From an uncultured cyanobacterium (GTDB lineage: Bacteria > Cyanobacteriota > Cyanobacteriia > Cyanobacteriales > Nostocaceae), in NCBI GenBank assembly GCA_963706595.1, contig OY970166.1, positions 2,880,001 to 2,944,000 of the forward strand: a stretch of 64,000 nt of DNA, given 5' to 3'. Under the pieces are notes generated by a model. It saw only the letters and a program-made list of their open reading frames with translations, was not told the origin of the DNA and searched no databases. Positions within the stretch are counted from its first letter, which is position 1. Every line of letters starts with the position of its first letter. Position numbers and translations under genes: made by a program. Shown piece after piece: positions 1 through 64,000 of this stretch.

Positions 1-1
1 A

Positions 2-100
2 GACCAAATGACTTGGGCGAGCGACCAGATAGAAGTCCATATTCTTAAAGATGGTAGCCGGATTGTGACTGGTTATCAAGGCGGTTTAAGTAATTTGTAG
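2..100 (+). CDS. possible 3' end of a gene entering the window (DQMTWASDQIEVHILKDGSRIVTGYQGGLSNL*)
   Basis: Open frame from the window edge to TAG at 98-100; product not recognised. Confidence 0.35.
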   Translation, partial: DQMTWASDQIEVHILKDGSRIVTGYQGGLSNL

Positions 101-155
101 TATTTCCTGCGGAAACGCTGCGCGAACGTAGTTCGTAATTCGTAATTCGTAATTA

Positions 156-292
156 GGCGTTGCTGAATCAAAGTATGAAATGCCAAAATTACCTTTCTTC
201 TTCTTCGTATCTTTGCGCCTTTGCGCCTAACGTACTTCGTACTTCGCTTCGCTAATGCGTGAAACAAATTCATCTTTAAAATCAGCAACGCC
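156..292. mobile_element. MITE (137 bp) with 11-bp terminal inverted repeats and 8-bp target-site duplication
   Basis: ggcgttgctga (156-166) / tcagcaacgcc (282-292); cgtaatta directly repeated at 148-155 and 293-300; inserted in a ttcgtaa heptamer tract. Confidence 0.75.
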
Positions 293-412
293 CGTAATTA
301 AGAGTGTACAAGCCCCACCCAGATATACGATTTAGAGCAACCACTGATTGCAACTACGAATTACGTTAGCGAAGCTCCTCTGAAAGAGGCATTATCAATT
401 ACGAATTACAAG

Positions 413-1081
413 CTAGCCACTCACTTGAGATTCAACTACACCGATAGGACAAGAAACTTTTGTTCCTCCTAAGCCACAATAACCGTTGGGGTTTTTGGCT
501 AAATACTGCTGATGATAAGCTTCTGCGTAGTAGAATTCAGGCGCATCTAAAATTTCTGTGGTAATTTTGCCATAACCTGCTTTGCTCAGAGGTTCCTGAT
601 ACGCGTCCCGTGATGCTTCTGCTAGCTGCTTCTGCTGTGGGGAATAAACATAAATTCCCGAACGGTATTGCGTACCAGCGTCATTACCTTGGCGCATTCC
701 TTGGGTGGGGTTATGGCTTTCCCAAAAAACTTTCAAAAGTTGAGAGTAACTAATCACTTTGGGGTCAAAGACGACTAAGACTACCTCGTTGTGACCAGTC
801 ATTCCGCTACATACTTCATCATAACTGGGGTTTGGGGTGCTACCAGCAGCGTAACCCACCGCAGTTGTATAGACTCCTGGAAGTTGCCAAAATTTGCGTT
901 CTGCACCCCAAAAGCAACCTAAGCCAAATACTGCTTGCTCCAATCCTTCGGGAAAAGGAGCTTTTAAAGGATTTTTATTGACATAATGTTCATTCGGTAC
1001 TGGCATAGATTTTGCTCTTCCTGGTAAAGCTTCCTCTGGAGTGGGGATAGCCTGCTTTTTACCAAATCCAAATAGTCCCAT
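413..1081 (-). CDS. msrA: peptide-methionine (S)-S-oxide reductase
   Basis: GCFWG active site, [23 protein letters not shown]. Confidence 0.97.
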
Positions 1082-1206
1082 AATTTTTAACTCTGATTTC
1101 TCATAAATTTCTTTACCTTACTTCATATTGTAAAGAATCTTGTACAGGTTGGGGAGTTTTGGAAATAACTCATTCATCATTCCCCAAACCGTAATTATAC
1201 ATAAGT

Positions 1207-3444
1207 TTACATACAAGTCTGTACTAAAGGTAACAGCCGACCTATTTGTTCTTGACCATTTACGGCTAAGTCGCTGTGACATAAATAAACTTTTTCACCG
1301 ACACGAGACAGCAAATCTGCTAGGATATTTCGCAATCTTGCTTCTTCTAGCAAGTTTTCATCTGCTGCTGTCCACGGTTCGCCTAACCTATCTCTCAAAA
1401 ATAATGGCGCGGCAAATAACGTCGCTGCACCACCTTTTGCCCATAGAGGAGAACCAGCATCCAACCAGAAATGCCAACGGTGAAATCTTCTACTAGAGCG
1501 ATATTGAAAAATAGTTGCCAAGGTGACAGCTTTTCTAGCTGGTCCGATGGTACGCAAGGGGTAAGGGTTGGCGGTAATAGTACCACGTCGCAGTAAGTGT
1601 ATAAATTCGGCACAGGTTGTGCTGATTTCTTTCCCTGCTTTTCTGGGGGTTGTTTGTCGTAAACGGGTGTCAATTTCCCAATAATGTTGGGCAGTTTCCA
1701 GTAATTCCCGCAGTGCTGCCATTTGGTCGTAGGGAGGGCTGCTATCCTGACAGATAAAATTCTGCATTGCCAGATATAACAGCGAAATGGGACTGGGAAT
1801 CAAACGCTGTGCTTGTTGCGATCGCTGTTTTTCTAACCATTGTAAAATTTCCCCATAAGCTGTGGTGGCTGCATAGCCGATGCGGTCCCAGCGCTCGAAT
1901 GCTGAAACTGGTATCAAGTGGGGATGATCGGGATGAGGTTTAAAACAGTAATCTGTAATTAATCCGGCGCGTACTGGGTCGATGCGAGGGGAAGGAGACG
2001 CGATGAATTGATTGGGGGAAGGAGACGCGATGAATCGATTGGGGGAAGGAGACGCGATGAATCGATTGGGGGAAGGAGACGCGATGAATCGCGTCTCTAC
2101 AAGAGAGTCTGGTTTTCGACTCAAGACCACTAACATTTCGGCTACGGCTTCTCGATCTACGAGGCGACCTAAACCAGGATAGACTAGTGTCAGCATGGTG
2201 AGTAAGGCTCGAATCACAGGTGAACTAATTAAGGGGCGTTGCTCGTTGAGTGATTCGACGGGGATGTTTTGCTTATCGAGGATTTCTACTAAAGTATAAC
2301 GAGCGATCGCATCTAAACCCGGTGCAATAATTGCTACATCTTCTGCTTGTACTTGTCCTGAATTGATCGCTTTCGCAATTTCATCTGCTGTTTTCCGCAA
2401 CAATTCGGAGCGGGAGGTAGTTTGAATTAATTGCACTGGGTCTGGTAAGCTCGACACCATCATCTGTTCGGTGACTAACTCCACCATTGGGGTCAAAAGT
2501 TCCTCGGCTAGACAAGGTAAAGGTGATGTCGTTAATGTCTCAATTTGACAACGCGTTGCTAAACCCTTCAAATAGTGAGGATCGGCTCCCAATCCTAGCC
2601 GCACAGCACCATCAGGGTTATAACTAAAAGCACCTACAGCACCTTGATCTAACAAAAAATCAAACAGTTGACGTGCTACCCCAGGATAATCATCCACATC
2701 ATCTGCTAGTACAGCTTGATAGCGTTGAGTTAAGTGTTGTTGATAATGGCGATCGCTTAATAACTTCTGACTATACAGTTCAGTCATTATCCCATAACTA
2801 AGTAATCCCCGTTCTAAACACCAGTTACGCCAATCTAGTAATAAAGATGCCAAAAAATCCGGTTCTAAATCTATGGCATTTTCTTCTAAGCCCGTTTGCA
2901 AAATCCGGCTAATGTCTTCACAGGGTGTACCACTGTAAGCCGCCAATTGGAATAAATCCAGAATCCGACGGACTAACCGATACTCATTCACTCCCGCCCG
3001 GCGCAAAGTGGCTGCATCCAACTGGGAATGCCAAAGTTTCGTGGCCAATTCCTGTTCAGTTTCAGGGCGTAATCTTACCGGAAATTGTGCTTTGAGATTT
3101 AACGACTGAATCAATAAAGGCCAAAATAAAATCACTTCATCTTGAAAAAAACCGAGCATCGTCTTGGCACGAACTGGATATTTTCCTTGTGTTGCTGTCA
3201 CAATTTTATCAGCTAGATGACGGCGATTCTCACTATTGGCAGCTAAAAGCAAAACTCCTAGCTCTTTCTTGGGGAGATATGAAGCTGCTGATATGCTCCT
3301 ACTTTTTGGCTCACTTGATTTTTTAGTATAAAATAATTCAAAACTATGATTTTCACTTTGCACCCAATCACAAAAACTTTCCACCAAACGAGTTGTTTTA
3401 CCACTGCGGCTAGCACCAACAATCCAAATAGAATGAGAAATCAC
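1207..3444 (-). CDS. conserved cyanobacterial protein with N-terminal P-loop, SF1/UvrD-like helicase fold (possibly degenerate)
   Basis: 745-aa ORF; GASRSGKT Walker A; VLADDVDD Walker B-like segment; in-frame repeat insertion. Confidence 0.7.
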   Translation of the reverse strand: MISHSIWIVGASRSGKTTRLVESFCDWVQSENHSFELFYTKKSSEPKSRSISAASYLPKKELGVLLLAANSENRRHLADKIVTATQGKYPVRAKTMLGFFQDEVILFWPLLIQSLNLKAQFPVRLRPETEQELATKLWHSQLDAATLRRAGVNEYRLVRRILDLFQLAAYSGTPCEDISRILQTGLEENAIDLEPDFLASLLLDWRNWCLERGLLSYGIMTELYSQKLLSDRHYQQHLTQRYQAVLADDVDDYPGVARQLFDFLLDQGAVGAFSYNPDGAVRLGLGADPHYLKGLATRCQIETLTTSPLPCLAEELLTPMVELVTEQMMVSSLPDPVQLIQTTSRSELLRKTADEIAKAINSGQVQAEDVAIIAPGLDAIARYTLVEILDKQNIPVESLNEQRPLISSPVIRALLTMLTLVYPGLGRLVDREAVAEMLVVLSRKPDSLVETRFIASPSPNRFIASPSPNRFIASPSPNQFIASPSPRIDPVRAGLITDYCFKPHPDHPHLIPVSAFERWDRIGYAATTAYGEILQWLEKQRSQQAQRLIPSPISLLYLAMQNFICQDSSPPYDQMAALRELLETAQHYWEIDTRLRQTTPRKAGKEISTTCAEFIHLLRRGTITANPYPLRTIGPARKAVTLATIFQYRSSRRFHRWHFWLDAGSPLWAKGGAATLFAAPLFLRDRLGEPWTAADENLLEEARLRNILADLLSRVGEKVYLCHSDLAVNGQEQIGRLLPLVQTCM
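1988..2100. repeat. 27-bp tandem repeat (about 4 units) derived from a GTAG-type palindrome, translated as RFIASPSPN
   Basis: Units ggggaaggagacgcgatgaatcgattg start at 1988, 2015, 2042, 2069; the last closes the palindrome gagacgcgatgaatcgcgtctc-tac. Confidence 0.9.
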
Positions 3445-3531
3445 AAATCCTCCCCTTGTAGATTTGCTAGTATACTTCGTGCGTTAACTTAATGTTAATA
3501 ATCACCAATCAATCCTGGATGATTACTTCCA

Positions 3532-4851
3532 ATGAAAATACCCATTTTTAGCCAAAGGATTTACCCTTTTTTACTCTCTGCTTACCGATGGTACTTACTC
3601 ACACCAGAGCGTTCACTAGAAGCAGCTTATCAGGCAGCATTACAGATTAAGCTCCTAGAAGAGGAACATTTTAATGGTAATAAAATAGACTTAAACTCAG
3701 CCATCTACAGTAACAGCGTGATGGATTATTTTGAGTCAGATTTAAAGCGACAATTAAAAATTGCCCGGATGCGACTGACAGAGTTTCGAGCCAGTCGTTT
3801 GTTTTCTAATGAGTCTGATCAAAGAGCATCTCAGAAAACAGGTATAGAGTATCCTAGTCCTGCCTTAATTTTAGAGAAATTAGAATTCATTGATCAAGTT
3901 ACCTCAAAATATAATAACTTAGAAAACGAGATCAATTCCGCAGCTTTAGTAAATAAACCTCAAATTATTAAAGTCGATTCGCCTACCTCTGAATCATCAC
4001 CAGAGAAATTAGCCAATCAAAATCAAGACCCGAATAAAAAACAGCGAGGTAAGGCTGATACAATGGGAATATTGCCGAGGTCAATTTTAAGTACCATCGG
4101 CCGTCTGCAAGTGGAATTAGATCCGAATGCTGAACAAGATGTTGTTAAAAATTTCCGTCAGACTCAAAGAAGAACCATAATATCTATTAGATTTATTTTA
4201 CTATTAATTATAGTCCCTCTGTTAACTCATCAAATATCAAAGGTATTAATAGTAGGACCCCTAATCACCCATTTTAGAAGCCCCGAAACAGCAGAAATAT
4301 TTCTCAATCTGGAAATGGAGGAAGAAGCATTAGTAGAACTGCAAAGATTTGAAGAAAAAATCAAGTTTAAAAACCTAATTAGTAGCGCCCCTCCGCTATC
4401 TGCTGAAGAGATAGAAGTTGAGATTGCGGATAAAGCCCGTGAAATTGCTGAACAATTTCGTCGCCAAAGTGCTAACGCTATAAAAAATGTTTTTTCAGAT
4501 ATTTTCTCAGTTGGTGCTTTTATTTATCTGTTGGTAATCAGCAAGTCTTCTATCGCCGTCCTCAAAGATTTCTTTGATCATATTGTCTATGGTCTCAGTG
4601 ACAGCGCTAAAGCATTTATCATTATTTTATTTACCGATGTATTTGTCGGATTTCACTCTCCCCACGGCTGGGAAGTAATTTTAGAAGGTGTATCACGTCA
4701 TTGGGGCTTACCAGCAAATCGAGATTTCATCTTCTTATTTATTGCCACCTTTCCCGTGATTTTAGATACAATCTTTAAATATTGGATTTTCCGTTATTTA
4801 AACCGCATCTCACCTTCCGCAGTGGCTACATATCGGAATATGAATGAATAA
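3532..4851 (+). CDS. pxcA: proton extrusion protein PcxA (CemA family)
   Basis: C-terminal CemA motifs SDSAKAFIIILFTDVFVGFHSPHGWE and FPVILDTIFKYWIFRYLNRISPS. Confidence 0.95.
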   Translation: MKIPIFSQRIYPFLLSAYRWYLLTPERSLEAAYQAALQIKLLEEEHFNGNKIDLNSAIYSNSVMDYFESDLKRQLKIARMRLTEFRASRLFSNESDQRASQKTGIEYPSPALILEKLEFIDQVTSKYNNLENEINSAALVNKPQIIKVDSPTSESSPEKLANQNQDPNKKQRGKADTMGILPRSILSTIGRLQVELDPNAEQDVVKNFRQTQRRTIISIRFILLLIIVPLLTHQISKVLIVGPLITHFRSPETAEIFLNLEMEEEALVELQRFEEKIKFKNLISSAPPLSAEEIEVEIADKAREIAEQFRRQSANAIKNVFSDIFSVGAFIYLLVISKSSIAVLKDFFDHIVYGLSDSAKAFIIILFTDVFVGFHSPHGWEVILEGVSRHWGLPANRDFIFLFIATFPVILDTIFKYWIFRYLNRISPSAVATYRNMNE

Positions 4852-4952
4852 CAGAAATCACATAGGCAAATACATGAAGCCAGATAAAAGAAACTCCAGA
4901 ATTAGCAAAATAAAAAGTCAGAATCGCGGATTATAAGGATTACACAGATTAC

Positions 4953-5244
4953 GCGGATTAGATTATCTGACACAGTGACAGATAATTAAAATCAGTGAAA
5001 TCCTTTAATCCGTCTAATCCGTGATGCGGATTAGATTATCTGATACAGTGACAGATAATTAAAATCAGTGAAATCCTTTAATCCGTCTAATCCGTGATGC
5101 GGATTAGATTATCTGATACAGTGACAGATAATTAAAATCAGTGAAATCCTTTAATCCGTCTAATCCGTGATGCGGATTAGATTATCTGATACAGTGACAG
5201 ACAAGTAAAATCAGTGAAATCCTTTAATCCCTCTAATCCGTGAT
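4953..5244. repeat. 4 x 73-bp tandem array of a hairpin-forming unit, abutting the GxxExxY start codon
   Basis: Units start at 4953, 5026, 5099, 5172; units 2 and 3 identical, unit 1 has 1 difference, unit 4 has 3; internal attatctg/cagataat stem. Confidence 0.95.
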
Positions 5245-5628
5245 ATGAACTTAAAATACCAAGACATTACCCAAAAAATTATCGGCGCATCCTTTGAAGT
5301 CCATAAATTTCTAGGTAACGGCTTTCAAGAAGTAATTTATCAACGCGCCCTTGCCTACGAACTCCATCAAGCAGGATTAACCTTTGCCAGAGAAATTGAA
5401 CAACAAATCTATTACAAAAACCTACCCGAACCAATTGGTACACGCCGCGCCGATTTTGTGGTTGAAGAAAAAGTATTAGTCGAACTCAAAGCAGTAATCC
5501 AACTCGAAGACGTACACCTAGCCCAAGCATTAAACTATCTCAAAGTATATAAACTCGAAGTTGGATTATTGATTAACTTTGGAAGTAAAAGTTTGACATT
5601 TAAGAGATTAGTATTTAGTAACAAATAA
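5245..5628 (+). CDS. GxxExxY protein (PD-(D/E)xK nuclease-like fold)
   Basis: GFQEVIY motif; RADFVVEEKVLVELK; AQALNYLK...GLLINFG; 127 aa. Confidence 0.92.
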   Translation: MNLKYQDITQKIIGASFEVHKFLGNGFQEVIYQRALAYELHQAGLTFAREIEQQIYYKNLPEPIGTRRADFVVEEKVLVELKAVIQLEDVHLAQALNYLKVYKLEVGLLINFGSKSLTFKRLVFSNK

Positions 5629-5632
5629 AAGA

Positions 5633-5741
5633 GTCAGAATCGCGGATTATATGGATTACGCTGATTACACAGATTTTTTTCATTTGCTAAGATAACCAAA
5701 ATCTGTGAAATCCTTTCATCCGTAAAATCTGTGATTCTAAC
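5633..5741. repeat. long imperfect hairpin element related to the one upstream of the GxxExxY gene
   Basis: Starts gtcagaatcgcggattata as at 4917; 9-nt periodic gatt left arm, aatc right arm; ends gattctaac. Confidence 0.85.
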
Positions 5742-5832
5742 CTTGTTTTTAGCTATTCACACATGACTCAGGCTTACTCAGGAGAAATTGGAAAGGCCGC
5801 CACACCCTCAGACGAAAGCAGCGTGGGGTAGT

Positions 5833-7147
5833 TCAAGTAGTATATTCTGCGTTAATTTTTACATAGTCATAACTCAAATCACATCCCCAAGCTTTACCAG
5901 AACCATGACCATTACCAACGTTAACAGCAATAATCACGGGATTATCGACTCGTTGACCTTTAATCATGCTTCTATCCACAGACAAATCATTACTATTATT
6001 AGTAGCAATAAAATCTGGGGCTAAAGAAGAATCAGCCGCAATTTGTTTTAAATATGCACTGGCTGCTGCACGGTCAAATGGTACTGGTTGACCATTTTCT
6101 AATAATAAGAAATCCCCTAATTTTATTTGCAGGTTATCTTGTTCAAAATTCACACCTGCACGTCCTGCGGCGGCGGCGATACGTCCCCAATTGGGGTCGC
6201 GTCCAAAAATCGCAGATTTAACTAGAGAGGAACCCGCAACGGTTTTCGCAATTTGACGGGCGGAAACTTGATCATAAGCCCCAGTGACTTGCACTTCAAT
6301 TAAGCAAGTTGCACCTTCGCCATCACGAGCGATCGCTTTAGCTAAATGCTGACATACTGCTGTTAACATCGCTTCTAATTTCTCGGCTTCTGGACCCATT
6401 TCGGTAATTGCTGGGGTGCGAGATTGACCATTAGCCAAAGCGATTAAACTATCGTTAGTGCTGGTGTCACCATCGACGGTAATGGCATTAAAGCTTTGAT
6501 CCGCAGCCCTACTTAACATTTGTTGCCACAGATGAGATGAAACCGCCGCATCACAGGTTACAAATGCCAACATCGTGGCCATGTTGGGATGAATCATCCC
6601 CGAACCTTTGGAAATACCACCAATTCGCACAGGGCGATCGCCTATAGTTGTCTCTAAAGCAATGGATTTTGTCACCAAATCTGTAGTAATAATTGCCACG
6701 GCGGCTGCATCTGAACCCGTTTCTGAAAGTGCGGCCACTACTTTGGGAATACCACTGCGTAAGGCATCCATCTTGATCCGTTGACCAATTACGCCCGTAG
6801 AAGCCAGCAAAATCGATTCCGGGGAAATATTCAACTCCCGTGCTAATATTTCGGCTGTTTCTTCCGCATCCCGTACACCTTGCATCCCTGTGGAAGCATT
6901 TGCTTGACCAGCATTGCAGAGAATTGCACGGGCGCTGTGTTTAGCTTGTAAGCGTTGACGACAATAATCTACACAGGCGGCTTTGACTTGACTAGTGGTG
7001 AATACACCAGTCTGCGATCGCCTCTACATCTGACCATATTAACGCTAAATCGGGCAACCCCGAAGGCTTCAGTCCTGCGGTGATTCCCGCCGCCTGATAA
7101 CCTCTTGGTGCGGTAACACCACCAGAGATTTCTTGCCAATCTGCCAT
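5833..7147 (-). pseudogene. argJ: bifunctional ornithine acetyltransferase/N-acetylglutamate synthase; +1 frameshift at about 7011 (probably a sequencing error)
   Basis: MADWQEISGGVTAPRGYQAAG from 7147; KGSGMIHPNMATML, DGDTSTND, GCDLSYDYVKINAEYTT; removing one base restores a 437-aa frame. Confidence 0.9.
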
Positions 7148-7225
7148 TTTTCTTCTCCCCACAACTGTTAGCTGCTTGACTGGCGATTATACCAAGTATT
7201 CACTGCCAAATATTCGCCAGTCATG

Positions 7226-7278
7226 AAATAAGGAGAGCTGCGTGGGCGGCTCTCCAGATCATCAGGGTGCATCTACAT
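7226..7278 (-). ncRNA. candidate small RNA of about 50 nt upstream of argJ
   Basis: TATACT -10 box (7289-7284), then gtagatgcaccctgat, hairpin ggagagccgc-ccac-gcagctctcc and TTATTT; argJ has a separate TATAAT at 7191-7186. Confidence 0.45.
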
Positions 7279-7448
7279 AGCACAGTATACCATTTTTGTA
7301 GTGAGGTGTGATACCCATTATTTATTTTGGGGAGCAATCTTCTGAAGTCGGCAACAGTTATGTCACTCAAAAAATTACTCAAACCATTTGTCGTGAACTT
7401 ATTTCTGTTATTTTTTTGCTTAATATAAATATAATGTTAAATAATAAG

Positions 7449-7619
7449 TAAGTCGGCGAGAAAAATTCAATTTACATGAAGAAATATAAATTGTTCGTAG
7501 GCTAACGCACCTTGAATTGTTGAGACTGAAGCCGAATTTTTGACGGTGCGTTGCGCTGCGCGACAACACACCCTACATTAAAAGTTCTGAATATAGCTTG
7601 AAATATTAGTGCCGACTTA
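7449..7619. mobile_element. MITE-like element with an internal REP-like palindrome
   Basis: taagtcggc ... gccgactta inverted ends; internal gtagg...aacgcacc ... ggtgcgtt...cctac. Confidence 0.5.
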
Positions 7620-7792
7620 ATTATATTATTTTTTCATAAACTCTTTCTTATCAAGATTCTTAAATATCAAGCGTAATATTTACTTCTATTCATAAAGATA
7701 AATATCGCATTTCCTCATTTATTGCAACAAATCTTCAAATTTTCAACTAATGCTAGTATACAATTATTTGAATAATTATTTAGTTTTCAACT

Positions 7793-8777
7793 ATGACATT
7801 AGCAGTAAAAACCCCAATAAAAAGCCTCAAAGACTACGCTTACCAAGCGATTCAACAACATCTCAAGAAAACCTTGAAATGGGAAAAACCAGTTAAGAAA
7901 GATGAAGACCCGGAAGCACTACATCAGATGCGAGTCGGGATGCGTCGCCTACGTACTGCAATCAGTCGGTTTGATTTAGTACCTGAATCTACCGCAGGCA
8001 GCTAGTGAGAAAAAAATCGGTAAAATTGCTCGTAATCTTGGACATCTCAGAGATATAGATGTACTCAAAGAAACCTTAGAAACCTGTTACCAAACACATT
8101 TATCTCACAAAGAACAAAAGGTTTTGCAAACAGCTTTTGATGCTTTAGATAAGCAACGCCAAAAGGCATTATTTAAGACGCAGACAACATTAAAAAGTGA
8201 AACTTATAAATCTCTTAAACAAGCATTACTAGATTGGTTAGATCAACCCATTTATCAGCCTTGGGCATATCTCCCAATTCAACAAGTTCTACCAAATTTA
8301 CTGTTACCTGAAGTGAGTCGTTTTTTGCTCCATCCGGGATGGCTAGTAGGAACTAATATTGTCGATTCAGAGGTAAAAGTTTGCACAAATTGGCAACCAG
8401 AAAACATAGAAGAAACATTGATAACTCAAGGCGAAAGCATTCATAATTTACGTAAACAAGCTAAACGCGTGCGTTACCAAATGGAGTTATTTAGTGACTT
8501 ATATGGTGAAACTTACGCAGCTTATGTCAATGAAGTGAAAAGCATCCAAGACATATTAGGAAAAATCCAAGATAGTGTAGTTATGGGTGCATCTCTGGCA
8601 GATATATTCAAGTCAGAAATTGACACTGAACTCCCAACACTTGCTCAGTTATTAAAGGAAAATCGTAATCATTTATGGCAGGAGTGGCAACCTTTGCAAG
8701 AGCGATATTTGCAAGCGGAACACCGACATAATTTTCATTTAACAATACTAAATTCCATGCCAACAGCTATTTCTTAA
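7793..8777 (+). pseudogene. CHAD domain protein; +1 frameshift at about 7981 (probably a sequencing error)
   Basis: DPEALHQMRVGMRRLR, LGHLRDIDV, HNLRKQAKRVRYQME, LGKIQD; removing one base joins the two ORFs into 327 aa. Confidence 0.85.
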
Positions 8778-8791
8778 ACAATTATTATTTT

Positions 8792-8920
8792 AAGTAGGTG
8801 GGCGTGAAATAACCAAAATGTGTGAAGAAAAGTAAATAGGGCTGAAACCCTTTTTCCCCCTGCTCCCTGCGCCCTGCTCCCTGCCTTGCACCAACGACTA
8901 TTTTGAACACTAACCTACTT
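8792..8920. mobile_element. MITE-like element containing ccctgct short tandem repeats
   Basis: aagtaggt ... acctactt inverted ends. Confidence 0.45.
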
Positions 8921-9596
8921 AACGGCGAGTAGACAAGCTGATGGGAGCTTCAAGTGATAAGACATAAGTACTGCTTTGGGGAATCTGGACAACACGGATA
9001 TTTTCTGCCGAACCTAAGCCAGTCAGGAAACCCACAATGCTTCCCAGCATTGCACCCCGGTCAAACTGTTTGGGATCACCTGGGCTGAAAAAACCCAAAG
9101 TATCTCCACCAATTTGGCTCCAAATCGAACTATTTTCCACAGCTTTGTCATTAGCTCGTTTGTAGGTAATAGTAACACCGGGAATAGTCTGACTCGATGC
9201 TTTAATAGCAACAATGCGACCATTAATGACCAAAGATTGAGCGACAATTTTCGCACCGCCGTCTGTAGGTTTGAGGTTAATACTTACAGGGGCATCTTTA
9301 GGCACTATAATATTACCTTGATTATCTTCAATAGCATCAGTTAAAGGAACCGTTAAAGGATAAGCCTTGTTTTGTCCAACATCAATAGTCACAGATATTG
9401 GAAATCTGACAATAATTGCTGTATCTTGAGGAATAGTAATATCTTCGCTGACTACTTGGGTTTGAGATTGGCCAGCGGGCTGAATAGGAAAAGGTTGAGC
9501 GATGGGCAAAGCCCCGCCTCCGGCGATCGCTGGCAACGTGACTGAACCTAACACAGAGATAGAATAGGCAAGGTTTAACAATATTTGCATTTTCAT
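8919..9596 (-). CDS. hypothetical exported protein
   Basis: 225-aa ORF, signal-peptide-like N-terminus, glycine-rich hydrophobic segment near the C-terminus. Confidence 0.7.
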   Translation of the reverse strand: MKMQILLNLAYSISVLGSVTLPAIAGGGALPIAQPFPIQPAGQSQTQVVSEDITIPQDTAIIVRFPISVTIDVGQNKAYPLTVPLTDAIEDNQGNIIVPKDAPVSINLKPTDGGAKIVAQSLVINGRIVAIKASSQTIPGVTITYKRANDKAVENSSIWSQIGGDTLGFFSPGDPKQFDRGAMLGSIVGFLTGLGSAENIRVVQIPQSSTYVLSLEAPISLSTRR

Positions 9597-9951
9597 AACC
9601 GTTTCTTCCTTTAACTGGAATAGGTTGTTATGGATTTAAACTGACGAACCTCAAACGCTTATTAAATCAAGGATACAGCAACTTATAGTAAAAAAAGCCA
9701 GGTCTAGGTTGATCAATAAGACATATCAAGTTTGATCAAACGCCTACCTACTACTACAGCAAGGCTGAAATAGGCGTACCATCACAAATTAATGAAAAGC
9801 CTATAGAATAAGCTTTCTGATTTTTGAAGAACGCCTAGCGGTACTATTGGCGTGACACAGCGAAAATAGTGGATGATGATTTTCTTGTGGAACAGGCAAG
9901 ATGCCTGTTCCGGGCAGCTATAGAGCTTACCCCACAACAGTTATAGTCAAG

Positions 9952-10908
9952 CTAACCAATTAATCTTTGCCAAGTCATTCCTCCGACAATTCCATCAGCA
10001 AGTAAACCATTTTGCCTTTGATATGTCCTAATCGCTGCGCCTGTCTGGGGACCATAAATTCCATCAACACCAGCACCTACACGGGATTGTATGTATCTCA
10101 CAACTGGACCACCGGCGTGGTTTGGTCTGACTATTCGTTTAGCTAAAATCAGATTAATTGCATTCCAGGTATTTGTATCTGCAATTCCAGTCGGTGCTAG
10201 TCCAACAATATTTTGAAAATTTACTGTTGCAGAGCTTGTTGCTGGTCCGGTGATATTATCCTCTACCAAGCGCTTACCATTTGCATCGTTGATTTTTAAT
10301 TGATTTAAGGCTCTTTGTAGTCTGATGACTGTAGTATCTGTATTCAACTCTTCATCAGGGACAACATTAACAGGAGTGCTAGATACTTGACCCGTCAAGC
10401 CTTTAACGATGGCATTAGCAGTTGCTTCCGATTCAAAGATATTCATATCTCGTGGTGAATCAATGAAGCAGCATTCTACAAGTATCGCTGGCATCCTAGT
10501 ATTTCTCAAGACATATAAGTGAGAACCACTTTTAACGCCACGATTGAAAAATCCTAATTTGACAATTTCATTTAACACTGGTTGAGCAATTCTTCTGCTA
10601 GCATTACTACCTGCGAATACTTCCGTACCATTAGCCCGACCATTAAAAGCGTTAAAATGTATTGAGACAAAAACCTCAACTTTATTATTATTCGCGGTAT
10701 TGATTCTTTGAAATAGTGAATTCGTGACGGAAGTAGACCTATCTGGTTTACACGCTATGACTTCATGTCCTAAAGCCCGTAACTTCGAGATAACTCTGTT
10801 CCCTACATCTGTGTTTAAAACATCCTCCGATTTGATCCCTACAGCACCTGTGTCTGGAGGAGTATTATGCCCGATATCAATGCCAAATTTCATATCTTGA
10901 ACCCTCAC
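9952..10908 (-). CDS. N-acetylmuramoyl-L-alanine amidase with C-terminal peptidoglycan-binding domains (start may be ATG 10893)
   Basis: Amidase_3 motifs IDIGH, FVSIHFNA, PAILVECCFID; DGIYGPQT and DGIVGGMTW PG-binding repeats. Confidence 0.92.
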   Translation of the reverse strand: MRVQDMKFGIDIGHNTPPDTGAVGIKSEDVLNTDVGNRVISKLRALGHEVIACKPDRSTSVTNSLFQRINTANNNKVEVFVSIHFNAFNGRANGTEVFAGSNASRRIAQPVLNEIVKLGFFNRGVKSGSHLYVLRNTRMPAILVECCFIDSPRDMNIFESEATANAIVKGLTGQVSSTPVNVVPDEELNTDTTVIRLQRALNQLKINDANGKRLVEDNITGPATSSATVNFQNIVGLAPTGIADTNTWNAINLILAKRIVRPNHAGGPVVRYIQSRVGAGVDGIYGPQTGAAIRTYQRQNGLLADGIVGGMTWQRLIG

Positions 10909-11255
10909 TAATTCTGCTGATAAATTCCGGTTTTCTATGGCTGTGCCACGCCAGCTATCAAGTTCTAAATAGTAAGTTAAATTTCTTACTATTCACGCAA
11001 ACCTGATCAAGATATCGTCTGTGGGCAAATATCATTTATCGAGTTGATATGACCGATGACAACATATTACCCTTCGGGTTTTTGGTTGCTCATGGCGAGG
11101 AACTGCGTTAGGCATCTTTGCCAACTTGATGCAAGTGGCGTAGAAAGCGCCTAGACCGCATGGACTCACCAATGAATACTTAACCAAATGTAGTGTATCG
11201 GATAAACCACTCAAATAATGATGGCAAATAAAAGAACGAAGTCAGGTTTTAAATT

Positions 11256-11269
11256 GTAATACAATATAC
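11256..11269. promoter_or_regulatory. possible NtcA-binding site
   Basis: GTA-ATACAATA-TAC matches GTA-N8-TAC between divergent genes; could be chance in AT-rich DNA. Confidence 0.3.
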
Positions 11270-11496
11270 TGCATTGTATTTTGTATTGGGCAGTGACTTG
11301 TCGATGCTGTTTGATCGTTGTTTGCTATTAGACTAATGTAGCAGACCGTATTCTCTCGTAGCCTTTTTCTAAAATCCAATATTTAGCTAAATATTTATAA
11401 ATGTTCAAATTATCCCCGCCTACTGAATTTCCTGGTTTGCACTAAGAGTTGGCGTACATTTGAGTTAGCATAACCTTGCGTGTTTGGAGAAAGGCG

Positions 11497-12135
11497 ATGA
11501 GCAAAAAAAAGTTGAGTAAAGCTGGGAACCGACAAGGCAGTTTACCTGTCGAAACATTTAGAACTAAAACAGTTCGGCTCATAAGCCCAGTTTTGGCTAT
11601 GACTGGATGGTTGGCGATGATGGCTCCAAGTATGGCTGTGACTACCTCTTACGCCAACGATTACCGTGTCTGTACAGCTCGACTCTTGAAATTAAGTATA
11701 ACTGAACAAGCAGTATCACAAAGTTGTGCAAAAGCACTGCGCCCTAGAGACTTGTCTTCTTGCGTAGTGAGAATTAATCAGCAAACGCAAATTAGTGCCG
11801 TAGATGCTCTTTCTTTTTGTGGACAAGCCCGGCGACCTAAAAACTTTTCAACTTGTGTCGTTGGTATTGCCAAAAATATGAAAGAAGCTGTTGACACAAC
11901 AGTTTTAAACTACTGTGGTCGTAGTTTGTTGCCTGAGCGTTTTGCTCAGTGTGTAGTAGGTTTACGTAGTGAGATTGATATTGCACCTACTCAGGCTATG
12001 GATACTTGTATCGATGCTAGTGACCGCGTTAGTGGCTTTTCTCCGGCATCTGTGCCAGAAAATAGAGTCAACACCACCGAATTTAGTCCCTCTTTTGAGG
12101 TGACTCCAATTCCAGGTCCTTCGGGAGATCAATAA
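11497..12135 (+). CDS. conserved cyanobacterial cysteine-rich exported protein
   Basis: ATG after ggagaaagg; repeated C-x5-P-x5-CV units; convergent on hetR. Confidence 0.75.
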   Translation: MSKKKLSKAGNRQGSLPVETFRTKTVRLISPVLAMTGWLAMMAPSMAVTTSYANDYRVCTARLLKLSITEQAVSQSCAKALRPRDLSSCVVRINQQTQISAVDALSFCGQARRPKNFSTCVVGIAKNMKEAVDTTVLNYCGRSLLPERFAQCVVGLRSEIDIAPTQAMDTCIDASDRVSGFSPASVPENRVNTTEFSPSFEVTPIPGPSGDQ

Positions 12136-12607
12136 AAGATTACGTCTTTAAATTGACGCACTTCTTCTAGGCTGGGCTTAACAGCCCGCCTATTTTCTTG
12201 TGTTTCAAACACAAGCTAATAGGAGTCACCAGTTATAGATTTAGCGGCTTAAACACTTAAACTTTCCGAACCTTGCAAACCAAAAAATCAAGTTAGCTAA
12301 TGGCAAAATACAAATGCCAATATTCAAGGTTAGGCATAGAAACCAAACCTCTGACTTTTTCAGCCGGAGACTGAAAGTATTTCTTTTCTGATCTGTTGGT
12401 GTTAAATTCACCCAGCCCTGGATTTTTTGTAAGTATATGCCTAGCAGGTGTCGATTGCTTAGAGCAATTAAGCACTTTCCTTTACAGACGCGACCAATCG
12501 CGTCTAGGCACGTTGCTCACGCCCCACTCTAATCTAAGCGCAGCTATGCCCACCGGGTTTTACAGCGCTTTGCTATACAAGGTGTTAATGGTATAACACC
12601 TAAACTA

Positions 12608-13531
<924 letters not shown>

Positions 13532-14619
13532 TTACAGATTTATTATTCACACAGAAACAAGTAGTATACACCCAATTGCAGCCAATGTCTTTAATTCCAA
13601 CCTTAGAGATTGTTTGAACTCCGAGGTGGTCGGGAGTCAAACGTGATATTTACTCTTGAGCGGGAAGTTCTGAGGGCAACAACTGTCTGGCGGCTTTCAC
13701 AAGAAGTGGATCTTTCCAGTTTAAGAATTACTTTTTATTAGGCTTTGAAGGACTGTTGGTTGTTTACAGATTTCCGGCTATGGTTGAGAGTTATTTAGGA
13801 GTAGATAACCTACTGGACTAAGAAACATTGGCAGGTTTCGCCAGAAGTTGTAAACCAATATATTGCTTACAACTTCCGGCAATTTTTTGGCAGTATAGGC
13901 AGTTGACTGGAGGGACAATCATCTACCTTAAATTAGGCAGATCATTCCAAGCTCAAGATACCTTTTATTTTCTTCAAACATGATATTCTATTTTTGGTCG
14001 TTTTTTTATTAATTTTGGATAAAGTAATCTATTGGCTGCAATTCCATGATTACCATGTATATCCTGAATATGCAAGAAAATATTAAGGTTCTCTGATATT
14101 TCACCAAAGACTATGAGTTCAACTTTAATTAGTTTTCTGGTGTTGAGAGGATGGCAAAGAAACTTCTGATGCATATCAAACTAATTTACACTCAGATTGT
14201 ATCGTTTATGCGTGTGCTGTCAATTGGTATGACCACTGAATAATTCAGATTTAATCAGACATAGCTATTTTTTTCGCTGAATTTATTGGCATGGTCGAGT
14301 CGGTGCGATCGCATTGAAAATTCTTAATTAAAAATTCGCATATTATAGCAACCGCCAAGGTAGTTAGGACATAGCAAAAATCTAAACCCCAGCCACATCA
14401 AGCATTTCAATTTTGACTTTTGACTTTTGCTATATTACCCCATAGCTAAAGCTAGTACAGTTCGGCGTACATAGGACAACCATTTGAAATCAATGAAAAA
14501 TCTATTTTATAAGACTTTTGTCCGGGCGGATTGCAATCCGCCTCTCCTGACGAACGCGCTGGGGGGTGCTGAATAGTATAAACCCAGTTACTTCACGACT
14601 CTGAGCAATCAATACTGCC

Positions 14620-17193
14620 CTAACCTAGATGACTACGGCTAGAGTTTTCAGAACTAGAAGGTTTAACCTGAGTTCGCATTTTTTCAAAGCTGTAAGCTGC
14701 TACTCCAAAACTTACGAATACTACTCCCATGATTTGCACGACTTCCAAGGCTTCCTGAAGTATTAACCCAGCAAAAACTACGGTTAAAATCGGGACACCG
14801 GCTCCGATAATCGCTGACCGTAATGCACCCAATTTGCGAATACCAACGTTGTTGAGTACATAGCCTACGAGAGTGAGAACACCCAAAATAAAAGCGGTTA
14901 AAATCAGTTCTAGTAAGTTAGACTGCTCAACAGCAAGACTCACATTGCTCGGCAAAGGCAACATCAAACAGATGAAGCTCAACACAAACATGGTGGTAAA
15001 GTTAATGAGAGTAAAAGATACTGGATGCAGTTTGGTAGCACATATCCGCGTCAAAATCACGTAACAGGCAAAAGCTACGCCAGCTAAAATTGCTGTGCTG
15101 CTTCCCAGTGAGAAATTAGGGACACCAAGGCTGGTAGAACCGCCTAAAACCAACAATTCGCCGCAGAAGATAGCGCCCATAGCAGCAGAGTGGAATCCAC
15201 TGGGGCGATCGCGGAACAGTAGCCATGAAAGCAGTCCGCTAATTATAGGGTAGATAAAGAACAAGGCGATCGCCGTTCCAGTTGCTACCTGACCAATAGC
15301 AAGGTAGATCAGCACCTGAGATAAAAACAAAAAGCACCCACTGGCGATAGATAGCTGTAAAGTTTTTTGTTTCTTGACACTACTATTTGCAGGGGAATTG
15401 CCACGTAGTGATGCCACAATATTTTGCATATCTTGCCATACTTGTGGATGCATCATGGGAGCCAAAAGTAACATTAGTGGCACAACGACAAGCAAGCGGA
15501 GCATTAAAATTAAGAGTATATTTCCCAGTGTTGGCGAAATAATTCCCTGGATCTCTAAAACCCCAAGATTGTCATAAGGTTTAAAAAACATCCCCTTAAT
15601 GGCTATGTTGTACAGCGATGATACGACCGTTGACAACACAACCAGCAAGAAACCTATCTGAATTGGCGAAAAAGTTTGGGAGCTAGGTGATTGTGATGAT
15701 GTAGATTTTGCTTCTTGCTTGGTTGCCGAGTTAGAAGTGAAGGGTTTCGTCTGACGTTCAAAGGATTCCCGACTGAGTACTGAATTGGGTTCACTAGCCT
15801 TTCTTGGCTCTGGTGAGGATTTGGTATCACGTTCTGACAAGTCCCGACTAAGTACTGAACTGGGTTCGCTTACCTTTCTTGGCTCTGATGAGAATTTGGT
15901 ATCGCGCTCAAAGGCTTCCCGACTGGGAACTGAACTGGGTTCGCTTACCTTTGCGGACTCCGATGGAGATTTAGTTTCGCGTTCCGATAAATCCCGACTG
16001 AGTACCGAACTGGGTTCGCTCACCTTTGGGGACTCCGATGGAGATTTAGTTTCGCGTTCCGATAAATCCCGACTGAGTACTGAACTGGGTTCGCTTACCT
16101 TTGGGGACTCCGATGGAGATTTAGTTTCGCGTTCCAATAAATCCCGACTGAGTACTGAACTGGGTTCGCTCACCTTTGGGGACTCCGATGGAGATTTAGT
16201 TTCGCGTTCCGATAAATCCCGACTGAGTACCGAACTGGGTTCGCTCACCTTTGGGGACTCCGATGGAGATTTAGTTTCGCGTTCCGATAAATCCCGACTG
16301 AGTACCGAACTGGGTTCGCTCACCTTTGCGGACTCCGATGGAGATTTAGTTTCGCGTTCCGATAAATCCCGACTGAGTACCGAACTGGGTTCAGTAGCTA
16401 GTGTCAGTATTTTGTTTGATGATGACGGTGGTGCAAAAGGAGCAGTATTGTTACTTTGTGTGAAGTCTCCAGTGTTTGTGGAACTTGGCTTGGTGGCGCT
16501 GGTCTGGATGACTCCTGTTTGTAAATGTGTATGAGAGGAACGGGGCGGCTGTTGCTCCGTAGATGGCAAAGTAGTAGGCGGTGATGCTTTTACTGTTGCT
16601 GGTGAAATTTCTTTTGTTGTTTTTCCTAGTTCACCACGCAGATGATTAATAAAGTCCGCGACAATTTCTTCCCCCTGCTGTTGTTGGCTCTGCATCCGAG
16701 ACAACTGTTGAGAAAGATTATTTTGATAGTTCTTCAGTTCCTGTTGTAAGGAGTTAAAGGTAATGGTCAGGGTATCATCCAAAGTGCCAAGCATTTGTTG
16801 AGCATTCTCATTGTGATCCCCGGCTGACTTCATAGCAGTTCGTTCCGGGGAATTACCTTCTACTGATTTGCTGGCCAGGGTTGCCAGAGATGATTGCAGC
16901 TGCGAAGATATATGCTTTGCCAAGGCTTCTGATAACTGACGAATTAACACTTGCTGTTCAGTTATTTGTCGTACCTGTTGTAAGTGTTCCTTTTCCTCTA
17001 GTAGCTGTTGAATTTCGTCAGATAAACGAGTTTTATCCGCCTGAAGCCGTTTTATTTCTTCCTGTAACGATCTGAGCACATTTTGCTGGAGTCTTTCTAA
17101 ATCCTCCACCACAGCCCATAAAGCTGTCTCTGCTGCTCTGGATAGCTCGCCTCTGACTCGCGGGTTGTCTGGTCGCTTCTCAAATCGCCCCAT
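14620..17193 (-). CDS. sepJ: septal junction protein SepJ (FraG): coiled coil, linker, DMT/EamA permease
   Basis: MGRFEKRPDN...AAETALWAVVEDLE N-terminus, Ser/Pro-rich linker, multi-TM C-terminus; directly upstream of hetR. Confidence 0.95.
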   Translation of the reverse strand: MGRFEKRPDNPRVRGELSRAAETALWAVVEDLERLQQNVLRSLQEEIKRLQADKTRLSDEIQQLLEEKEHLQQVRQITEQQVLIRQLSEALAKHISSQLQSSLATLASKSVEGNSPERTAMKSAGDHNENAQQMLGTLDDTLTITFNSLQQELKNYQNNLSQQLSRMQSQQQQGEEIVADFINHLRGELGKTTKEISPATVKASPPTTLPSTEQQPPRSSHTHLQTGVIQTSATKPSSTNTGDFTQSNNTAPFAPPSSSNKILTLATEPSSVLSRDLSERETKSPSESAKVSEPSSVLSRDLSERETKSPSESPKVSEPSSVLSRDLSERETKSPSESPKVSEPSSVLSRDLLERETKSPSESPKVSEPSSVLSRDLSERETKSPSESPKVSEPSSVLSRDLSERETKSPSESAKVSEPSSVPSREAFERDTKFSSEPRKVSEPSSVLSRDLSERDTKSSPEPRKASEPNSVLSRESFERQTKPFTSNSATKQEAKSTSSQSPSSQTFSPIQIGFLLVVLSTVVSSLYNIAIKGMFFKPYDNLGVLEIQGIISPTLGNILLILMLRLLVVVPLMLLLAPMMHPQVWQDMQNIVASLRGNSPANSSVKKQKTLQLSIASGCFLFLSQVLIYLAIGQVATGTAIALFFIYPIISGLLSWLLFRDRPSGFHSAAMGAIFCGELLVLGGSTSLGVPNFSLGSSTAILAGVAFACYVILTRICATKLHPVSFTLINFTTMFVLSFICLMLPLPSNVSLAVEQSNLLELILTAFILGVLTLVGYVLNNVGIRKLGALRSAIIGAGVPILTVVFAGLILQEALEVVQIMGVVFVSFGVAAYSFEKMRTQVKPSSSENSSRSHLG
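15742..16392 (-). repeat. 75-bp (25-aa) tandem repeat in the SepJ linker, 8 full units plus 1 partial
   Basis: EPSSVLSRDLSERETKSPSES[AP]KVS; first six nearly identical at DNA level. Confidence 0.95.
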
Positions 17194-17876
17194 TAGCTTC
17201 TAACCTCTAACACCTTGAAGATAAAGCTGCTTTCTGTAAACTTGCTTGGTACTCATAGTTATTTCCTGTCTTTTGTCAGGTAAATTCCAAACATTGGCAG
17301 GAATTGCTTACATAAATGTAATTTTGTCATGCTGAGTACAAATTTGGCAAAGTATCCAATTTATTTGCGTAACAGCCCTGCTATACTGTGTTCTTTTCAG
17401 CATGACAGAGATACCTGCCATTAGACTTATTTAAATTCACGGTTCTCTAGTGAGAGTTTATTAGAAAAAACAATACTCCCAATATAAATACTTGTTTTTA
17501 GTAGCAACAGTAATTATCAGAGGTTGATCAATACGTTGATTGCCACAACAGGATTGTCAAAGTTATGGACTTAGATATCAATTTTTGCAGAATGTAGCTT
17601 GTATGACAGTTTACATTCTTAAGAGATATTAAGCTAATCTTCCGCAGAAATTTAAAGTATTAGTATCCCCTTGACAATATTTTAGTCAATTAACTGCTAT
17701 TCTGCAAAAACACACTTTGATTTTGGTTTTGTAGCAGTCTGCTTTTCAAAAAAAAGCGATCGCAATATCAATTCAGAGAAATACCTAAATGCGGGAAACT
17801 CAGTCATTCTAATGCTGAGAGGGAAGCAACGCCAGCGGTTGTAACCGCAGTGATGAGGATACATAAAGAATAAATA

Positions 17877-19187
17877 TTAGAGGAATAAAATCCTGGCAGT
17901 GCTAAAGATGGCGGCGCTGAGAATTGCACTCACGGGAAGGGTAATTAGCCATGTGACGGCGATACTTTGTAGAGTTTGAAATTTAATTGATTTGATATTT
18001 TGCACCAGTCCAATACCGACGACACCACCCACAAGAGCATGAGAGGTGGAGACAGGTAAACCAAACCGCGAGGCTAATAAGATGGTGGTAGCGGTCGCAA
18101 GTTCGGCACAGAATCCACTACTAGGTTGCAAAGTAATGATGTTTTCGCCAATTGTGGCAATCACTTTTTCACCCCACAGTGCTAAACCAACGACAATACC
18201 AGCACCACCAAGGATTAAAATCCAGATGGGGATAGTGATGCCATTAATGGGGACGCTACCAGTACGATTAATATAGACAATGGCGGCTAAAGGAGCGATC
18301 GCATTGCCCACATCGTTAGAACCATGAGCAAAGGCGACAAAGCAAGCACTGATAACTTGAAATCGACCAAACAGGTGTTCAATGGGAGTGGGAAGTGGGG
18401 AGTAGGGAGTGGGGAGTGGGGAGTAGGGAGTGGTTTGTATTTGCTCTTTGTCTGCGGTATTCTCCACTTGTTCTAACTGTCGCCAACTAACTACTGTGAG
18501 TGCAATGGCTGCAACTGCACCTGTAAATAAGGGAATGTCGTAACTGGGTAAGTTTAAACCAATTCGCTGATTTAAGTAATTGGTGAGGGGTTGGGTTAAG
18601 GAAGGTAGAACGATGACACCAAATACTCCTAGCAGAATTACACTCAGCCAAGGAATCCACTGTTGTAGCTGTGCTACTGAATTTGGTTGATCTAAAATCC
18701 AGTGTTTAATTTGACTGTAGAATAAAGCCGCGATCGCACTACTGATGATCGGCGTACAAATCCAGCCAATGGTGACTAAGCCAATGGATGACCAATTAAT
18801 TGCATCTACTCCCACCGCTACCCAACTAAATCCAGCGATCGCCCCGACAACTGCATGAGATGAGGCTACAGGTAAACCACGGGAGGTAGCAATTTGTAGC
18901 CATAACCCACAGGTAATTAACACTGCTACCATACCAGTGACGTAAATTTCTGGTGTAGCAGCGAATAAAGTAGGATTGGCAATTTTTGTGGCTAAGGTTT
19001 GGGATACTTCCTGCCCAAATAATACCGCGCCCGTAAACTCTAAAATCCCAGCAATAATTATCGCTTGTTTCAGGGTAATAGCTTTGGAACCTACAGAGGT
19101 TCCCATTGAGTTGGCGACATCGTTAGCACCGAGATTACAGGCGAAATAAAAGGCTAGTAGGGCGATTAAAATTAATGTAATGGACAT
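17877..19187 (-). CDS. inorganic phosphate transporter (PiT family)
   Basis: GANDVAN and HGSNDVGN signatures, GLPVSTSH; ATG 19187 preferred as start. Confidence 0.93.
   Translation of the reverse strand: MSITLILIALLAFYFACNLGANDVANSMGTSVGSKAITLKQAIIIAGILEFTGAVLFGQEVSQTLATKIANPTLFAATPEIYVTGMVAVLITCGLWLQIATSRGLPVASSHAVVGAIAGFSWVAVGVDAINWSSIGLVTIGWICTPIISSAIAALFYSQIKHWILDQPNSVAQLQQWIPWLSVILLGVFGVIVLPSLTQPLTNYLNQRIGLNLPSYDIPLFTGAVAAIALTVVSWRQLEQVENTADKEQIQTTPYSPLPTPYSPLPTPIEHLFGRFQVISACFVAFAHGSNDVGNAIAPLAAIVYINRTGSVPINGITIPIWILILGGAGIVVGLALWGEKVIATIGENIITLQPSSGFCAELATATTILLASRFGLPVSTSHALVGGVVGIGLVQNIKSIKFQTLQSIAVTWLITLPVSAILSAAIFSTARILFL
18384..18432. repeat. heptamer tandem repeat (ggggagt/agggagt) translated in frame in the PiT loop
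   Basis: About 7 units encoding TPYSPLPTPYSPLPTP. Confidence 0.8.
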
Positions 19188-19308
19188 TGAGCGTTGGGGT
19201 AGATGGAAAGAAAATAGCGCGATTCTCAGATAAATCAAAAGCAAGGGCTTATCGCAAAATATCGAGAAGCGCTATAAATATTTTCTACTGTTATTTTGTT
19301 TGCCCGGA

Positions 19309-20355
19309 TTACGGATAAATTAAAATTTTATATGTTGTGGGATTTGGTGCGATCGCTTGCTCTACGGCTGCTGATAAGTTTTGTAATGGATAGCGATCGC
19401 TAATTAAAGCCTGGACATCGACACTCCGATTAAATACAATGTCCGCCGCTAGACTCTCAAGCCGATAGGATGAACTGTAACTACCCATCAAATCAATTTC
19501 CCGACGGTAAAGAATATTCGGGTTAATGGGAATTTCCACTTGATCGGGGAATTCTGCGAAAAACAAAATCTTACCACCTTTGTGGGTACATTCCAGACCT
19601 TGATAAAAAGCTTGATCACTGGGAACAGCTAGCAGGGTGACATCAACATTCATCCCCCCAGTCAAAGCTTGAATTTTGGCAGATAAATTAGGATCACGCG
19701 CCTCAAAAGCCGCATCTGCACCGACCGCCAAGGCTTTCTATACTCTCGATGGTAATAGATCAGTGGCGATCGCTTTCGCCCCAAAATGCTTGACTAACAT
19801 GACAAACATTAAGCCAATTGGTCCCGCACCAGTCACCAAAACAGTTTGTCCTGGAGCAATTTGGGCTTTTTTCACGGCTTTGAGACAGCAGTTAGTTGGT
19901 TCTACAAAACTCGCCTCTTCAAAGCTAATATCATCAGGAATAGGAATTAACCCCCCATTCTGGACAATATGTCCGGGAACCTTGACATACTCAGCAAAAC
20001 CGCCACCACTAGCATTAAATCCGGCTGTGGTAGAGATATTTTTATAGACATCGCACATAGAGAAATTATCATTCATGCAGTAGGCGCAACGCATACAAGG
20101 AATGTGGTGCATTACCGCTACTCGTTGTCCTACCTGCCAAGATTTTACTTCAGAACCTATGGCTGCGATCGTTCCCGCCGTTTTATGTCCAAATATGCGT
20201 GGTGGTTCATACAGGGGATAACGAATTTTTTTAATATCTGACTGACATAATCCCACAACTCCCACCTGTACCAGCACTTCATCTGGTTCCAGCGTCGGAA
20301 CTGGGATTTCTTCGTAAGACAGTTGATTAACGCCTCTAAATACCTGTGCTTTCAC
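19309..20355 (-). pseudogene. zinc-dependent (MDR) dehydrogenase with in-frame TAG at 19740-19738 and GHE->GHK change
   Basis: GLCQSD, CMRCAYC...C, GAGPIG; the two ORFs share one frame and are separated only by a stop. Confidence 0.85.
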
Positions 20356-20478
20356 TTTAGTTGTTCCCCACTCGTGGTTATTAAACGCAATAAACGAAAT
20401 CATCATAATTCAGATAGCTGTCAATGAAGCAGGATATATTTCATATATGATGGGTAGATCGGTTTGAACAAGCAATAA

Positions 20479-23400
20479 ATGATTACTCAAGATAACTTTA
20501 AATCTCTGCTACTATCACTAGGTTTTGAGCAAAATCGAAATGTGTTATCAAAGCATTTTTCGCATACTGAGGGGATGATCAAGGTAGACTTTAATAAAAA
20601 AGAATTAATTTATCCTGAAGATCATGGATTAATTATTAATGAGCGTCAGACTTGCAACTTCTCTCAAAATGAAAATTTTGTTGTTTTTGAGTGCGTGCAT
20701 CGACTTTTAGTAAAAGGATATAAACCTGAACATATAGAACTTGAACCAAAATGGCAAGTTGGGCATGGTGCTAGTGGAGGTCGTGCAGATATTTTAGTAA
20801 AAAATCAACAAGGAAAACCAATGTTGATCATTGAGTGCAAAACAGCAGGTAAAGAGTTTGAAAAAGCTTGGAAAGATACTCAAAACGACGGAGGACAATT
20901 ATTTTCTTATGCTCAACAGATTCAAGAAACTGAATTTTTATGTCTTTATGCTTCAAGCTTTTTAGATGATGTTTGTATTGTTAATTATTATGTCATATCT
21001 CACAAAGACAACCAAAAAATCATAGCAGATGATCCTAGTCTACTTAGTTTTGAGAAGGCAAAGGATGTAAAAGGAAGATTTAAAGTTTGGCAACAAACAT
21101 ATCAATTAGAAAAAACTACTAAGGGCATTTTTGAAGATAATATTCCTGCCTATCAGATTGGTAAAGATAAATACACTATTGATGATCTGACACCGATTAA
21201 TGCAAGAGATAAAGAAAAGAAATATCATGTATTCCGAACTATTCTCAGAAAGCATAATGTTTCTGGACGAGAGAATGCCTTTGATATTTTAGTTAATCTT
21301 TTTCTGTGCAAGATTGTAGATGAAACTCAGCATCCACAAGAACTTAAGTTCTATTGGAAGGGGATAGCATACGATAATTATTACGATTTTATTGACCGAT
21401 TGCAGGGGCTTTATAAATATGGGATGGAAAAATATTTAGGCGAAGAGATTACTTATATTAGTAATGAAGAAATTGAGGGCGCATTTTGGGCAGCGAAACA
21501 AAAGCGTAATGCTATTAAAAAGCAAATTAAAGATTATTTTCGTAAACTTAAATTTTTCACTAATAATGATTTTGCTTTTATTGATATCTACAATAAAAAT
21601 CTATTTGATAAGAATATCAAAATTTTGTTAGATATTGTGGAGATGTGGCAAGACTTACGCCTAAAAAATCAAGAACAAAATCAGTTTTTAGGCGATATGT
21701 TTGAGTTCTTTTTAGACAATGGAGTTAAGCAATCTGAAGGACAATTTTTTACACCAATTCCCATAACTCGGTTTATTTGTATGGCTTTGCCTTTAGAAAA
21801 TATGATCAGAGATAAATCTGAGTTGCCCAGAGTTCTAGATTTTGCCTGCGGTTCGGGGCATTTTCTGACTGAGTTAGCTATTCAGGCAAAGCCTTTTGTG
21901 CAGAAATATAGACAAGTAGAACCTTCTACTTTTTTCAAAAACATCTATGGCATAGAGAAAGAATCTCGTCTGTCGAAAGTTGCGAAAGTTTCAGCTTTTA
22001 TGTATGGACAGGAAGGTATTAATATTCTGCCCCATGATGCCCTTGAGGATATTCCCGAAATTAAACTAGAAAGTTTTGATATTTTAGTTGCTAATCCACC
22101 TTTTGCAGTGGAAGATTTTTTAGAAAATTTATCTGAAGAACAAAGAGAAAAGTATGAACTTTTTGACAGTATTTCTGATTTAGGTAATAAAAATATTCAA
22201 TGCTTTTTTATTGAACGAGCTAAACAATTGCTTGCACCGAATGGAGTGGCGGGGATTATTGTACCTTCATCGGTGCTTTCTAATTCTGATAATACGCATA
22301 TTGCCACTAGAGAAATTTTGCTGAAATATTTTGATATTATTTCAATTGTAGAATTGGGTGGTAATACGTTTAGCAAGACGGGAACGAATACGGTTGTGTT
22401 ATTTTTGCGGAGAAAATCACAACGTCCTGAACCTGCGGAACAATACGAAAATCGGGTTTTAGATTTCTTTGAAAATTGGCAAGATGAATTACAATCTGGT
22501 GGGGGAATGTATCGGGATATTGATTCTGTTAAAAAGTATTGTGAGCATATTGAGGTAGGTTTTGAAGATTATCAAACGCTTTTATTGGGTGTTCCTTCGG
22601 AGCAATTATTAGAATATGAACTGTTTAAGGAATACAAAAATGAGTTTGATAAAAGCACTGAAATTGTTAATTTAAAAAAGAGAAAATCTTTTAAGGATTT
22701 TTCTGAGCAAGAACAAGAGGCTGAACTGAATAAGAGGTTTTTAGAATATTTGCAAGCGATTGAAAAAAATAAGCTTTATTATTTCATTTTAGCTTTTAAT
22801 AATCCCCAGAAGGTTCTAATTGTTAAAAGTCCTGCGGATAATAAGGAACAAAAGCAATTTCTTGGCTATGAATGGAGTAATGCGAAGGGTAATGAAGGTC
22901 TAAAATATCTTACTGGTAGTCATATTACGCCACTTTTTGATCCTGATAATCGATACAATTCTGAAAAAATCAATTATTGGATTCAGCAAAATTTTAACGG
23001 TAATAATCAAGATATCGAATTGCAAAACCTCAGCAAATATATTACTTATGCCAGTTTGGTAGATTTATTAGATTTCTCTCGTAAGGATTTTAATAAGGCT
23101 TTTTCGCTTACTCCTAAGAAGAATTTAAAAATTGAAACTAAATGGGAATTAGTAAAGTTAGAAAATGTTTGTGAAATTGTTAGAGGTGCATCACCTAGAC
23201 CAATTGATAAATATATTACAACAGATGAAAATGGTATAAATTGGATCAAAATTGGTGATGTAAATCAAGGTTCAAAATATGTGACTCAAGCAGCAGAAAA
23301 GATAACTTTAGAAGGTGCTGAGAAATCAAGAGCAGTTAAAGAAGGTGACTTTATTTTATCTAATTCTATGAGCTTTGGTAGACCTTACATTATGAAAATA

Positions 23401-24291
23401 TCGGGCTGTATTCATGATGGTTGGTTACTGCTATCTAAATTTAGTGAAAGACTAAACAAGGACTATCTATACGAGATTTTATCTTACAAAGATACTCAAC
23501 AACAGTTTTCGGAAAGTGCGGCTGGTGGAGTAGTACAAAATTTGAATACTGAAAGAGTCAGAGCCACTAAAATTCCCTTACCACCTTTAGAAGTGCAGCA
23601 GCAGATAGTTAATGAATGTGAGGCAATTGATCAGGCTGTAATCAATGCTCAAGAGGCAATTCAACAATCTAGAAATGAAATTGAAGATAAGATAAGTCAA
23701 ATATACATTTCAAAATACGATTTCTGTGAGATTAAAAAAATTAGTCTTGATGTGCAGTATGGTATTTCAGAAAAAATGAATACAGAGAATAAAGGCTATA
23801 AAATTTTTAGAATGAATGAAATCATTTTAGGAAAGATGTCTGATAACGGATCAATGAAATATGCTGACATTTCGCAAGATGAATTTCTTAAATACAAGCT
23901 TCAGAAGGGTGATATTTTATTTAATCGAACGAATAGCATTGAACACGTTGGTAAAACAGGTTTATTTAGTTTAGATGGAGATTATTGTTTTGCTTCATAT
24001 CTAATTAGGATCATTATAAATAGTGAGTTAGCAATACCTTATTTTGTCAATTTAATAATGAATTTTTCATTGTTTCAAGAGGAAGCAAAATCTAAAGCAT
24101 CTAAAGCGATTAATCAAGCGAATATTAATGCAACCATTATGAAAAATATAAAAATTCCAGTACCACCTTTACCAGTTCAAGAAAAATTAGTTTCAGGAGT
24201 AGAGAAATTAGAGCAAGAAATTAGTAAAAATCAAAAGATTGTAGATGAAGCTCCTAATCTTAAGCAACAAGTGATGAAAAGATATTTGTAA
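20479..24291 (+). CDS. single-chain restriction-modification enzyme: nuclease, N6-adenine methyltransferase and two HsdS-like specificity domains (type IIB/IIG-like)
   Basis: RADILV...IIECK; GQFFTP, DFACGSGHFL, NPPF; two TRDs ending in IPLPPLEVQQQIV and IPVPPLPVQEKLV. Confidence 0.9.
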   Translation: MITQDNFKSLLLSLGFEQNRNVLSKHFSHTEGMIKVDFNKKELIYPEDHGLIINERQTCNFSQNENFVVFECVHRLLVKGYKPEHIELEPKWQVGHGASGGRADILVKNQQGKPMLIIECKTAGKEFEKAWKDTQNDGGQLFSYAQQIQETEFLCLYASSFLDDVCIVNYYVISHKDNQKIIADDPSLLSFEKAKDVKGRFKVWQQTYQLEKTTKGIFEDNIPAYQIGKDKYTIDDLTPINARDKEKKYHVFRTILRKHNVSGRENAFDILVNLFLCKIVDETQHPQELKFYWKGIAYDNYYDFIDRLQGLYKYGMEKYLGEEITYISNEEIEGAFWAAKQKRNAIKKQIKDYFRKLKFFTNNDFAFIDIYNKNLFDKNIKILLDIVEMWQDLRLKNQEQNQFLGDMFEFFLDNGVKQSEGQFFTPIPITRFICMALPLENMIRDKSELPRVLDFACGSGHFLTELAIQAKPFVQKYRQVEPSTFFKNIYGIEKESRLSKVAKVSAFMYGQEGINILPHDALEDIPEIKLESFDILVANPPFAVEDFLENLSEEQREKYELFDSISDLGNKNIQCFFIERAKQLLAPNGVAGIIVPSSVLSNSDNTHIATREILLKYFDIISIVELGGNTFSKTGTNTVVLFLRRKSQRPEPAEQYENRVLDFFENWQDELQSGGGMYRDIDSVKKYCEHIEVGFEDYQTLLLGVPSEQLLEYELFKEYKNEFDKSTEIVNLKKRKSFKDFSEQEQEAELNKRFLEYLQAIEKNKLYYFILAFNNPQKVLIVKSPADNKEQKQFLGYEWSNAKGNEGLKYLTGSHITPLFDPDNRYNSEKINYWIQQNFNGNNQDIELQNLSKYITYASLVDLLDFSRKDFNKAFSLTPKKNLKIETKWELVKLENVCEIVRGASPRPIDKYITTDENGINWIKIGDVNQGSKYVTQAAEKITLEGAEKSRAVKEGDFILSNSMSFGRPYIMKISGCIHDGWLLLSKFSERLNKDYLYEILSYKDTQQQFSESAAGGVVQNLNTERVRATKIPLPPLEVQQQIVNECEAIDQAVINAQEAIQQSRNEIEDKISQIYISKYDFCEIKKISLDVQYGISEKMNTENKGYKIFRMNEIILGKMSDNGSMKYADISQDEFLKYKLQKGDILFNRTNSIEHVGKTGLFSLDGDYCFASYLIRIIINSELAIPYFVNLIMNFSLFQEEAKSKASKAINQANINATIMKNIKIPVPPLPVQEKLVSGVEKLEQEISKNQKIVDEAPNLKQQVMKRYL

Positions 24292-24523
24292 ATGATTTTT
24301 AAGTTGCCTAAATTGGCTATGAGTCCGCTCTATATGGGGCGATCGCTGTTGAATATTGCGGAGGCGATCGCGCATTGAGATGATGGAAAAAATCGATAGT
24401 ATACATTACCTCATAACCAGGTAAGTAAGTCATCGTAAATAATTAGAGGTTTGTAGTCAGGACTAAATTACTATATTTTTACATTACTTTTAGTATTCAA
24501 GGAGATGTTTTTTTATGTCCAAG

Positions 24524-24853
24524 TTACGGAGTAACAACCCGTGTTTGAGCTTGTGAGCGAGATTGAGGTTTATTTTTGACTACGATTTCCACGTCTCGAC
24601 CCAAAGCATTCAAAAAGCGAAATAATCGCACAGTTGAAAAGCCCGATAACTTACCATTGATTAAGGCAGATATTTTAGGTTGGTCAACCCCCAAAAGTTC
24701 TGCTGCTTCAGCCTGCGACATCTTTTGCTGAGTAATAATTTTGCTGATTTTACGAGCAAGTTCTGCCTTGACAAGCAACTCATCAGGGTTTTCTAAACCT
24801 AAGTCAGCAAAGACATTACCACTGCTTGCTTGCACTCTAATTTCCTGATTCAT
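24524..24853 (-). CDS. XRE-type HTH antitoxin (HigA-like)
   Basis: SSGNVFADLG, SQAEAAELLGVDQPKISAL; 3 bp downstream of the toxin. Confidence 0.88.
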   Translation of the reverse strand: MNQEIRVQASSGNVFADLGLENPDELLVKAELARKISKIITQQKMSQAEAAELLGVDQPKISALINGKLSGFSTVRLFRFLNALGRDVEIVVKNKPQSRSQAQTRVVTP

Positions 24854-24856
24854 CCC

Positions 24857-25237
24857 TTACTCTCCTTTGTTCTGTTTGCAGTAGTTTTCCAAATGATGTG
24901 CCTTTGCTCGTTTAAGCCTTGCTGAAATCAACTCAATATCCTGTTGTGGTGTAGCGATACCTTGCTTTGATTTCTTTTGAAAGCTGTGCAGAACATAAAT
25001 CACGCCGGCCAGTTTGACTGTATAAATGGCTCGGTAAGTATCTCCATCAAAATCTTCCACGACTTCAAGCACTCCAGCACCCTTAAATCCTTTAAGTGGT
25101 TTGACTGAAAGATGCTTTTCACCACATTGAGCCAAGTACAACGCATAGCCAACAACTTGTTGAACCTCTTCTGGAAATTCTTTCAAATCCTCCAGGGCAT
25201 TTCCAACCCACTCAATTGGTTTCAAAGATAAACTCAT
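24857..25237 (-). CDS. RelE/ParE-superfamily toxin (HigB/Gp49-like)
   Basis: KPLKGFKGAGVLEV...TYRAIY...YVLHSFQKKS; toxin-first gene order. Confidence 0.88.
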   Translation of the reverse strand: MSLSLKPIEWVGNALEDLKEFPEEVQQVVGYALYLAQCGEKHLSVKPLKGFKGAGVLEVVEDFDGDTYRAIYTVKLAGVIYVLHSFQKKSKQGIATPQQDIELISARLKRAKAHHLENYCKQNKGE

Positions 25238-25408
25238 ATCTTAAATTATGCTAGTTTTAGCATATCATTTTCATTGGTTTTGACCAGCAAGCTAACTAAA
25301 ACTACACTGCAACGGTTTCTACCTATAGCGCCAGCGAAAAACATGAAGCGATCGCCCACTCATGATAGATATTGATTAGTCAAGCTGACTTATCTAAATC
25401 ATATCAAT

Positions 25409-27184
25409 ATGACTCAACAAATATATACAGCAGATATCTTAGTCGTGGGCGGAGGAACCGGAGGAACAGCAGCAGCCATCCAAGCGGCGCGACGGGGAGC
25501 AAAAACTATTCTAGTCAGTGAATTTCCGTGGTTAGGGGGAATGCTCACCTCTGCTGGGGTGTCTGCACCTGATGGTAATGAATTAGTGGCATTTCAAACC
25601 GGATTATGGGGTGCGTTTTTACAAGAATTACGGCAACGTCAACCGGAAGGATTAAATAATAGCTGGGTGAGCTTTTTTAGTTATGATCCCCGCATTGGAG
25701 CCGAGATTTTTGCAGATTGGGTGCATGAATTATCAAATCTGCATTGGATATCTGGACAAGTGCCTTTAGAAGTGTTGCAACAAGGTAATTGTGTAACTGG
25801 TGTAAGGTTTGCAGACTTCAGCGTTACAGCCAAAATTATTCTCGACGGTACAGAATTAGGCGATTTATTGGCTTTGGGGGAAATACCTCACCGTTGGGGC
25901 TGGGAGTTGCAATCTGAGTTTGGAGAAATAAGCGCCCCAGCAGATTATAATCATCTCACACAAAGTTATCCAGTGCAAGCCCCGACTTGGGTCGTGGTGA
26001 TGCAAGATTTTGGTGAAGCCGATGCTCCAGAAATTCCACCTGCGCCTAATTATGATCCTTCCCTGTTTGCAGGTGCATGGGATAACTACGGTGCAGAGAA
26101 ATTCTTGAATTATGGACGCTGGGCAGGCGGTCGATTTATGATTAATTGGCCTATCTGTGGTAACGACTATGCCGAAGGTGTAGGACGATTAATCGAGTCA
26201 GAAGCAACCAAAAAGGAATTTTTACAAAAATCTCGCTGGCATAGCCAAAATTTTGCCCATTTTATCCAAAATAACTTGGGTAGACGTTATGGTTTAGCTG
26301 AGTCAGTTTTTCCCTGTAAAGCTAGTGCTTTTGCATTGCATCCTTACTACCGCGAGAGTCGCCGCTTGGTGGGACTAACTACTGTGCGAGAACAGGATAT
26401 TTTGCCAATGGCTGGGGGTAGGGTAGCATCTCTGTTCCCCGATACCATTGCTGTGGGTAACTATGCCAACGATCATCATTATCCTGGGTTCGACTTGCCA
26501 CTGCAACCGAAATCGATTCTTTGGGGAGGGCGTTGGACGGGTACACCTTTTACTATTCCCTACCGTTCCCTAATTCCTGCCCAAACAGATGGTTTTTTAG
26601 TTTGTGAAAAAAATATTTCGGTATCTCATATTGCTAATGGTGCAACCAGATTACAACCTGTGGTTATGGGTATTGGTCAAGCGGCGGGAATGGCTGCGGC
26701 GATGTGCGTTGAGTTGAACTGTCAGCCCAGGGATTTACCTGTGAAGCAATTACAAAATGCTTTATTAAAATCCTCAAAAGCTCCGGCGACACTTATACCT
26801 TTATTTAACTTAGATATATCATCTCGAAATCCGGAATGGCTAAATTGGCAAGTGTATTACTTAAATAAGCCCCAAGCTTATCCATTAAATGGCAATTATC
26901 CTGGTTTCTCTCTGCAACCGTGTAATCACTTAGATAATAAACAAGTATTAACACGTAATAGCGATGGTTTCACAGGCATTTTCCGGCGGATAAATCAGCA
27001 ATCTTACCGTTTTACTATCACTGCGCCAGCGGCCTATGATGGTCAAACTTGGCAGCTTGTGACTTTGCGATCGCACGTACAAGAGCAACTACAAACTGCT
27101 GTGCATGAGCAACTACTAACTATTTGGGGTCATTTAAATCATGCGGGTCATTGGTTACTAGCTGAAGATGTTGACATATCGTAA
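25409..27184 (+). CDS. FAD-dependent oxidoreductase
   Basis: DILVVGGGTGGTAAAIQAAR Rossmann motif; RESRR; RLQPVVMGIGQAAG. Confidence 0.9.
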   Translation: MTQQIYTADILVVGGGTGGTAAAIQAARRGAKTILVSEFPWLGGMLTSAGVSAPDGNELVAFQTGLWGAFLQELRQRQPEGLNNSWVSFFSYDPRIGAEIFADWVHELSNLHWISGQVPLEVLQQGNCVTGVRFADFSVTAKIILDGTELGDLLALGEIPHRWGWELQSEFGEISAPADYNHLTQSYPVQAPTWVVVMQDFGEADAPEIPPAPNYDPSLFAGAWDNYGAEKFLNYGRWAGGRFMINWPICGNDYAEGVGRLIESEATKKEFLQKSRWHSQNFAHFIQNNLGRRYGLAESVFPCKASAFALHPYYRESRRLVGLTTVREQDILPMAGGRVASLFPDTIAVGNYANDHHYPGFDLPLQPKSILWGGRWTGTPFTIPYRSLIPAQTDGFLVCEKNISVSHIANGATRLQPVVMGIGQAAGMAAAMCVELNCQPRDLPVKQLQNALLKSSKAPATLIPLFNLDISSRNPEWLNWQVYYLNKPQAYPLNGNYPGFSLQPCNHLDNKQVLTRNSDGFTGIFRRINQQSYRFTITAPAAYDGQTWQLVTLRSHVQEQLQTAVHEQLLTIWGHLNHAGHWLLAEDVDIS

Positions 27185-27228
27185 AAGTAATTTTTTTTCA
27201 GTAAAACACACTACTTTTTGATCAACTC

Positions 27229-27257
27229 TCCGGATACATTACTGGAAAATCAGTAGT
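27229..27257 (+). promoter_or_regulatory. DIF1-type heterocyst-specific promoter of patX
   Basis: TCCGGA (27229-27234), 18 nt, then GTAGT; about 60 bp upstream of the patX ATG. Confidence 0.75.
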
Positions 27258-27291
27258 AGTAGATAAGAGAGTTCTAAAATAAACATCTGTT

Positions 27292-27525
27292 ATGCGAGCT
27301 ACGATTTCACTTTTAGTTTCGAGTTTGGTCTTCAGTTCCTTAGCTTTCAACTGCCAAGCAAAGGTAAATCGCCTATCTCAGATGTTGCTATCCTCTTCTG
27401 GTTTGCAACAGTTAGCCTCAGATTCATCTCAATATCAAGCGCAATTCAGCGAGCCAGAAAGCCCAAGACTAGATCGGGGTAGTGGACGGATCAGCATCAT
27501 GCAAAAGTTTGGCGATCATGTTTAA
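27292..27525 (+). CDS. patX: heterocyst-inhibiting RGSGR peptide precursor PatX
   Basis: Signal-peptide-like N-terminus, P..RGSGR motif, location after the FAD oxidoreductase near sepJ/hetR, DIF1 promoter. Confidence 0.9.
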   Translation: MRATISLLVSSLVFSSLAFNCQAKVNRLSQMLLSSSGLQQLASDSSQYQAQFSEPESPRLDRGSGRISIMQKFGDHV

Positions 27526-27768
27526 TCTGAAGTGACGCTATCTCTTCGTGTCCTATCTTTTGTAGAGTCAGCAGTAGTCTAATTCTCAGAAAATTCAGAA
27601 CTACTTATCTAGCAGAGATATAAAACTTAAATATTCACGATACGTCATGCTGCAATCAAAACTTTTGCGTCGCTCAACTCATTAAATCTCAATTATTAGG
27701 CGATGGCTGATCGGCCTTCGGTACGCGCATACCCATGCAATCATGTGATGAAACGCTTATATAAAGAG

Positions 27769-27794
27769 AGTGACTCTGAATATTCAGAGTCACT
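27769..27794. terminator. perfect 26-bp palindrome between convergent patX and gnd
   Basis: agtgactctgaatattcagagtcact followed by ttt. Confidence 0.55.
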
Positions 27795-27856
27795 TTTAAA
27801 TATCTAACCTAAACAGTGGAAACTTTCACAATCCCCTGATGTGAAGGAGTGAAAGT

Positions 27857-29287
27857 CTATTTCTTGCTCTCAGCAATGGGAACCCACTCAGTGTGGAATG
27901 AGCCTTCTTTGTCAAGACGCTTGTAAGTATGTGCGCCGAAGTAGTCGCGTTGTGCTTGGGTCAAGTTTTGAGGTAGGCGATCGCGGCGATAGCTGTCAAA
28001 ATAATCCAAAGATGCACTAAATGCAGGAACTGGGATACCGAGTTTTGCTGCTGTCATGATTACTTCCCGCCAAGCATCTTGTCTATCAAGAATAGTCTGC
28101 TTAAATTCGGGAGCTAATAGCAAGTTAGGCAAAGCGGGATTTTCGTTAAAAGCCTTCTTAATCTTATTCAAGAAGCCAGCCCGAATAATACAGCCACCTT
28201 TCCAAATCCGCGCCATCTCACTCAAATTCAAATCCCAATTGTATGTTTTAGAAGCTGTATATAACAGCGCCATACCTTGAGCATAAGAACAAATTTTCGA
28301 GCAATAAAGAGCATCACGAACCTTGTTAACAAAGTCCTTCACATCGCCATCAAATTTAGCGCTGGGGCCTGAGATACTCTTAGATGCTGCAACCCGTTCA
28401 TCTTTAATCGAAGACATAATCCGGGCATTAACTGCGGCGGTAATTGTCGGAATTGCTACACCCAACTCCAAAGCAGTTTGTACAGTCCAACGACCAGTTC
28501 CCTTTTGACCGGCTGCGTCAACAATTAACTCCACCAAGGGTTTTTTGGTTTCGGGGTCAACGTAAGGGAAAATATTCGATGTAATCTCAATCAGAAACGA
28601 ATTGAGTTCATCTGTAGTGTTCCATTGAGTGAACACTTCATGTAGCTGAGTTTCATTTAATCCAGCCACATTTTTCAGCAAATCGTAGGCTTCTGCAATT
28701 AGCTGCATATCACCGTACTCAATACCGTTGTGTACCATTTTTACATAGTGACCAGAACCACCAGGGCCAATATAGGTAACACAAGCACCATCATCGACTT
28801 GAGCAGCAATTTTGTTGAAAATTGGTGATAGGTACTCATAGGAACTGGGAGTACCACCAGGCATGAGTGAGGGTCCATTGAGAGCGCCTTCTTCACCGCC
28901 ACTGACACCCATACCCAAGAACCGCAATCCAGCAGGTTCTAACTCTTGAGTACGTCTTTCTGTGTCTTCAAACCAAGAGTTACCACCGTCAATAATGATA
29001 TCGCCTTCATCTAGTAAGGGTTTGAGTTGGGCAATCACCGCATCCACTGGCTTACCAGCTTGCACCATCACGAGAATTTTGCGGGGACGTTCCAATGATG
29101 CGACAAATTCCTCTAAGGTAAAGGCGGCTTTGACGTTCCTTCCTGGGGCGCGCTGCGCCATAAACGCATCCGTTTTTTCTCTGGAGCGGTTATAAACTGC
29201 AATTGGGAAGCCATTACGCTCAACGTTGAGCGCTATATTTTCGCCCATTACGGCTAATCCAATCACACCAAAGCTTTGTAGTGTCAT
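27857..29287 (-). CDS. gnd: NADP-dependent 6-phosphogluconate dehydrogenase
   Basis: GLAVMG, VKMVHNGIEYGDMQ, GQKGTG, QAQRDYFGAHTY. Confidence 0.98.
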   Translation of the reverse strand: MTLQSFGVIGLAVMGENIALNVERNGFPIAVYNRSREKTDAFMAQRAPGRNVKAAFTLEEFVASLERPRKILVMVQAGKPVDAVIAQLKPLLDEGDIIIDGGNSWFEDTERRTQELEPAGLRFLGMGVSGGEEGALNGPSLMPGGTPSSYEYLSPIFNKIAAQVDDGACVTYIGPGGSGHYVKMVHNGIEYGDMQLIAEAYDLLKNVAGLNETQLHEVFTQWNTTDELNSFLIEITSNIFPYVDPETKKPLVELIVDAAGQKGTGRWTVQTALELGVAIPTITAAVNARIMSSIKDERVAASKSISGPSAKFDGDVKDFVNKVRDALYCSKICSYAQGMALLYTASKTYNWDLNLSEMARIWKGGCIIRAGFLNKIKKAFNENPALPNLLLAPEFKQTILDRQDAWREVIMTAAKLGIPVPAFSASLDYFDSYRRDRLPQNLTQAQRDYFGAHTYKRLDKEGSFHTEWVPIAESKK

Positions 29288-29645
29288 AAATTATGTTTGG
29301 CTAACTCTTGCAGATCCTTTTATCTTTAGGGTAGACCGAGATTTTGGCTTCTCTCCTAAAGAAGACCTTAAGAGTTGAATAAACTGCAAAAATTTACATT
29401 TAGCACAAAGAATTAATTGTGGCAAGTTTGATTATGCGATTACAGCGATTTTTAGCTAAATAAACCACATCTTTATATCTCACGCAAAGGCGCAAAGGCG
29501 CAAAGGAAGAAAGAAAGACAGATATCGGCGCGTGTTTTAAATACCTGAAAACTGCTGTAATTTCTGTCAATTAGAGGATGATTTCACTGTCTCCACTGTT
29601 TTAGACATAGTAGAAGGTGGGCAAAGGTGCAGCAGGAGAGCGCAG

Positions 29646-30878
29646 ATGAATGAGTCGGTGCAGGCGTTACCATTATTGGTGTTACTGGTGGGAATGGCGA
29701 TCGCGATCGCTATTCTGATTAAATCTGGTTTAGAGCGCATTGGTGTTCCGGCTCTGGTTGGCTATTTAGTCCTGGGATTTGTCCTGCGCCTGATTGATCA
29801 TCAATGGGATATCCTTTCCCCAGAGGGAGCAGAAGTTTTTCAGTTCTTGGCACAGTTGGGAATTATCGCTTTACTATTCCGGGTGGGATTAGAAAGTGAC
29901 TTGGCTGGACTAATGCGCCAGCTTTCCCGCGCCAGCATCATCTTAGCTGGTGATGTGTTACTGAGCGGCGGATTGGCTTTTGTGGTTTCCTACTGGTGGC
30001 TGCAACTGGGGCTAATTTCCAGTTTGTTTGTCAGTACTGCCATGACTGCTACCAGTGTAGGGGTAGCCGTTGGGGTTTGGCAGGAAGTGGACGCGACAGA
30101 TTCGCCCAACGGTCAGTTACTGCTGGATGTGGCGGAAATGGATGATATTTCTGGTGTGATTTTGATGGCCTTGCTGTTTGCGCTCGCACCTACATTAAAA
30201 GACAGTGTGGATGCTTCTATTGTCGCCATTCTCGCTCAAACCGCCGGAAGTTTCTTTTTAAAATCTATCTTATTCGCTACCTTTTGTTACGTATTTTCGC
30301 GTAACTTTGAGGCAGCAGTTACAGGTTTTGTCAGGAGGATTGAAAAACCCCCAGATCCGATGTTGACTGTGGCCAGCATTGGATTTATCATTGCGGCGAT
30401 CGCTGGTTTATTAGGATTTTCAGTAGCCATCGGAGCCTTTTTTGCGGGACTCGTGTTCAGCCGTGATCCAGAAGCTGTCAAATTAGATACTTCTTTCACC
30501 ACACTTTATGAATTTTTCGTCCCGTTTTTCTTTATTGGAATTGGGTTGCAAATTGAGCCTAATGCCTTAACAACGGTTTTGGGTTTGGGGGGTGCTTTGT
30601 TGATTGTAGCCGTATTGGGTAAAATTCTTGGTGCTGGTGTACCTGCGATATTTATGACCGGATGGGTTGGAGGGATATTACTGGGTGTCAGCTTGGTTCC
30701 CAGAGCCGAAATCACCTTAATTATCATGCAACGAGGGCTGTCATTGGGGAATTGGGCAATTTCTCCACAGGTATTTGCTGCTATGGTTGTCGTATCTGCT
30801 GTGACTAGTATCGTCACTCCCTTAATTCTGCACCGAATGCTGGTGCAGTGGCCGCAAACACAAGAAGAATCATCATGA
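29646..30878 (+). CDS. cation:proton antiporter (CPA2/NapA-like)
   Basis: Multi-TM; LLFRVGLE, TATSVG, AEMDD, VPRAE. Confidence 0.9.
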   Translation: MNESVQALPLLVLLVGMAIAIAILIKSGLERIGVPALVGYLVLGFVLRLIDHQWDILSPEGAEVFQFLAQLGIIALLFRVGLESDLAGLMRQLSRASIILAGDVLLSGGLAFVVSYWWLQLGLISSLFVSTAMTATSVGVAVGVWQEVDATDSPNGQLLLDVAEMDDISGVILMALLFALAPTLKDSVDASIVAILAQTAGSFFLKSILFATFCYVFSRNFEAAVTGFVRRIEKPPDPMLTVASIGFIIAAIAGLLGFSVAIGAFFAGLVFSRDPEAVKLDTSFTTLYEFFVPFFFIGIGLQIEPNALTTVLGLGGALLIVAVLGKILGAGVPAIFMTGWVGGILLGVSLVPRAEITLIIMQRGLSLGNWAISPQVFAAMVVVSAVTSIVTPLILHRMLVQWPQTQEESS

Positions 30879-31131
30879 ACAGCATTTGCATCCATTCATA
30901 GCCTTACTCATGGGCATAATTAACGCTAAAGGTACTTTGTAATGGGTTGATAGCTTTGGATTAAACAAAATTAGCAATTAAGTTACAAAAGTTGCAGAAT
31001 TAAAATATCTAGTTAAGGATCTGGGTACTGAGGACTGGTAGGCAGGAAATAATATAAATGGTTCCTAATCCTTAATCCCTAATTTCCAATCCCTAGTCAA
31101 ATAAAGCAATGCAGTAAGGAGTAACCAAAAA

Positions 31132-31860
31132 ATGCTGGCATATATTCTAGCTTTTGTGGTCGGACTGGGTAGTTTAGCCATTTACATAGCAGCTTTCTTT
31201 TTTCCGGAAATCCACCGTAAGAATGATTTTATTTGGAGTGGTGTCGGACTTTTCTATGCCTTAGTCTTATGGGTCTTTGCGCCCCGCATTACTGGAGGGC
31301 TATTACTTGGTCATCTGGCTAGCGTCGCTCTTTTGATTTGGTTTGGCTGGCAAACTCTTTCATTACGTCGCCAACTTACCCCGCAAACAGAACAAACCCC
31401 AGTACCCAGTCCTGAGACTGTAAAAACTGGCATCCAGGAGCAAATGAATAAGTTGTCTCTCCAGGAACGTTTGGGTCAGGTGCAAGGAAGTCTGGGTAAT
31501 ATCTTTAGCGGCGCTAAAAATAAGGCGCAACAGACGATAACCAAGAAAACGCCTGAAACTCCCAAAACGGATAAAACAACCTCTGTACCCGCCCAGAAAC
31601 CTGTTGTTGAGATTATTGATAGAACCACTCCCACAGCAGAAGCACCAGCAGAGGAAAAATTCGCTGTTGCTGAAACTGAATCTCAAACTGAGGAAGCAAC
31701 TCCACCAAATCCCCCACCTGCGGAAGTGCTAGCAGCAGCCCAAGCTGAGACTGAAGAAAAACCACCGATTCCGGCTGAGGAAATTGCACCGGATGCGGCA
31801 CTCGCTCCCCCAGCAGAAGCGCCATCGGCAGAAATACCACCAAATAATCAATCTGGTTGA
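31132..31860 (+). CDS. Ycf66 family protein
   Basis: FFFPEIHRKNDFIWSGVGLFYALVLW...GGLLLG; Pro/Glu-rich tail. Confidence 0.85.
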   Translation: MLAYILAFVVGLGSLAIYIAAFFFPEIHRKNDFIWSGVGLFYALVLWVFAPRITGGLLLGHLASVALLIWFGWQTLSLRRQLTPQTEQTPVPSPETVKTGIQEQMNKLSLQERLGQVQGSLGNIFSGAKNKAQQTITKKTPETPKTDKTTSVPAQKPVVEIIDRTTPTAEAPAEEKFAVAETESQTEEATPPNPPPAEVLAAAQAETEEKPPIPAEEIAPDAALAPPAEAPSAEIPPNNQSG

Positions 31861-32047
31861 CTTGGATGAAACCCAGCGTTCTGTAACATGGCGTTGGGTT
31901 TTAGTCAATTTGTGGGAGTTGCTACAAACCTAAATAAGTGAACGATATGAACTTGCCTTATCAGAAGTTTTGAAGATAAAAATCAACGGTAAATAACTTA
32001 AGATATAAAAAAGGTACACTTCTATATCTCACTTAGGTTTATTATTT

Positions 32048-33748
32048 GTGGACAGAATTACATCTGGCTTGTTAAATACTTTCAAAAAACAACAGTCTTT
32101 TCCAGAAGATTTAAGAGAAGCAGAACTGTTTGAACATTTTGTTAATTATTATGTGATTTCCAAAGAATATAATTATCAATTTGGAATTGAAGATGTTCAT
32201 GTAGGAGGCAGTGGTGATAAAGCCTTAGATGGTATAGCAATGATTGTTAATGGTAGTTTGATTAGTTCACAAGAAGAAATTGAAGATTTGGAAAAGAAAA
32301 ATAAATATTTGGATGTGGAATTTATTTTAATCCAATCCAAAACTACTAGCAACTTTGATGCAGGTGAAATTGCAAAATTCTTATTAGGAGCTACCGATTT
32401 CTTTAGTGAAAATTCTGAGTTGCCAGCCAATAATCAAATAAAAGATAAATCTGAATTAATGGAGCTAATATATAAAAAAAGTAGTTTATTTAAAAATAGG
32501 AAGCCTTTATGTAAATTGTACTATGTGACAACTGGTAAATGGCTTGATGATAAACATTTAACGGTAACTATTGAGGGTCTAAGGAAAAGACTTGATGATA
32601 TAGGAATTTTTGAAAAGGTTACATTTAATCCTATTGACGCGAATGGTATTCAGAATTTATATAGATTAGCAAATAATAAAATATCAAGACAAATTCAGTT
32701 TGAAAGACGAGCCACTATTCCTAAAATCAATGATATCAACCAAGCATATATTGCAATTTTGCCAGCAAGTGAATATTTAAAATTAATTACTGATGAGGAT
32801 GGTAATATAATTAGGGGCTTATTTTATGATAATGTGAGAGGATTTCAAGGTGAAAATGATGTAAATCAAGAAATAGAAGCCACTATAAAATCTCAGGAAC
32901 GCCAGTTCTTTGTATTATATAATAACGGGATTACCATTGTGGCTGAATATGTTGACCTTATAGGAGACTTGATTACTATAAAAGATTATCAAATTGTTAA
33001 TGGATGCCAAACCAGCTATATTTTATATAATAACAGAGAATCCATAGATGATTCCTTATATATACCAGTTAAAGTAATTGCTTTAGATCGAGATAGTAAA
33101 CTAAAAAATAATATAATTAAAGCCAACAATAGACAAACACCTGTAAAAATAGAAGAACTAGAAGCCTTAACTGATTTTCAAAAAAAATTAGAGGAATACT
33201 ATAATTCTATGCGTGAAGAAAAAAGACTTTTTTATGAAAGAAGACCAAGGCAATTTAATGGAATAGATGAGATTGAAAAAATCAGAATAGTAGATATACG
33301 CTCTCAAATGAGATGCTTTGCATCTATGTTTTTAGAACAAGCTCAAAATGCAGGTAGATACCATGCAAGATTGCAAGAAGAAACTAAAGAAAAAATATTT
33401 TTACCTTCTCATCCACCAATAGGATATTACGTTAGTGCCTATGCAAAATTTTGTTTAGATGCTCTCTTTAGAAAAAGACAAATAGATCCTAAATACAGTC
33501 CATTTAAATACTACCTACTTAATATTCTGAGAATACAAGTTGCTGGTAAAATCATGCCTGATATACTATCTAATAGGTTTATTAGATATTGTGAAACAAT
33601 AGAACAAGCATTATGGGATGATGATAAGTGCAAAAATGTATTGTTAGATACTACAAAGATTATTGATGAAGTTGTCAATGGAAACTATGATCGTGAAGTA
33701 GCAAAAACTGTAGCATTTTCAAATGCTATAAATAATTGTTTTAAGTGA
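32048..33748 (+). CDS. AIPR (abortive infection phage resistance) family protein
   Basis: D..LDG..IQSK N-terminal motif; LFYDNVRGFQG, YNNGITI, IVNGCQT, ANNRQT; AT-rich. Confidence 0.88.
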   Translation: MDRITSGLLNTFKKQQSFPEDLREAELFEHFVNYYVISKEYNYQFGIEDVHVGGSGDKALDGIAMIVNGSLISSQEEIEDLEKKNKYLDVEFILIQSKTTSNFDAGEIAKFLLGATDFFSENSELPANNQIKDKSELMELIYKKSSLFKNRKPLCKLYYVTTGKWLDDKHLTVTIEGLRKRLDDIGIFEKVTFNPIDANGIQNLYRLANNKISRQIQFERRATIPKINDINQAYIAILPASEYLKLITDEDGNIIRGLFYDNVRGFQGENDVNQEIEATIKSQERQFFVLYNNGITIVAEYVDLIGDLITIKDYQIVNGCQTSYILYNNRESIDDSLYIPVKVIALDRDSKLKNNIIKANNRQTPVKIEELEALTDFQKKLEEYYNSMREEKRLFYERRPRQFNGIDEIEKIRIVDIRSQMRCFASMFLEQAQNAGRYHARLQEETKEKIFLPSHPPIGYYVSAYAKFCLDALFRKRQIDPKYSPFKYYLLNILRIQVAGKIMPDILSNRFIRYCETIEQALWDDDKCKNVLLDTTKIIDEVVNGNYDREVAKTVAFSNAINNCFK

Positions 33749-33840
33749 AATGAGGAAGTCCATCTGTTAATGGACAACTAGTTATCTTACATACATAAGG
33801 CAGTCTGGTGATCGCATCATCTAGGATAACTTTAGCCGAA

Positions 33841-34302
33841 TCAGGTCAGGCGATCGCATGACTCCACCTCTAACTCACTTACCACCAAAATTCTCAACTC
33901 TGTTACTCGCTTCAAAGCCTGATCATTAGTCAAAAAAGCATCACAGTTACTTGTTAAAGCGATCGCTATCTGTAAAGCATCAGGTAACTGAAGGTTGTAA
34001 CGTAACCTTATGTTCGCAGCGTTTCGTGCAATTGCAGCATTAATATCCACAAAAACCACTTCATTACTGAGCAAGACATCAACAAAAGCTTGCTCTAAAT
34101 CCGCTAAACCCGAACGTATAGCACCCACCAAACACTCAGACAATGTTATGGGAGATACTACTGCTGTCATACCAGTTTCCAATCGGGCAAAAATTGGATC
34201 TACTAAATTCACAAACTGCGGATTGCGTTCTACAAAATAGATGACTGGCGCTGTATCAATAAATATATGAGAAACTCCTACCAATGCCTCGCTAATTTTC
34301 AT
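33841..34302 (-). CDS. PIN-domain toxin (VapC family)
   Basis: IFIDTAPVIY, SPITLSE, LPDALQIA, FLTND. Confidence 0.9.
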   Translation of the reverse strand: MKISEALVGVSHIFIDTAPVIYFVERNPQFVNLVDPIFARLETGMTAVVSPITLSECLVGAIRSGLADLEQAFVDVLLSNEVVFVDINAAIARNAANIRLRYNLQLPDALQIAIALTSNCDAFLTNDQALKRVTELRILVVSELEVESCDRLT

Positions 34303-34559
34303 TCTTGTTCTTGTAACAAACCTTCCCGATGCTCATCTCCTTCCCGTCTAGTCTGAGAAACCCACTGTTGAGCATCTTTATCCAATAGCGGATAGGAGGC
34401 CATACCCTTTAAATCACTCCATTTGCGTGTTGACTGTGCTGGAATGACGTGCTTTTTCATTCGTTCCACCAAATACCCCATGACTGTCAATTGGTCTTCT
34501 GGGGTAAGTTGGTCAATCTCGCTTAACATTTTTTGAAGTGATAGACTCATCAACTTCAT
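34299..34559 (-). CDS. putative antitoxin partner of the PIN toxin
   Basis: Small ORF with a 4-bp ATGA overlap; WSDLKG...DAQQWVSQTRRE. Confidence 0.75.
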   Translation of the reverse strand: MKLMSLSLQKMLSEIDQLTPEDQLTVMGYLVERMKKHVIPAQSTRKWSDLKGMASYPLLDKDAQQWVSQTRREGDEHREGLLQEQE

Positions 34560-34778
34560 CCCAATTAGTGAATAGTGTATTTCCAGATCGTAGCCTGAAT
34601 GCTACACATTTGACCACGCAACAAATTGTAGTAATCCGGTTTGATTTCCTCTTTATTTGCGTAGGTAGGGAGTAAGGAGTGGGGAGTGGGGAATGTAGAA
34701 ACCCGAAAGCTTAAGACAAAGCCAGCTTGGGGTAATTCATAACAACCAAACATGATATGATTGCCTGCTGCAAACATC

Positions 34779-36427
34779 TTAGTTGCTTTCAAATTCCTTG
34801 AGTCTTGATATAGCACTAGGAGGAATCTCTGTGACTAGGCGAAATGGAAAAGTGGCAGTTGAAAACAATTGAGCATAATCTGATGTCAGAAATACAGCAT
34901 ATTTATCAGCTTCAGGAGTAAGTTGTGCAGCCATTGCCAACGTGATGGATTTAACGAATTGACGAACATCTGTGGCTTGTTCACCAACAATTTCACCACC
35001 ACCAAAAGGTGTATTTGGTTTTCCTACCTGATCCAAAGTGGTGCTTGGGTCTTTCACACTTAAATGAGTACCCCCAATTACACCAACTAGCCATTTAGGC
35101 GCAGGTATTTGATTAAATCCTACTATTTGTTCGGTCAAAGCCGGGGTACTTTTATCTGCGGAACTGGCTAAGACTAAAGTAGGTACTTGCACTTTACTTA
35201 AACCTGTTTCACCAAACATTAAAGAACTGGTAGGACTGAGAGCGATCGCTTGTTTAATTCTATTATCTCGTAGTTGATAGCTATTTTCTGGCAATTCTTG
35301 AGCAATACACTGAACTGTTTCGCCCAAACTCAAAATAGCTAAATTACCTTTGCAGCGTTGTTTGAGACCTTCCAATTGTAACTCACCGCCAGCAATTGCT
35401 AAGGCTGTACCACCACCAAAAGAATAACCAAGCACCATCGCATTATTAGTCGCCAATTTCCCTTGTAATGGGTGATTAGCGCTTTGATTCAGCTTTTCTA
35501 GTTCATCTAAGACAAAACTAATATCTCTAGGACGTTCCAAGAACTCTTGGGGCTGTAAAAGCCTAGCTTTACCTTGTGCTGCTAAATTAGTATTTGTTTC
35601 ATTACTACCAGGATGTTCTAAAGCGGCGACGACATAACCGTGAGATGCTAAATGGTTGGCGAGGTAGCGCAACTCATGGCGAACTGATCCTAAGCCGTGG
35701 GTGAAAACAATTACAGGTTTTTCGGCAGTTGTGGCATTTGATGAGTATATATCAACGGGAATATCGCGATCGCGCTGTTGGTCATTCCAATTCAAATTCA
35801 GCACCTGGACTTGAGCCGTTCCGGTTTGACTGGGGTCAAATGGGAGGGAAATCTGCGGTGTTCTAGAGTCCAGTTCAGGTGCGATCGCTAGCATAAACTG
35901 TTGAGTGCGCCAAAAAGACGTATTTAAACTTCGTGCCACCTGAAAAGCCTGAAAAACATTAATTTCTAGGCGTTGGCTGGGATAAGCAGCAATAAAATTG
36001 AGTAGAGAAAGACCTTGGGGTTTAGTCGCACCTAACACGAATGCGGCTCTGAGTGCTTGTACCCCCGCTTCATCCTTTCTGACTACAGCATCAGACAAGT
36101 TACTGAGAATAGTTGTGCCAATTTGAGTATTGAGTAAGCGACTCAGTGTGACAATATCAATTGGTACTCTCGCTCTGAGTACTCCCAACAAAAAGCCGCG
36201 TTGTTCTTCAGATATTCTCCCGGTATAAAGTTCTAAACCCCTGGGAAATTTCCCAGTATCCGCAGCCTTTTGTAACTCGGATAGAGAGATAGATTCTGCA
36301 AAGGACCAAAACGTAAGATCACAGTATCAGCAGCGCTGACAGAGGTATTTGACCCACAAAACTGTGTCAAAGCGATCACGCTCAAGAAACTTGCAACTAT
36401 CTTCCAGCTTTTCCAGTTTATTCCCAT
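34779..36427 (-). pseudogene. alpha/beta hydrolase (DUF1400 plus dienelactone-hydrolase-like); -1 frameshift at about 36301 (probably a sequencing error)
   Basis: HGLGS, LEHPGS, GYSFGG; adding one base in the A-run gives RFGPFAESISLSELQ and a 549-aa frame. Confidence 0.85.
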
Positions 36428-36588
36428 GAAATTTTACCAATGAATGCTTAGGGGAATATAACGGAAATTTGTGTATTTGACTACCCTAACGACACAAATA
36501 AATAAATTAAAAGAGCATAGCTATGCTATGCCCTTATTTTCTTAAAAGAGCATAGCAGTGTTATGCCCCTACTGAGTTTTTGACAAGA

Positions 36589-37668
36589 TTAAACTTTAGC
36601 AGATGCCTTAGTAATCATATTCAGTTCACCCTTAGCATACTTAGCAGCAAAATCTTCCAAAGAAATTTGCTTAATCTTGCTAGCATTGCCGGCAGTGCCG
36701 AATTGTTCATAGCGGTCAGCACAAACCTTCTGCATATATTTAATCGAAGGCTTGAGGAAGTGACGAGGGTCAAATTCCTTGGGATTTGCTGCCAAAGCTT
36801 CACGAACTGCGGCGGTGATAGCTAGACGGTTATCTGTATCAATGTTAACCTTACGCACACCACACTTGATACCTTTTTGAATTTCTTCTACAGGTACACC
36901 GTAGGTTTCGGGAATTGCACCACCATATTGGTTAATTAGTGCTAGTAAATCTTCAGGCACAGAAGAGGAACCGTGCATTACCAAGTGAGTGTTAGGCAGA
37001 CGGCGGTGAATTTCTTCAATGCGGCTAATTGCCAAAATTTCGCCTGTGGGCTTGCGAGTAAACTTGTAAGCACCGTGACTAGTACCGATAGCAACAGCCA
37101 AAGCATCTACCTGGGTGGCTTCTACAAACTCTGCCGCTTCGTCTGGGTCAGTCAACAATTGAGAGTGGTCAAGTGTACCTTCAAAACCGTGACCATCTTC
37201 AGCTTCACCAGCACCAGTTTCCAATGAACCCAAGCAACCAAGTTCACCTTCAACGCTGACACCCAAGGAATGAGCAACATTTACCACTTCACGAGTGACA
37301 TTGGTGTTGTACTCAAAGCTAGCAGGGGTTTTCGCATCAGCTTCCAGAGAACCATCCATCATGACGCTAGTAAAGCCATTCTTAATTGCTGAGTAGCAAG
37401 TAGAAGGAGCATTACCATGATCTTGGTGCATGACAATGGGAATCTCAGGATAGGTTTCTGTCGCTGCCAAAATCAGGTGGCGCAGAAAGTTTTCTCCAGC
37501 ATAAGCACGAGCGCCACGAGAAGCTTGTAGAATTACAGGGCTGTCTGTTTCTGCTGCTGCCTTCAGAATTGCCTGAATCTGCTCCAGATTGTTAACGTTA
37601 AAAGCTGGAATGCCGTAACCGTTTTCAGCCGCGTGATCCAAAAGCAGCCGCATTGGTACAAGCGCCAT
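36589..37668 (-). CDS. fba: class II fructose-bisphosphate aldolase
   Basis: [37 protein letters not shown]. Confidence 0.98.
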
Positions 37669-38011
37669 ACATAGTCCTCCTAATTTATTTTTCAGCTAAT
37701 CGACTTGAGAAAAGCGTTATTATTACGCTAATCTTAATACTTTTTTCAACTTATAGGAAATTATAACTAGTGACGGGTGTTTATGTTGAAGAACTTTACG
37801 CCATCTTTCATCAATATGCCCTATACTTGCCATATACTACTGTACAGTAAGTTACTCTCTCATTAAAGGCTTTAGTAGCCCATATCCTAGATATCAGGTT
37901 TGCTCGTGCTTCTCCAAGAGCGATCGCATCTCATACTGAGTATCAGCTAGGGAAGTGCCATCTTCTGGCGATCGCTGGCAATGCCTAAATTACATTCATT
38001 AACCTTAAAAG

Positions 38012-38083
38012 TGGGTCGCCCGAGACTCGAACTCGGAACAAATCGGTTAAAAGCCGAGTACTCTACCATTGAGTTAGCGACCC
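38012..38083 (-). tRNA. tRNA-Lys(TTT)
   Basis: gggtcgc/gcgaccc acceptor stem, ctTTTaa anticodon loop, gttcgag T-loop. Confidence 0.95.
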
Positions 38084-38138
38084 TTTTGTTTTGCAACTTT
38101 GCCATCATAGCATGAACATCTGAGATTTGCAAATAATT

Positions 38139-39011
38139 TTATAAAAGATTTGCTGTTAAGCTTACAGATGCCGTGCAGCTAGCTTTTGGAGCCAATACGG
38201 TGAGGTTTGTACCAGTATTGAGAGCATTACGAGGGGCTGTCCAAGGTTCTAGACAGTAGAAGTCTTTGCCTTTGACTGTCCAAAACACCAAATGAGAATA
38301 GATCGGATCGTAATCTAAAGTTAGTTGGAGCGAACGGCTAGGATCTATGACTGTAGCAGACTGGCTACTCAAATCCTTAAAAGCAACATCTATTTCATCG
38401 CGGTTAAAATCAAAGTTACCGTCAAACGAGTGCATTTCCTTAGTATTTTGGTCTTGATACTGCACAGCAGGGATTTGAAACTCTAGCTGATTCTTATCAC
38501 CACCCGTCAGAAAATAAGGATGGAAACCAGCCGAAAAAGGCATTGGTGTGGATGACAGATTTTTATATTCCTGCCGAATTGTGAGAGTATGCCCTTGCAA
38601 TTCATAAGTAAAAATTACTTGAAAGTCAAAAGGATAAACTGCCTTGGTTTGCTCGTTGCTATTGAGTACGAGAGTCAGACTAGCTTTATCTTCAGTTTTC
38701 TGCTCAGTGACTTGCCAAGGTAACTCACGCGCAAAGCCGTGTTGTTTCAGAGTGTACTCTTGCCCGTTATGGGTGTAAGTATTCTCCGGTAAATTGCCAC
38801 ACAGAGGAAACAAAATCGGATTTCCACCCCTGACGCTTAAATCAGGATGAGTAAAGCGTTCAGTATCCAAATAGAAAATTTCTTGCCCCTGGATGCGCCA
38901 ACGTGTAATAATCCCACCTCTTTCTGGTACTACTTCTATTTGAGAGCCTGCACTGTCATCGCTGAGGATGTAAGTTTTGTATTGTTGCTCTTGAAGGGTG
39001 ACAGTAAACAC
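38139..39011 (-). CDS. aldose 1-epimerase family protein
   Basis: RGGNPILFP, QHGFAR, GFHPYF, FYCLEPW. Confidence 0.92.
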   Translation of the reverse strand: MFTVTLQEQQYKTYILSDDSAGSQIEVVPERGGIITRWRIQGQEIFYLDTERFTHPDLSVRGGNPILFPLCGNLPENTYTHNGQEYTLKQHGFARELPWQVTEQKTEDKASLTLVLNSNEQTKAVYPFDFQVIFTYELQGHTLTIRQEYKNLSSTPMPFSAGFHPYFLTGGDKNQLEFQIPAVQYQDQNTKEMHSFDGNFDFNRDEIDVAFKDLSSQSATVIDPSRSLQLTLDYDPIYSHLVFWTVKGKDFYCLEPWTAPRNALNTGTNLTVLAPKASCTASVSLTANLL

Positions 39012-39083
39012 AAATTTTAGTCCTTATTGAAGGTTAATTGAGAGTAGACCCAGAAATCACATATCCGTCTTCGTTGAACATTT

Positions 39084-39111
39084 GTAGAGACGTTGCATAC
39101 AACGTCTCTAC
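39084..39111. repeat. GTAG-type REP-like palindrome
   Basis: gtagagacgttgcatacaacgtctctac. Confidence 0.75.
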
Positions 39112-39129
39112 AAGTCTCTACAAGATACC

Positions 39130-40164
39130 TTACTCGTCTTCGGCGAATATGAAGCGATATAACTCGCTGGGGTCGGGTTCAGGGCTGCTTTCGGCAAACT
39201 TCACGGCTTCCTCGATCACTGCTTGAATTTTCCGGTCAATGGTTTTTAATTCGGCATCGTCTGCTAAATTTTGCTCAACCAGATAACCCGCCAGCTTCTT
39301 AATTGGGTCACGGGAAAACCAGAATTCTTTCTCGGCTTTGCTACGCATTTCATCTGGGTCGGCGAGGGAGTGTCCCCGGAAACGGTAGGTCAAGGCTTCA
39401 ATTAAGGTGGGACCTTCACCAGCACGAGCGCGGGCGACGGCTTCTTGAGCGACGGCGCGGACAGCTAACACGTCCATACCGTCTACTTCCACCCCTACCA
39501 TGTTAAATACACTGGCTTTTTTGTAAATCTCTGGCTGGGAAGTTGCGCGTTCGTGAGACATCCCAATTGCCCATTTGTTATTTTCGACAACAAACAGAAT
39601 CGGCAATTTCCACAGAGCTGCCATATTTAAAGTCTCGAAAAACTGACCGTTGTTAGCCGCACCATCGCCAAAAAAGCAAGCTGTTACTTGGTCAGCGTTT
39701 TGGTCTCCCAAAACTTCGCGGCGGTATTTGCTTTGAAAAGCTGCTCCAGCTGCTACAGGAATGCCTTCAGCCACAAAAGCATAACCACCTAATAAGCCAT
39801 GTTCAGCAGAAAACATGTGCATGGAACCACCACGTCCTTTGCTGCACCCTGTGGCTTTGCCAAATAACTCTGCCATCACTGCTCGAGCTGGTACGCCGGC
39901 ACTCAAAGCATGAACGTGGTCGCGGTAGGTGCTGGAAACAAAATCTTCCCCTGGTCGCATGGCTTGGATCACACCTGTGGAAACGGCTTCTTGACCGTTG
40001 TAGAGGTGGACAAAACCAAACATTTTGCCCCGATAGTACATCTCAGCGCATTTGTCTTCAAATGAGCGACCTAGTACCATGTCTTCATACAACCGCAACC
40101 CTTCTTCTTTGGTGATGTTGATAGTGTTGGTATTAAATGTAGGTAACGTACGTTCTTGAACCAT
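39130..40164 (-). CDS. pdhA: pyruvate dehydrogenase E1 alpha subunit
   Basis: [35 protein letters not shown]. Confidence 0.98.
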
Positions 40165-40860
40165 TATTTTTTAGTATTCCTATAGTAAAACTGACATTTA
40201 CCATCTCAAATAAGTTGCTTTGGGACAATATCTGCTTTGCATTAGCTAAGATGTGCTGAACTCAACCACCAAAATTTATGCACCAAAAAGGTTTATAGGC
40301 AATAGAGGCGAAACAATGAGTGAATTTTTGATTGTTCTACCCACGCTCTGCGAGGATCTAACCCTAACGGCAACAGATACACCCCTGAGTTTTTTCACTC
40401 TCTACTCCTGTTCATAGGCTATCAATCAGGATAGCTCGGTTTCTGCCTATCCATGAACAATTTAGAAAAAAGAACCAGGAAATTTTTCTATCTAGGTAGA
40501 TGGTTGTAAATTGCAGCTATTTATGCTAATATCACGAATCTTTAATTAACACATATTTTTTTAAAGATAGTTTCTTTAACTGCATAGCTGAAGAAATCCG
40601 TGAACAATCAGTAACTATAAGTTCTTACAAAGCCAAAATACCCAGAATTAACACAAAGTATTGGGGCTTTCTAGGCAAATGCAAAATAATGCTACTAAAA
40701 TATTATTCAAATTTTAGGAAGTAACAAAATCAATTGTCGCAATATATACTTATAGTGGAAGTCAGCCACGGTATTATTCACCGTACTATTATGGCACGGT
40801 TTTACATGCCTGGAATACTCTAGGTGAATTATGTTGATCACGGTGCAGGGGAAGTAGACT

Positions 40861-43137
40861 GTGCGAATTCCGCTAGATTACTACCGAATTTTGGGATTAC
40901 CGTTAGCGGCAAGTGATGAACAGTTGCGGCAGTCGTACAGCGATCGCATTGTGCAATTGCCGCGACGAGAGTATTCTCAAGCAGCAATTTCTTCTCGTAA
41001 ACAACTCATAGAAGAAGCTTACGTGGTTTTATCCAATCCTAAAGAACGTAACAGTTATGACCAGCTTTACCTTGCCCATGCCTATGGCCCCGACGGCAAT
41101 GGTAATACTGCTGTTGCCGTGGGAAACCACACAGACAGCAACAAAACTGATCCCGACATCCAAAGTCTGAGTGTTGACATTTCCCAAGAGGAATTAGTTG
41201 GTGCTTTGTTAATTCTGCAAGAATTGGGGGAATATGAACTGGTATTAAAGCTAGGTCATAATTATCTTACGACTCAAAGCGGGATAGCATCTGCCAGAAT
41301 GGCTAATAATCTGGCAAGTGAAGAATTTCTCGAAAATTCTGATTACCCAGATATTGTTCTGACTGTGGCTCTGGCTTGTCTAGAACTGGGTCGGGAGCAT
41401 TGGCAGCAAGGTCACTATGAAAATGCGGCTATTTCCCTAGAAACTGGTCAAGAACTGCTAGCGCGTGAAGGGCTATTTGCTAGTGTACAGGCGGAAATGC
41501 AGGGTGACTTGTATAAATTGCGCCCCTATCGAATTTTGGAACTGCTGGCACTACCGGAAGAAAAGGTGGCCCAAAGACGACAAGGGTTAGCGTTTTTGCG
41601 GGAAATATTGAGCGATCGCGGTGGTATCGATGGTTCTGGCAATGATCAATCTGGTCTGAATATAGATGATTTTTTGCGTTTTATTCAGCAATTACGCAAC
41701 TATTTAACCGTTTCAGAACAGCATAAGCTATTTGAAGCAGAAAGTAAACGTCCCTCTGCTGTTGCCACTTACTTGGCGGTTTATGCCCTATTAGCACGGG
41801 GATTCACTCAACGTCAACCGGCGTTAATTCGTCAAGCCAAGCAAATGCTGATGCGTTTGGGAAAACGTCAAGACGTGCATTTAGAACAATCACTGTGTGC
41901 GCTGCTATTGGGGCAAACAGAAGAAGCCACCCGTGTTTTAGAACTGAGTCAAGAATACGAAGCCTTGGCTTTAATTCGGGAAAAATCCCTAGACTCTCCC
42001 GACTTGCTACCGGGGTTGTGTTTGTATGCAGAACAGTGGTTACAACATGAAGTATTCCTGCACTTCCGAGATTTAGCTACACAGCAAGCCTCGCTGAAAG
42101 ATTATTTTGCTAACCAACAGGTGCAAGCTTATTTAGAAGCCTTACCTACTGATGCCCAAACCACTCAGGAGTGGTCTGTAATCAACCGTCAGTCTTTTTC
42201 CCAGCCTTCCCTGCACAATTATCATTCCACTGCTGTTTCCTCACCATTTGCTCAAGGTAAAACACCATTACCAGATTTATCAGCAACGCCAGATCACAAA
42301 AGACACGAAAATGTCCACGAATCCCCAACTAATGGGAAGACACCGCCAAATAAAATTCCGTGGAATGCCAACTCACCAGCAGATGTAGGACAATTTTCTC
42401 ATCCTGAACACACAACCAGGGCGACTCCAAATCATCTCAATGGTGCAGCAGCTAAGTCTACTCCTACTCGTCAAGTCAAAAAGCGTCGGAGGCGAAAGCC
42501 CCATCAAGCTGTCAATCGGGGTTATCCTCAACAGCAACAAGCTTTTGCTGCTAGCTTAGAAGGGAGAACACGACTTGTTTGGACTGTTTTTGCTTCTCTG
42601 GCAGGGGTGTTAGTTTTTTGGCTGTTAGTTTCGACGACATTTGGATGGATGAAAAATTTGTTTTTTCCTGCACCAGTTTTGCAAGGTAAACAGTTGTCTT
42701 TGCAGCTGAATGAACCACCAATAGAAATTCCAGACGAAACCAGCCAGTTGAAACCTCCAGAAGATTCTTTAACGGATGCGACGGCGCAAGAAGTTATTCA
42801 AACTTGGCTATCTACGAAAGCCGCAGCTTTAGGTCCCAAATATAATTTGGATAGTTTAGAAGATATCCTCACAGATGCAACCCTTTCTCAATGGCGGTTG
42901 CTTGCCCAACAAGAGAGGTCACAAAACCGCCATCGGACTTATAACCACACAGTGAAAGTGGAATATCTTGATCAAAAATCGGATCAAGCTGTCATTGTGG
43001 CTACAGTCAGGGAAGTAACACAGTTCTATGACCAGGGTCAAATCAGAAATTTTACTGATGAAACTTTGCGTGTCCGATATTCTTTAATTCGACAAGCCGA
43101 TGTCTGGCGCATCCAAAATATGTCAGTTATTAATTAG
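40861..43137 (+). CDS. ftn2: cell division protein Ftn2/ZipN (ARC6 homologue)
   Basis: MRIPLDYYRILG J-like domain, DLLPGLC, single TM, C-terminal IMS domain. Confidence 0.93.
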   Translation: MRIPLDYYRILGLPLAASDEQLRQSYSDRIVQLPRREYSQAAISSRKQLIEEAYVVLSNPKERNSYDQLYLAHAYGPDGNGNTAVAVGNHTDSNKTDPDIQSLSVDISQEELVGALLILQELGEYELVLKLGHNYLTTQSGIASARMANNLASEEFLENSDYPDIVLTVALACLELGREHWQQGHYENAAISLETGQELLAREGLFASVQAEMQGDLYKLRPYRILELLALPEEKVAQRRQGLAFLREILSDRGGIDGSGNDQSGLNIDDFLRFIQQLRNYLTVSEQHKLFEAESKRPSAVATYLAVYALLARGFTQRQPALIRQAKQMLMRLGKRQDVHLEQSLCALLLGQTEEATRVLELSQEYEALALIREKSLDSPDLLPGLCLYAEQWLQHEVFLHFRDLATQQASLKDYFANQQVQAYLEALPTDAQTTQEWSVINRQSFSQPSLHNYHSTAVSSPFAQGKTPLPDLSATPDHKRHENVHESPTNGKTPPNKIPWNANSPADVGQFSHPEHTTRATPNHLNGAAAKSTPTRQVKKRRRRKPHQAVNRGYPQQQQAFAASLEGRTRLVWTVFASLAGVLVFWLLVSTTFGWMKNLFFPAPVLQGKQLSLQLNEPPIEIPDETSQLKPPEDSLTDATAQEVIQTWLSTKAAALGPKYNLDSLEDILTDATLSQWRLLAQQERSQNRHRTYNHTVKVEYLDQKSDQAVIVATVREVTQFYDQGQIRNFTDETLRVRYSLIRQADVWRIQNMSVIN

Positions 43138-43633
43138 CTGCCCGCTTGTCACTTCTTGTGCCGAGGATGGGAGATGAAGCATAGGGATTTAACTTCCTTT
43201 CCTGTGTAGATTGCGGCTTTTAGCTCATCTATAGCTTAAATGTTATGGAAACATGATATTCGCGTCATGCTGTGAAACCCAATTGCCGCCATTTGTGATG
43301 AAATCATGACATTGCGATCCCCAAAGAGCTTATAAATTCGTACAACAGGCAAAAAAGTGCCTGTAACCCCCTTGATCCCTAGTCAGGTTTACTGGTTAAT
43401 ATTTACTTAACATTCATAACTGCTTCGATCCCAAAGAAATGCTGATCATGGCATGATCGCGGAATCGAGAGGTAGTTACCCTCAATTTAAGAACAAACTA
43501 AAAATTTAAAAGCTGGGCAAAACCAGAAGTCAGGAATCAGAAATTTATCTGGGGTAGATGACATTTTATTTTTATAGAAGATTCTGTAACCCAGGGAAAT
43601 CATTTACCTTGCAAACTACTGGAGGCCAAAGGT

Positions 43634-44902
43634 ATGGCAAAAGAACGCCCACCACTAGAGGAGATGACATTAAGGCAATTACGAAAAGTTGCCAGTGAAT
43701 ATAGCATCTCTCGCTATAGCCGAATGCGTAAATCTCAATTGCTGGCAGCGATTCAAGAAGTCCAGCGCAGCAAAATATCGCTTAGTCCAACTCGTTCACT
43801 GGAGGCACAGGAAACCGTGGAAGCAGCAAAATTTGAATTAGGTCAAGAAGACCGGACTGGTGGTTCTTTGGCGGATGTTGATGAAGGACTTGCAGACCTA
43901 CCACAAGGTTATGGTGAAAGCCGGATTGTACTTTTACCCCGCGACCCTCAATGGGCTTATACCTACTGGGATATTCCCCATGAACACAAAGCGGAACTAC
44001 GGCAGCAAGGGGGACAGCAACTAGCATTACGGATATATGATGTTACCGACATCGATATTGACAACCAAAGCCCTCACAGCATTCAAGAATATCCGGCTGA
44101 CGAACTGGCCAGAGAATGGTATATTCCCATTCCAGTGAGCGATCGCGATTATGTTATAGATATTGGCTACCGTACTGCTGATGGTCGTTGGTTAGTATTG
44201 GCACGTTCTGCGAGAGTACACATTCCTCCCGTTTATCCATCTGACTGGATTGAAGATGCCTTTGTGACTGTCAATTTTGAAGAAGATTTACGTGGTCAAA
44301 CTGTTTACGAATTAGTCCCCCCTGCGAAGAAAGCAGCAGCCGCAGCTTCAGCAGGAGTAGCAGTAAATGGTAACAGTAACCCCATATACGAAGAAATCTT
44401 TGGCTTGGCTGAATCTGCTGAATCACAACGAGTTGCTGGTTCTATCTTCGGTTCCATGCACCAAGTACCAGGTTCTGCACGTCCTGAAGAGGCGATTAGT
44501 TCCTACGTTTTCCCCTCTGGTGTGGGGATGTGGGCGGTTCCCACTGCGTCTGGTTTAACCATGTCTGGTGCGGGTATGTCTGGTGCGGGCTTCTCGGCTG
44601 GCGTACCAATGAGTCCCCGCAAATTCTGGTTAGTTGCTGACGCTGAGTTGATTGTCTACGGTGCAACTGAACCTGATGCAACTGTTACTATTGGCGGTCG
44701 TCAAATTAAGCTAAATCCAGATGGGACATTCCGCTTCCAAATGTCTTTCCAAGATGGTTTAATTGACTATCCAATTGTGGGTGTGGCGGCTGATGGTGAA
44801 CAAACACGATCAATTCAAATGAAGTTTAATCGTGAGACTCCATCTCGAAATACCAATACGAAGGATGAAGCTGTTGTAGAATGGTCTCCCTTCAGTCGCT
44901 GA
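43634..44902 (+). CDS. DUF4912 protein with N-terminal Rho-N-like domain
   Basis: MTLRQLRKVA...YSRMRKSQL; LLPRDPQWAYTYWD; FWLVADAELIVYGATEP. Confidence 0.88.
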   Translation: MAKERPPLEEMTLRQLRKVASEYSISRYSRMRKSQLLAAIQEVQRSKISLSPTRSLEAQETVEAAKFELGQEDRTGGSLADVDEGLADLPQGYGESRIVLLPRDPQWAYTYWDIPHEHKAELRQQGGQQLALRIYDVTDIDIDNQSPHSIQEYPADELAREWYIPIPVSDRDYVIDIGYRTADGRWLVLARSARVHIPPVYPSDWIEDAFVTVNFEEDLRGQTVYELVPPAKKAAAAASAGVAVNGNSNPIYEEIFGLAESAESQRVAGSIFGSMHQVPGSARPEEAISSYVFPSGVGMWAVPTASGLTMSGAGMSGAGFSAGVPMSPRKFWLVADAELIVYGATEPDATVTIGGRQIKLNPDGTFRFQMSFQDGLIDYPIVGVAADGEQTRSIQMKFNRETPSRNTNTKDEAVVEWSPFSR

Positions 44903-45014
44903 TGGTGAATTGAGAATTTAAAGTATTCCCCGCTATATTAATTTTATGGCGGGTTTTTGTTTGTTTTTTGGAGAATCATTTCACCCCACCCCCAGCCCCT
45001 CCCCGCAAGCGAGG

Positions 45015-45169
45015 CTACGGTGTACACACAAGTCAGGAAATTCTCTTTTGCGTCATAAAACCCCACCCCTAGCCCCTCCCCGCAAGCGAGGAGGGGAACA
45101 AGATTTCTGATTAAATCTTGTTTTTAGGGCTGGAAACTCTTTTTGGCTGAGGATGTGTGTACACGGTAG
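45015..45169. mobile_element. MITE (155 bp) with 16-bp terminal inverted repeats and 9-10-bp target duplication
   Basis: ctacggtgtacacaca / tgtgtgtacacggtag (1 mismatch); gcaagcgagg (45005-45014) versus acaagcgagg (45170-45179). Confidence 0.8.
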
Positions 45170-45284
45170 ACAAGCGAGGAGGGGAGAATATGAGACAGAA
45201 AATCTCTGAAACTTTCATTACTCTGTGTTCTCTGCGTCCTCTGTGGTTCGTTCTTTCATAAAAATCAGAGGAAAGCGCCAAGAA

Positions 45285-45942
45285 TTAAACCTTAGCTAAA
45301 CTTTGGGCTTTTAAATAAGTAAATACAGATTTATCGCCAATATCTGGCGGAATGGCTTGGAATGCTTTACGCAGTGCAAATATTAGAAACAAAATTGGAC
45401 CAAGTTCCTAATAAGATTTGTTCCCAGTGAGTTGGTAAAATTCCTACTAAATGTCCCAGTAAAAGTATCGGTACTATGAAAGTTAATAACTTAGTTTCTA
45501 GGCGATTAAAGCAAAAAGCTTCTTTGAAAAAAATACCTGTTAATGCTACGAAGGTAAAACCTATGCCAAATAATGTTAGCGGTTGGTTGTAAACTGCGAT
45601 CGCTAAAGGTTCACTACTAGACAATGCCAGTACTACTGCTGATATACTGCCGATAGCCCAAAAAACTTGTAATAGTCGGTGCAGAAATGCCATGTAAATG
45701 TGAATGGTTAATAAGCTGATACCTAGACCCAGACTAAAACAGGCATATAAAGGAGTGAGTGCGGCTATAGTATGAGGATTATTGTTGAATAGAACCAAGG
45801 CGCTGCTTATAGCAAAGCTGATTGCTGCTACCATTAACCCAGCCCGGTAGATAATCACGCCTGTGCGATCGCTATCATCAACTGTAAATTCCCCAAACTG
45901 ACCTTGATAAACTTCTGGTGTCGATAGTGTTTGTGTATTCAT
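45285..45942 (-). pseudogene. DUF2301 membrane protein; +1 frameshift at about 45398 (probably a sequencing error)
   Basis: YQGQFGEF, IHIY, FKEAFCF; the C-terminus IPPDIGDKSVF continues in another frame to TAA at 45287-45285. Confidence 0.8.
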
Positions 45943-45995
45943 GTTTAGTGAATTTTGTCAATAGTATTTCAACGGAAAATTTAATTTTCTCAATT

Positions 45996-46817
45996 CTATG
46001 CGGTTTGGTTTGACTCCAAGTATAAAATTTGTAACGCATCTCGCCAGTTAATCTGCAACTGTGAGGAAGCATTACCGCTATTGATGGCAATTTCTACCCA
46101 GCCATGACTACCAACTAAAGCGGCTACTTCTCCCACTTTAACATCACTATAAGTTTCACATCCCGGTATAATCATCCCAGCCGCTTGCACACACCAACTT
46201 TTACCTTGCAGATATTTTCCGGGAATATTGCTGACTAAGTTGCCAAAATAATCAATATATTGAATACAACCTTTGACATCGGAATGAGTTTGTTGACATT
46301 CGCCTATCTCCAACTGTACCAAAGTGGCTGGATCGATTTCTTTTCCTAGCTGTTTTAAAGCGACACCACTAGCAAGATGAGCGCCCACAGGTGCAAAAAT
46401 ATCTCTACCGTGAAAAGTTTTGCTGGGTTCAGGTGTGCGCCAATAGTTAGTGTTTGTGAGTTCAACGGTATGAATGGCTGGACTTTGACTAAGTATGCCA
46501 CTAAATATGCCATTATCTGGACCTACCAGAAAACCTTGAGCAAATTCTACCGCGATCGCTCTGCGCCTACCACCCACTCCCGGATCTACCACCGCCACGT
46601 ATACTGTACCCACGGGGAAATAGGGGTAAACATTGATTAGACAAAACCTAGCTGCGGCGATATTTTGCGGCGGAATCTGGTGTGTCAAGTCTACTACCCT
46701 AATCTGGGCATTGATTTGAGCCACAACTCCTTTCATGACACTAACATAAACATCGCGATCGCCAAAATCGCTCATGAGTGCCAGGAGTGATGCTTGATTT
46801 ATTTGTTGTTCAGGCAT
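45996..46817 (-). CDS. SAM hydrolase / SAM-dependent halogenase-family (DUF62) protein
   Basis: SDFG, DLTH, VVDPGVG, GPDNG, TFHGRDIFAP, IDYFGN. Confidence 0.9.
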   Translation of the reverse strand: MPEQQINQASLLALMSDFGDRDVYVSVMKGVVAQINAQIRVVDLTHQIPPQNIAAARFCLINVYPYFPVGTVYVAVVDPGVGGRRRAIAVEFAQGFLVGPDNGIFSGILSQSPAIHTVELTNTNYWRTPEPSKTFHGRDIFAPVGAHLASGVALKQLGKEIDPATLVQLEIGECQQTHSDVKGCIQYIDYFGNLVSNIPGKYLQGKSWCVQAAGMIIPGCETYSDVKVGEVAALVGSHGWVEIAINSGNASSQLQINWRDALQILYLESNQTA

Positions 46818-46854
46818 GGCTTAATGATGAAATTATATTAAGACACAATTTTCT

Positions 46855-46868
46855 GTATCGACAGATAC
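46855..46868. promoter_or_regulatory. NtcA-binding site at a repressing position in the pirA promoter
   Basis: tGTA-TCGACAGA-TAC, 6 bp upstream of a TATGAT -10 box (46875-46880). Confidence 0.75.
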
Positions 46869-46924
46869 TAAAAATATGATATGTTAAGAATACCAGACAT
46901 AAAAAATTAAACAGGAGTATTATT

Positions 46925-47080
46925 ATGAGTCAGAATAGACTACAAGCTATCAGTCAAGCCCAAGAAGCTCATAGAGCGAATATTCAAAAAAGCCTAGAGC
47001 ATCGCTTGCAAGTAGCCAAGGCTAAGAGTGACGATCGGCTAATTCATCAACTCGAAGCTGAAATCAAATATATTCGTTGA
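46925..47080 (+). CDS. pirA: PII-interacting regulator of arginine synthesis PirA (51 aa; not in the ORF track)
   Basis: MSQNRLQAISQAQEAHRANIQKSLEHRLQVAKAKSDDRLIHQLEAEIKYIR; aggag RBS; NtcA box; downstream terminator. Confidence 0.85.
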   Translation: MSQNRLQAISQAQEAHRANIQKSLEHRLQVAKAKSDDRLIHQLEAEIKYIR

Positions 47081-47114
47081 ATAAAAAATTTATACTTCCT
47101 AGTTTTTTTGTGTA

Positions 47115-47138
47115 AAACCCAGCTTCGGCTGGTTTTTT
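47115..47138 (+). terminator. intrinsic terminator after pirA
   Basis: ccagc-ttcg-gctgg followed by tttttt. Confidence 0.7.
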
Positions 47139-47207
47139 AATGCATGGAAAAATCAAACACAAAAGTCTTTCTCAAGTCTCAATGATGCAAAGATATGGGA
47201 CAGCGTT

Positions 47208-48584
47208 ATGGAAAAAAAGATGCTGACCAAATCGCATATCCGCACCGAAATTAATGAGTTTATTAAACTGGCGATTCCGTTAGCTGGCGCTCAAGTGGCT
47301 CAAGCTGGTGTTGGGTTCGTAGACACCATTATGATGGGGCAACTGGGAGCAGAAAGTTTGGCAGCTGGTGGATTGGCATCTACATCATTTCAGTTTGTCT
47401 TGAATACGTCGAGTGGTGTAGTTATAGCAGTTAGTCTGCTAGTGGCTGAAGCACAGGGAGCAGGTGACAAAAGGCAAATTGAGCAAATTGTCCGCCAGGG
47501 GCTTTGGCTGTCTCTGATTCTGGGCATTCCCATGATGTTGCTAGTAGGGCATCTAAATTCTGTGATGCTTCACCTGGGACAAGCTGCATCAACGGTGAGA
47601 TTAGCACAGGGCTATCTCAACTTTGTTTTGTGGGGAATATTCCCAAGCTTGGGATTTATCATGCTCAGAGGCTATGTTTCAGCCCTTTCTCAAGCGAGTG
47701 TAGTCTTACCACTGGTGATTCTGGGAACATTAGTGAATGTAGCAGGTAACTATGTTCTCGGCTATGGTAAGTTTGGTTTTCCGCGAATGGAATTGGCAGG
47801 ACTGGGGTTAGCCAGCGCCATTGGGTTATGGACAATGTTCTTAGGATTGCTGATTTACACCCGCCTTCACCCACAACTCAAGCAGTATCCATTCTGGCGG
47901 AATTTACATCAACTTAGACCGAAAATTCTTCAGCAGTTGGCTAGAATTGGCGTGGCGATCGCAGTCACAATTGCGGTGGAGTACGGGTTATTTACAGCAG
48001 TGACGTTTTTTATGGGAACATTGGGAGTTGAGGTCTTAGCGGCTCACCAAACGGTTTATCAAACCATGATGTTGATTTTCATGGTTCCATTAGGGATGTC
48101 CTATGCCGTCACAGTCAGGGTGGGGTTTTGGTTGGGACAACAAAATATTGCCGGCGCTCGAAGAGCAGGATACGTAGGTGTAACTATTGCTGGCGCTTTT
48201 ATGATTTTGACAGCGATTGTGCTGCTCAGTTATCCACAACAGATAATTGGTATTTATTTAGACATTAATCAACCAGCGAATGCAGAGTTATTCCAGCTGG
48301 CGATGCCGATGTTGTTCATCTCGGCATTATCACAATTCTGGGATGGAGTACAACGGGTGGCTATGGGCGCATTATATGGACTTCAAGATACACAAGTCCC
48401 CATGTTGTTGAGTATTTTAAGTTTTTGGGGAATTGGCTTAACTAGTGGCTATGTGCTGGGATTCCCTCTAGGATTTGGCGGAGTGGGATTATGGGTTGGA
48501 CAGTCTTTTGGCGTAGCGATCGCGGGGATGATTTTCCTCTGGCGTTTTCACAGACTCACGTTTAAGCTGAAAACGCTCTTGTAG
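47208..48584 (+). CDS. MATE family efflux transporter
   Basis: FVDTIMMGQLG, about 12 TM segments, AAHQ, DGVQ. Confidence 0.93.
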   Translation: MEKKMLTKSHIRTEINEFIKLAIPLAGAQVAQAGVGFVDTIMMGQLGAESLAAGGLASTSFQFVLNTSSGVVIAVSLLVAEAQGAGDKRQIEQIVRQGLWLSLILGIPMMLLVGHLNSVMLHLGQAASTVRLAQGYLNFVLWGIFPSLGFIMLRGYVSALSQASVVLPLVILGTLVNVAGNYVLGYGKFGFPRMELAGLGLASAIGLWTMFLGLLIYTRLHPQLKQYPFWRNLHQLRPKILQQLARIGVAIAVTIAVEYGLFTAVTFFMGTLGVEVLAAHQTVYQTMMLIFMVPLGMSYAVTVRVGFWLGQQNIAGARRAGYVGVTIAGAFMILTAIVLLSYPQQIIGIYLDINQPANAELFQLAMPMLFISALSQFWDGVQRVAMGALYGLQDTQVPMLLSILSFWGIGLTSGYVLGFPLGFGGVGLWVGQSFGVAIAGMIFLWRFHRLTFKLKTLL

Positions 48585-48661
48585 AGACGCGATACCAGTC
48601 GCGACAACTTCAGGAAAGTTGGCAACGTCCTGGCCATTAATCGCATCTCTACTCAGAAATT

Positions 48662-48775
48662 TTAACCGCCCAATTCGTTGGGGCGCTTGTATTGCTGATA
48701 GGCGGCGAAAAATAGCCCAGCCAGAGTAACCACAATCAGACCAAGGACAATACCGGATAGCAAGGGTTCAACCAC
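48662..48775 (-). CDS. petG: cytochrome b6-f complex subunit V (37 aa; not in the ORF track)
   Basis: [40 protein letters not shown] start after aggag. Confidence 0.95.
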
Positions 48776-48985
48776 TTTCAGTCTCCTGTTTACAATTGTT
48801 CAATATTCGTTTCTGCTGTTCATTCTACCAAACACTTGTGATGAATCCCTAGTCCGACAATGCTTTGGCAAGACTAATGATCATAAAGAAATTATCATTT
48901 GTGCTTGCAGACACGATCAAGAACTTTTAAGCTATGTGTAGGAAATGAAAAATTTTTAGTACACTCCACTTCTACGGCAAACCTT

Positions 48986-49360
48986 TTGGAAAACCAGATT
49001 ACCAAACCGGAAACTCTGATTCAGTGGATCGCCTTGTCGGCTCTGGTGATACTGCTAGCAGCCCCTTTGGGCATTTTTGGTGTTCAAATGGTTAGAGCTT
49101 CTGATCCTTACGTGAAGAATGTCTTTTCCCTCAAAGGAGACTCAGTTCAAGGACACGCGATCTTTCAAATTAACTGCGCTGCTTGTCATGGACCCGAAGC
49201 CGATGGGCTAGTTGGTCCGAGTTTGCAAGGCGTATCAAAGCGCAAGTCACAATATAAGCTGATTCATCAAGTGATTAGTGGCGAAACACCGCCAATGCCA
49301 AAATTCCAACCTAGCGTTCAAGAAATGGCAGATTTATTGAGCTATTTGGAAACGCTGTAA
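48986..49360 (+). CDS. cytM: cytochrome cM
   Basis: CAACH haem motif, GETPPMPKFQP, N-terminal TM; divergent from petG; TTG start inferred. Confidence 0.85.
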   Translation: MENQITKPETLIQWIALSALVILLAAPLGIFGVQMVRASDPYVKNVFSLKGDSVQGHAIFQINCAACHGPEADGLVGPSLQGVSKRKSQYKLIHQVISGETPPMPKFQPSVQEMADLLSYLETL

Positions 49361-49656
49361 TTTAGATTCGGATAATTTTTATACCTATGTATTGATATTT
49401 AAACTTAAAGATGTATCCGATTTTTTGTCTACATAGAGAAAAGGAAACATTAGTTTGTCAAGTTTTATAGCTAAATTACGGGTACGAACACTCATACCAA
49501 TTTGGGATTGGGAAGTCCCAAAAGTCTTGATTACAAGGCTGTTATAGAAGTATAGAATCATATTATCCTTTCCTATTTGCGATCAGAGATTCACTCTCAA
49601 CGCAGCTCGATATGTAAATTCGATATAAAATCTAAAACTTAAAATCAAAAATTACA

Positions 49657-51048
49657 ATGGCAACCCTAACTCCTAATTCTAGTTTTAGTTTGACCCTGCG
49701 TTTGCAAATTCCCAACCGTGTGGGGATGTTAGCATCAATTACCCAGGCGATCGCATCTTGTGGCGGTAATCTCGGTCAAATCGATTTAATTGAACAAACC
49801 CGGCATGAATCTACCCGTGATATTACTGTAGATGCAGCTAGTACCGAACACGCCGAGACTATTGTGCAAGCAGTGAAAGCATTGCCAGATATTAAGTTGC
49901 TCAGTGTTTATGACCGCACCTTTAATTTGCATCGTGGGGGCAAAATTGGCATTGTCAGCCGCATTCCCATCAAGAGTGTTTCTGATTTAGCAATGGCTTA
50001 TACTCCTGGAGTTGGTCGAATTTGTACAGCGATCGCTCAAGACCCAGAGGAAGTTTACAGTTTAACCATTAAACAAAACACCGTCGCCATTGTTACCGAT
50101 GGTAGTGCCGTTTTGGGTTTGGGAAATCTGGGACCCTCTGCGGCTTTACCAGTCATGGAAGGGAAAGCGATGCTATTCAAAGAATTTGCGGGGCTTGATG
50201 CTTTCCCCATCTGTCTCGACACCCAAGATACAGATGAAATTGTGCGGACAGTCAAACATCTGGCTCCCGTTTTTGGTGGTGTCAACTTAGAAGATATTGC
50301 TGCGCCCCGTTGCTTTGAAATCGAAAAAAGATTACGAGCCGAACTAAATATCCCAGTGTTTCATGATGACCAACATGGTACAGCCATTGTTACCTTAGCA
50401 GCCTTGTTTAACGCCTTAAAACTTGTCAATAAGTCAATAGCAGAAATCCGGATTGTGATTAATGGTGCTGGTGCGGCTGGAGTGGCGATCGCGCGGTTAC
50501 TTCGCAAAGCTGGAGCCGAAAAAATCTGGATGTGCGACTCCAAAGGAATTATCTCTACCAGCCGCACTGATTTGACCCCAGAGAAGCAAGAATTCGCCGT
50601 TAAAGCCCAGGGTACACTGGGGGGTGCAATGCAAGGCGCAGATGTGTTCATCGGCGTAAGCGCACCCGGAGTATTGACAGTGGAAATGGTGCAAGCAATG
50701 GCTAAGGACCCGATTGTGTTTGCTATGGCTAATCCCATTCCCGAAATTCAGCCCGAATTAGTCAGTAAAATTGTCGCTGTTATGGCCACAGGTCGCAGTG
50801 ACTACCCGAATCAAATTAATAACGTCTTGGCTTTTCCGGGAGTATTTCGTGGGGCTTTAGATTGTCGCGCCCAGACAATTACCACTACCATGTGTTTAGA
50901 AGCAGCCAGTGCGATCGCCTCCTTAGTCAAACCTTCAGACTTAAATCGGGAACACATCATCCCATCAGTCTTTGATCAACGGGTTGCGCCTGCTGTAGCT
51001 GCGGCTGTCCAACAAGCCGCCCGTCAAGAAGGAATCGCCAAGAGTTAA
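49657..51048 (+). CDS. malic enzyme with N-terminal ACT domain
   Basis: AYTPGV, PVMEGK, NLEDI, FHDDQHGT, GAGAAG, NQINNVLAFPG. Confidence 0.95.
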   Translation: MATLTPNSSFSLTLRLQIPNRVGMLASITQAIASCGGNLGQIDLIEQTRHESTRDITVDAASTEHAETIVQAVKALPDIKLLSVYDRTFNLHRGGKIGIVSRIPIKSVSDLAMAYTPGVGRICTAIAQDPEEVYSLTIKQNTVAIVTDGSAVLGLGNLGPSAALPVMEGKAMLFKEFAGLDAFPICLDTQDTDEIVRTVKHLAPVFGGVNLEDIAAPRCFEIEKRLRAELNIPVFHDDQHGTAIVTLAALFNALKLVNKSIAEIRIVINGAGAAGVAIARLLRKAGAEKIWMCDSKGIISTSRTDLTPEKQEFAVKAQGTLGGAMQGADVFIGVSAPGVLTVEMVQAMAKDPIVFAMANPIPEIQPELVSKIVAVMATGRSDYPNQINNVLAFPGVFRGALDCRAQTITTTMCLEAASAIASLVKPSDLNREHIIPSVFDQRVAPAVAAAVQQAARQEGIAKS

Positions 51049-51123
51049 TTCCTCCTTGTAGAGACGCGATTTATCGCGTCTTCTTGATTTATATTCTTGA
51101 TCGCATCCCTATTTTTAACTCTC

Positions 51124-52125
51124 TTATTTCAAAGGAATAAAACCAGCACGTTCAACAGCCTGTTGTCCTGGAGGAGATAAAGCCAACTCCACAAATTGCT
51201 TAACGGCTGGGCTAGTTTTACGTGGTACTGCTAAATAAACAACGCGACTAATTGGGTAAGTACCATTTTTAACTAAAGCTTTATCTGTCGGCGATATCCC
51301 ATTAATAGGAACAATGCGAACACTTTGCTGATTTTCAATTTGAGTCACAGTGCTATAGCTAATACCGTCATTACCTAAAGCCCGTAAAATAGGCGTAGTT
51401 TCATCTTGCAGCACCGTAGTAAAATTACCACCATCAGGAGCAAAAGCTTTACCAGAAAGTACTGCCTCCTGAAAGAATGAATGAGTCCCACTGTCACGAG
51501 AACGGTTAATCACCTTTATAGGTAGATTCGGTCCACCCACTTCCGACCAGTTGGTGATTTGTCCGAGAAAAATTAAACGCAACTGTTCTACAGTTAATCC
51601 CCCTTTGTATGGGTTATTAATACCTACCGCCACAGCTAAACCATCACGCGCAATAGGTACTCCCACAATTCCTGCTGACAATTCGCTACCATTCAGGGGA
51701 CGTGAACTAGCTGCCATTAATACTTTGCCATCAATCAGGTTTTTTAATCCCGCATTAGTACCATTAGGTTTACCATCAGGCATCCCGTAAGTTGTGGGTA
51801 AATTAGGATTTAAAAAATTATAGGCAATCTGAAACTGTTTAACTAGAGTGACTATAGTTACACTGCCATCAATGCTTAAAACTGTTGGGTTTGGTAAACT
51901 TGCATCTAAACTTCCTACATCAAAACCTTGAACTGGACTAGATTCAGACCCAGAAGATTGATCCTTATTTAAAGCTTGCGATGCATTCTGATTGGGTTCT
52001 ATAGAATTTGGTGTTAGTCCAGGCAATAGTTTGAAGTACCACAAACCCAATCCTAAAACTCCACCAGTGAGCAATAGAGTCAGCACCAGTATAAGTATTT
52101 CTCTATTTTTGCTGTTTGTAGACAT
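51124..52125 (-). CDS. phosphate ABC transporter substrate-binding protein (PstS-like)
   Basis: IDGS, AASSR, IFLGQITNWSEVGG, RDSGT, YPISR. Confidence 0.88.
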   Translation of the reverse strand: MSTNSKNREILILVLTLLLTGGVLGLGLWYFKLLPGLTPNSIEPNQNASQALNKDQSSGSESSPVQGFDVGSLDASLPNPTVLSIDGSVTIVTLVKQFQIAYNFLNPNLPTTYGMPDGKPNGTNAGLKNLIDGKVLMAASSRPLNGSELSAGIVGVPIARDGLAVAVGINNPYKGGLTVEQLRLIFLGQITNWSEVGGPNLPIKVINRSRDSGTHSFFQEAVLSGKAFAPDGGNFTTVLQDETTPILRALGNDGISYSTVTQIENQQSVRIVPINGISPTDKALVKNGTYPISRVVYLAVPRKTSPAVKQFVELALSPPGQQAVERAGFIPLK

Positions 52126-52306
52126 ATTTTAGTATTGACCCTAATTTACCAACTTGATAGAGGTTTCCAGCTACCACCCAAAGGTTATTTTGTCATACTT
52201 TTAATACAATTGCCCTCTGAAAAATTCCGGATTTGACAGTGGATAACCAGCTAGACGCACCGGAAACTGTTTCTCAGATAGGTATCAATGTCGGGCTACA
52301 GTATTT

Positions 52307-53053
52307 CTATTCTGCGTTCAAAAATTCTAAATACCCTTTGCTGAGTTCTTTCACCGCTAAGTCATAAAATTGCTTACCGTGTTCTGGGGTTGCTAAAGCC
52401 GGATTTGAACCCATGCGTCCGTCTGGGTAACTTTTACGGAAGTCAGTTGCACTATAAATTCTGTGTCCACTGGCAACTTCTGGTGAGAGGGGTGCTTGTT
52501 TTATGGACTCTGGATAAATATACTGGGTAAGGGCGACTTCACTAGGAGTTGCATGAGAGCCTTCTTGGTCGCCATATAATTCTTTAGCGAGTTTGTATAC
52601 AGAACCGCACATAAACCAGTTAGCTACTTGACATTGTACCTGTTGGGCGTTGGCAATCTGCAAATCTTCCAAATGTGCGTAAGTTTCCGAAAAAGCAGCT
52701 TTGAGGGTGGCAATATTACCGCCGTGTCCGTTGATAAAATAGAATTTGGCAAAACCAGCTTTAGTTAAACAGGTGATGTAATCTCGTACTACCTGAATCA
52801 TCGTACTGGGACGCAGACTTATTGTGCCAGGAAAAGCGGTATGATGTAATGCCATGCCCACATTGATTGTAGGACCAATGAGCGCTTGAGTTGCTTCACC
52901 TACACCACGTGCGATCGCCTCTGCACAAATCGCATCAGTCCCAATTAAACCTGTGGGACCATGTTGTTCAGTAGAACCAATGGGGAGAATAATACCCCGT
53001 GATTGTTGTAAATAAGCTTCAACTTCTGTCCAAGTGCTTAAATGTAGTTGCAT
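52307..53053 (-). CDS. creatininase family protein
   Basis: PIGSTEQHG, FPGTISL, INGHGGN, SHA..E. Confidence 0.92.
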   Translation of the reverse strand: MQLHLSTWTEVEAYLQQSRGIILPIGSTEQHGPTGLIGTDAICAEAIARGVGEATQALIGPTINVGMALHHTAFPGTISLRPSTMIQVVRDYITCLTKAGFAKFYFINGHGGNIATLKAAFSETYAHLEDLQIANAQQVQCQVANWFMCGSVYKLAKELYGDQEGSHATPSEVALTQYIYPESIKQAPLSPEVASGHRIYSATDFRKSYPDGRMGSNPALATPEHGKQFYDLAVKELSKGYLEFLNAE

Positions 53054-53071
53054 TTTGCAGAAAAATCTAGA

Positions 53072-54229
53072 TTAGGAATATCCAATTTCTAGCATTTTAA
53101 AAAATTCTTGGACTACCTCATCTGGATTTTCAGAACACCTAGAGGAATCAAATCTTTCCACCACCTTGATACCGTGTCTTCTAAAAATGCGTTCTCTCTC
53201 TTGTTCTTCTACTCTGCGTTCTGGGGTATGATACGGTCCATCAACTTCCAAAATTCCCCATTTACCGTTGTAACAAATTAGGAAATCAGCCTCTTTATTA
53301 GCTCTCCCATTGGGTGTATTGAGTCGAGCTAAACAGTTTGGTAAAAATAAAACTTCAGCCCTGTCTAGTGCTTCAGCAATTTTGATTTCTGTTTTTGAGC
53401 GAAATGTTAGCCTTTGCCAAGTATGAGTTTTGTAATCGGGATTAAACTGAACTCCTTGGTTATTGGCAATATTAGGAGTTTCGGGAGTTTTGCGTAAAAT
53501 TAAGTCTGTATTTTCTATGATTTTTTTGTATAAACTAGCAAATTCTCCAGGTAAAAAATTACCTTCTATCGGTCGTCGTTCTTCTGGGTTAATTCTGTCT
53601 TCTTCCTCATCATATTCACCAGATAAATAAACATATTCACAAAGTAGTTTATCTAGTTTTGTTTCACTATTAATACTCCAATCTTTTATACAAGCACCTG
53701 TCAGAGTTACGTTATAAAAATTTGTAGCGATTACTTTCGATTCATATAAAATAGTCCTACCCAGGTCAGCACTACTCAAGTCAGCCCCTCTCAGGTCAGC
53801 CCCTCTCAGGTAGGCATTACTCAGGTTAGCACTACTTAGGTCAGCCCCTCTCAGGTAGGCATTACTCAGGTTAGCACTACTCAGGTTAGCACTACTCAGG
53901 TTAGCGCCACCCAGGTCAGCACTACTCAGGTAGGCATTACTCAGGTTAGCACTACTCAGGTTAGCGCCACCCAGGTCAGCACTACTCAGGTCAGCCCCTC
54001 TTAGGTCAGCATCAAGCAGATCAGCCCTTCTCAGGTTAGCATAACTCAGGTTAGCATTACTTAAATTAGCATTACTTAGGTTAGCAAGACGCAGGTTAGC
54101 ATCAATCAGGTCAGCATAACTCAGGTCAGCATGACTCAGGTCAGCATCTACATCTGTATTTTCACTCCTCCACTTATTCCAAACTTGTACACCCTGTTTC
54201 AGTATTGCTAAATGCTCTTCAGTCGCCAT
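53072..54229 (-). CDS. pentapeptide-repeat protein with C-terminal Vsr/DUF559-like nuclease domain
   Basis: A[DN]Lxx repeats; FRSKTE...EADFLI...ILEVDGPYH. Confidence 0.85.
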   Translation of the reverse strand: MATEEHLAILKQGVQVWNKWRSENTDVDADLSHADLSYADLIDANLRLANLSNANLSNANLSYANLRRADLLDADLRGADLSSADLGGANLSSANLSNAYLSSADLGGANLSSANLSSANLSNAYLRGADLSSANLSNAYLRGADLRGADLSSADLGRTILYESKVIATNFYNVTLTGACIKDWSINSETKLDKLLCEYVYLSGEYDEEEDRINPEERRPIEGNFLPGEFASLYKKIIENTDLILRKTPETPNIANNQGVQFNPDYKTHTWQRLTFRSKTEIKIAEALDRAEVLFLPNCLARLNTPNGRANKEADFLICYNGKWGILEVDGPYHTPERRVEEQERERIFRRHGIKVVERFDSSRCSENPDEVVQEFFKMLEIGYS

Positions 54230-54504
54230 TATCGATTTTTTATACTTAAATTTCTCAATATTCGGATTTTAACCTAATACCGGGAAACAAGCTCTTGAAA
54301 GTTAGCAATGAAAAATAAAGGTTTTTAACCCGCGTAGGCGGGTTTTGTCTGTATAGCCGCGATTTCTAATCGCCAGTCAGTAATAAATCACACTTTACAA
54401 ACATCATCTTATTCAAATTCTCACATAATTTATTGACAATATTTCTTAACTGATACAAATGCTGATATTATTTATTGATATTCTCAACTTTTACCAAGCC
54501 TAAA

Positions 54505-55245
54505 ATGCTCAAACAATTACAAAATAAATCTTATGTCTTTGTCGGTGGATATCTATTGACTGCGGTCTTAGGTTTGACTGGATGTGATTCTACTCCTAGT
54601 GAACCAACAAGTGAAAACACAAACACACCTGAAACTACTGCTCAACCCGTAGCAAGTGAGGAAAAAATTAGTGCGGGAGAACAAGCCAATGCGGATTTTC
54701 AGGATAAACTCAGTGGTCAAGCCCTTCTAAATGCTTTAAAACAAGGGGGTCATGTAATTTATTTTCGCCACACCCAAACAGAAAAAGATTATGCTGACCA
54801 ACTAAAAGCGGAGATGGGTGATTGTTCAACTCAACGGATGCTGAGTGAAACAGGATGGAAACAAGCTAGAAGTATTGGGGAAGGGTTTCGCAAGTCTGCT
54901 ATTCCTTTTGATAAAGTAATTTCTAGTCAGTATTGTCGGGCTTGGCAAACAGCAGATTTAGCCTTTGGTAAATACGAGAAAAATGCTGACCTCAACTTTC
55001 CCAAGGCGGAAGACTATACCCCCGAACAAACGGCTGAGATGAAAGCCCAGCTAACACCAATGTTAACGGCTGTACCCACAACAGGAACTAATACTATCAT
55101 TGTCGGTCATGATGATTTATTTGAAGCTGCAACAGGGATTTATCCAGACCCACAGGGTATGGCTTACGTTGTTAAGCCTGATGACAAAGGTGGTTTTGAA
55201 CTGATTGCTAATATGCTTCCCGAAGAATGGGAAAAATTAGAATAA
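54505..55245 (+). CDS. histidine phosphatase family lipoprotein
   Basis: LTGC lipobox; YFRH, SSQYCRAWQTA, IVGH. Confidence 0.85.
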   Translation: MLKQLQNKSYVFVGGYLLTAVLGLTGCDSTPSEPTSENTNTPETTAQPVASEEKISAGEQANADFQDKLSGQALLNALKQGGHVIYFRHTQTEKDYADQLKAEMGDCSTQRMLSETGWKQARSIGEGFRKSAIPFDKVISSQYCRAWQTADLAFGKYEKNADLNFPKAEDYTPEQTAEMKAQLTPMLTAVPTTGTNTIIVGHDDLFEAATGIYPDPQGMAYVVKPDDKGGFELIANMLPEEWEKLE

Positions 55246-55250
55246 ATCTA

Positions 55251-55439
55251 TAGGAGTTACGCATGGACAATAAATACCAAATATGTTTAACACTAAGCAC
55301 ATATTTCGTAGGGGTTTAGCATTGCTAAACCCCTACCACACGGGTATATTTACTATCAACATAATCATTGTTCAAAGCCGGAAATTGGCTATTCTGGCAA
55401 CAGTATACCATGATTAATTTGTACAGTGCGTAAGTCCTA
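55251..55439. mobile_element. MITE-like element carrying an internal GTAG-type palindrome
   Basis: taggagttacgca / tgcgtaagtccta (1 mismatch); internal gtaggggtttagcattgctaaacccctac. Confidence 0.65.
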
Positions 55440-55644
55440 ATCTAGTATTTAACCAATCCAAAAAGAGCAGATAAAATCTGCTCTTGATGAGCGATTGAGT
55501 TTTATTTAGTAATTTGTCATAAATAATTCAAGGTTTGTAGTCAGGACTAAAGTCCTGAATTAAGGGCTATGAGCAATTACTACGAACTAAATGACAATAT
55601 TTTTAGATTGCTTCACATAGTTAGGTTTATTCTCGCCCACTTAC

Positions 55645-55917
55645 TTAATCAAAGCAATAATGTTTTTTCACGTCGCTTGTAATTTCCCATGTACAGGACA
55701 TACCAGCAGGAAAAGTGACTAAATCACCTTTACCCATCTGCACTGGTTGTCCACCATCAGGCGTAACAACGACATCACCTAACAAAAAATAACAAGTCTC
55801 TTGAGTATCATAAGTCCAGGGAAATTTGGAGATTTCTTTCTGCCAAATTTCCCATTTGAAAACACCTAACTCCTTAAGATGTTCTGCACTCGGTTGATGC
55901 TCAATTTTAATTTCCAT
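55645..55917 (-). CDS. cupin domain protein (cupin_3/DUF861-like)
   Basis: FPWTYD..ETCY...GDLVTFPAGMSCTW. Confidence 0.88.
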   Translation of the reverse strand: MEIKIEHQPSAEHLKELGVFKWEIWQKEISKFPWTYDTQETCYFLLGDVVVTPDGGQPVQMGKGDLVTFPAGMSCTWEITSDVKKHYCFD

Positions 55918-55939
55918 GCTATGTTTTCTCGGTTGGGAT

Positions 55940-56305
55940 TTAGCAGTAGGTCTGGATGTCTTCTCCACACTTATCTACTAAATAACACAATGCCCGAAAA
56001 CGCAAGCCGACAAATTGATCATAAAGTGGATTGAACTTACACAAAGCGGGAATGTGGGCTATTTTGCGACCAAATAAAATGACATCACGCTCAAAAGGAC
56101 ACTGCGCCGGAATCAATTTCGCAATCAAGTGAGCAAAGTCGCGATTTTTGATTTCGAGATTGTCTAGCTTGTTACGCAATGGTTGCAGTAAATCGAATTT
56201 AGGGCGAGTAAATTTATTTTTGCTACCTGCTTGATGCGTGGCTTCTACTTCGGCGGAGTTGATAAAAGCAGGTAGGATAATATGTTGATTATTTGTCTTA
56301 AGCAT
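55940..56305 (-). CDS. Mo-dependent nitrogenase C-terminal domain-containing protein (function unknown)
   Basis: IPAQCPFERD...HIPALCKFNPLYDQFVGLRFRALCYL. Confidence 0.85.
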   Translation of the reverse strand: MLKTNNQHIILPAFINSAEVEATHQAGSKNKFTRPKFDLLQPLRNKLDNLEIKNRDFAHLIAKLIPAQCPFERDVILFGRKIAHIPALCKFNPLYDQFVGLRFRALCYLVDKCGEDIQTYC

Positions 56306-57064
56306 AGTTCTGAGCAAGGTCTTCCTTGTATTGATAAACTATTTGCCAATTTCGAGCTTTACCATGCAATCTATGTCGGGAATTTGTTTTGTGCTGATGA
56401 ATGGAACGAGCAAAAGCACAAAGTGAGTAATTTGCATAGAATCTGCTGGTAAATAGTTCACTTAATCTATATTTAAGCTCACTAGATCACGAATAACTGT
56501 CCCGTTAAATACAAAATAACAAAGAAAATATAAATATGGCCTTCCATTAACTTATACTTATTGATTGCTGATTTTGAAAGTAGCGATCCCCTATATTTGA
56601 TTCCAGTTCATAGTTTAGAAACTGCCTAGTAGTTTGATTTATACTATTGTCGGCTAAAGCAGGTGTAACCTTGACTCCAGCTAGGCTGAATTTCTAGTTA
56701 TTGCTTAACCACAAATGATATTAGAGCCTTAGTATCAAAAAAAATGTCCTTTTTGTTACAAAACTCCTACTAGATATTATTTAATTAACCGCACAATATC
56801 CTTTGATAAGTAGAAACTAATTTAATTTAGTCAGTTTCCGCAATTATTACCATAATCGGAGTTAAAGCGCAAGTATCATTCATCACATAAAAATGGCTGG
56901 GACGGATGATCTCCAACAGCTACAAGATTTAATTTAGGCTTTGTCACCCCAAAAAAATTGTGAAGTAAAATTACAAAATTTGCCAAAATATTGAGAAATT
57001 GGCTGCAAGCCAAACATGGCTTTAACGTAGAACCTATAGGAGATACTTGAAGAAAATATAAAAA

Positions 57065-57382
57065 ATGAACAAGAATAATACTCAAAAATACCAGTTCGTC
57101 TGTACCCTCACCTTTGGTGATATCTACGGTCAAATCATTGTTTGGCTAATCACAATCACTCTCAGTTTGGCTTCTGCTTTGGCGTTGATGGGTGCTAAAC
57201 GACCTGTATATGCTTTAGCAACTGTGGGTCTGATAGTTCTGTTATCACTGCCATTTTTGCTGTTTGCATTCGTAACTACGCTATTCAATCATATTGAAGT
57301 CACCGCTATATCTCCAGGAATGAAGAGCGAACCCATACCCGGTAATATTTCCCAGCAACAACCAGTACAAGCAACTAGCTGA
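57065..57382 (+). CDS. conserved cyanobacterial small membrane protein
   Basis: CTLTFGDIYGQIIVWL, two TM segments; hairpin accctgc/gcagggt with T-run follows. Confidence 0.75.
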   Translation: MNKNNTQKYQFVCTLTFGDIYGQIIVWLITITLSLASALALMGAKRPVYALATVGLIVLLSLPFLLFAFVTTLFNHIEVTAISPGMKSEPIPGNISQQQPVQATS

Positions 57383-57637
57383 TTTAACAAAATCATCATT
57401 TTGACACCCTGCTATGAGCAGGGTATTTTTATCCGATTATTGTGTACTCATCCACTGATATTATTTTTCACGGGGTCTGGAAAATCTCGCTTCCATTCAT
57501 CGCCCTACAAAAGAGGCAGGGGAGCAGGGCGCAAGGGGGCAAGGGGAAGCAGGGAACAAGATTTACATCATATAGCAAGAATAGAGGAACTGAATATTAT
57601 GGTTATGCCTCTGATGATGACAGGAGCAAAACAATAG

Positions 57638-60600
57638 TTGAATTTTGATATTGCTCATCAAAATAGCGATGTGATTTCAGTTGACTTGAATTGGGATCAT
57701 TTAGTAGCAAAAATCGCTCTCAAGATCCGTCAATCCTTAGACCTAGCAACGATTTTACAAACCACTGCTGACGAAGTGCATCAGGTTGTTAAGTGCGATC
57801 GCGTGCTACTCTACCAATTTGACCCGGATGGTCGCGGTCAAGTGGTGGTGGAAGCCATTTCCGACCCCCAGTGGTCATTACTGGATCGGGTGGTGCATGA
57901 TGCCTGCTTTGAGTCCTGCTGGCTGGAACCCTATCAAGAAAAGCAGATCCGCGCGATCGCCGATATTACTACTGCTAACCTCACCCCTTGTCATGCGGAA
58001 TTTTTGGCGGGATTTCAGGTAAAAGCCAACTTGGTAGTTCCAATTCTGTGTGCATCCCAGCTTTGGGGCTTGCTGATTTGCCATCATTGTCAGGCTCCTC
58101 GCCCGTGGACAGAGAAAGAAATGGACGGGTTGGGGCAAATTGCTGTCCATCTGGCGATCGCCATTTATCAAGCAGACTTGGTGGCACAGTTACAAGCCGC
58201 AAAGGCAGATTTGGCAGGACAGGTAGCCACTCGCACCCAGGAACTAGAGCAGGCTAATCAGCAACTTTTAACCAAAGTGGAGGAGTGTAACGAGGTCGCC
58301 ACAGCACTGCACCAAAGGGAAACTTTTTCACGCCAGGTTCTCGATAGTTTGTTAACCTTTGTGGGGGTATTAACCTTGGATGGGGTGTTGATTGAGGCCA
58401 ACCAAGCTCCCCTGGATGTGGCTGGAATCACCCGTGAGGATGTAATTGGTAAGTTCTTTGCTGATGCCTACTGGTGGCAGTATTCAATAGATGCACAGGC
58501 AAAAATTCGGGAGGCGATCGCCCAAGCCCAACAAGGAAACTGCGTGCGGTTTGATATTCCCATACAGGTGCGGGGAGGCGATCGCATCATCATTGACTTT
58601 TCCCTCAATCCCCTGCGTGATGCTACTGGGAAAATCACTCATCTGATTCCCTCCGCCATTGATATCACCGAACGCAAACAAGCCGAAATTGCCCTGAGCC
58701 AAAGCCAAGATGAACGGTTTCAACTGGCGGCGATCGTGAAATCGTCCCAGGATGCGATTATTAGCAAAACCCTGGATGGCATGATCACTACTTGGAATCA
58801 GGCGGCAGAAAAATTATTTGGCTATACCGCCTCAGAGGCCATCGGTGAGCAGATCACGTTGCTGATACCGCCAGAGCGCCAGTCTGAAGTCGCATCGAAG
58901 TGTCAGCACATCCACCAAGGGATGTCGGTTGATACCTACGAAACCCAACGGTTACATAAGGATGGCAGCTTGGTAGATGTAGCGTTAACCATTTCCCCCA
59001 TTTGCGACGAAAATGGTGTGGTAATTGGCGCATCGAAAATTGTCAGGGATATTCGTCAACAAAAACGCCTCGAAGCGGAACGGAACGAAGCCGAACTGAA
59101 GCTGCGCCAGAGTAACGCCCAACTCGAAGATTTCTTTGAAAATGCCAGCGACCTGATCCAGAGCGTCTCGTTGCAGGATGGGCGGTTTCTCTATGTTAAT
59201 CGCGCCTGGCTCACCACTCTAGGCTACCAGCGCGATGAACTTGCCGCCTTGACTATCTTTAACCTCATTGCCCCTGAATATCTACCAGATTATCGAAGGA
59301 TATTTCAGGAATTGCAATCGGAAATAGTCCACCATGTTGAGCGATTGGAAATTGCCTTTGTGGGTAAAACAGGGCAGAGGATTCTTCTAGAAGGTGGTCT
59401 CAATGTCCGCTATGAAGCAGGGATACCCATTGCCACCCGCACCATCTTGCGGGATGTGACAGCCCAACGTCAGGTGGAAAAAACTCTCCAGGAGCAAACA
59501 ACGATTCTCCGCATCTTCTATGAGTCTTCGCCCCTGATTCTGGGAGTGGTGGAATTGTCAGACAATGACATTCTCCATACACACCATAACCCAGCCAACC
59601 TCCAGTTTTTTGGGGTTTCGCCCGCAGCCCTCGACCACAAATGGGCTAGTGAAATTGGAGTTCCACCAAAGCATATCCAACGTTGGTTGTTTCACTACCA
59701 CCAAAGCCAGGAGATGCAACAGGCGGTTCAATTTGAATATGAACATGAAACAGAGGCTCAGACTTACTGGTTGTCAACGGTAGTCCAATTTATTGGCATT
59801 GCTGACAGTGGGCGATCGCAATTTTCCTACACGGTTCAAGATATCAGTGAACGCAAACAACTGGAAATTGAACATCAGCGTGCCGAAGCTATGCAGCGTC
59901 AGGCGGAACAAGTCAGTCATGAACTTAAACTTCTAGAGAAAATCTTAGAAGTCATCCTCGCAGGCTATTGGGATTGGGATCTTCAGAGCAATCAACAATA
60001 CCTCAGCCCTGGCTTTAAACAGATGTTTGGTTACGATGATCACGAACTCTCCAATTCACCAGACACCTGGCAAAAACTGATCTTTCCAGAGGATTTAACC
60101 AGGGCATTAGTCTGTTTTGAGCAACATATTCAAAGTTATGGGGAGATTCCCTACTATAACGAAGTCAGATATCGTCACAAGGATGGTTCAACAGTTTGGG
60201 TGGTATGTTCGGGGCAGGTGATTTCGTGGGATAACGACGGCAAACCCCTGCGGATGATTGGCTGTCATATAGACATGACTGTTCGCAAACGAGCGGAAAA
60301 CAATCTCCGCAACATCAATCTGGTGATGGAAAACGCTGTAGAAGGCATTGCCTTCTTGGATGCAACTGGAAGATACATCAGCGTTAACCGCGCCTATGCT
60401 GCGATTTGCGGCTACGAACCGGATCAATTAATTGGTCAGGTATGGACGGTTACAGTTTATGCAGAGGATTTACCTGCTCTGGAATCGGCCTATCAAATCA
60501 TGCTGGAAACAGGCAAAGTCGAGGCAGAAGCTAGAGGCATACGTCAGGATGGTTCTCTGTTTTATAAGCAGGTGATCATGATTACTGATCACGATGAGCA

Positions 60601-62458
60601 GAAGGCATTTATCGGACATTACTGTTTTCTCAAAGATATTAGCGATCGCAAATACAGTGAACAGCAACTAGCCGCCAGCGAAGCCCGCTATCGCCATATC
60701 ATTGAAACCACCCTAGAAGGTGTGTGGATGCTAGATGCAGAGGGCAAAACTACCTTTGTCAATCAGAGGATGGCAGATATGCTAGGCGACACTGCGGCCC
60801 AGATGGCAGGTACTACGGTGATGGACTTCATTTCTCTGGCTGATCGCCCCCAAGCCCAAATCTATCTAGAACGGCGACAGCAGGGCATTGAGGAACAGCA
60901 TCCCTTCAAGTTTCAGCGTCAGGATGGAACTCCTCTGTGGGCGATTGTTTCAGCTACACCAATGTTAGATGAGCAAAGCAACTTCATGGGGATAACTGGC
61001 TTACTCACCGACATTACCGAACTTGTCACTATTCAAGAGGCTCTCAAATCTTCCCAGATCCAACTGACGAGTGTTTTAAATAGTTCTTTGGATGGGATTA
61101 TGGCGTTTCGGGCGGTACGCGATCGCCAGGGGATGATTATTGACTTTGAATGGTTGTTAAGTAATCCCGCCGCCTGTCAAATGGTGGGGCGCTCATCGGA
61201 ACAACTGATTGGTAAACGGTTACTGGTGGAAATGCCTGGAAACCTCAAGGAAGGACTATTTGATCAGTATGTCAATGTGGTGGAATCAGAGAAACCTTAT
61301 AAACGGGAATTCTACTACAACCATGATGGCATTGAGTCTTGGTTTGAAAATGTTGCGGTCAAACTAGAAGATGGTTTTGCTGTCACCTTCAGGGATATAA
61401 CGGCAATCAGACAATCGGAACAGGCGATTCAGCAAGTGAATCAACAACTGCAAGAACGGGTTGCCGATCTTGACCAACGCCATGCAGAAATGTTGATCTT
61501 GAGCGAAATCAGTGATTTCCTCCAAGCCTGTCTGACGGTGACAGAAGCCTGTGCAGCCCTCAGCAGTTTGGTAGAACCCCTTTTCCCTGACTGTTCCGGG
61601 GGAGTGTTCATTACCAATGCGTCTCGCAACCGTGTGGAAGTTATTTCATCTTGGGGAGATTACCTGCGATCTGCACCGGACTTTCACCCCCAGGATTGCT
61701 GGGCTTTGCGGCGGGGCAGGTTACATACTTGTCACCACCATCAATCAGGGTTACGCTGTCAGCATATCCCGGCAGATCAGGAGATCGCCACGACTCTCTG
61801 CATCCCGATGATTGCCCAGAGTGAGACTTTGGGTTTATTTTATCTGAGTACAAATAACTCTACGGCGCTACCCGATGCTAAACGGCAAATTGCTCGTACT
61901 GTTGCGGAACAGGTGGCTCTGGCGATCGCCAATCTAAATCTGCGCGAAAGCTTACAATATCAAAGCATCCGCGATCCCCTCACGGGTTTATATAATCGCC
62001 GGTATCTCGAAGAAGTTTTGACTCAAGAAATTGCCCGTGGCCAACGTCGCCAACACCCCATCGGTGTGGTGATGGTTGATGTGGATCACTTTAAGCGGTT
62101 CAATGATACCTACGGTCATGATGTGGGGGACTATGTGTTGCAAACCATTGGCGCAATTCTCAAACAGAGTGTGCGTGGGTCAGATATTCCCTGTCGCTAT
62201 GGGGGAGAAGAAATGACTCTGATTTTGCCAGAATCTTCCCTAGAGGTAACCAGCATTAAAGCAGAAGGGATTCGGGAGGCGATCGCTAAACTGACTCTTG
62301 CATATAACGGGCAGCATTTGGGCAACCTCACCATCTCACTGGGCATCGCAGGTTTCCCGAAGCACGGCACAACAGGCACATCTGTGATCCAAGCTGCTGA
62401 TGCGGCCCTCTACCGTGCCAAAGCCGCCGGACGCAATCAGGTTGTCATTGCACCTTAG
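57638..62458 (+). CDS. diguanylate cyclase with N-terminal cyanobacteriochrome GAF, multiple PAS/PAC domains and a second GAF
   Basis: HDACF...PCH in GAF1; repeated DITERK/DISDRK PAC ends; DPLTGLYNRR, DVDHFK, RGSD, GGEEM. Confidence 0.92.
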   Translation: MNFDIAHQNSDVISVDLNWDHLVAKIALKIRQSLDLATILQTTADEVHQVVKCDRVLLYQFDPDGRGQVVVEAISDPQWSLLDRVVHDACFESCWLEPYQEKQIRAIADITTANLTPCHAEFLAGFQVKANLVVPILCASQLWGLLICHHCQAPRPWTEKEMDGLGQIAVHLAIAIYQADLVAQLQAAKADLAGQVATRTQELEQANQQLLTKVEECNEVATALHQRETFSRQVLDSLLTFVGVLTLDGVLIEANQAPLDVAGITREDVIGKFFADAYWWQYSIDAQAKIREAIAQAQQGNCVRFDIPIQVRGGDRIIIDFSLNPLRDATGKITHLIPSAIDITERKQAEIALSQSQDERFQLAAIVKSSQDAIISKTLDGMITTWNQAAEKLFGYTASEAIGEQITLLIPPERQSEVASKCQHIHQGMSVDTYETQRLHKDGSLVDVALTISPICDENGVVIGASKIVRDIRQQKRLEAERNEAELKLRQSNAQLEDFFENASDLIQSVSLQDGRFLYVNRAWLTTLGYQRDELAALTIFNLIAPEYLPDYRRIFQELQSEIVHHVERLEIAFVGKTGQRILLEGGLNVRYEAGIPIATRTILRDVTAQRQVEKTLQEQTTILRIFYESSPLILGVVELSDNDILHTHHNPANLQFFGVSPAALDHKWASEIGVPPKHIQRWLFHYHQSQEMQQAVQFEYEHETEAQTYWLSTVVQFIGIADSGRSQFSYTVQDISERKQLEIEHQRAEAMQRQAEQVSHELKLLEKILEVILAGYWDWDLQSNQQYLSPGFKQMFGYDDHELSNSPDTWQKLIFPEDLTRALVCFEQHIQSYGEIPYYNEVRYRHKDGSTVWVVCSGQVISWDNDGKPLRMIGCHIDMTVRKRAENNLRNINLVMENAVEGIAFLDATGRYISVNRAYAAICGYEPDQLIGQVWTVTVYAEDLPALESAYQIMLETGKVEAEARGIRQDGSLFYKQVIMITDHDEQKAFIGHYCFLKDISDRKYSEQQLAASEARYRHIIETTLEGVWMLDAEGKTTFVNQRMADMLGDTAAQMAGTTVMDFISLADRPQAQIYLERRQQGIEEQHPFKFQRQDGTPLWAIVSATPMLDEQSNFMGITGLLTDITELVTIQEALKSSQIQLTSVLNSSLDGIMAFRAVRDRQGMIIDFEWLLSNPAACQMVGRSSEQLIGKRLLVEMPGNLKEGLFDQYVNVVESEKPYKREFYYNHDGIESWFENVAVKLEDGFAVTFRDITAIRQSEQAIQQVNQQLQERVADLDQRHAEMLILSEISDFLQACLTVTEACAALSSLVEPLFPDCSGGVFITNASRNRVEVISSWGDYLRSAPDFHPQDCWALRRGRLHTCHHHQSGLRCQHIPADQEIATTLCIPMIAQSETLGLFYLSTNNSTALPDAKRQIARTVAEQVALAIANLNLRESLQYQSIRDPLTGLYNRRYLEEVLTQEIARGQRRQHPIGVVMVDVDHFKRFNDTYGHDVGDYVLQTIGAILKQSVRGSDIPCRYGGEEMTLILPESSLEVTSIKAEGIREAIAKLTLAYNGQHLGNLTISLGIAGFPKHGTTGTSVIQAADAALYRAKAAGRNQVVIAP

Positions 62459-62589
62459 CACCTCTTTACCAGGAATTAGCGGGAGCGTGAAAGCCCCTGA
62501 GAAGCAGCAACGTAGTTGCGTACTTCGTGCTTCTCCCAAGGGGAGACGCTGCGCGAACAGACAGGGGATGAAACGCGACTCGGCAGGTT

Positions 62590-62736
62590 TTAACCTGCCG
62601 TATCTCCTTCAAGTCTTAAGCTATCAATCCAATCTTCAATCAAAGCTGTGATAGTTTTATCTTTTTGGGCAGCATATAAATAAAGCTTATTCTTTCTACG
62701 CTCAGATAAACGTATTGTTAATGTTTTTCCTTTCAT
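62590..62736 (-). CDS. small ribbon-helix-helix-like protein (48 aa; not in the ORF track)
   Basis: MKGKTLTIRLSERRKNKLYLYAAQKDKTITALIEDWIDSLRLEGDTAG; beta-strand then two helices pattern; divergent from tnpB. Confidence 0.7.
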   Translation of the reverse strand: MKGKTLTIRLSERRKNKLYLYAAQKDKTITALIEDWIDSLRLEGDTAG

Positions 62737-62791
62737 AATGCACATACATTGTTAGTATTTAGTGTTAGTATATCCCAAGGAGGTAAAAACG

Positions 62792-64000
62792 ATGTATGGT
62801 TGTCAGCAAAGTCTAGTTAATCCAGATGAAGGACTCAAAGCAGTCCTTGAGTTTATTTGCTCAGAGTCCCATAAGTTAACAAACTGCGGCATCTATTATG
62901 CTCGTCAACTATTTTTTAAAACAGGCAAGTTGATTGGTAAATATGACCTTGAAAAAGAATATAAAACCAATAAACATTATCAGTTTTTACACTCCCAAGC
63001 AGCACAACAAATACTTAGGTCTGTCGCCGAATCGTTCAAGTCTTTTAAGGAGCTAGATAAAAAGTACAGTAGAGGCGAGTTGCATTTTAAGCCTAAATTG
63101 CCCAAGTATCGAAAAGGTAAAGGCTATGCGCTTGTGACTTATCCTAAGCAAGCGCTGAAAATTGTTGACAACAATATAAAAATACCCTTGGGCAATACCG
63201 TTAAACGTTGGTTTAAACTTGACAGTTTCCTGCTACCAATGCCTTCTAACCTGAAATTTGCAGATATCAAGGAGCTAAGAATACTACCAAGAAACCAATG
63301 CTTTTATGCTGAATTTGTCTATGAGCAAGAATCTGCACCAGAGCTAGAGTTAAATCTAGAATACGCATTGGCTGTTGATCCAGGCATTAACAACTGGTTA
63401 AGTTGCGTTTCTAATGTTGGAACCAGTTTTATTATTGATGGGCGTAAAGTTAAATCGCTGAATCAGTGGTACAACAAACGTATTTCAACATTAAAAGAAG
63501 GCAAGCCTCAAGGTTATTGGGACAGCCAGCTATCTCATATGACCGAAAAACGTAATAGACAGATACGGGATGCTGTGAATAAAGCAGCTAAGTTAGTAGT
63601 TAGCCATTGTATTGAGCATCAAATTGGTACTTTAGTTTTTGGATGGAACCAAGGACAAAAGCAAAATGCTCAATTAGGTAAAACAACGCAATCTTTTGTA
63701 CAAATACCAACTGCTAAATTAAAGGAACGAGTTAAACAACTGTGCGAATACTACGGCATCAATTTTGTTGAAACTGAAGAATCGTATACCAGCAAAGCTA
63801 GTTTTCTAGATGGTGATTTTCTGCCTATTTTCGGCGCAAAACCTGAAGGGTGGACACCAAGCGGAAGGCGAGTAAAACGTGGTATGTATCGGACTAACAA
63901 AGGCATTCTAATCAACGCTGATTTGAATGGAGCCGCAAACATAATGCGAAAAGTAGAGACACAATTAGGTTTAAGCCTAGTCAAGGTCTGTAGGCAAGTT
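62792..64000 (+). CDS. tnpB: IS200/IS605-family RNA-guided endonuclease TnpB (runs off the window end; not in the ORF track)
   Basis: ggagg RBS then MYGCQQ; HSQAAQQ, KPKLPKYRK, AVDPGINN (RuvC-I), TEESYTSKAS, INADLNGAANI (RuvC-III). Confidence 0.92.
   Translation, partial: MYGCQQSLVNPDEGLKAVLEFICSESHKLTNCGIYYARQLFFKTGKLIGKYDLEKEYKTNKHYQFLHSQAAQQILRSVAESFKSFKELDKKYSRGELHFKPKLPKYRKGKGYALVTYPKQALKIVDNNIKIPLGNTVKRWFKLDSFLLPMPSNLKFADIKELRILPRNQCFYAEFVYEQESAPELELNLEYALAVDPGINNWLSCVSNVGTSFIIDGRKVKSLNQWYNKRISTLKEGKPQGYWDSQLSHMTEKRNRQIRDAVNKAAKLVVSHCIEHQIGTLVFGWNQGQKQNAQLGKTTQSFVQIPTAKLKERVKQLCEYYGINFVETEESYTSKASFLDGDFLPIFGAKPEGWTPSGRRVKRGMYRTNKGILINADLNGAANIMRKVETQLGLSLVKVCRQV

Follow-up and report, generated by a model that had tools for sequence, protein, structure and literature searches.

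A GxxExxY nuclease-fold gene paired with cognate repeat arms in a cyanobacterial pxcA-argJ spacer: a candidate selfish DNA element

Introduction

Between the host genes pxcA and argJ of an uncultured cyanobacterium lies a small gene of the GxxExxY family, with hairpin-forming repeats on either side. Do gene and repeats belong together, and if so, what kind of unit do they form? An earlier note on this DNA had likened the arrangement to RAYT transposases and the palindromes that flank them. The family in question is large, with at least 8,000 matches among those listed, and the accessible part of one survey (PMC3424549) enters it as 'function unknown' with multiple transfers. Here we analyse the locus within a stretch of 64,000 nucleotides (the window) of a host genome assembly that consists of one contig of 5.57 Mb, and follow the gene and its repeats through congeners and more distant homologues.

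Results

Architecture of the locus

The features of the locus are as follows.

3532..4851, plus strand: pxcA (CemA PF03040 and PcxA NCBIfam matches), the left host gene, outside the element
4877..4916, plus strand: remnant of 40 nt from the 3' end of an EVE-domain gene, by sequence match to an ORF of the relative G002
4917..5025, plus strand: hairpin A, with left arm, loop and right arm
4953..5244, plus strand: four tandem 73-nt units, by repeat comparison, the first of them inside hairpin A
5245..5628, plus strand: GxxExxY gene, 127 aa, PD-(D/E)XK fold (PF13366 and TIGR04256 profiles)
5633..5741, plus strand: hairpin B, a complete 109-nt element with both ends (GTCAGAATC ... GATTCTAAC)
5833..7147, minus strand: argJ, the right host gene, outside the element; frame shifted near 7011

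Both flanks of the gene had been said to begin identically and in the same orientation, and a 19-nt string is indeed common to 4917 and 5633; the two starts fall into one repeat family (D3) with 84% identity over 57 nt. The left arm of hairpin A opens with the end GTCAGAATC and continues with GAT-ending words at a spacing of ~9 nt. Hairpin B, whose loop differs from that of hairpin A, is the complete hairpin of ~109 bp that the earlier note had described: as RNA, 5633-5741 is predicted to form a single long hairpin (-42.3 kcal/mol, z -7.9, equalled by none of 200 shuffles). The upstream flank had likewise been read as one hairpin. Its fold is strong (4910-5030, -38.9, z -6.0), but the inner 73 nt, made up of the inner left word, the loop and the right arm of hairpin A, are repeated four times in tandem. 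These copies are 94-99% alike, and the last, which is without the terminal TTC(T/A)GAC-type end, directly adjoins the ATG of the GxxExxY gene. A scan found no terminator-like site in 4700-5900 and one promoter-like site versus 3.9 in shuffles.

Profile matches confirm that pxcA and argJ are convergent and flank the cassette. In G002, an EVE ORF of 94 aa lies directly 5' of hairpin A, and sequence comparison identifies 4877-4916 as the end of this ORF after an internal deletion. The proposed position between the two host genes thus holds, but the cassette was not inserted there alone, because a remnant of an EVE-domain gene lies alongside it.

Within argJ itself, one extra base near 7011 is missing from four RNA-run contig sets and relatives have a full argJ ORF of 423-439 aa; the frameshift is probably an assembly error. 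Small in-frame elements also come and go within argJ: at 5962-6024 an in-frame stretch of 63 nt is replaced by 21 other bases in RNA-run contigs, and at 6636 the gene is without a 21-nt insertion that is present in those contigs. Elsewhere in the window, an ORF of 745 aa (1207-3444, minus strand) contains four tandem 27-nt coding copies (RFIASPSPN) at ~1980-2110.

A conserved protein of the PD-(D/E)XK superfamily

The ORF scored 126 bits against PF13366 (PDDEXK_3; cut-off 22) and 134 bits against TIGR04256 (cut-off 35). In an alignment of 106 sequences, D70, E80 and K82 were invariant, as were G26, E29, Y32 and N111, with Q94 and Y98 nearly so. Profile scores and invariant triad bear out the previous assignment as a GxxExxY protein with a PD-(D/E)XK fold. 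Where dS was measurable, dN/dS was ~0.04-0.13, and the gene is under purifying selection with its PD-(D/E)XK residues intact.

A structure model reached a pLDDT of 94.5; a single-sequence fold (pLDDT 37.9) was discarded. The two top fold matches were Cas4 SSO0001 (PDB 4ic1; Foldseek E 8e-4, Z 8.5, rmsd 3.1, 102 aligned residues) and the BpuSI nuclease domain (PDB 3s1s; Z 8.6, rmsd 2.5, 94 aligned residues), both only slightly ahead of numerous other PD-(D/E)XK domains, and splicing endonucleases were among the weaker matches. As predicted, the model places the protein in the PD-(D/E)XK superfamily, which speaks to its fold and not to its function. Searching solved structures with the 106-row profile gave no sequence match, and a homodimer prediction score of 0.00 counts neither way.

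Arms accompany the gene across phyla

We took the 80 closest GTDB homologues (63-97% identity), 72 of them with full flanks; they span cyanobacteria, Bacteroidota, Poribacteria, Latescibacterota, Nitrospirae, Chloroflexi, Fibrobacteres and others, and the closest, with 97% protein identity, has the same hairpins. An arm consists of a fixed end (~16 bp, GTCTGAATCACGGATT-like in this clade) and about three degenerate words, C-R-C-N-R-A-(G/T), spaced by 8-10 nt, a form common to all arms examined. Inverted pairs of arms enclose either the gene or, in what would be non-autonomous copies, a short loop; other arms stand singly. In 50 of the 72 loci the strict arm motif lay no more than 250 nt from the gene, and in 38 it was present on both sides. 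Its density per kb was 3.4 near the gene, 0.054 more than 600 nt away and 0.005 in this genome, and the enrichment adjoining the gene is 60-fold; the flanks of homologues are thus enriched in the hairpin family, as the earlier note had proposed to check.

A sequence-blind test gave the same picture, with an inverted repeat spanning the gene in 151/196 loci versus 7/300 random ORFs of this genome. By set, these were 43/74 closest homologues, 47/49 family-level TIGR04256 loci (from 50 loci taken out of 295 matches, with a bias towards high scores) and 61/73 paralogue-fetched loci (from a set of 81). Repeat type also tracked protein clade. In a quick tree of 203 proteins, GAT arms filled one supported branch of 85 rows (82 GAT and 3 unclassified) that held none of the 115 AG-type rows, and the labels changed 7 times versus 68.8 times when shuffled; sampling was centred on the query, most GAT rows are its relatives, and the arm classes are regular expressions of our own making. 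Cyanobacterial and Bacteroidota copies with 84-89% protein identity carry the same arms. Among mobile replicons, matches were found in none of 50,697 phage records, in one viral contig and in 6 of 72,556 plasmid records.

The left arm adjoins or overlaps the start codon of the GxxExxY gene. At the right end, a start codon lies within 6 nt in only 5 of 67 arm pairs, and the left end coincides with the end of a long ORF in 18 of the 67, a count without a control. Because every computable prediction held, the supposed RAYT-like pairing of a small nuclease gene with its own repeat family is, at the level of sequence, well supported as an association.

Presence, absence and exchange at fixed sites

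Among 10 relatives, the pxcA-argJ site holds the gene with both hairpins in five (G002, G003, G006, G007 and G008), hairpins only in one and neither in four. Hence the gene-free site that the earlier note had suggested looking for exists in 5 of 10 relatives; in G010 the gene is gone and the two hairpins are fused. In G007 a contig break falls inside hairpin B, and in G002 pxcA is located elsewhere. Hairpin B is 94-98% identical and in the same place in G002, G003, G006, G008 and G010. The 73-nt unit is present 1, 1, 2, 2, 4 and 5 times in G006, G007, G003, G008, G000 and G002, respectively, and hairpin A is inverted in G006.

In G003 and G007, pxcA and hairpin A are ~7.5 kb apart, and the interval encodes two proteins, a PLD-SNF2 helicase and a restriction-methyltransferase of type IIG. 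G003 has additional hairpins between these two genes, and the last codons and stop of its methyltransferase gene lie in hairpin A. Taken together with the 40-nt EVE remnant, this island indicates that the cassette arrived with a restriction island that has since been deleted in this genome, where the cassette is a recent acquisition. Comparison of filled and empty alleles at pxcA-argJ gave no clean target duplication; the insertion junction is unreadable there because the empty alleles differ wholesale past the pxcA stop codon. The same site in G001 carries a 177-aa P-loop gene with an AG-type left arm 5' of it (L009:924-1457), and remnants of this gene persist in G004, G005 and G009.

Gene-less copies of the repeat, which had been suggested as something to count, were found at two other sites in this genome. 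One site has two tandem copies between two genes that we take, from their translations, to be rpoB and rpoC1. The other has one copy 3' of a gene for 329 aa, in which the left part and loop of hairpin A are fused to hairpin B; it is the cassette without its gene. Both sites are filled in G000, G002, G007 and G008, which may be one lineage, and the other 7 of 11 congeners have plain heptamer arrays there. The A-B fusion occurs at one other site in G000, G007 and G008, with a further one in G007. An apparent duplication of 3-5 nt at the two solo sites is ambiguous: as the junctions fall inside heptamer arrays, it is indistinguishable from the array.

This genome also has two GxxExxY paralogues, each inside a single inverted repeat of the AG word type. 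At the valS site the gene is present in 11/11 congeners with three arm types, and both arms change along with the protein (64-99% identity), with one hybrid. The ureB-ureC site has the gene in 7/11, arm remnants in 2/11 and another ORF in 2/11. Doublets of AG-type words number 625 in this genome versus 102 for a reversed control; they form 339 clusters, most of them confined to one strand and only 19 on both strands. Within the window, such doublets lie at 225, 29483-29491 and 45236-45245.

Two further arrangements were observed. In G010, the valS-site locus (L393, G010:C122:82300-89900) has five cargo genes 3' of the GxxExxY gene, two of which we take to be McrB/McrC-like. The cargo starts after the right arm of the GxxExxY gene and is closed by another right arm, which is of a different type and lies 3' of a copy of the GxxExxY gene's last codons; the last cargo gene ends with these codons. 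Tandem arrays of hairpins or arms, with 5-6 units of 72-127 nt, occur at L040, L041 (G023), L099, L133 and L146.

Arms in genomes without a close gene

Among 151 family genomes, at least four arm matches were found in 13/18 genomes with a close-clade gene versus 9/119 without, and at least six in 9/18 versus 8/119, counts that are inflated by the arms flanking the genes and come from related genomes that are not independent. Reversed-pattern controls gave at most two matches per genome. G023 has 46 arm matches and no close gene by this query, and G053 and G064 have 9-10 arm matches with no TIGR04256 match found. About 50 near-identical matches each were present in G091 and G129; most of the 30 loci examined (L313-L342) are single left arms, not hairpins, set within CCAATTA-type heptamer arrays at the 3' ends of genes, and could be explained by passive gene conversion. 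Hairpins also adjoin unrelated genes.

Duplicated gene ends in Bacteroidota

A long direct duplication adjoins both ends in 11 of 71 left-right arm pairs (0/213 in shuffles). Three of the 11 are tandem hairpins and eight are the last ~91 bp of one gene family (6 loci), by its motifs presumably histidine-kinase-like. A looser search, which leaves out L132 and L134, brought in three further kinase loci and, from other families, the start of one gene (24 bp) and the end of another (~63 bp), all family names being our assignments from motifs. The duplications are 20-94 nt long, diverged and confined to a minority of loci. Some of them exceed 30 bp. The window itself has no gene-end duplication of this kind.

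Three adjacent kinase paralogues of G173 have arrays of element plus 91-bp copy at their ends. Any two of the five non-genic copies are set apart by 8-16 synonymous and 0-4 non-synonymous codon differences. That these differences are almost only synonymous suggests repeated homology-guided integration. The outermost 91-bp copy is decayed in two gene-bearing arrays (G173 and G174), and one single downstream copy is intact. Such arrays would be unlike decayed target duplications and would rather resemble functional ends displaced by incoming units. As all kinase cases have one junction in common, they may stem from one founding event, followed by plain recombination among tandem paralogues.

A second small palindromic element is present in Bacteroidota: at L391 and L392, short in-frame insertions (...LSAGQAG... 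/ CLPDRQ) are found in kinase genes, and also within an arm.

The arms at the DNA and RNA level

An excess of G.U pairs on the sense strand was absent, with 51 versus 60 at 38 GAT loci and 92 versus 123 at 77 AG loci. In arm pairs chosen by their end motif, variable positions paired at 0.44 within loci versus 0.39 across loci, a difference reached in 2 of 2,000 permutations. Rfam gave two chance-level matches below the gathering score. Assembled RNA-run contigs cover the GxxExxY gene in 4/4 runs and are silent on level, strand and ends; a gene-removing joint was not found in the contigs of these four runs. The earlier proposal that the repeat acts as RNA is not borne out by the missing G.U bias and the weak covariation. 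The conserved feature is the inverted word array, an arrangement more in keeping with sites for protein binding on DNA than with an RNA stem under selection.

Discussion

A selfish element and its alternatives

On balance, we think that the locus holds a selfish DNA element, in which a GxxExxY nuclease gene and its cognate arms would be spread by host recombination. The pairing of gene and arms, its clade specificity, presence, absence and swapping at fixed sites, the gene-deleted derivative and the conserved active site are observed; that the nuclease binds and cuts the arms, and that this action causes the rearrangements, is what we infer from them. In such a model, the GxxExxY protein would bind the word arrays on DNA and nick or cut at or near the arm ends. 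Host recombination would then repair the break via multi-copy homology flanking the arm, which would be the heptamer arrays in these cyanobacteria and paralogous gene ends in Bacteroidota, and repair would copy, duplicate, invert or delete the DNA bounded by the arms. A circle or fragment that carries a piece of a host gene end may integrate and push the old end downstream. At pxcA-argJ, the cassette would have come at the tail of the helicase and type IIG restriction island, later deleted, hairpin A would have been amplified in tandem, and gene-less derivatives would have seeded the two other sites.

We put forward a broader version only tentatively. GxxExxY genes might constitute a class of mobile elements without transposase, integrase or reverse transcriptase, in which the nuclease cuts its own arms and the piece of host DNA on the released unit guides integration, through host recombination, into homologous targets present in several copies; the 3' end of the target gene would be replaced, and old gene ends would stack behind the element in a polar array. 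If so, the element would also shuffle gene ends and ferry defence cargo between phyla.

The arms might, in a rather unlikely alternative, be operator-like binding sites without self-mobilisation, serving autoregulation or a host service such as the marking or processing of incoming DNA, with all rearrangements passive. Conserved words with weakly pairing spacers (0.44 versus 0.39) would be expected of binding sites, as would a left arm at or over the start codon; the gene at the valS site in 11/11 congeners, a family member in 125/151 family genomes and the excess of AG-type doublets (625 versus 102), mostly on one strand per cluster, also speak for it. By itself, however, this explanation leaves unaccounted for the gene-deleted derivatives at new sites, the cross-phylum transfer with intact arms and the repeated capture of functional gene ends, and the strict conservation of the active site speaks against it.

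That the cassette is a defence or addiction module, with a nuclease toxin checked by the repeat (as RNA or DNA) and protecting or stabilising restriction islands, seems improbable to us. The restriction-type neighbourhood on which the earlier note's defence claim would lean is real: PLD-SNF2 helicase, type IIG restriction-methyltransferase and EVE gene were neighbours of the cassette, many homologues adjoin what we take, by motifs, to be restriction-modification-like genes, and tandem repeats 5' of a small nuclease recall the layout of type III toxin-antitoxin systems. Yet the protein is without a PADLOC match, the upstream repeat number varies from 1 to 5 with one allele inverted, the gene was cleanly lost in G010 while the hairpins remain, and most members sit in one inverted pair beside housekeeping genes (valS, ureB/ureC).

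We consider it quite improbable that the element works at the RNA level, its arm stem being processed, as in ORF-bearing rRNA intervening sequences, or repressing translation. Both hairpins here are predicted to fold strongly, slightly better on the coding strand, and the splicing endonucleases among the weaker fold matches would suit an RNA-processing enzyme; the sense strand, however, has no G.U excess, hairpin A is inverted in G006, no Rfam family comes near its gathering score, and the location is outside rRNA genes. Coincidence, with independent repeats and an orphan gene accumulating in the same variable spacers, is very improbable, for although these spacers hold many other repeats and arms exist without the gene, it is largely refuted by the 60-fold enrichment, by 151/196 versus 7/300 loci and by clade-specific arm words across phyla.

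With the selfish-element reading, a very large family of unknown function gains a candidate cognate substrate, and three arm types with their proteins at one site in one genus offer built-in swap controls. Should it be true, it would explain a large class of intergenic word repeats, such as the 625 AG-type doublets here, and bacteria would have an additional route, independent of classical recombinases, by which gene ends and defence genes are duplicated and exchanged. Should the protein prove inactive on the arms, the finding would be an unexplained association of gene and repeat.

Comparison with known systems

The closest likeness raised at the outset is to REPIN-RAYT and TIRYT systems. As described in the accessible parts of the sources (10.1101/2021.07.10.451892, PMC6006769, PMC3733652), these combine a low-copy nuclease gene with cognate flanking palindromic repeats, and TIRYT genes lie within terminal inverted repeats; gene-less repeats occur elsewhere and repeat type follows enzyme clade. 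The enzymes differ, the RAYT protein being a Y1 HUH transposase whereas the GxxExxY protein is of the PD-(D/E)XK type and matches only PF13366 and TIGR04256. In addition, GxxExxY arms are periodic word arrays without the GTAG/CGTC tag of REPINs, and the gene crosses between phyla, in contrast to REPINs, whose inheritance is described as vertical.

Furuta, Abe and Kobayashi (2010; PMC2853133) described, in the portion accessible, restriction-modification genes that lie between inverted repeats or were inserted with a long target duplication. These likewise are nuclease genes lacking a transposase or integrase, with imperfect inverted repeats or long, variable direct duplications at their borders, and the arm word has 14 matches in what was available of the supplement (PMC2853133), so that it may overlap the inverted-repeat list given there. 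The GxxExxY unit, in contrast, is without a methyltransferase, its arms belong to a single conserved family of many copies that includes gene-less ones, and its linked duplicated ends differ synonymously and stack into arrays.

Like IS elements with MITE derivatives, the GxxExxY element has terminal inverted ends and internally deleted derivatives at new sites, flush against genes. Some IS elements also make long variable duplications (IS1549, IS1634). The GxxExxY element, however, has no DDE transposase, its single ORF being PF13366; no constant target duplication was found, and it occurs as 1-5 gene copies per genome at different sites and with different arms. Integron cassette arrays, too, have imperfect direct-orientation hairpins between genes and stack in a polar manner, and GxxExxY loci share such hairpins between the genes of a variable island and an apparent polar stacking of units. 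GxxExxY hairpins differ in that they also wrap the gene as one inverted pair, and no integron integrase was seen among the ORFs at the loci examined. The ORF-bearing intervening sequences of 23S rRNA, as far as covered in the accessible part of PMC4990558, resemble the element in that a long inverted repeat carries a small ORF in its loop; the GxxExxY element lies outside rRNA, shows no RNA-strand bias and encodes a nuclease, not a four-helix protein.

By the features tested, the locus is none of the following: a type III toxin-antitoxin system (no ToxN/CptN/TenpN family match, no terminator in 4700-5900), an IS (the only ORF is PF13366, with no DDE transposase), an rRNA intervening sequence (it lies between pxcA and argJ, with no G.U bias) and a restriction-modification-type insertion with long target duplication (no M gene within the unit).

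Cas4 or RecB-like and restriction-type domains (4ic1, 3s1s) have the fold and the D-x-E-x-K and QxxxY motifs in common with the GxxExxY protein, which is only 17-20% identical to them and without the Fe-S cluster cysteines. Small cyanobacterial repeats, reportedly treated by Elhai et al. in 2008, may include some of the arm words. We found no description of the gene-arm pairing in the literature searched, most subscription papers lying outside its scope, and this family of gene-plus-repeat elements is apparently undescribed so far. Judged by its profile matches and conserved residues, it appears to be the enzyme that sets the GxxExxY element apart from every family considered here.
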